Of a stretch of 9,450 nucleotides of DNA, positions 1 through 9,450 are shown piece by piece. Source of the stretch: a virus (Duplodnaviria > Heunggongvirae > Uroviricota > Caudoviricetes). A program made the translations under genes and the position numbers. Under the pieces are notes generated by a model. The model made no database searches, was not told the origin of the DNA, and saw only the letters and a list, made by a program, of their open reading frames with translations. The stretch lies in the IMG/VR virus record IMGVR_UViG_2711768034_000006, positions 1-9,450 of that record; one strand, written 5' to 3'. Numbering within the stretch: the first letter of the stretch is position 1; every line of letters starts with the position of its first letter.

Positions 1-3
1 ACG

Positions 4-228
4 TTACGGGCTGGCAAACGGCACGATTTCGGCTGATGCCACCTCCCTGGTGCGATAACTACACAGCAGGTTCCGCCCTAGCTTGACCAGTTCCTGCTGC
101 ACGCCTGGCAGCCGGTCGCGAGCATGGTCTACCGCTTCCTGTTCAGTGGCGAAACCCTCCATAATTTCGGTTTCGGTGTAGGTGCCGTGTTCCGGGTCAA
201 AAGCAATGATATATGCGCGATAACTCAT
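4..228 (-). CDS. Hypothetical small protein (74 aa), last gene of primase operon
   Basis: ATG at 228 preceded by GAGGG Shine-Dalgarno about 8 nt upstream; 10 nt after primase stop; followed (via wrap) by intrinsic terminator; no family recognised. Confidence 0.55.
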   Translation of the reverse strand: MSYRAYIIAFDPEHGTYTETEIMEGFATEQEAVDHARDRLPGVQQELVKLGRNLLCSYRTREVASAEIVPFASP

Positions 229-238
229 GGTTTAGCCC

Positions 239-2554
239 TCAGAACGGTTTATCTTCGCCGTCACCGGCTGTTTCTGTCATCACTTCCTGTGCGTCACACA
301 GGGGCGGCATACCTGCACGCGCCATCTGCGCTTCACGTGACTGCGATTTGCCGTCAGCGTTCAGCCATTTGGCCTTATTGCGCAGAATCCAGCAGCGGCT
401 TGCCTTGCCGTGAACCTTAATCGGCCCATCAATTTGCAGCGCGCCAGCTTCTTCCATTGCGCGGCGCATGGCAGGTGTGAAGCGGCTTTCTTCACCGTCT
501 GACAGCACATTTGCAATGTCACCTTGCGTGATAACGTCAACCGGCCATGACAGCACCAGGCGGTCAGCGTTCTTCTGCGTCATCGACTTCGCAGCGCCAA
601 TCACTGACTGTTTGGCCGCGTTCATCGGCGGGCGTTCGCCAGGGTTAAAGCTGCTTATGTCGCGCTCCGCCAGGAACACAGCCACAGCGTTGATAAACTC
701 GCGGTCGTTCAGCGCAGCATAGAGCGTGGCGTAAACTTCCTGCGGGCGCGGCTCTGCTTCGTGATGCACGATGCGCCAGCGGCGGTCTGTGTCGTCAATC
801 GGCAGCGCGTTAAGGTGGTTACTGAACACCAGCCAGCGCATGGCGTTGTGTTCACGGTGCTGGCGGCCATACTTCGGGTTCACGTCACGATATTCAGCCG
901 TAACGATGCTGCGCAGTTTGTTGGTGTGACTGTAGCGGTTTTCGCTCACCCCGGCCTGAATCTCGTCAACGATGGCCAGAACGCGCCCAGCTAACTGGCC
1001 GTTGAACTGGCTATCAAGCAGGTTAGGCAGGTCCACGTTCGGTGCCACATAGCCACGCCATACGCGCGCCAGGACGCTGGCCAGCCAGTTGCGGCCTGTG
1101 CCGGTTTTGTTGGCCACGTGCAGCCAGCCATAGTGCGGAAGTTCGCCTGGCTTCTGCTCCAGGTGTGCCAGCCAATCCAGGAATTTTTCGCGCTCTATGG
1201 CATCCGGGAATAGGTAGGCTACATGGTCCAGAAACAGGCTGATGCCTGTCGTGGCTTCTTTGCGTTCGAGCGGTCGCCAGGTGTTGATTGCAGGGCGTCC
1301 ATCCGGGTCACGGCAGAAGATGCCCGCGCCAGGGTGGAATGTCCGAGTGATAACCGTTTTGCGCTGCGGGTCTTGTTGCCACAGAACGGCGGTAGGCACC
1401 GGCTTTTTGCGCTCGTCGCTCAGTGTCATTGACGCTGACGTAAGCTGGCGGAATTCCTTCCAGGTCATAAACATTGTTGTGTCATTGACGCTGGCCACCA
1501 TTTCACCGCTTGCGATCCACACCATAGATTCCAGCATTTCTTCGCGGGACATCGACGGCGGCAGGATGCTGACTGTTTCCGGCTGTTGCAGGCGGGCGTT
1601 TTCTTCCTGCTGCAAACGGCGGCGGGTTTCTTCCGCCACGTCAACCACGCCACCAGCGCGCGCATTGTTAAGCGCAGCCAGGACCGCATCAGCACCTTGC
1701 TCCTGGTGCAAATCATTAACATCTTTGCCTTCTGCCAGGTCGGACGGCAGGGTGGCAACCGCAAAGCCAGTGCGGAAAGCGTCAGATTCTTTGCCACGGT
1801 CAGGGACTATGACCGGAACAGCACCAGCGGCCTTGATGATGTCGGCAGCCTTGCGGATGTTGCCAGCACCAAAGGAAACCACGGCAGCGCAGCCGGTGAC
1901 GGCGTTCACGCTCCAGGCGTGGCCGATACCTTCCACGATGTAGGCTTTCTGGCCTTTCTCCAGCTTTCCAGCCGTAAATGTGCCATCCATAGGGCAGCCA
2001 CTGGCGTTGCGCTTCTCTCCTTTGTTTGGCCCTACGAACTGTAAGGAAACCAGGTTTCCGCTTGATGACCAAACAGGGATTGCCAGCCAGCCTTTCAGGC
2101 TTTTGCTTCCGCTCCTGATGTCCTGCGTAACAACGCGCAGGCCGTCAGGCTTGCCCCACTTGCGCATGATGTACGGGTGTTCAGCGGTCGCAGGTTCTGA
2201 CGCAGCCCAAATGTCAATCGGGTTGTGTTTGGCTTTTGGCTTCTCAATAGGTGCCTTTTCCGCCCTGGCTGTTGGGTCATTCCACTGCGCCACGTTACGC
2301 GCCAGCCAGAACAGCGTGTTTTCAGTCACCGAACCGTCAATCTTAAAGCTACCCCAGGCGGAACGCACATCCGCTTCATTGCGGTAGTTGGTTGCGCCCT
2401 GGCTCCAGTTATGGAAGTCATCGAATGACAGGCCAGCAGCCTTTGCAGCGCAGCCAATGCGTGCCCAATCACGGCGTGAACAGTCGTTCGGCAGGGATTC
2501 CAGGGCGCTAAGTGCGCGCTCCATGTTGGTGATTTGGTCGTATGCCAGACTCAT
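239..2554 (-). CDS. Primase / SF3 helicase, phage P4 alpha-like replication initiator (771 aa)
   Basis: Long ORF; N-terminal Trp-rich region; DnaG/Toprim-like EGxxxA motif (IVEGIGHAW, aa 206-214); helicase-like region with Walker B-like LAIVDEIQ (aa 524-531) and SF3 motif C-like LVFSNH (aa 575-580); ATGA start/stop overlap with upstream orf77; GGGGG Shine-Dalgarno. Confidence 0.85.
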   Translation of the reverse strand: MSLAYDQITNMERALSALESLPNDCSRRDWARIGCAAKAAGLSFDDFHNWSQGATNYRNEADVRSAWGSFKIDGSVTENTLFWLARNVAQWNDPTARAEKAPIEKPKAKHNPIDIWAASEPATAEHPYIMRKWGKPDGLRVVTQDIRSGSKSLKGWLAIPVWSSSGNLVSLQFVGPNKGEKRNASGCPMDGTFTAGKLEKGQKAYIVEGIGHAWSVNAVTGCAAVVSFGAGNIRKAADIIKAAGAVPVIVPDRGKESDAFRTGFAVATLPSDLAEGKDVNDLHQEQGADAVLAALNNARAGGVVDVAEETRRRLQQEENARLQQPETVSILPPSMSREEMLESMVWIASGEMVASVNDTTMFMTWKEFRQLTSASMTLSDERKKPVPTAVLWQQDPQRKTVITRTFHPGAGIFCRDPDGRPAINTWRPLERKEATTGISLFLDHVAYLFPDAIEREKFLDWLAHLEQKPGELPHYGWLHVANKTGTGRNWLASVLARVWRGYVAPNVDLPNLLDSQFNGQLAGRVLAIVDEIQAGVSENRYSHTNKLRSIVTAEYRDVNPKYGRQHREHNAMRWLVFSNHLNALPIDDTDRRWRIVHHEAEPRPQEVYATLYAALNDREFINAVAVFLAERDISSFNPGERPPMNAAKQSVIGAAKSMTQKNADRLVLSWPVDVITQGDIANVLSDGEESRFTPAMRRAMEEAGALQIDGPIKVHGKASRCWILRNKAKWLNADGKSQSREAQMARAGMPPLCDAQEVMTETAGDGEDKPF

Positions 2555-2784
2555 GCCGCACCCCCTGCCTTGCGCTGCATATCCAGCGCCATTTGCCAGG
2601 CGTCCACGCGGTTGAACGGGAAGCGGGTGTTCTCTGCCAGGTGCCCCAGGTAGATGGAATATTGCAGCGGGCGGCCAGACTGGATGGCCTGCTTAATCAG
2701 TTCCTGCATGATGGCCACGCACTGTGCGTGCGTCTGGCTGGTAGCAGGTTCGCGCATAAGGCGATGCAGGGTGATGATGCTCAT
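2551..2784 (-). CDS. Hypothetical small protein (77 aa), tandem paralog of orf91
   Basis: ATGA overlaps at both ends (2781-2784 and 2551-2554); GGGGGTGCG motif just upstream of ATG; shares DAW motif and AGGA C-terminus with orf91. Confidence 0.55.
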   Translation of the reverse strand: MSIITLHRLMREPATSQTHAQCVAIMQELIKQAIQSGRPLQYSIYLGHLAENTRFPFNRVDAWQMALDMQRKAGGAA

Positions 2785-3056
2785 TTCGCACCCCCGGCAA
2801 TCTGCGCCAGGACGGTGGCCACTTCGCGTTCCGCCAGTTGTTCAGCGTAGGCGTGCGCAGTGATGCGCCAGGCGTCATCTTTGTTCAGGCGGTAGGCTTT
2901 GTTCCCGCGCATTACAATGCGGTAGGTTGCTTCCGCTGTGTCGGTGATGCTTGAACCGTTGCGCAGCATAGCGTCAGCGAATTTGAACGCAGCATCACAG
3001 CGAGTTTCAACGGTTCTGGTTTTCAGGATGGCGTCAGCCAGGTCGTGCAATTTCAT
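2781..3056 (-). CDS. Hypothetical small protein (91 aa), first gene of primase operon
   Basis: ATG at 3056 with GAGGAA Shine-Dalgarno about 8 nt upstream; translationally coupled to orf77; no family recognised. Confidence 0.55.
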   Translation of the reverse strand: MKLHDLADAILKTRTVETRCDAAFKFADAMLRNGSSITDTAEATYRIVMRGNKAYRLNKDDAWRITAHAYAEQLAEREVATVLAQIAGGAK

Positions 3057-3064
3057 TTCGCATT

Positions 3065-3083
3065 CCTCAATATTTCGTTGAGG
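3065..3083. promoter_or_regulatory. Perfect inverted repeat CCTCAA-N7-TTGAGG overlapping the orf91 ribosome-binding site
   Basis: Read directly; on the mRNA the GAGG Shine-Dalgarno lies inside the potential stem. Confidence 0.35.
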
Positions 3084-3122
3084 CTGCGCTAAAATCGGTG
3101 GCTCAATGAAGGGGGGTTTAAC

Positions 3123-3151
3123 TTGCTAAAGGTAAAGGTCTTTGCTAGTAT
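3123..3151 (+). promoter_or_regulatory. Candidate sigma70-like promoter on plus strand (TTGCTA-17-TAGTAT), antisense to operon leader
   Basis: Hexamers with 17-nt spacer read from sequence; 4/6 match each to consensus; lies about 40 nt upstream of a plus-strand terminator-like hairpin. Confidence 0.25.
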
Positions 3152-3188
3152 TTTTCCTAGTCAGGCCGCTAACCTAGACTTTCATTAA

Positions 3189-3229
3189 GCCCCCTGGATT
3201 GTTCGCGCAGTCCGGGGGTTTTCCTTTTT
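3189..3229 (+). terminator. Plus-strand intrinsic terminator-like hairpin (CCCCC..GGGGG stem) followed by TTTTCCTTTTT
   Basis: Five consecutive G-C pairs (3190-3194 with 3214-3218) then T-rich tract 3219-3229; no plus-strand CDS upstream, so it would end a short antisense RNA. Confidence 0.35.
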
Positions 3230-3252
3230 GTGGCGGTGTGCAAGCGCCACAA
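3228..3252. promoter_or_regulatory. Perfect 8-bp inverted repeat TTGTGGCG-N9-CGCCACAA at predicted transcription start of primase operon (operator candidate)
   Basis: Read directly; lies immediately downstream of the candidate -10 element; related ATTGTGGC motif recurs at 8163-8170 upstream of operon 2. Confidence 0.35.
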
Positions 3253-3257
3253 TTCGA

Positions 3258-3285
3258 ATGATACCCTGCAATCCGGTTTCTGCAA
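3258..3285 (-). promoter_or_regulatory. Candidate sigma70 promoter for orf91-orf77-primase-orf74 operon (TTGCAG-16-TATCAT on minus strand)
   Basis: -35 at 3285..3280, -10 at 3263..3258; about 200-nt leader to orf91 start. Confidence 0.35.
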
Positions 3286-3354
3286 GCTATTTTGCCAAAA
3301 TATAGGCCGAAAATTCATAAATAATTTCAGGCATTTAAAAAGGTAAATGTCGCT

Positions 3355-3384
3355 CATAATCCCACATAATCCGGCATAATCGGT
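3355..3384. repeat. Three direct repeats of CATAATC at exact 10-bp spacing (3355, 3365, 3375)
   Basis: CATAATCCCA / CATAATCCGG / CATAATCGGT read directly; helical phasing suggests a protein-binding array; near-identical array at 8220-8249. Confidence 0.5.
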
Positions 3385-3402
3385 TAATAAATGCTAACCA
3401 TA

Positions 3403-3431
3403 AAAAAAAGCCAGAGTTTTCACCCAGGCTT
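3403..3431 (-). terminator. Candidate intrinsic terminator downstream of tape-measure gene
   Basis: Minus-strand RNA forms an imperfect GC stem (3430..3411) followed by eight U (plus-strand A8 at 3403-3410), about 27 nt after TMP stop. Confidence 0.4.
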
Positions 3432-3457
3432 TGGTTGCAGTCATCAATTTCATTTCA

Positions 3458-5734
3458 TTACGGTGCTGCTAATCCGTCATTCATCATGCTACGATTTCGG
3501 ATTCCTTGCTGCTGTTTCAGCTTCTGCGCCACCTTATTTGCCAGCGCATCTTCATTCATGCCAGGCTCGGCCTTCACGTTGATGGTGTACTGGTCGTTCG
3601 TGTTCACCGTTGTGTTGCCGGTGCGGTTAGCCAGTGCCGGTGAAGGCAAGGACGCACCAGGGGCGGCGGTCGCTGCTGGCTGGCTGCTTTCGTCTTCACC
3701 GAACGGATTGCTAAAGAAATCTTTGGTTTTCTGCCACGCACCACCAGCAACATCAGACACGGCGTTTTTAAACTCCAGTGCCTTGTTGGTCAGGTTGCCG
3801 ATGTTGTCAGACACCCACAGAATCTTATCAATCAGGAACGTGATCGGTGCGGTCACAAGCTCGATGCCAGCCGCCAGGGTCTTACCGAACGTCATCCCCA
3901 TTTTACCGGCCTTATCCAGTTCCTCGCCGCTGTATTTGACCGGTTCGGTCAGTGACGTGAACCAGTTGAAAACCGTCTTAACCGCAGCACCCACACCATC
4001 AATGACAGGTTTCAGCGGCCCCATGCGTTCATAAAGGCGGCTCAGAGCTTCGCTAAGCGGTTCCAGCCCGGATTTGATGCCTTCACCCACTCCGCCAAAG
4101 AAAGCCTTCACACCGGCCCAATGGCGGTAAATCTGATAACCTGCCAGCGCCAGGCCAGCTACGGCAGCACCCACGCCAGTGGATATGAACGCCGCACCAA
4201 CGGCACGAATGCCGGTAGCCACCGCAGGCAGGCCACGGGTGCTGGCCAGAACGGCAGATGCGTTCATGCGGGCAAACAGGCTGGACATCTGCAACACGCC
4301 ACCTTTCAGGAACGTGAACGCAAAGCCAGCGGCGAACGTCGCCACACGTAGTGCCACCAGTGCACTGGAACCAATAACCACTGCTTTGGTCACGGTAGGG
4401 TATTCGCGCGCCAGTTCGGCAACCTTGCCGATAACCGGGCCAACGGTAGCCAGAACGCCGTTGAATGCTGGCAGCAGCACTGTGCCGATCGTGACGCCCA
4501 GGTTAGACACACGGTTGTTGAAAATCTTAAGCTGTGCCGACGTTTTGGCGGTGGCTGCCTCATATTCAGCCTGCATAGAACCGGCATATTTGGTCTTGTC
4601 TTTGACCATGTCCAGATTCTTTTGGTACGTATCAAGCTGTGTCAGCATTGGTGCGATAGCGCCAATCGATTCCTTACCAAACAGTTGCGAAAGCGTTGCC
4701 GCCTGCATGTGTTTTGGCAGCTTGCTGATCTTGGACAGGATGACGCGGATTGTTTCATCGGCGTTCAGTTGCATTGATTTTGCAACCTGCTTGGATGTGA
4801 AGCCAAGCTGTTTAAACGCTTCACGCTGTGACTTCGTGGCGGATGCGCCAGCGGTCAGGGATAGCAGCAGGTTTTTAATACCGGTGGCCGCAATCTCATT
4901 CTGCACGCCCATACCGCGCAGCGTTGCACCCATCGCAGCGATAGAACCGGAAGCTGCACCAGCGACGCTGCCAAGCGGCCCGATGCGCTGCGTGATTTCC
5001 AGGATGTCTTTGGCTGATGCGGCGGTGTTGTTGCCCAGGTAGTTGATCTTGTCAGCCAGAACGTTCATCTGGTCCTGCGTCATCCCGAAGGCGGCGCGCA
5101 TCTCTGCCATTGCCTGGCCTGCCTGGTCGGCGCTGACGTCAAAAGCCACACCCATTTTGATGGCCGATTCAGCAAACTTGGTTAGTTCGCTGGTGGCGAT
5201 GCCTGATTGAGCACCAGCGGCAACAATCTTGCCGATTTCGTTGGCTGCCATCGGCATTTTGGTTGACATATCCTGGATAGCCTGGCCCATCTTAACCAGG
5301 CCGTCAGGGGTTTCGAAGTTGGCAACCTTGCGGATATCTGCCAGCGTATCTTCAAAATCCATAGCCTGTTTGATCGGTACAGCTACCGTTGCGCCAAGTG
5401 CGACAGTCCCCAGGATTCCTTCTTTGTAGCCTTGACGCTTCGCCAGGTTGCGTTCGCGGGCATCCTCCACGCGTTTCAGGCGTTCGGTGGCAGAACGAAG
5501 GCGTTCAACCTGCCCGACAACCGTTTGATAGCGGTCCTTCATGCGGGAGAATATCGCGCTATCCTGGCCATAACGCTTCATTGCTTCATTTAACTGGCGC
5601 TGTTCGCGCGACAGCTTAGAGATTGCGCTACCAATCTCGACGGTATTTTTCTTTACAGTTCCAAATGCACCACGAAGGCTGCCGGAAACGGCCCCACCAA
5701 TCGTGATTTTTGCATTTAACTTCTTGTTGGCCAT
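3458..5734 (-). CDS. Phage tail tape-measure protein-like (758 aa)
   Basis: Coiled-coil, A/G/Q-rich N-terminal half typical of tape-measure core regions; long central hydrophobic Gly/Ala-rich segment (about aa 440-540); size typical of siphovirus tape-measure proteins; ATG at 5734. Confidence 0.75.
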   Translation of the reverse strand: MANKKLNAKITIGGAVSGSLRGAFGTVKKNTVEIGSAISKLSREQRQLNEAMKRYGQDSAIFSRMKDRYQTVVGQVERLRSATERLKRVEDARERNLAKRQGYKEGILGTVALGATVAVPIKQAMDFEDTLADIRKVANFETPDGLVKMGQAIQDMSTKMPMAANEIGKIVAAGAQSGIATSELTKFAESAIKMGVAFDVSADQAGQAMAEMRAAFGMTQDQMNVLADKINYLGNNTAASAKDILEITQRIGPLGSVAGAASGSIAAMGATLRGMGVQNEIAATGIKNLLLSLTAGASATKSQREAFKQLGFTSKQVAKSMQLNADETIRVILSKISKLPKHMQAATLSQLFGKESIGAIAPMLTQLDTYQKNLDMVKDKTKYAGSMQAEYEAATAKTSAQLKIFNNRVSNLGVTIGTVLLPAFNGVLATVGPVIGKVAELAREYPTVTKAVVIGSSALVALRVATFAAGFAFTFLKGGVLQMSSLFARMNASAVLASTRGLPAVATGIRAVGAAFISTGVGAAVAGLALAGYQIYRHWAGVKAFFGGVGEGIKSGLEPLSEALSRLYERMGPLKPVIDGVGAAVKTVFNWFTSLTEPVKYSGEELDKAGKMGMTFGKTLAAGIELVTAPITFLIDKILWVSDNIGNLTNKALEFKNAVSDVAGGAWQKTKDFFSNPFGEDESSQPAATAAPGASLPSPALANRTGNTTVNTNDQYTINVKAEPGMNEDALANKVAQKLKQQQGIRNRSMMNDGLAAP

Positions 5735-5755
5735 AATAATTGTGCTCTCAAGGAA

Positions 5756-5962
5756 TTAATTAAGTAAATTTTCTGCAAGGGTGTGTTCACCGATTGCCCG
5801 CAAGGCGGCAGCGGCCAGTTGCAGGGCGCATTCGGTGCGGTAGTCTCGCTGTTTCTGCATTCCCTCCGCTGTTTCGCAAACCATAACTTTGGGCAGGACC
5901 ATATCCACCAGTTCAGGCCAGGGGTTTGTTCCTTCCGGTTTTGTGTGAATACGGTCCAGCAT
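5756..5962 (-). CDS. Hypothetical small protein (68 aa)
   Basis: ATG with AAGGGGG Shine-Dalgarno 6-7 nt upstream; immediately upstream of tape-measure gene; no family recognised. Confidence 0.45.
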   Translation of the reverse strand: MLDRIHTKPEGTNPWPELVDMVLPKVMVCETAEGMQKQRDYRTECALQLAAAALRAIGEHTLAENLLN

Positions 5963-5971
5963 GGTGCCCCC

Positions 5972-6181
5972 TTATGCGGTTTTGCTTTCTGTTGGTTTGT
6001 CGTTGGCGGTGATGTCGCGCATCCCAAACGTGATACCTTTCCAGGACTTCATCGCGCCGCTAAGGTTCTTGATCGCCAACTTTTGTGCGTCGGTCAGTTG
6101 GCTTGCGTTGTTCTTCGTCATCTTGTCGGCTACGCCGATGACGTTCAGAACGGCTTCATAAATGTTGTTGTTGGTTGCCAT
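5972..6181 (-). CDS. Hypothetical small protein (69 aa)
   Basis: ATG at 6181, GGAG about 10 nt upstream; 9-nt gap to orf68; no family recognised. Confidence 0.45.
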   Translation of the reverse strand: MATNNNIYEAVLNVIGVADKMTKNNASQLTDAQKLAIKNLSGAMKSWKGITFGMRDITANDKPTESKTA

Positions 6182-6183
6182 TC

Positions 6184-6501
6184 TTATGCGCTCCGCACCA
6201 GGATAGCGCCGCGCTTCACTGCCTGGCGCTTGGCCCGTTCACCGGAACTGATGCGGCTGGATGGTTGCCACTTCTTGCGTTCCAGGGTCGATGCGTGGCT
6301 TTCCGCTTCGTTGCGCATGGCGCGACCGGCTTCATCGGTCATGTGTTCGAATGCGTTTAAACGGTTGCGAAGGCTGGCCAGCAGGTCGGCTGCTTCGTAG
6401 CTGATTGGGTTTTTCTCTGAAATGGTTTGGAAACGCTTTGTTTCGCTAAGGATCAAACGCGCTTCTTCTTTCATTGATTCGTACAGGTCATGGTTTTTCA
6501 T
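6184..6501 (-). CDS. Hypothetical protein (105 aa from internal ATG; ORF-track start at 6633 probably a spurious extension)
   Basis: N-terminal 44 codons of the long ORF are W/S/T/P/H-rich and not protein-like; MKNHDLYE start at 6501 gives a helical, basic-tailed protein; no clear Shine-Dalgarno at either start. Confidence 0.4.
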   Translation of the reverse strand: MKNHDLYESMKEEARLILSETKRFQTISEKNPISYEAADLLASLRNRLNAFEHMTDEAGRAMRNEAESHASTLERKKWQPSSRISSGERAKRQAVKRGAILVRSA

Positions 6502-6715
6502 AGTATTGGCCGCTAACAATAGTTGTTGATGATTAAGTGAGTGCGCGCTTTTAGGTGACAGGTGCGGCGCAACCGGTGTGGAATTAGTGGTGGTTTTGAC
6601 CGTCCAGGATGACCACCAACCTGGTTCCAGCATCCATCGTCTGAGGAACGATGAAGGTTAAATTTGGCCGGTTATTTTGGGCACAGGGAACCGGTGAAAC
6701 CTGTATTCTTGGCCA

Positions 6716-6880
6716 TTATTTGCCGTTCAGCCCGCTACTCAGAAACTTTTCAATCACCTGGCTGCGTGAAGGGCGGATGCCTGTTCTGCGTTCCAGTTTG
6801 GCTTGCTCTCTTTCGACCTGGCGCACCAGGTCAGGGGCGAGGCGTACCGTTACGTGCTGGCGTGTTTCTTGTCGTTTCAT
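6716..6880 (-). CDS. Ribbon-helix-helix (Arc/CopG-like) DNA-binding protein, 54 aa
   Basis: My own translation of the minus strand: MKRQETRQHVTVRLAPDLVRQVEREQAKLERRTGIRPSRSQVIEKFLSSGLNGK; beta-strand/helix/helix pattern resembling Arc; below the ORF-track size cutoff; ATG 3 nt after orf104 stop. Confidence 0.7.
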   Translation of the reverse strand: MKRQETRQHVTVRLAPDLVRQVEREQAKLERRTGIRPSRSQVIEKFLSSGLNGK

Positions 6881-6883
6881 GGC

Positions 6884-7198
6884 TTAATACCTGCTCATCC
6901 AGCTTTCGCGCTTCTGTTTCGGGCGCTGCTCGCGGTAGTGACTGCGCACCAGGGAGGCGAGGTAATTCACGGCGCGTTCAATCTGGTACTGCTTAAGCTC
7001 CGGGTAAGCCTTGCGAATCCATTTTTCAGCAGCGTCATCGCTGTAGATGAATCCTGACCAGCCAACCGGCTGCACTACGATGCGCGGTGTGTTTTCATCA
7101 CCGTGGCGCACATACATGGCCACACCTTCGATAGCTGCCAGGATTTCACCCGGCAGGGCAGCGCGCTCCGCTGCCGCTTTTTTGCTGCCCCACCACAT
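6884..7198 (-). CDS. Hypothetical protein (104 aa; ORF-track start at 7204 is TTG)
   Basis: ATG at 7198 sits 2 nt after the upstream TGA; AAGG Shine-Dalgarno about 7 nt upstream; no family recognised. Confidence 0.5.
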   Translation of the reverse strand: MWWGSKKAAAERAALPGEILAAIEGVAMYVRHGDENTPRIVVQPVGWSGFIYSDDAAEKWIRKAYPELKQYQIERAVNYLASLVRSHYREQRPKQKRESWMSRY

Positions 7199-7200
7199 GA

Positions 7201-8085
7201 TCAAGCCTTCCAGAACATAGTTGAGTCAGGCACCAGTGCGGATGCGTTCACCCACACAACGATTTCAACGGCACCATTCAGCACGCGGCGGGCGGTGACG
7301 CGGATTTCATCATCCAGGGCAACGGCTGCATTGCCGAAAGCGCCAATGATTGTGCTGGAAGTCTGGCCGCTGATTTCAGCGCGTACACCGTAGGCACGCA
7401 GAACGCCGTCTTGCAGTTCCAGGCCGGTGCAATCACCGCCAACAATGGCTTTAACTTCATCAAAGCGCAGGTTTTTGGCTGCAATCTTCTGCGCCACTGC
7501 GGTGAATGACGGGCTGGTAAGGGTTTCCGCTGCGCTTTCCAGGTGGTTCAGCAGCACGAAGTCAGCCAGATCGGCAATACCGCGTTCAATGGCGGTGTTG
7601 ACCGCTTCCAGCACTGTATCGTCAGCGAATTCGTGTTTCAGTTGCTGGCGGGTCAGGGTGTAGCCAACGCCGTAAGCCGGTGCGGTGTTGTGGTCGAATG
7701 CTGCAACCATGTACGGCTTGCCGCTCATGCTGATTTCTTCGCCGTCAGTAACTTTGGCGAACGCACCAGGGCGGATGACAACGAAGCGGTCAGCCACTTC
7801 GAGGCCAGTCGTTGCACCAGTCTGGCCAGTCGGCTGCGTGGTCATCGGGCCAGGAATGCGGATGATTTCAGCGCCTGCCTGTGCCACCAGCGAACGTTCA
7901 GCCAGAACAGCGTTGAAGGTGGTCTGCTTGCCACCTTTCGGGGTCAGCACGTCATTCATGGACAGGTAGCGAACTGCTGCCGGTTCCATAGGGATAAATT
8001 GAGTAATATCACCGTTGCCATCAGTGCGAACATGGCCGCCCTGGTGGTTCAACGCGTCGTTGATAAGTTGAGATAAAACGTTCAT
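7201..8085 (-). CDS. Beta-rich structural-like protein of unknown family (294 aa), first gene of operon 2
   Basis: ORF-track start at 8169 is TTG with a non-protein-like leader; ATG at 8085 has GGAG 8-9 nt upstream; A/G/T/V-rich composition like capsid or tail proteins; no motif recognised. Confidence 0.65.
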   Translation of the reverse strand: MNVLSQLINDALNHQGGHVRTDGNGDITQFIPMEPAAVRYLSMNDVLTPKGGKQTTFNAVLAERSLVAQAGAEIIRIPGPMTTQPTGQTGATTGLEVADRFVVIRPGAFAKVTDGEEISMSGKPYMVAAFDHNTAPAYGVGYTLTRQQLKHEFADDTVLEAVNTAIERGIADLADFVLLNHLESAAETLTSPSFTAVAQKIAAKNLRFDEVKAIVGGDCTGLELQDGVLRAYGVRAEISGQTSSTIIGAFGNAAVALDDEIRVTARRVLNGAVEIVVWVNASALVPDSTMFWKA

Positions 8086-8219
8086 TAAAAATGCTCCGGT
8101 TGTTGTGCAATAAATCGTCTGGAATGACTTAAAGATATACAGTAACCAGACCGAACACAATAGCCACAATGTGAGCTTTTTAATGTAAAATCAGTAACTT
8201 ATAACCCTGAATACTTGCA

Positions 8220-8249
8220 AATAACCAGGCATAATCCGGCGTAATCGAT
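8220..8249. repeat. Second copy of the phased 10-bp repeat array (AATAACCAGG / CATAATCCGG / CGTAATCGAT) upstream of operon 2
   Basis: Shares the 17-mer CATAATCCGGC[A/G]TAATCG with 3365-3381. Confidence 0.45.
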
Positions 8250-8379
8250 ATTTACACATCTTTACAATTCAGCATGTGTAAAACGTGTTCGCTTTATTTT
8301 GCAATCGCGCACGTATGGTGCCAGTGCTTTGATAAGGTTCACATAAATGATTGATTTACTTGACGTAATCATAAAGTGA

Positions 8380-8570
8380 GTTTTGGAGGGGCACGCACAA
8401 CGCGAATTACGCGGGACCAATGCCCCCGCCCTGTACTGCCGCCGAGGAGGACCCTTCGATTTTTGAGGCAGGCAGGCGGCCAGGCGGTGCGCGCAAGGTC
8501 CATTATGTTAAATCGCGGAGTTTGCAGGCAGAAAGAAGCACCAGGAAGGTGCTGGCAGGCGAACGGCGCA
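8380..8570. other. GC-rich non-coding island with nested short hairpins (candidate cos/pac site or structured RNA)
   Basis: Abrupt GC-rich stretch inside an AT-rich intergenic region; inverted repeats GGGGCA/TGCCCC (8388-8426), CGCG-aatta-CGCG (8401-8413), AGCACC-aggaa-GGTGCT (8537-8553); both overlapping ORFs translate to non-protein-like sequence. Confidence 0.3.
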
Positions 8571-9065
8571 TAATCTGACATATTCCGCGCGCTTTCAGCC
8601 CGTATTCACTCAGGCTTATTGTTGCGATATGTGCAACGTTCTGGCTGTTTACTGAACAGCTACTGTTTGAACGCAAAACAAGGCTGAAAGGCTCGTTTCC
8701 TGTAGTTACATCATACTTCTGTATGTTGTACCTATTCCGGCTGCTGCTTTGGTTAGACGTGAAAAAGCGTGGTTACGAATGAGCGGACCACCACCAGCAC
8801 CCATGCCGCCCAGGCACCCCATCCGGTTACAACGCTGAATTGAGTTGTAACCGTGTTATGTTTCTGAAAAATAACAAATTTCGTGCAATCGGTTACAACG
8901 GTTACGCCAAGTTCATAAAGTTTGGAAAAAGCACTATGGGTATATAGGAATATACGAATTTCTTTTTTTTACTAATCTGTTGTAACCATTGTAACCGGAA
9001 TGGGTAAAATCATTAATATTCAGTGGCTTGCGTGGTTACAACGCCGGTTACAACACCGATTTTGC

Positions 9066-9092
9066 GTTGTAACCGTTGTAACCGTTGTAACC
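9066..9092. repeat. Three perfect tandem copies of GTTGTAACC
   Basis: Read directly. Confidence 0.9.
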
Positions 9093-9103
9093 GTAGTAGG
9101 CAT

Positions 9104-9129
9104 AAAAAAGCCCCGGCAGATGCCAGGGC
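9104..9129 (-). terminator. Intrinsic terminator ending the primase operon
   Basis: Minus-strand RNA GCCCUGGC-AUCU-GCCGGGGC (8-bp stem with one G-U, 4-nt loop) followed by UUUUUU, 25 nt after orf74 stop. Confidence 0.55.
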
Positions 9130-9151
9130 GGTCAGAACAAAAATTGTTGTA

Positions 9152-9450
9152 ACGTTACGGGCTGGCAAACGGCACGATTTCGGCTGATGCCACCTCCCTG
9201 GTGCGATAACTACACAGCAGGTTCCGCCCTAGCTTGACCAGTTCCTGCTGCACGCCTGGCAGCCGGTCGCGAGCATGGTCTACCGCTTCCTGTTCAGTGG
9301 CGAAACCCTCCATAATTTCGGTTTCGGTGTAGGTGCCGTGTTCCGGGTCAAAAGCAATGATATATGCGCGATAACTCATGGTTTAGCCCTCAGAACGGTT
9401 TATCTTCGCCGTCACCGGCTGTTTCTGTCATCACTTCCTGTGCGTCACAC
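9152..9450. repeat. Wrap-around duplicate of window positions 1-299
   Basis: Identical sequence; the ORF track lists the same 74-aa protein at 4..228 and 9155..9379. Confidence 0.9.
9155..9379 (-). CDS. Second copy of the 74-aa hypothetical protein (same locus as 4..228 via wrap-around)
   Basis: Identical translation in ORF track. Confidence 0.55.
   Translation of the reverse strand: MSYRAYIIAFDPEHGTYTETEIMEGFATEQEAVDHARDRLPGVQQELVKLGRNLLCSYRTREVASAEIVPFASP

What the first reader, a model, noticed from the sequence alone, without database searches (positions are those of the whole stretch)
7201..8085. First gene of operon 2 is an unassigned 294-aa beta-rich protein
Its composition resembles capsid, tail or receptor-binding proteins, but I recognise no motif. 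Given the tape-measure gene downstream, it may be a tail-associated or capsid-remodelling factor, and it is the largest unknown in the element.
Basis: inference. Interest (0 to 1): 0.4.

Follow-up and report, generated by a model that had tools for sequence, protein, structure and literature searches.

The report
Satellite plasmid's own capsid protein
The unassigned 294-aa gene encodes a capsid-shell (HK97-fold) protein belonging to a 9-kb parasite of Jilinvirus phages, an element that carries the phage's DNA-packaging site and its own tail tape-measure gene but no other virion genes, so it probably builds a miniature head for itself.

Summary

The window is a 9,151-bp circular plasmid. It has an iteron origin, a primase and a tape-measure protein 59% identical to Jilinvirus TMPs. 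It also carries an exact copy of the Jilinvirus cohesive end (GGGGCATTGGTCC, 8414-8426) with its terminase-proximal flank. It has no portal, terminase, protease or other tail genes.

Every sampled relative, from E. coli to Pseudomonas and soil bacteria, sits in an 8-10 kb integrase/primase element, never in a phage. One Salmonella lineage is integrated inside a helper-type prophage's head gene.

Best reading: a satellite-encoded capsid protein that makes satellite-sized heads (the size fits T=3). The fold and the satellite context are well supported. Shell formation, capsid size and the helper relationship are inferred. It is a new variant of a known kind (compare Ccm, cf-PICI and EPIP capsid genes).

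The parts
7201..8085 (-). Target gene: 294-aa HK97-fold major-capsid-protein-like protein (MCP-like)
8094..8097 (-). Shine-Dalgarno GGAG, 8 nt before the ATG
   Evidence: Read from the sequence.
8151..8169 (-). Conserved upstream block TTGTGGCTATTGTGTTCGG (possible promoter or regulator site; function unknown)
   Evidence: Conserved among related elements. Unique in the window. Absent from phage ECO1230-10.
8392..8466 (-). cos site of Jilinvirus type. The 13-nt cohesive end GGGGCATTGGTCC is at 8414-8426, the terS-proximal flank at 8392-8413 and the distal flank at 8427-8466.
   Evidence: 38 nt are 97% identical to non-coding DNA just upstream of terS in ECO1230-10, ep3 and PT1, and to the physical ends of the linear records of Arya and ECOO78. 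ECOO78 repeats the 13-mer at both ends. Conserved in sister elements.
8815..9165 (.). Iteron field (GGTTACAAC and its complement, many copies in both orientations): probable plasmid replication origin
   Evidence: the repeat finder families D1, D2, D5, D6 and inverted pairs I1-I23.
9110..9129 (-). Terminator-like hairpin plus T-run that ends the replication operon
6884..7204 (-). p106 (104 aa from the ATG at 7198): partner gene whose start overlaps the target's stop codon; function unknown
6716..6880 (-). 54-aa ORF with a ribbon-helix-helix-like N-terminus (VTVRLAPDLVRQVE)
   Evidence: ORF list. A 54-aa ORF is annotated at the same position in the E. coli island L014. The RHH assignment rests on inspection only.
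6184..6633 (-). p149. The conserved part is the C-terminal ~105 aa from M45 (6184-6501), 33% charged: candidate scaffold, by inference only.
   Evidence: tblastn shows conservation of residues 49-148 in Serratia. Composition.
5972..6181 (-). p69, small ORF upstream of the TMP (candidate tail chaperone, untested)
5756..5962 (-). p68, small ORF immediately upstream of the TMP (candidate tail chaperone, untested)
3458..5734 (-). Tail tape-measure protein, 758 aa
   Evidence: PF10145 and phrog_28. 59% identical over its full length to ECO1230-10 gp10 (781 aa). All best phage relatives are Jilinviruses. Swapped as a cassette between sister elements.
239..3056 (-). Replication operon: p91 (2781-3056), p77 (2551-2784) and a 771-aa PriCT_2/Toprim/DUF5906 primase-helicase (239-2554)
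9155..9379 (-). p74 (identical to 4-228 because the window overlaps itself); last gene of the replication operon, conserved next to the ori-cos region in both plasmid and integrated forms

Best explanation
The gene encodes the capsid-shell protein of a phage satellite. The window is a 9,151-bp circular plasmid that parasitises Jilinvirus-type myoviruses (ECO1230-10, ECOO78, ep3, Arya, Bas97). It replicates from its own iteron origin with its own primase, and it carries the helper's cos site.

Proposed mechanism: when a helper infects, the operon starting with this gene is expressed. The 294-aa HK97-fold protein, which is the size of a mature capsid protein and lacks a protease or scaffold domain, assembles on the helper's portal into a small shell, probably with the co-conserved small proteins p106 and p149. 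The helper terminase cuts at the satellite cos and packages one cos-to-cos unit. The head then joins a helper tail built around the satellite's own tape-measure protein. A genome of about 9.15 kb fits a T=3 head if the helper is T=7.

Shown: the ORF, purifying selection, the HK97 fold (predicted), recurrent protease fusions in relatives, the exact cos match, the TMP homology, the absence of other virion genes, and the restriction of the family to 8-10 kb elements.

Inferred: shell formation, use of the helper portal and terminase, the T number, the roles of p106 and p149, and induction by the helper.

For: Genomic association with head assembly. P0097 and P0099, and 8 of 10 other long relatives, carry an N-terminal Peptidase_S78 prohead protease fused to this domain. 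In P0097 and L016 that protease is 50-60% identical to the protease domain of Jilinvirus gp27.

Satellite identity. The window is a 9,151-bp circle and matches ~9-kb non-mobilizable plasmids. It has the exact 13-nt Jilinvirus cohesive end plus flanks. Its TMP is 59% identical to Jilinvirus TMPs. tblastn with Jilinvirus TerL, portal, gp27 and sheath finds none of them in the 12 related loci surveyed, and every window ORF of 68 aa or more was scanned without a virion-gene hit other than the TMP.

Family distribution. All sampled contexts are 8-10 kb integrase- or primase-bearing elements: E. coli, Serratia, Salmonella, Pseudomonas and five metagenomic lineages. tblastn finds no relative in 50,697 phage genomes. 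The pairing of MCP-like gene and TMP recurs in Pseudomonas (39% and 34% identity) and in L033.

Size constraint. 37 contigs have a median of 9,166 bp with SD 282 bp, and the integrated Salmonella copy is 9,166 bp. The satellite-to-helper genome ratio of 0.22 equals the geometric T=3/T=7 ratio of 0.22-0.25.

Physical link to the helper type. Salmonella members are integrated, with a 16-nt att repeat, inside a gp27-type head gene of a Jilinvirus-like prophage.

Precedents. cf-PICI, Ccm and EPIP satellites encode capsid proteins, and PLE11 assembles chimeric tails with its own TMP.
Confidence: 0.55

Rival explanations
1. Ccm-like size redirector. The protein does not form the whole shell. It co-assembles with the helper's gp27 capsid protein, for example by occupying the pentamer positions, and so forces helper subunits into a small isometric capsid, as SaPIbov5 Ccm does with phage phi12.
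Against: Ccm is 24% identical to its helper capsid protein and keeps a delta domain. Here there is no detectable similarity to gp27: hhalign probability is 5% and pairwise scores fall within shuffles. Many relatives carry their own fused prohead protease, the architecture of a self-sufficient shell protein. Salmonella members interrupt the helper-type head gene itself.
Confidence: 0.22
2. Interference or defence protein. The capsid-like protein mainly poisons helper head assembly and so protects the host population, while the plasmid is packaged, if at all, as multimers in normal helper heads.
For: A tetramer is 88% of the helper genome length. Satellites commonly interfere with helper assembly, and PLE11 Rta blocks tail assembly. 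The chromosomal copies in E. coli have no resident helper.
Against: There is no PADLOC hit. The narrow unit size (SD 282 bp) and the conserved cos point to packaging of the element itself. Protease-fused relatives look like productive capsid proteins. Interference and redirection are not mutually exclusive.
Confidence: 0.1
3. Tail-associated or receptor-binding protein, the first reader's alternative, working with the downstream tape-measure protein.
For: It lies in the same operon as the TMP, and it is mixed alpha/beta with 31% strand.
Confidence: 0.03
4. Encapsulin-like nanocompartment shell, or a decaying remnant of a prophage head gene with no current virion role.
Against: There is no cargo gene, and the context is a cos-bearing mobile element. 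Purifying selection (dN/dS 0.11-0.26) and conserved synteny from E. coli to Pseudomonas argue against decay.
Confidence: 0.05

Closest known systems
SaPIbov5 Ccm (cos capsid morphogenesis protein; PDB 7rwz_A)
   Different: Ccm is 24% identical to its helper capsid protein, keeps an N-terminal delta domain and fills only the pentamers. The present protein has no detectable sequence similarity to the helper gp27 and no delta-like domain. Its family often carries its own fused protease. The helper is a Gram-negative myovirus, and the element also replaces the TMP.
cf-PICI major head protein (EcCI2, PDB 9gyi_B; EcCIEDL933 family)
   Different: cf-PICIs are ~15 kb and encode the whole head and packaging set (protease, portal, connectors, HNH, TerS, TerL), and the prototype has no tail genes. 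This element is 9.15 kb, has only the capsid protein plus small unknown ORFs, uses the helper's cos, and encodes a TMP. Identity to the EcCI2 protein is 13%.
PLE11 of Vibrio cholerae (chimeric tails with a satellite TMP) and EPIP satellites of Mycolicibacterium (MCP plus TMP)
   Same: Both are satellites that substitute their own tape-measure protein. EPIPs also encode a capsid protein and show small heads.
   Different: PLE11 uses helper coat protein with an external scaffold (TcaP) rather than its own capsid protein. EPIPs additionally encode terS, head-tail adaptor and stopper, a scaffold and a serine integrase, and they infect Actinobacteria. No homology to either was tested here.
Satellite phage P4 (helper P2)
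   Same: A small cos-bearing satellite that can live as a plasmid or integrated, with a large primase-helicase and iteron-type origin, parasitising a myovirus and using the helper terminase. Related integrated forms have an integrase and an AlpA-type regulator.
   Different: From my own knowledge of P4: it redirects P2 capsid protein with the external scaffold Sid, decorates the shell with Psu, and has no capsid-protein homolog and no TMP. No Sid, Psu or Delta family was hit here. The cos is of Jilinvirus type, not P2 type.
Jilinvirus gp27 'major head protein' (prohead protease-scaffold-MCP fusion, 682 aa; NCBIfam NF045541 type)
   Same: It is the head protein of the presumed helper. Fused relatives of the target (P0097, L016) share 50-60% identity with its protease domain.
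   Different: The capsid domains are unrelated at sequence level, and the window protein has no protease or scaffold part.

Membership tests
HK97-fold major capsid proteins (structural class) | HK97 fold: long spine helix followed by beta-rich A and P domains | tested here: met
HK97-fold major capsid proteins (structural class) | Assembles into a closed icosahedral shell | not testable with these tools
   Needs expression with EM, or virion proteomics.
HK97-fold major capsid proteins (structural class) | Membership of a curated capsid sequence family (for example PF05065 Phage_capsid, NCBIfam or PHROG capsid models) | tested here: not met
   No hit in Pfam, PHROGs or NCBIfam at E<=0.1. hhalign against the helper PF05065-type capsid domain gives probability 5%.
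HK97-fold major capsid proteins (structural class) | Genomic association with a prohead protease | tested here: met
   Not in the window itself. Relatives P0097 and P0099, and 8 of 10 other long family members, are Peptidase_S78 fusions.
cf-PICI (capsid-forming PICI) | Encodes a major capsid protein | tested here: met
cf-PICI (capsid-forming PICI) | Encodes a portal, head maturation protease and head-tail connectors | tested here: not met
   No portal or protease family is hit by any window ORF. tblastn with the Jilinvirus portal finds nothing in related loci. The small ORFs p106, p149, p69 and p68 remain unassigned, so a connector cannot be excluded.
cf-PICI (capsid-forming PICI) | Encodes its own packaging proteins (HNH, TerS, TerL) | tested here: not met
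   None in the window. Some sister elements (L015, L018, L034) carry a terS only.
cf-PICI (capsid-forming PICI) | int-alpA-rep backbone, ~15 kb, no tail genes | tested here: not met
   The window has no integrase, is 9,151 bp and encodes a TMP. Integrated sister elements do have int and an AlpA/HTH regulator.
Ccm-type capsid size redirector (SaPIbov5) | Recognisable sequence homolog of the helper's capsid protein (24% identity for Ccm) | tested here: not met
   tblastn finds no match in any phage. hhalign probability is 5%. Pairwise scores fall within shuffles.
Ccm-type capsid size redirector (SaPIbov5) | Encoded by a cos-type satellite that uses the helper's terminase and portal | tested here: met
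   A helper cos is present and the window has no terminase or portal. Actual use of the helper proteins is inferred.
Ccm-type capsid size redirector (SaPIbov5) | Occupies pentamers in a mixed shell and cannot form capsids alone | not testable with these tools
   Needs cryo-EM and complementation experiments.
P4-like satellites | Sid, Psu and Delta capsid-remodelling and regulatory genes | tested here: not met
   No such family was hit in Pfam or PHROGs.
P4-like satellites | Large primase-helicase plus helper-type cos, with a plasmid or integrated lifestyle | tested here: met
   A PriCT_2/Toprim/DUF5906 protein, iterons, cos, and both plasmid and integrated forms. The cos is of Jilinvirus type, not P2 type.
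Phage satellite (general) | Lacks most virion genes but carries a helper packaging signal | tested here: met
Phage satellite (general) | Helper-dependent induction, packaging and transfer | not testable with these tools
   Needs infection and transduction assays.
Encapsulin | Shell gene next to cargo proteins that carry targeting peptides, in a non-viral context | tested here: not met
   The neighbours are a TMP, a primase and cos, and no cargo-type family was hit.

The most novel reading that the evidence does not exclude
This protein is the hallmark of a widespread, so far undescribed class of minimal satellites of about 9 kb, found as plasmids or integrated, in Enterobacteria, Pseudomonas and soil bacteria. 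These elements replace just two helper virion parts, the capsid shell protein and the tape-measure protein, and borrow the portal, terminase and the rest of the tail. With a genome 0.22 times that of the helper, the shell would be an isometric T=3 head, smaller than any tailed-phage or satellite capsid so far reconstructed. Some members go further and integrate site-specifically into the helper prophage's own head gene.
Probability: 0.3. Interest if true: 0.8.

Novelty: new variant of a known kind. Interest (0 to 1): 0.6.

Why it matters
It turns the largest 'hypothetical protein' of a common ~9-kb enterobacterial plasmid or island into a testable capsid gene. Homologs occur in 65 of 5,426 complete E. 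coli genomes and in Salmonella, Klebsiella, Enterobacter, Proteus, Serratia and Pseudomonas.

It also defines a capsid-protein family that Pfam, PHROGs and NCBIfam all miss and that, in every context sampled, belongs to satellites rather than phages.

If the mechanism holds, these elements form an intermediate class between satellites that only remodel helper capsids (P4, SaPI, PLE) and those that build complete heads (cf-PICI). They would be a second Gram-negative example of TMP substitution after PLE11. They would also be a candidate for the smallest tailed transducing particle.

In practice, 'non-mobilizable' 9-kb plasmids would in fact be phage-mobilised. Annotation pipelines and satellite finders could use this protein together with the Jilinvirus cos as markers.

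Tried and rejected
- **Family scans of the target.** Pfam, PHROGs, NCBIfam and PADLOC gave no hit.
- **PDB sequence search with the family profile.** Only noise was returned (dihydropteroate synthase, E=0.18).
- **Target against sequenced phages.** tblastn against 50,697 phage genomes found no match.
- **Target against the helper capsid protein gp27.** hhalign gave probability 5%. Smith-Waterman scores for the N-terminus and for the whole protein fell within shuffles. I therefore rejected the idea that the target's N-terminus derives from the helper's post-protease segment.
- **Helper-responsive promoter.** No sigma-70 promoter lies upstream of the gene. The perfect dyad TTTACACAT-N14-ATGTGTAAA (8251-8282) was found in none of the 26 loci then held. 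The conserved block at 8151-8169 is absent from ECO1230-10.
- **Genome-contig scan.** The first attempt errored and the second found no relative among the species-representative genomes.
- **IMG/VR scan.** Only two close relatives were found.
- **Resident helper in E. coli.** No Jilinvirus terL occurs in 5,426 complete genomes. A repeat of the E. coli gene search added nothing.
- **Literature.** No paper links Jilinviruses or ECO1230-10 to satellites. General searches turned up the precedents (Ccm, cf-PICI, EPIP, PLE11) but no description of this family. The library is incomplete, so prior description elsewhere cannot be excluded.
- **My own error.** In the upstream-region alignment I gave two sequences, L007 and L014, on the wrong strand. 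Only the other five rows were used.

Full report
**1. The observation**

The window is a 9,151-bp circle read with 299 bp of redundancy: positions 1-299 equal 9152-9450. All credible genes lie on the minus strand.

The reported interval 7201-8085 is an ORF on that strand. The mechanical ORF starts at a TTG at 8169, but the ATG at 8085 gives the 294-aa product. That start is the one used by about 100 homologs, nearly all 288-303 aa long. A GGAG lies 8 nt upstream.

The gene is under purifying selection: dN/dS is 0.11-0.26 in six pairwise comparisons among four elements. A profile of the family finds 275 clusters in a library of 1.84 billion representative proteins, 251 of them at E<=1e-10. So the ORF is real.

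It is also truly unassigned. Pfam, PHROGs, NCBIfam and PADLOC give no hit, and a profile search of PDB sequences gives nothing significant.

"Beta-rich" is only half right. The model is 31% strand and 27% helix.

The operon claim fits the layout, although no promoter was found. Reading along the minus strand, the order is:
- the replication operon's terminator (9129->9110)
- an iteron field (about 8815-9165)
- a cos site
- the target gene
- p106, whose start overlaps the target's stop codon
- a 54-aa ORF
- p149, p69 and p68
- a 758-aa tape-measure protein (PF10145 E=3.5e-39; phrog_28 E=1.5e-129)

**2. What the protein is**

An AlphaFold2 model built from 28 diverse homologs has mean pLDDT 75.6 and pTM 0.73. 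It shows a 29-residue helix (157-185) followed by a beta-rich C-terminal half.

- Foldseek against predicted viral structures returns 219 matches at E<=1e-3. The named top hits are HK97-type major capsid proteins or prohead-protease/capsid fusions.
- No tail, receptor-binding or enzyme fold appears among the hits listed.

Independent genomic evidence agrees. Two relatives at 51-53% identity (P0097, P0099) have a Peptidase_S78 prohead protease fused N-terminally to this domain, as do 8 of 10 longer, more distant family members. NCBIfam recognises the N-terminus of P0097 as the protease part of a "prohead protease/major capsid protein fusion". One source already names a Serratia homolog "phage major capsid protein". 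The window protein aligns from the point where the protease part of the fusions ends. It therefore corresponds to a mature-size capsid protein with no protease or scaffold.

**3. What the element is**

The window matches a handful of ~9-kb plasmids typed as non-mobilizable, from E. coli, Salmonella and Proteus. Its only nucleotide similarity to phages at megablast level is in the TMP, to Jilinvirus-type myoviruses. The TMP is 59% identical over its full length to ECO1230-10 gp10 (758 vs 781 aa). All of its best phage relatives are Jilinviruses.

A sensitive search of the non-coding DNA found 38 nt (8392-8429) that are 95-97% identical to unannotated DNA in seven Jilinvirus-type phages: ECO1230-10, ep3, PT1, Arya, ECOO78, Bas97 and Alux-21. 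In ECO1230-10 the match lies immediately upstream of terS. In the linear records of Arya and ECOO78 it lies at the physical genome ends.

ECOO78 repeats the 13-mer GGGGCATTGGTCC at both ends, which is how a cohesive end shows up in a linear record. Arya starts 4 nt upstream of that sequence. The window carries this 13-mer exactly (8414-8426, minus strand), together with the terS-proximal flank and a related distal flank. The plasmid therefore carries the Jilinvirus cos site.

It encodes no terminase, portal, protease, sheath, tube or baseplate genes.

**4. The family is satellite-specific**

I sampled contexts from close to very distant relatives:
- E. coli chromosomal copies (65 of 5,426 complete genomes, 64 of them chromosomal). 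These lie in a 9,573-bp island at the 3' end of fis, flanked by a 17-nt repeat. The order is integrase, HTH, VapE replicase, p74, cos, MCP-like gene, p106, small ORFs, TMP.
- Serratia islands at the same fis locus, without a TMP.
- Pseudomonas islands: int, AlpA, VapE/DUF5906, MCP-like (39% identity), a p106 homolog, Phage_tail_X, TMP (34% identity).
- Metagenomic and other assembly-derived elements L011, L016, L031/32, L033 and L034.
- Further close relatives L017-L026.

All are 8-10 kb elements with an integrase and/or a primase-helicase. None is a complete phage. tblastn with Jilinvirus TerL, portal, gp27 and sheath finds none of them in the 12 loci surveyed, apart from the gp27 protease domain fused to the MCP-like gene in L016. 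tblastn of the target against 50,697 phage genomes finds nothing.

The pairing of MCP-like gene with TMP recurs in at least three deep lineages (E. coli type, Pseudomonas, L033). p106 is co-conserved with the target throughout.

Unit sizes are narrowly distributed. The circular units are 9,151, 8,955, 9,205 and 8,854 bp. Thirty-seven homolog-bearing contigs have a median of 9,166 bp and an SD of 282 bp.

**5. A direct physical link to the helper type**

In Salmonella, the protease-fused relative P0097 lies in a 9,166-bp integrase-bearing insert flanked by a 16-nt direct repeat (ATCCCCAAACAAACAG). The ORFs on either side of the insert match residues 9-453 and 446-680 of Jilinvirus gp27, the 682-aa protease-scaffold-capsid fusion. 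So the satellite is integrated inside the head gene of a Jilinvirus-like prophage.

P0097 is a chimera. Its protease domain is 50% identical to the helper's. Its capsid domain belongs to the satellite family and shows no similarity to the helper's capsid domain.

**6. How it most likely works**

Shown or directly read:
- predicted HK97 fold
- protease fusions in relatives
- helper cos site
- own TMP
- own replicon
- absence of other virion genes
- satellite-only distribution
- tight size distribution

Inferred: on helper infection the protein assembles on the helper portal into a shell sized for one cos-to-cos unit. The helper terminase fills it. The head then joins a helper tail built around the satellite's TMP.

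Simple geometry gives a T=3/T=7 capacity ratio of 0.22-0.25 (9.2-10.2 kb for a 41.7-kb helper) and a T=4/T=7 ratio of 0.38-0.40. The observed ratio is 0.22. This assumes a T=7 helper, which has not been measured. ECOO78 is reported with a 47-nm isometric head and a 149-nm tail. A tetramer (88% of helper length) would also fit a normal head, so the small-capsid inference is not forced.

I favour an all-satellite shell over a Ccm-like mixed shell for three reasons. There is no sequence similarity to the helper capsid protein, whereas Ccm has 24%. Relatives carry their own fused proteases. One lineage interrupts the helper-type head gene. On the other side, the lack of a scaffold, protease and portal in this element keeps the mixed-shell rival alive.

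The TMP is 23 residues shorter than the phage's, so the tail length should be almost unchanged. Between otherwise near-identical elements the TMP is exchanged as a cassette: the MCP-like protein is 97-99% identical while the TMP is only 60-63% identical, and the reverse also occurs. The experimentally shown precedent is PLE11, which builds chimeric tails with its own TMP, chaperone and hub and thereby escapes its own anti-TMP protein.

**7. Comparison with known systems and novelty**

Satellite-encoded HK97 capsid proteins are known:
- Ccm of SaPIbov5
- cf-PICIs, which encode the complete head and packaging set in ~15 kb, with no tail genes in the prototype
- EPIPs of Mycolicibacterium, which encode a capsid protein, scaffold, adaptors, terS and a TMP

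This element fails the defining features of cf-PICI: it has no portal, protease or terminase, it has a TMP, and it is 9 kb. It fails those of P4-like satellites: no Sid, Psu or Delta. It also fails the helper-homology feature of Ccm.

It is best described as a new variant of a known kind: a minimal cos satellite, plasmid or integrated, that supplies only its own capsid protein and tape-measure protein. I found no description of it in the searchable literature, but that library is incomplete.

**8. Weaknesses**

- Everything functional is inferred.
- The fold rests on a model of moderate confidence.
- No promoter or helper-responsive element was found.
- p106 and the other small ORFs remain unassigned.
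- No Jilinvirus-type terL is present in any complete E. coli genome, so the helper must arrive by infection.
- No sequenced phage has a TMP closer than 60%, so the true helper is not pinned down.

**Verdict**

The gene is a satellite capsid-shell protein of an unannotated family. Interest is moderate to high (0.6).

Noticed in passing
L001 4672-13838 (also L002; L013 3966-12357): In Salmonella, a 9,166-bp member of this satellite family (integrase, AAA_25 helicase, protease-fused MCP-like P0097) is inserted inside the protease-scaffold-capsid gene of a Jilinvirus-like prophage, flanked by a 16-nt direct repeat (ATCCCCAAACAAACAG). The satellite therefore targets the helper-type prophage's own head gene as its attachment site.
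   Followed up: partly
window 3458-5734 compared with L007, L014, L015, L019, L020, L022-L026: The TMP gene behaves as an exchangeable cassette. Elements whose MCP-like protein is 97-99% identical carry TMPs only 60-63% identical. L015, with an 88% identical MCP-like protein, carries a 94% identical TMP. There are at least three satellite TMP types, none more than 60% identical to any sequenced phage TMP.
   Followed up: partly
L015 10036-10515; L018 5929-6405; L034 7664-8206: Some sister elements carry a small terminase subunit (43% identical to Jilinvirus TerS in L015 and L018; Nu1-type in L034). L015 and L018 lack the Jilinvirus cos sequence, which suggests an alternative way of redirecting packaging within the same satellite family.
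   Followed up: partly
window 8815-9165: A dense field of GGTTACAAC iterons in both orientations lies between the replication operon's terminator and cos, presumably the plasmid origin. The replication module is itself swapped between forms: a 771-aa PriCT_2/DUF5906 primase without integrase in plasmids, and integrase plus a 562-aa VapE protein in chromosomal islands. p74 stays conserved next to the ori-cos region in both.
   Followed up: partly
window 6716-6880 (-): A 54-aa ORF between p106 and p149 has a ribbon-helix-helix-like N-terminus (VTVRLAPDLVRQVE). It could be a DNA-binding regulator or a cos-binding factor inside the morphogenesis operon.
   Followed up: no
window 8251-8282 and 8151-8169 (-): A perfect 9-nt dyad (TTTACACAT-N14-ATGTGTAAA) lies ~170 nt upstream of the target's start, and a conserved block (TTGTGGCTATTGTGTTCGG) lies ~65 nt upstream. 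Both are candidate regulatory sites. Neither is found in phage ECO1230-10.
   Followed up: partly
plasmid CP077066.1 (hit H1, 17,382 bp): This E. coli plasmid matches the window at two places and has two PriCT-2 genes, so it looks like a dimer or co-integrate of two ~8.7-kb units.
   Followed up: no
L014 7152 and 16725; L004-L006: The integrated E. coli and Serratia forms sit at the 3' end of fis (17-nt repeat AATACGGCATGAACTAA in E. coli). The Serratia islands carry variable cargo such as a SocA_Panacea-domain protein between the primase and the MCP-like operon, and they lack a TMP.
   Followed up: partly
E. coli complete genomes: No Jilinvirus-type large terminase gene is found in any of 5,426 complete E. 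coli genomes, although 65 carry the satellite gene. The helper would have to be an infecting phage rather than a resident prophage in E. coli.
   Followed up: partly
L031 13481-21566: In a soil metagenome contig, a distant family member's island lies next to a block of genes that includes a Glyco_hydro_108 lysozyme, a Big_1-domain protein and several large unassigned ORFs. This may be another case of a satellite sitting beside or inside a prophage.
   Followed up: no

What the first reader, a model, noticed from the sequence alone, without database searches (positions are those of the whole stretch)
8380..8570. GC-rich structured island in the large intergenic region: cos/pac or small RNA candidate
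About 190 bp of GC-rich sequence with several nested inverted repeats sits between the operon 2 promoter and the iteron origin. It is open on both strands, yet both translations look non-protein-like. An element with no terminase would need a packaging site recognised by a helper, and this is the most plausible location; a structured regulatory RNA is the alternative.
Basis: inference. Interest (0 to 1): 0.5.

Follow-up and report, generated by a model that had tools for sequence, protein, structure and literature searches.

The report
Helper-phage cos site beside plasmid Xer site
The GC-rich island is not an RNA: its left half copies the DNA-packaging (cos) site of Jilinvirus phages and its centre is a plasmid dimer-resolution (XerC/XerD) site, on a 9.15-kb circular, integrase-less phage satellite.

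Summary
The window is a circular 9,151-bp element; bases 1-299 repeat 9152-9450. It has no integrase or terminase.

The flagged island is composite:
- **cos (about 8366-8465).** It matches the region just upstream of terS in Jilinvirus phages. 8392-8429 is 95-97% identical to them and near-invariant across 17 satellite and phage sequences. The 13-mer GGACCAATGCCCC (8414-8426), flanked by GCG/CGC, is the terminal redundancy of the linear ECOO78 record. It also aligns with the record ends of phages KA2-1 and FoX1. These phages carry lambda-type Nu1/gpA terminases.
- **Xer core (8486-8513).** GGTGCGCGCAA-GGTCCA-TTATGTTAAAT differs from pSC101 psi at 2 of 28 bases. Its XerD arm equals E. coli dif. 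It is present only in the plasmid forms of the family.
- **Unassigned (8514-8580).**

The structured-RNA reading fails. There is no Rfam hit, folding is no better than shuffles, and indels among relatives break both the ORFs and the one longer inverted repeat.

The satellite also encodes an HK97-fold capsid-like protein and a tape measure protein 57-60% identical to Jilinvirus ones.

This is a new instance of known mechanisms in an apparently undescribed satellite family. No virion-end data exist for the satellite.

The parts
8344..8356 (-). Single match to the IHF consensus WATCAANNNNTTR (AATCAATCATTTA), 58-70 bp left of the predicted nick. Candidate bending site only.
   Evidence: One consensus match, not tested further. 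Listed because lambda cosB contains an IHF site (own knowledge).
8366..8391 (.). Outer left part of the cos homology (TAATCATAAAG...TTTTG...). Partly conserved between satellites and phages.
   Evidence: alignment. TAAT, TAAA and TTTTG are invariant across 17 sequences. The same pattern is seen in divergent satellites L044-L047.
8392..8413 (.). Left flank of the cleavage site, CACGCACAACGCGAATTACGCG. Candidate small-terminase (Nu1-type TerS) recognition segment, cosB-like by position.
   Evidence: Nearly invariant in 12 satellites and 5 Jilinviruses. In the phages it lies between the 13-mer and the terS gene. The TerS-binding role is inferred by analogy with lambda.
8414..8426 (.). Predicted 13-nt cohesive-end sequence GGACCAATGCCCC (cosN core), inside the dyad GCGGG...CCCGC at 8411-8429.
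   Evidence: The linear ECOO78 record ends ...GCGGGACCAATGCCCC and starts GGACCAATGCCCCCGC, a 13-nt terminal redundancy. The KA2-1 record starts at the same right boundary, and the FoX1 junction aligns with the left boundary. FoX ends were verified by primer walking (PMC9151335). Polarity of the overhang is unknown.
8427..8465 (.). Right flank of the cleavage site, ending in a T-run. It contains a patch (8430-8455) that in this element differs from all other E. coli satellites and phages and resembles Enterobacter phage Arya and Klebsiella phage KA2-1.
   Evidence: Window: CCTGTACTGCCGCCGAGGAGGACCC. Others: AGGCYGTACCCCCTYCGGAAGTACC. Arya: AGGCAGTGCCGCCAGGAAGGACCC. A role in helper specificity or packaging termination (cosQ-like) is inferred.
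8466..8485 (.). 80% G+C spacer of GGCAGGC-like repeats between cos and the Xer core. Function unassigned.
   Evidence: A similar GC-rich repeat follows cos in a divergent plasmid satellite that has no Xer core (L045).
8486..8513 (+). XerC/XerD recombination core: XerC arm GGTGCGCGCAA (8486-8496), 6-bp central region GGTCCA (8497-8502), XerD arm TTATGTTAAAT (8503-8513).
   Evidence: The dif-derived pattern matches once with 0 mismatches, 0.00 expected by chance. The XerD arm equals E. coli K-12 dif (PMC2731167). The site has 26/28 identity to the pSC101 site at 6783. The same about 30 bp recurs in 246 plasmid records. It is invariant in six plasmid relatives and in a Cronobacter plasmid, and absent from integrated forms.
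8514..8580 (.). Right end of the flagged island, unassigned. It holds a 6-bp hairpin (8537-8553) that on the - strand is followed by TCTTTCT (weak terminator-like), and a variable cluster at 8514-8520.
   Evidence: No Rfam match.
8581..8745 (.). Continuation of the plasmid-form-specific cassette (8466 to about 8745). Function unknown.
   Evidence: About 95% identical between the window and a Cronobacter plasmid whose capsid-like protein is only 73% identical. Absent from integrated islands and from phages.
8824..9093 (.). Iterons (GTTGTAACC / GGTTACAAC, both orientations). Presumed origin for the primase-helicase.
   Evidence: This segment differs between plasmid relatives that carry different primase variants.
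7201..8085 (-). 294-aa HK97-fold capsid-like protein, first gene of the operon that reads away from cos.
   Evidence: AlphaFold2 model, pLDDT 72.6, pTM 0.72. Foldseek probability 1.00 to phage capsid proteins and encapsulins, including entries 7jw1 (P4 procapsid) and 7rwz (SaPIbov5 procapsid with Ccm). Some homologues are fused to a prohead protease, PF04586. No Pfam or PHROG hit.
3458..5734 (-). 758-aa tail tape measure protein. Its closest phage relatives are the Jilinvirus tape measure proteins.
   Evidence: PF10145 and phrog_28. tblastn gives 57-60% identity over the full length to ECOO78, ECO1230-10, Bas97, PT1 and ep3.
239..2554 (-). 771-aa primase-helicase (PriCT-2, Toprim, DUF5906), the replication protein of the episome.
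   Evidence: Its N-terminal half is 28% identical to the KA2-1 primase-helicase.

Best explanation
The island is two adjacent cis-acting DNA sites on a circular, plasmid-borne phage satellite of Jilinvirus-type myoviruses, followed by sequence of unknown role.

(1) **cos, about 8366-8465.** This is a copy of the helper's cos site. The helper's lambda-type terminase (Nu1-family TerS plus gpA-family TerL) is proposed to bind it on satellite concatemers or multimers. It would nick on either side of the 13-mer GGACCAATGCCCC (8414-8426) and package the DNA. Shown: the sequence identity, the position relative to terS in the phages, the match to phage record ends, and the terminase family. Inferred: that the satellite is actually cut and packaged, that the left flank 8392-8413 is the TerS-binding side, and that the right flank 8427-8465 is the side needed for terminal cleavage (both by analogy with lambda cosB and cosQ).

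(2) **Xer core, 8486-8513.** This is a psi/dif-type XerC/XerD core. The host recombinases are proposed to use it to resolve plasmid multimers, so that the integrase-less episome is inherited stably between helper infections. Shown: the sequence match, and its restriction to the plasmid forms. Inferred: the activity itself.

The 13-nt overhang length and its polarity are predictions. 8514-8580 is not explained.
For: **cos**
- Identity: 38 bp (8392-8429) is 95-97% identical to seven Jilinvirus genomes, with weaker homology to 8464.
- Position: in every annotated phage the match lies in the gap between the Rz spanin gene and terS, 40-80 bp upstream of terS.
- Phage ends: the ECOO78 linear record carries the 13-mer at both ends. 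KA2-1 starts at the same boundary with a variant 13-mer. The FoX1 ends align with the other boundary. FoX ends were determined by PhageTerm and primer walking (PMC9151335). Ten further Iiscvirinae records start 74-100 nt upstream of terS.
- Terminase type: TerL matches GpA_ATPase (E 8e-76) and GpA_nuclease (E 2e-98). TerS matches Phage_Nu1 (E 1.8e-11).
- Conservation: 8392-8429 is near-invariant across 12 satellites of three lineages and 5 phages, while the flanks diverge. The same architecture (ATAAA..TTTTG..CCACGCA..GCG-13 nt-CGC..GGAAGTACC or GGAGGACCC, then a T-run) persists in satellites whose capsid-like protein is only 40-73% identical, including one from Pseudomonas.
- Second link to the helper: the tape measure protein's best phage matches are the same Jilinviruses.
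- No terminase homologue is found in the element.

**Xer**
- The pattern match is exact, with 0.00 expected by chance.
- The dif sequence is confirmed from PMC2731167, and the pSC101 site is 26/28 identical.
- The same core is in 246 plasmid records.
- It is invariant in the six plasmid relatives and in a Cronobacter plasmid. It is absent from the integrated islands, found in 49 of 5,426 complete E. coli genomes, which share only 8380-8471.
Against: - No virion-end or transduction data exist for the satellite, or for any E. coli Jilinvirus, in the library searched.
- The Arya genome announcement states that Arya DNA is circularly permuted (PMC5754474). That would mean headful packaging rather than cos packaging.
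- The ECOO78 13-nt redundancy could in principle be an assembly overlap.
- The KA2-1 record carries an unexplained 57 nt after its second copy of the 13-mer.
- For Xer, plasmid resolution sites such as cer and psi need about 180 bp of accessory sequence on the XerC side (PMC7399989). Here that side is the cos site. No ArcA box was found and no ArgR-box match within the about 180 bp on that side; the only loose ArgR-box matches lie elsewhere, at 8178, 8863 and 9007. There is no homology to the psi flank. The long conserved flank lies on the XerD side.
- Two divergent plasmid-form satellites (L045, L046) lack a Xer core, so it is not obligatory for the episomal lifestyle.
Confidence: 0.8

Rival explanations
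1. The island encodes a structured small regulatory RNA. One version would be an Rcd-like RNA made next to a Xer site; another would be an immunity RNA like P4 CI.
For: - A weak terminator-like hairpin lies on the - strand (8553-8537, then TCTTTCT).
- 8466-8745 is more conserved between distant plasmids than the coding genes are, so something beyond the 28-bp core is constrained.
- One stem change in the Cronobacter plasmid (G-C to G-T) would still pair in RNA.
- ColE1 cer is known to contain a promoter for the Rcd RNA (own knowledge).
Against: - No Rfam family matches at the gathering threshold, and nothing relevant appears at E up to 10.
- Folding z-scores are -0.56 and -0.31.
- No sigma-70-like promoter is found in 8000-9200.
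- The only inverted repeat of 7 nt or more loses one arm in half of the relatives.
- The left half is fully accounted for by phage cos homology.
Confidence: 0.07
2. The conserved segment is a pac site for headful packaging rather than a cos site. Packaging would start here, and ends would not be fixed.
For: The Arya paper reports a terminally redundant contig and circular permutation by PCR and restriction digestion (PMC5754474).
Against: - The terminase belongs to the lambda Nu1/gpA family, whose characterised members make cohesive ends (own knowledge).
- Independent linear records end at the same two positions 13 nt apart.
- Ends of the related FoX phages were mapped as fixed.
- PCR across annealed or ligated cos ends, or across concatemers, also gives a product (own knowledge).
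Confidence: 0.06
3. The Xer core is an attachment site. The integrase-less element would integrate at chromosomal dif using XerC/XerD, as IMEX elements such as CTX-phi do, rather than using the site for multimer resolution.
For: - The element has no integrase, whereas its chromosomal relatives do.
- The XerD arm is identical to dif and the central region is 6 bp, as in dif.
- No conventional accessory sequences are found on the XerC side.
Against: - Among 5,426 complete E. coli genomes, the only record matching more than the first 92 bp of the flagged region is the plasmid pM121-3. The chromosomal relatives that were inspected lie between fis and yhdJ next to an integrase; the insertion sites of the other matching chromosomes were not examined.
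- Five complete plasmid records and more than 40 contigs of 8.9-9.6 kb show the element as an episome.
- The central region GGTCCA differs from dif TGTATA at 4 of 6 positions, which would disfavour strand exchange with dif (own knowledge).
Confidence: 0.04
4. The GC-rich segment right of cos (8466-8580) is part of the replication origin or its control region, not a recombination site.
For: It is adjacent to the iterons and is found only in the episomal forms.
Against: - Relatives with different iterons and different primase variants keep 8466-8787 almost unchanged, so it does not co-vary with the replicon.
- Only one loose DnaA-box match exists, and it lies elsewhere, at 8275.
- The 28-bp Xer match is exact and is shared with unrelated plasmids.
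Confidence: 0.03

Closest known systems
P4 satellite cos site, shared with helper P2
   Same: A satellite without terminase carries a copy of the helper's cos, so the helper terminase packages it. P4 can also persist as a plasmid and replicates with its own primase-helicase from its own origin (own knowledge).
   Different: - The helper group differs: Jilinvirus with a lambda-type Nu1/gpA terminase, and a predicted 13-nt end rather than P2's 19-nt end.
- No Sid, Psu or Delta homologues were detected.
- This element has no integrase at all.
- It carries an HK97-fold capsid-like gene and a tape measure gene.
SaPIbov5 (cos-packaged staphylococcal island with the capsid homologue Ccm)
   Same: It combines helper cos mimicry with a satellite-encoded HK97-fold capsid-protein homologue. 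The SaPIbov5 procapsid entry 7rwz is among the fold matches. That Ccm redirects capsid size is my own knowledge.
   Different: - It is Gram-positive, integrated, and encodes an integrase.
- It has no tape measure gene and no Xer site.
- Sequence identity between the capsid-like proteins is about 13%.
pSC101 psi, ColE1 cer and chromosomal dif (XerC/XerD sites)
   Same: The layout is 11-bp XerC arm, 6-bp centre, 11-bp XerD arm. The site is 26/28 identical to the pSC101 site, and its XerD arm is identical to dif. It sits on a small multicopy-type circular replicon.
   Different: - There is no homology to the psi accessory region, no ArcA box, and no ArgR-box match on the XerC side.
- The XerC side is occupied by a phage cos site only about 60 bp away.
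- The long conserved flank is on the XerD side.
Lambda cos (cosQ-cosN-cosB) with Nu1/gpA terminase
   Same: The helper terminase subunits belong to the same Pfam families. The site lies immediately upstream of the small-subunit gene, and the nick region has dyad symmetry.
   Different: - There is no sequence similarity to lambda cos.
- The predicted overhang is 13 nt, not 12.
- The sub-site assignments (cosB-like left, cosQ-like right) are inferences only.
E. coli PICIs such as EcCICFT073, and capsid-forming PICIs
   Same: Chromosomal relatives of this element have the int-alpA-primase layout typical of Gram-negative PICIs. Some relatives carry their own TerS homologue.
   Different: - The window element has no int or alpA and is episomal.
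- It lacks the portal, protease, head-tail connectors and HNH of capsid-forming PICIs.
- It carries a tape measure gene, which I did not find reported for satellites in the library.

Membership tests
Phage cos site (lambda-type terminase) | Sequence shared with the packaging-site region of a phage, next to its terminase genes | tested here: met
   8392-8429 is 95-97% identical to the spanin-terS intergenic region of 7 Jilinviruses.
Phage cos site (lambda-type terminase) | The phage uses a cos-type terminase | tested here: met
   TerL matches GpA_ATPase and GpA_nuclease. TerS matches Phage_Nu1.
Phage cos site (lambda-type terminase) | Fixed cohesive termini of phage virion DNA map to the site | tested here: inconclusive
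   For: ECOO78 has a 13-nt terminal redundancy, and the KA2-1 and FoX1 record ends align to the same boundaries. FoX ends were mapped experimentally. Against: no published end-mapping for E. coli Jilinviruses was found, and Arya is reported as permuted.
Phage cos site (lambda-type terminase) | Satellite DNA is cut here and packaged in a helper-dependent way | not testable with these tools
   Needs virion DNA sequencing or a transduction assay.
XerC/XerD recombination site (dif/psi/cer) | 11-bp XerC arm, 6-8-bp central region and 11-bp XerD arm matching known sites | tested here: met
   Exact match to the dif-derived pattern with 0.00 expected by chance. 26/28 to the pSC101 site. XerD arm equals K-12 dif.
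XerC/XerD recombination site (dif/psi/cer) | Found on circular replicons that need multimer resolution, and dispensable when integrated | tested here: met
   Present and invariant in 6 plasmid forms and a Cronobacter plasmid. Absent from the integrated islands.
XerC/XerD recombination site (dif/psi/cer) | About 180 bp of accessory sequence on the XerC side, binding PepA with ArgR or ArcA (plasmid resolution sites) | tested here: not met
   There is no homology to the psi flank. No ArcA box was found, and no ArgR-box match within the about 180 bp on the XerC side; the only loose ArgR-box matches are at 8178, 8863 and 9007. That side is the cos site. PepA binding has no usable consensus, so absence is not proven. 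I therefore file it as a Xer core of psi/dif type, not as a cer- or psi-type complete resolution site.
XerC/XerD recombination site (dif/psi/cer) | Xer-dependent recombination | not testable with these tools
   Needs xerC/xerD genetics or in vitro cleavage.
Known structured RNA family (Rfam 15) | Covariance-model match at or near the gathering score | tested here: not met
   There are 0 matches at gathering over the whole window. In 8050-9200 at E up to 10 there are only chance-level hits, the sole one in the island being S15-Methanomicrobia at 15 bits against a gathering score of 42.
IMEX (element integrating at dif by Xer) | Integrated copies flanked by dif-like sites at the chromosome terminus | tested here: not met
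   The only record among 5,426 complete E. coli genomes that matches beyond the first 92 bp of the region is a plasmid. The chromosomal relatives inspected lie at fis-yhdJ with an integrase. Insertion sites of the others were not examined, and other species were not surveyed.
P4-like satellite | Marker genes sid, psu, delta, an alpha-type primase and an integrase | tested here: not met
   Only a primase-helicase is present. There are no Pfam or PHROG hits to Sid, Psu or Delta, and no integrase.
Capsid-forming PICI | Full head module (capsid protein, protease, portal, connectors) with own TerS, plus int and alpA | tested here: not met
   Only an HK97-fold capsid-like protein is present. No portal-sized ORF, protease, TerS or integrase is found in the 9,151 bp.

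The most novel reading that the evidence does not exclude
The plasmids are a previously undescribed family of integrase-less, episomal phage satellites of Jilinvirus-type myoviruses. In this reading, placing a host Xer site about 60 bp from cos is functional, not incidental.

Xer recombination would set the monomer or multimer state of the 9.15-kb circle. That would control whether terminase meets two cos sites in cis, and at what spacing. Four units make 36.6 kb, about 89% of a 41.3-kb helper genome. This would couple plasmid maintenance to packaging, either into helper-sized heads or into small heads built with the satellite's own HK97-fold protein.

The unusually conserved 8514-8745 flank would be a new kind of accessory or regulatory region on the XerD side.
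Probability: 0.15. Interest if true: 0.7.

Novelty: new member of a known kind. Interest (0 to 1): 0.5.

Why it matters
- **A testable cos site for Jilinviruses.** It gives a precise, testable cos site (13-nt core, flanks and natural variants) for the Jilinvirus/Iiscvirinae phages. I found no published description of their packaging site. These phages are being proposed for therapy.
- **A hidden satellite family.** About 9-kb 'non-mobilizable cryptic plasmids' of E. coli, Salmonella, Proteus, Enterobacter and Cronobacter appear to be phage satellites that such phages could move between cells. That matters for plasmid typing, and for judging the transduction risk of therapeutic phages.
- **A natural set of variants.** The family includes variants with swapped 13-mers, swapped flanks, with or without their own TerS, and integrated or episomal. 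These can be used to dissect how a Nu1/gpA terminase reads its site.

The two mechanisms themselves, cos mimicry and Xer resolution, are well known.

Tried and rejected
- **Rfam scans** (gathering threshold on the whole window; E up to 10 on 8050-9200): nothing relevant.
- **RNA folding** of both strands: not better than shuffles.
- **Promoter scan**: none found. Only weak terminator-like hairpins.
- **Coding reading** of the three overlapping ORFs: rejected because indels among close relatives break all frames.
- **Exact 19-mer scans** of the metagenome and genome collections: about half the hits were chance matches in unrelated bacteria, as expected for a 19-mer in that much sequence. Only hits with satellite-type flanks were used.
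- **Literature**: no paper in the library maps Jilinvirus ends or describes this satellite family. One search was wasted on an over-general term.
- **psi and cer core sequences** could not be confirmed from papers. I checked psi against the pSC101 record instead. The cer sequence remains from memory and is not used as evidence.
- **Motif search** for ArcA, ArgR and DnaA boxes around the Xer core: nothing usable.
- **Left flank tracking a satellite TerS**: I first read the different left flank of the TerS-bearing satellites as proof that the left flank is the TerS site. A Cronobacter plasmid without TerS has a similar left flank (CACGCAGATGTCG...), so that co-variation is confounded with helper type. 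I downgraded it to a hint.
- **The 149-aa ORF** at the position where relatives carry TerS: not TerS-like.
- **The palindrome at 8251-8282**: not found in Jilinvirus KA2-1, so it is not an obvious shared late-promoter element.
- **The iteron GTTGTAACCG**: not present in KA2-1.
Full report
**What the window is.** Bases 1-299 are identical to 9152-9450, so the window is a circle of 9,151 bp written with an overlap. All credible genes are on the - strand.
- One operon holds a 771-aa primase-helicase (239-2554; PriCT-2, Toprim, DUF5906) with three small ORFs.
- A second operon starts at 8085 and runs through small ORFs to a 758-aa tape measure protein (3458-5734).
- There is no integrase and no terminase.
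- The 1,069-bp gap 8086-9154 holds the flagged island, GTTGTAACC iterons (8824-9093) and a strong - strand terminator for the replication operon at 9129-9110.

**The observation.**
- The island is G+C-rich relative to its non-coding surroundings: 61.8% against 36% and 44%.
- It is open on both strands.
- It is not detectably structured. Folding energies have z = -0.56 and -0.31 against dinucleotide shuffles.
- Only one inverted repeat of 7 nt or more exists in 8370-8590.
- It is not coding. Close relatives differ by 1-2-nt indels at 8430-8455 and at 8514.
- It is not a single unit (see below).

**Left half: a phage cos site.**

*Match and position.* A blastn search of 8100-9150 against 50,697 phage records found eleven records representing seven Jilinvirus phages, and all hit the same 35-73 bp. 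8392-8429 is 95-97% identical in ECO1230-10, ep3, Salmonella PT1, ECOO78 and Enterobacter Arya. The match extends weakly to 8464 in HeidiAbel/Bas97 and Alux-21. In each annotated genome the match lies in the short gap between the lysis cassette (Rz spanin) and the small terminase gene, 40-80 bp upstream of terS.

*Terminase type.* The phage terminase is of the lambda type. TerL matches GpA_ATPase and GpA_nuclease (E 8e-76 and 2e-98), and TerS matches Phage_Nu1 (E 1.8e-11).

*Phage ends.*
- The linear ECOO78 record ends ...TTATGCGGGACCAATGCCCC and begins GGACCAATGCCCCCGCAGG. It therefore carries a 13-nt terminal redundancy, as expected if a cohesive end was written at both ends.
- Klebsiella phage KA2-1 starts at exactly the same right-hand boundary, with a variant 13-mer (GTGGCACTGCCCC).
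- The junction of the Xanthomonas phage FoX1 record aligns with the left-hand boundary.
- The FoX ends were determined with PhageTerm and verified by primer walking (PMC9151335).
- Ten further records of this subfamily start 74-100 nt upstream of terS.
- The window carries the ECOO78 13-mer at 8414-8426, inside the dyad GCGGG-N9-CCCGC at 8411-8429.

**Conservation shows the cos segment is under selection in the satellites.**
- In a 17-sequence alignment (12 satellites of three lineages, 5 phages), 8392-8429 is almost invariant, while sequence on either side diverges.
- 49 of 5,426 complete E. coli genomes share only 8380-8471 of the island.
- Satellites whose capsid-like protein is only 40-73% identical to the window's keep the same architecture: ATAAA..TTTTG..CCACGCA, about 15 nt, GCG, 13 nt, CGC, then GGAAGTACC or GGAGGACCC, then a T-run. 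This holds for a Cronobacter plasmid, two metagenomic elements and a Pseudomonas fluorescens contig. The 13-mer and the flanks come in several variants.
- The window is unusual in one patch. 8430-8455 reads CCTGTACTGCCGCCGAGGAGGACCC, where every other E. coli satellite and phage has AGGCYGTACCCCCTYCGGAAGTACC. The window's version resembles Arya (AGGCAGTGCCGCCAGGAAGGACCC) and KA2-1. That looks like a recombinational swap of a helper-specific segment.

**Independent link to the same helpers.** Among all phage records, the tape measure protein's best matches are the same Jilinviruses, at 57-60% identity over the full length.

**Proposed mechanism for cos.**
- Shown: sequence identity, position, terminase type, and coincidence with phage record ends.
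- Inferred: the helper's Nu1/gpA terminase binds the satellite copy, nicks 13 nt apart and packages the DNA.
- By analogy with lambda, where cosB lies between cosN and the Nu1 gene, the left flank (8392-8413, perhaps with the IHF-consensus match at 8344-8356) would be the TerS side. Packaging would then proceed leftward through the capsid-like gene. The right flank (8427-8465) would be the part needed to finish at the next cos.
- A sub-family of satellites (Salmonella plasmid pR17.0904_9.3k and several fis-yhdJ islands) carries its own TerS homologue. It is 44% identical to Jilinvirus TerS, with the C-terminal two-thirds conserved and the N-terminal HTH region diverged. These satellites have a different left flank and different 13-mers but the same right flank.
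- I first took that as confirmation of the flank assignment. A Cronobacter plasmid without TerS has a similar left flank, so the pattern may simply follow helper type. It is a hint, not proof.

**Evidence against cos.**
- The Arya announcement says its DNA is circularly permuted (PMC5754474).
- No paper in the library maps E. coli Jilinvirus ends.
- The KA2-1 record has 57 unexplained bases after its second 13-mer copy.

**Centre: a Xer core.**
- 8486-8513 reads GGTGCGCGCAA-GGTCCA-TTATGTTAAAT.
- A pattern derived from E. coli dif (GGTGCGCATAATGTATATTATGTTAAAT, confirmed in PMC2731167) matches the window once, with no mismatch in the specified positions and 0.00 expected by chance.
- The pSC101 record carries GGTGCGCGCAAGATCCATTATGTTAAAC at 6783. 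I recall this as the psi core. The window differs at 2 of 28 positions.
- The same about 30 bp occurs in 246 plasmid records of many replicon types.
- Within this family, the core and everything from 8466 to about 8787 are present and almost invariant in the plasmid forms. These are pM121-3, Proteus pW47-1, Salmonella pR17.0904_9.3k, pSCU-121-2, pECQ4552 and a Cronobacter plasmid. The segment is absent from the integrated islands, which have an integrase instead.
- That distribution fits multimer resolution of an episome.

Two caveats apply:
- Plasmid resolution sites need accessory sequences on the XerC side (PMC7399989). Here that side is the cos site. It has no psi-like flank, no ArcA box, and no ArgR-box match within the about 180 bp on that side.
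- Two divergent plasmid-form satellites have no Xer core.

Integration at dif (an IMEX lifestyle) finds no support in the E. coli data. The only record that matches beyond the first 92 bp of the region is a plasmid, and the chromosomal relatives I inspected lie between fis and yhdJ.

**Right end and beyond: unexplained.**
- 8514-8580 has a small hairpin (8537-8553), weakly terminator-like on the - strand, and a variable cluster at 8514-8520.
- The block 8466-8745 is about 95% identical between the window and the Cronobacter plasmid, although their capsid-like proteins are only 73% identical.
- It does not co-vary with the iterons or the primase type.
- Something beyond the 28-bp core is therefore conserved or recently exchanged. 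I could not assign it.

**Context that bears on the mechanism.**
- The first gene reading away from cos (7201-8085) has no Pfam or PHROG hit. Its AlphaFold2 model (pLDDT 72.6, pTM 0.72) matches HK97-fold capsid proteins and encapsulins at Foldseek probability 1.00. The matches include the P4 procapsid and SaPIbov5 procapsid entries.
- Some homologues are fused to a prohead protease, and one source names a homologue 'major capsid protein'.
- The element therefore pairs cos mimicry with a capsid-protein homologue, as SaPIbov5 does with Ccm (own knowledge), and adds a tape measure gene.
- By arithmetic, 9.15 kb is 22% of a 41.3-kb helper genome, and four units make 36.6 kb (89%).
- Whether it is packaged as single units in small heads or as multimers in helper-sized heads cannot be decided here.
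- Homologues of the capsid-like protein lie on more than 40 contigs of 8.9-9.6 kb from E. coli, Salmonella, Enterobacter and Cronobacter. The episomal form is therefore common.

**Comparison and novelty.**
- Satellite copies of a helper cos site are known (P4/P2, SaPIbov5, E. coli PICIs), and so are plasmid Xer sites.
- The island is a new instance of both. It lies in a satellite family and a helper group for which I found no description in the library.
- It fails the marker tests for P4-like satellites and for capsid-forming PICIs.
- The window element also lacks the int-alpA pair of classical PICIs, though its chromosomal relatives have it.

**Verdict.**
- The cos interpretation is right for the left half.
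- The RNA alternative is not supported.

Noticed in passing
window 1-299 and 9152-9450: An exact 299-bp terminal overlap. The window is a circular 9,151-bp molecule, so the 74-aa ORF at 4-228 is the same gene as 9155-9379.
   Followed up: yes
window 7201-8085 (-): The 294-aa protein has no Pfam or PHROG match but is predicted to have an HK97 capsid fold. Some homologues are fused to a prohead protease. It is either a satellite-encoded capsid protein or a Ccm-like size-redirecting homologue.
   Followed up: partly
window 3458-5734 (-): A satellite-borne tail tape measure protein, 57-60% identical over its full length to Jilinvirus tape measure proteins. Small ORFs just upstream may be tail assembly chaperones. 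Why a satellite would carry its own tape measure is unexplained.
   Followed up: partly
window 8251-8282: A perfect 9-bp palindrome, TTTACACAT-N14-ATGTGTAAA, upstream of the capsid-like operon. It is conserved in the UPEC85 island (one change in the spacer). It is absent from the TerS-type satellites and from phage KA2-1. It is a possible operator or activator site.
   Followed up: partly
window 8466-8745; L044 (Cronobacter plasmid): This non-coding block is about 95% identical between plasmids whose capsid-like proteins are only 73% identical. It is independent of iteron and primase type. It is more conserved than the genes, and its function is unknown.
   Followed up: partly
window 8788-9101; L004, L017, L018: The iteron segment is replaced in relatives that carry a different primase-helicase variant (VapE- or Toprim-annotated, about 762 aa). 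This suggests that origin and replication protein are exchanged together as a module.
   Followed up: no
L017 2319-2798; L006 9278-9757; L041-L043: A sub-family of these satellites, both plasmid and integrated, encodes its own TerS homologue. It is 44% identical to Jilinvirus TerS, with the N-terminal HTH diverged, and is annotated in places as an AbiEi antitoxin. It comes with different 13-mers (GGGAATATGACCC, GTGCATATGCCCC, GGTCATATGGCCC).
   Followed up: partly
L005, L006, L041 (E. coli chromosomes): Integrated relatives sit between fis and yhdJ. Their layout is int-alpA-primase(VapE) ... capsid-like ... tape measure. The tape measure gene abuts fis.
   Followed up: partly
L019 (pECQ4552_IHU03, 17,382 bp): This record is a head-to-tail dimer of the about 8.7-kb element, and the tape measure gene is not annotated in either copy. 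It may be a true multimer or an assembly product.
   Followed up: no
L024 (Klebsiella phage KA2-1) record end: The second copy of the 13-mer lies 57 nt from the end of the record, not at the end. Those extra 57 nt are unexplained.
   Followed up: no
L046 (Pseudomonas fluorescens contig, 10,014 bp): A satellite of the same gene layout in Pseudomonas keeps a near-identical cos core (GCGGGACCCATGCCCCCGC). The family therefore extends beyond Enterobacterales, as do the Iiscvirinae phages.
   Followed up: no

What the first reader, a model, noticed from the sequence alone, without database searches (positions are those of the whole stretch)
8771..9154. Dense iteron array of a 9-mer in both orientations beside AT-rich tracts: candidate origin
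There are nine exact and at least four near copies of GGTTACAAC/GTTGTAACC within about 380 bp. These include a perfect triple tandem at 9066-9092, a 12-bp-spaced direct pair at 9034-9054, and a convergent inverted pair at 8825-8852, interleaved with AT-rich stretches. This resembles the short iterons in P4 ori/crr that the alpha C-terminal domain binds, but with a different repeat sequence, suggesting a distinct specificity.
Basis: partly seen in the sequence, partly recalled or inferred. Interest (0 to 1): 0.6.

Follow-up and report, generated by a model that had tools for sequence, protein, structure and literature searches.

The report
Satellite-type iteron replication origin
The cluster of GGTTACAAC repeats is very probably the replication origin of a small 9.2-kb circular phage-satellite-like plasmid, read by the primase-helicase gene just upstream of it; this is a known kind of origin (phage-inducible chromosomal islands, P4 crr) with a repeat sequence that has not been described.

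Summary
All nine exact GGTTACAAC/GTTGTAACC copies lie in 8825-9092 (0.07 expected), plus two degenerate copies. The window is a complete 9151-bp circle, closed by a 299-bp terminal overlap.

On the circle the array follows the primase-helicase gene (2554->239, minus strand), a 74-aa ORF and an intrinsic terminator. Inward-facing repeat pairs flank a 70-bp spacer of 26% GC. That spacer overlaps the least stable 50-bp duplex of the molecule.

The main evidence is comparative. Near-identical backbones (plasmids and islands at E. coli fis/yhdJ) hold different repeats in the same slot: GGTTACAAC, AGGTGTCA or GGGGAACA. Repeat type changes with the replicase type. An 87%-identical primase keeps the 9-mers (89/90 columns) while the spacers drift (128/178).

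Primase homologues at 53-56% identity, the tested EcCICFT073 PICI origin and P4 crr share the order primase, terminator, two-orientation short repeats.

Verdict: a PICI-type, primase-helicase-dependent iteron origin, so a new member of a known kind. Near-copies at 8771 and 9146 are probably not iterons. Binding and replication were not tested, and the iteron-reading domain is only inferred.

The parts
8825..9092 (.). Iteron array, the proposed origin core: 9 exact and 2 degenerate 9-mers in both orientations.
   Evidence: Enrichment is 9 observed against 0.07 expected. The repeats are conserved in L001, L002 and L064.
8825..8852 (.). Convergent iteron pair: GGTTACAAC at 8825(+) and GTTGTAACC at 8844(-), 10 bp apart.
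   Evidence: (I11).
8891..8908 (+). Tandem pair GGTTACAAC-GGTTACGCC (the second copy is degenerate). It forms the left arm facing the AT-rich spacer.
   Evidence: (I1 arms 8890-8919 / 8968-8997); invariant in the alignment.
8909..8978 (.). AT-rich spacer (26% GC), the proposed DNA-unwinding element.
   Evidence: the least stable 50-bp duplex of the whole 9151-bp circle is 8941-8990, and one of the two lowest-GC 60-bp windows is 8912-8971. Its sequence diverges from L064 while the flanking iterons are invariant.
8979..8996 (-). Tandem pair GTTGTAACC-ATTGTAACC (the second copy is degenerate). It forms the right arm facing the AT-rich spacer.
9034..9054 (+). Direct pair of GGTTACAAC with 12-bp start-to-start spacing.
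9066..9092 (-). Perfect triple tandem of the 9-mer (GTTGTAACC x3 on the + strand). Two of the three repeat types on this backbone have the same perfect triple in the equivalent place with their own 9-mer.
   Evidence: One search shows ATAGGTGTC x3 in L003/L005 and AGGGGGAAC x3 in L004 at the same position; L001 and L002 keep the GTTGTAACC triple. One search shows that the chromosomal islands L006/L007 have only a double there.
9110..9129 (-). Intrinsic terminator (8-bp stem, 7 G-C pairs, then TTTTTTAT) that ends the primase operon. The first iteron begins 17 bp downstream.
   Evidence: It is conserved in all relatives whatever their repeat type.
9155..9379 (-). 74-aa ORF between the primase gene and the array. 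It is the same gene as 4-228, duplicated by the circular overlap. It is not the specificity determinant.
   Evidence: In one search the small proteins of L003 and L004 are nearly identical, yet their repeats differ.
239..2554 (-). Primase-helicase of 771 aa (PriCT-2, Toprim, then a DUF5906/NrS-1-like SF3 helicase), the proposed initiator.
   Evidence: Pfam; PHROGs DNA primase; helicase domain matches the NrS-1 C-terminal region 6k9c, 7e-14; homologues.
362..583 (-). Predicted winged-helix-like domain in the primase C-terminal region (about residues 658-731), a candidate iteron reader. This role is inferred.
1..299 (.). Exact copy of 9152-9450. This is the assembly overlap showing that the window is a closed circle of 9151 bp.

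Best explanation
The array at 8825-9092 is the vegetative replication origin of a 9151-bp circular, phage-satellite-like plasmid. It is the same kind of origin as in phage-inducible chromosomal islands (PICIs) and resembles P4 crr.

Proposed mechanism:
1. The element's own 771-aa primase-helicase is made from the operon that ends at the terminator 17 bp before the array.
2. It recognises the 9-bp sites GGTTACAAC. The sites are arranged as inward-facing sets around a 70-bp AT-rich spacer, with further clustered sites on both sides, including a triple tandem.
3. Occupying sites of both orientations would assemble the SF3 helicase on both sides of the spacer.
4. The spacer, the least stable duplex in the molecule, melts.
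5. The Toprim domain primes, and the host polymerase extends.

What is shown here: the repeats, their enrichment and anatomy; the position after the primase operon; the strict pairing of repeat type with replicase type; and selective conservation of the repeats.

What is inferred: that the primase-helicase is the protein that binds; which of its domains does so (a predicted C-terminal winged helix is the candidate); double-sided helicase loading; and melting at the spacer.
For: Statistics and anatomy
- 9 exact copies against 0.07 expected, all within 268 bp.
- The window is a circle. On the minus strand the order is primase 2554->239, 74-aa ORF, terminator 9129->9110, then the array.
- The AT-rich spacer 8909-8978 has 26% GC, against 54% for the element. 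It overlaps the least stable 50-bp duplex of the circle.

Cassette co-variation on one backbone
- The flanks are conserved in all relatives, but the slot holds different repeats.
- GGTTACAAC goes with the DUF5906-type primase (window, L001, L002).
- AGGTGTCA goes with a VapE-type replicase (L003, L005, and the chromosomal islands L006, L007, L091).
- GGGGAACA goes with another VapE-type replicase (L004).
- The layout is the same in each, and two of the three types carry a perfect triple tandem (the islands L006/L007 have only a double).
- The element-by-repeat matrix shows no enrichment of any type off its own element: 8-11 copies of the own type and 0-1 of the others.

Which part of the replicase tracks the repeats
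- L003 and L006 share only their C-terminal 410 aa (62% identity), and they share the repeat.
- The window and L004 share the Toprim region (46-63%) but differ in the helicase, the C-terminus and the repeat.

Purifying selection
- Against L064, whose primase is 87% identical, 89 of 90 repeat columns are identical but only 128 of 178 spacer columns (Fisher p = 3.6e-9).

Distant relatives and known systems
- Primase homologues at 56% and 53% identity sit in int-alpA-primase islands. After their terminators they carry their own inverted repeat sets: GGTAACGG, and GGTGTGTG around an AT-rich spacer.
- The EcCICFT073 origin, tested by deletion and by supplying primase in trans (PMC6092414; bioRxiv 10.1101/2022.09.30.509847), shows the same syntax when read here, with TGTCTACC repeats.
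- P4 crr lies directly after the alpha terminator and has 8-mers in both orientations.

Candidate binding domain
- A winged-helix-like fold is predicted in the primase C-terminal region.
Against: - No experiment exists on this element. Binding, melting and primase dependence are inferred from comparison.
- A 74-aa ORF lies between the primase and the array, unlike EcCICFT073.
- The putative recognition helix of the predicted winged helix (TPAMRRAMEE) is nearly invariant among homologues whose downstream repeats differ. Specificity may therefore lie in the wing or in another domain.
- Neighbouring sites at 9- and 12-bp spacing lie on different faces of the helix. That is unusual for classical iteron plasmids, though it is seen in PICI origins and P4.
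- The circular records could be excised or replicating satellite DNA rather than stably maintained plasmids.
Confidence: 0.85

Rival explanations
1. The array is a plasmid partition (centromere-like) site, or purely a copy-number and incompatibility (handcuffing) locus. It would be bound by a small DNA-binding protein and would not be the site of initiation.
For: Clustered short repeats in both orientations also occur in plasmid centromeres. The element exists as a free circle, and one record is a dimer. A small ORF lies next to the array.
Against: No ParA, ParM or ParR-like domain was found in any ORF. The same kind of array is present in integrated chromosomal islands, which do not need partition. 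The adjacent small protein is nearly identical in L003 and L004 although their repeats differ. The repeats follow the replicase type instead. A secondary copy-control role is not excluded.
Confidence: 0.05
2. The array is a set of operators or a regulatory region that controls transcription of the downstream structural-like operon (the 322-aa ORF through to the tape measure gene) or of the primase operon.
For: It is intergenic and lies upstream, on the minus strand, of the next gene block. Initiators often autoregulate through their iterons.
Against: It lies after the primase terminator, about 650 bp from the next start codon. No sigma-70-like promoter was found in 8100-9450. The downstream genes and the 600 bp in front of them are conserved regardless of repeat type, so the repeats do not follow the genes they would regulate.
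Confidence: 0.05
3. The array is a packaging signal (a pac or cos-like recognition site) used to load the satellite DNA into helper-phage capsids.
For: The element looks like a phage satellite: it has a tape-measure-like gene and int-alpA-primase relatives. Small-terminase sites can be repeated short motifs.
Against: No terminase gene is found in the element. The repeat type changes with the replicase cassette, while the rest of the element, which would determine helper compatibility, stays constant. The architecture matches tested origins.
Confidence: 0.03
4. The repeats are a chance or low-complexity feature, or remnants of slippage, with no function.
For: The triple tandem could arise by slippage.
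Against: 0 of 200 shuffles reach 9 copies. Both orientations are present. The repeats are conserved (89/90 columns) while the spacers drift. Parallel arrays with other 9-mers occupy the same slot.
Confidence: 0.01

Closest known systems
PICI replication origin (pri-rep-ori module; SaPI origins; E. coli EcCICFT073, Fillol-Salom et al. 2018, PMC6092414)
   Same: - A single cluster of short (8-9 bp) repeats in both orientations lies 3' of the primase/replication-initiator gene.
- Repeat sets flank an AT-rich segment.
- Repeat sequences are allele-specific and paired with the initiator.
- Relatives of the window element have the PICI gene order int-alpA-primase.
- The EcCICFT073 origin read here has about 13 copies of the TGTCTACC core (5 of them exact), with the same syntax.
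   Different: - The repeat sequence differs: GGTTACAAC.
- The initiator has a different architecture (PriCT-2, Toprim, DUF5906 SF3 helicase) and shows no BLASTP similarity to the CFT073 primase.
- A 74-aa ORF and a terminator lie between the gene and the array.
- The window element has no integrase or alpA and is a free 9.2-kb circle.
- It carries a tape-measure-like gene.
Satellite phage P4 crr and ori with alpha protein
   Same: - Both have a primase-helicase fusion with a Toprim primase domain (27% identity over about 180 aa, E 1e-10).
- An array of about 300 bp with 8-bp repeats in both orientations lies directly after the primase terminator (P4 crr 4291-4590, t-alpha 4604-4628).
- In P4 a C-terminal domain of the initiator binds the repeats. 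This is from established knowledge of P4 alpha, not tested here.
   Different: - P4 needs two separated clusters (ori and crr, about 4.5 kb apart), whereas the window has one.
- The P4 repeat is TGTTCACC. The window has 2 copies of it, at chance level and outside the array.
- The helicase and C-terminal regions show no detectable sequence similarity.
Classical iteron plasmids (pSC101, F, R6K, P1, RK2; Rep_3/RepA-type initiators)
   Same: Initiator-specific repeated sites lie next to an AT-rich unwinding element. These plasmids use such sites for copy control and incompatibility.
   Different: - Their iterons are 17-22 bp, direct, and spaced in phase with the DNA helix.
- Their initiator is a winged-helix Rep that recruits host DnaB and DnaG, usually with DnaA boxes.
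- Here the sites are 9-mers in both orientations, no Rep_3-type protein is present, DnaA boxes are not above chance, and the initiator brings its own helicase and primase.

Membership tests
PICI-type origin (pri-rep-ori) | The origin lies immediately 3' of the primase/replication-initiator gene. | tested here: met
   On the 9151-bp circle the order is primase 2554->239, 74-aa ORF, terminator 9129->9110, array 9092->8825. A short ORF intervenes, which is a minor departure.
PICI-type origin (pri-rep-ori) | Two sets of short iterons flank an AT-rich region (PMC6092414, Fig. 2a legend). | tested here: met
   Pairs 8891/8900(+) and 8979/8988(-) face each other across the 8909-8978 spacer (26% GC), which overlaps the least stable duplex of the circle. 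Further sets lie on both sides.
PICI-type origin (pri-rep-ori) | The iteron sequence is specific to the cognate initiator allele. | tested here: met
   Three repeat types pair with three replicase types on one backbone, and no element is enriched for a type other than its own. This evidence is comparative, not biochemical.
PICI-type origin (pri-rep-ori) | The initiator plus the origin drive autonomous replication. | not testable with these tools
   Only indirect evidence is available. The same module occurs on complete circular records of 8.9-9.3 kb that have no other recognisable replicon. MOB-suite lists no replicon type for them.
PICI (the element as a whole) | An integrase and an AlpA-type activator lie upstream of pri-rep, and the element is integrated at a specific att site. 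| tested here: not met
   No ORF of at least 50 aa is large enough to be an integrase other than the primase, the tape measure protein and the 322-aa ORF, none of which matched one, and no AlpA domain was found in the ten ORFs scanned. The window is a closed circle. Relatives L006, L007, L091 and L066 do have int and alpA.
P4 ori/crr | Type I repeat TGTTCACC. | tested here: not met
   The window has 2 copies, none in the array. P4 has 11.
P4 ori/crr | Two cis sites (ori and crr) separated by several kb. | tested here: not met
   All 9 exact copies lie in one 268-bp cluster, with none elsewhere on the circle.
P4 ori/crr | An alpha-type primase-helicase initiator. | tested here: inconclusive
   The Toprim region is homologous (27% identity, E 1e-10). 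The helicase and C-terminal regions are not detectably similar by BLASTP.
P4 ori/crr | A C-terminal winged-helix domain of the initiator binds the repeats. | tested here: inconclusive
Classical iteron plasmid origin (Rep_3/RepA type) | A Rep_3/RepA-type initiator, 17-22 bp direct iterons and DnaA boxes. | tested here: not met
   No such Pfam domain was found. The repeats are 9-mers in both orientations. DnaA-box matches are at or below chance.

The most novel reading that the evidence does not exclude
The window may be an integrase-less derivative of a PICI-like satellite that lives permanently as a plasmid, and it carries its own tape-measure-like gene. In that case the array would serve both as the origin and as the incompatibility and copy-control determinant. 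The wholesale swapping of replicase-plus-repeat cassettes seen on one backbone would be driven by competition between co-resident satellites or plasmids, that is, by escape from incompatibility. The result would be a natural set of mutually orthogonal primase-origin pairs.
Probability: 0.3. Interest if true: 0.55.

Novelty: new member of a known kind. Interest (0 to 1): 0.35.

Why it matters
Three points give it some value.

1. It assigns a replicon to a group of about 9-kb enterobacterial plasmids (E. coli, Salmonella, Proteus) for which the plasmid database lists no replicon type.

2. The family offers a natural specificity-swap series. Near-identical backbones carry three different replicase-and-repeat cassettes, and more distant homologues carry further repeat types. 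That is good material for working out how primase-helicase initiators read their origins.

3. Primase-dependent PICI origins are already used as conditional origins for non-replicating DNA payloads (bioRxiv 10.1101/2022.09.30.509847). This primase gene was not found in any of 5,426 complete E. coli genomes. The pair could therefore serve as a rarer, orthogonal conditional origin.

It does not reveal a new mechanism.

Tried and rejected
- **Rfam scan of the whole window at E <= 1:** no match. No known RNA explains the region.
- **DnaA boxes:** matches are at or below chance, with no convincing box in the array.
- **Sigma-70 promoter scan of 8100-9450:** none found.
- **Scan of 185,579 species genomes for the double 9-mer:** 54 loci, none encoding a relative of the window primase (tblastn). 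Most are single occurrences in unrelated phyla, which I read as probable chance matches. One Escherichia locus (L054) belongs to a different element.
- **Same scan of IMG/VR:** 22 loci, again none with this primase or backbone.
- **Literature search for the 9-mer:** it appears only in primers and unrelated sequences.
- **The 74-aa ORF next to the array as the repeat reader:** considered and rejected, because L003 and L004 have nearly the same small protein but different repeats.
- **First attempt to locate EcCICFT073:** it fetched a lambdoid prophage instead. The island was found upstream of phoQ.

Full report
**1. The observation**

The 9-mer GGTTACAAC and its complement occur nine times exactly. 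All nine lie between 8825 and 9092, and there are none elsewhere in the window. Dinucleotide-preserving shuffles give 0.07 expected copies, and none of 200 shuffles reaches nine.

- a perfect triple tandem at 9066-9092;
- a direct pair 12 bp apart at 9034/9046;
- a convergent pair at 8825/8844.

Allowing mismatches adds two degenerate copies in tandem with exact ones: 8900 GGTTACGCC and 8988 ATTGTAACC.

The stretches between the repeats are AT-rich. 8853-8890 has 29% GC and 8909-8978 has 26%, against 54% for the element.

8771 lies in a flank that is identical in relatives carrying quite different repeats. 9146 is not conserved in relatives that share the 9-mer.

**2. Context**

The first 299 bases of the window are identical to the last 299. 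The window is therefore a closed circle of 9151 bp. ORF 4-228 is the same gene as ORF 9155-9379.

All the large genes are on the minus strand.
- 2554->239 encodes a 771-aa primase-helicase. It has PriCT-2, Toprim and DUF5906 domains. It matches PHROGs DNA primase families. Its helicase part matches the NrS-1 C-terminal helicase region, 6k9c, at 7e-14.
- 5734->3458 encodes a tape-measure-like protein.

On the circle the array is not 6 kb from the primase but directly downstream of it. The order is primase, a 74-aa ORF, an intrinsic terminator at 9129->9110 followed by a T run, and 17 bp later the first repeat.

**3. Relatives**

The backbone is known from several complete circular plasmids of about 9 kb:
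- Proteus mirabilis pW47-1;
- E. coli pECQ4552_IHU03, which is a dimer;
- pSCU-121-2 and pM121-3;
- a Salmonella 9.3-kb plasmid.

It also occurs as islands in 65 complete E. coli chromosomes. In the three islands I fetched, the element is integrated between fis and yhdJ. There the same genes follow an integrase, an AlpA-type regulator and a VapE-type replicase. That is the gene order of Gram-negative phage-inducible chromosomal islands. The window element itself has no integrase or alpA.

**4. The decisive comparison**

In all these relatives the DNA to the left of the array (up to about 8787) and the terminator to its right are conserved. The slot between them holds different repeats.

| Elements | Replicase | Repeat |
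|---|---|---|
| Window, pW47-1 (L001), pECQ4552_IHU03 (L002) | DUF5906-type primase-helicase | GGTTACAAC, 8-9 exact |
| pSCU-121-2 (L003), Salmonella plasmid (L005) | 762-aa PriCT-2/Toprim/VapE protein | AGGTGTCA, 11 copies |
| Chromosomal islands L006, L007, L091 | 562-aa VapE protein | AGGTGTCA, 8-9 copies |
| pM121-3 (L004) | a third replicase | GGGGAACA, 11 copies |

The layout is the same in each case. There are sites in both orientations and an AT-rich stretch between inward-facing sites. L001-L005 also have a perfect triple tandem of a 9-mer; the islands L006/L007 have a double there. A count of every repeat type in every element gives 8-11 copies of an element's own type and 0-1 of the others.

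The replicases were compared domain by domain.
- L003 and L006 share only their C-terminal 410 residues (62% identity), and they share the repeat.
- The window and L004 share the Toprim region (46-63%) but differ in the helicase, the C-terminus and the repeat.
- The small ORF next to the array is nearly identical in L003 and L004, whose repeats differ.

Repeat type thus follows the C-terminal half of the replicase.

**5. Selection on the repeats**

A metagenomic relative (L064/L065) encodes a primase 87% identical to the window's. It has nine exact copies of the same 9-mer downstream of its terminator. In the alignment of the two arrays, 89 of 90 repeat columns are identical against 128 of 178 spacer columns. 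Fisher's exact test gives p = 3.6e-9. The AT-rich spacer keeps its composition but not its sequence.

**6. More distant homologues and known systems**

Primases 56% and 53% identical to the window's lie in int-alpA/HTH-primase islands. After their terminators they carry their own inverted repeat sets:
- L066: GGTAACGG x3 facing CCGTTACC x2;
- L067: CCACACAC facing GGTGTGTG x4 across an AT-rich spacer.

The origin of the E. coli CFT073 island has been tested experimentally. One study used deletion of ori or of pri-rep (PMC6092414, read). Another supplied the primase in trans (bioRxiv 10.1101/2022.09.30.509847). I located that island and read the intergenic 288 bp after its primase gene. It contains about 13 copies of the TGTCTACC/GGTAGACA core, 5 of them exact, in both orientations, with an AT-rich stretch.

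The P4 record annotates crr at 4291-4590, directly after the alpha terminator (4604-4628). It has ten 8-bp type 1 repeats in both orientations. The syntax primase operon, terminator, short two-orientation repeats around AT-rich DNA is therefore shared. The window array is another instance of it.

**7. How it probably works**

The inward-facing pairs 8891/8900(+) and 8979/8988(-) bracket the 70-bp spacer 8909-8978. The least stable 50-bp duplex of the whole circle is 8941-8990.

I infer the following sequence. The primase-helicase binds the 9-mers. It assembles on both sides of the spacer and melts it. It primes with its Toprim domain, and host polymerase takes over. No DnaA boxes stand out, which fits an initiator that brings its own helicase and primase.

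One caveat applies. The putative recognition helix (TPAMRRAMEE) is almost invariant among homologues whose repeats differ. Specificity may therefore reside in the wing or in another part of the C-terminal half. This step is inferred, not shown.

**8. Rivals**

- **Partition or copy-control site only.** This is unlikely. No Par-like protein is present, and integrated islands carry the same kind of array. A secondary copy-control role cannot be excluded.
- **Operator function for the downstream genes.** This does not fit. Those genes and the 600 bp in front of them stay constant while the repeats change.
- **Packaging site.** This does not fit the co-variation with the replicase either.
- **Chance.** It is excluded.

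**9. Comparison and novelty**

The array meets the sequence-level defining features of a PICI-type origin: position, two sets around an AT-rich region, and allele-specific repeats. The element as a whole is not a canonical PICI, because it lacks int and alpA and is a free circle.

It is not a member of the P4 ori/crr family. It has a different repeat and a single cluster, and only the Toprim region is homologous to alpha. It is not a classical Rep_3-type iteron plasmid either.

The particular pair, GGTTACAAC with this DUF5906-type primase-helicase, was not found in the literature searched. The primase gene is absent from 5,426 complete E. coli genomes, apart from a partial Toprim match in pM121-3.

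I rate it a new member of a known kind, of moderate-to-low interest. The most useful aspect is the natural series of swapped replicase-origin cassettes on one backbone.

Noticed in passing
window 1-299 and 9152-9450; whole window: The window is a complete 9151-bp circle with a 299-bp assembly overlap. It corresponds to a group of untyped enterobacterial plasmids of about 9 kb. It also corresponds to int-alpA-replicase islands integrated between fis and yhdJ in E. coli. The plasmid form lacks integrase and alpA, so it looks like a phage satellite living as a plasmid. I found no description of this in the literature searched.
   Followed up: partly
window 3458-5734 (-): A 758-aa tape-measure-like protein (PhageMin_Tail 3.5e-39; phrog_28 1.5e-129) is encoded by a 9-kb element that has no other recognisable virion gene. 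It is conserved as the last gene of the chromosomal islands. A satellite carrying its own tape measure could alter or exploit the helper phage's tail assembly. Function is unknown.
   Followed up: partly
window 239-262 (-), the C-terminus of the primase; also L003, L004 and many homologues: All three replicase types end in -PF (DGEDKPF, ETQGPF, NERPF). Many homologues end in acidic-x-P-(F/I). This resembles the C-terminal tip of bacterial SSB (DDDIPF) and may be a docking tail for host replication proteins. The resemblance is from memory and was not tested.
   Followed up: no
window 8170-8787: About 600 bp without a convincing gene lies between the 322-aa ORF and the array. Most of it is conserved in all plasmid relatives regardless of replicase type, and it is partly deleted in the chromosomal islands. 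It contains GC-rich hairpin-like segments and one perfect DnaA-box-like match at 8275-8283, which is at chance level. There is no Rfam match. It could hold a promoter or a packaging or att-related site.
   Followed up: partly
L054 4680-4990 (Escherichia sp. MOD1-EC7003); IMG/VR loci L068, L071, L079, L080, L085: An unrelated mobile element has an array of about 300 bp built on the same core, GGTTACA(AC)/TGTAACC. The array is bounded by a GC-rich inverted repeat. It lies next to an integrase, a 574-aa ORF with no Pfam match and a P2-family capsid gene. No similarity to the window primase was detected. This may be convergent use of a similar site.
   Followed up: partly
L046 5803-6264 (Alistipes senegalensis MAG): Thirteen exact copies of the same 9-mer, in both orientations, lie within 460 bp of a Bacteroidota contig. 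The context was not examined.
   Followed up: no
L002 (CP077066.1, 17,382 bp): This deposited plasmid is a head-to-tail dimer of the 9-kb unit, with two copies of every gene. That fits either a multimeric replicating form or an assembly artefact.
   Followed up: no
L006 13761-14090 (+), L007 13760-14077 (+), L091 9987-10316 (+): RefSeq annotates a hypothetical protein of about 105-110 aa across the repeat array of the chromosomal islands. Given the repeat structure, this is probably a spurious gene call over the origin.
   Followed up: no
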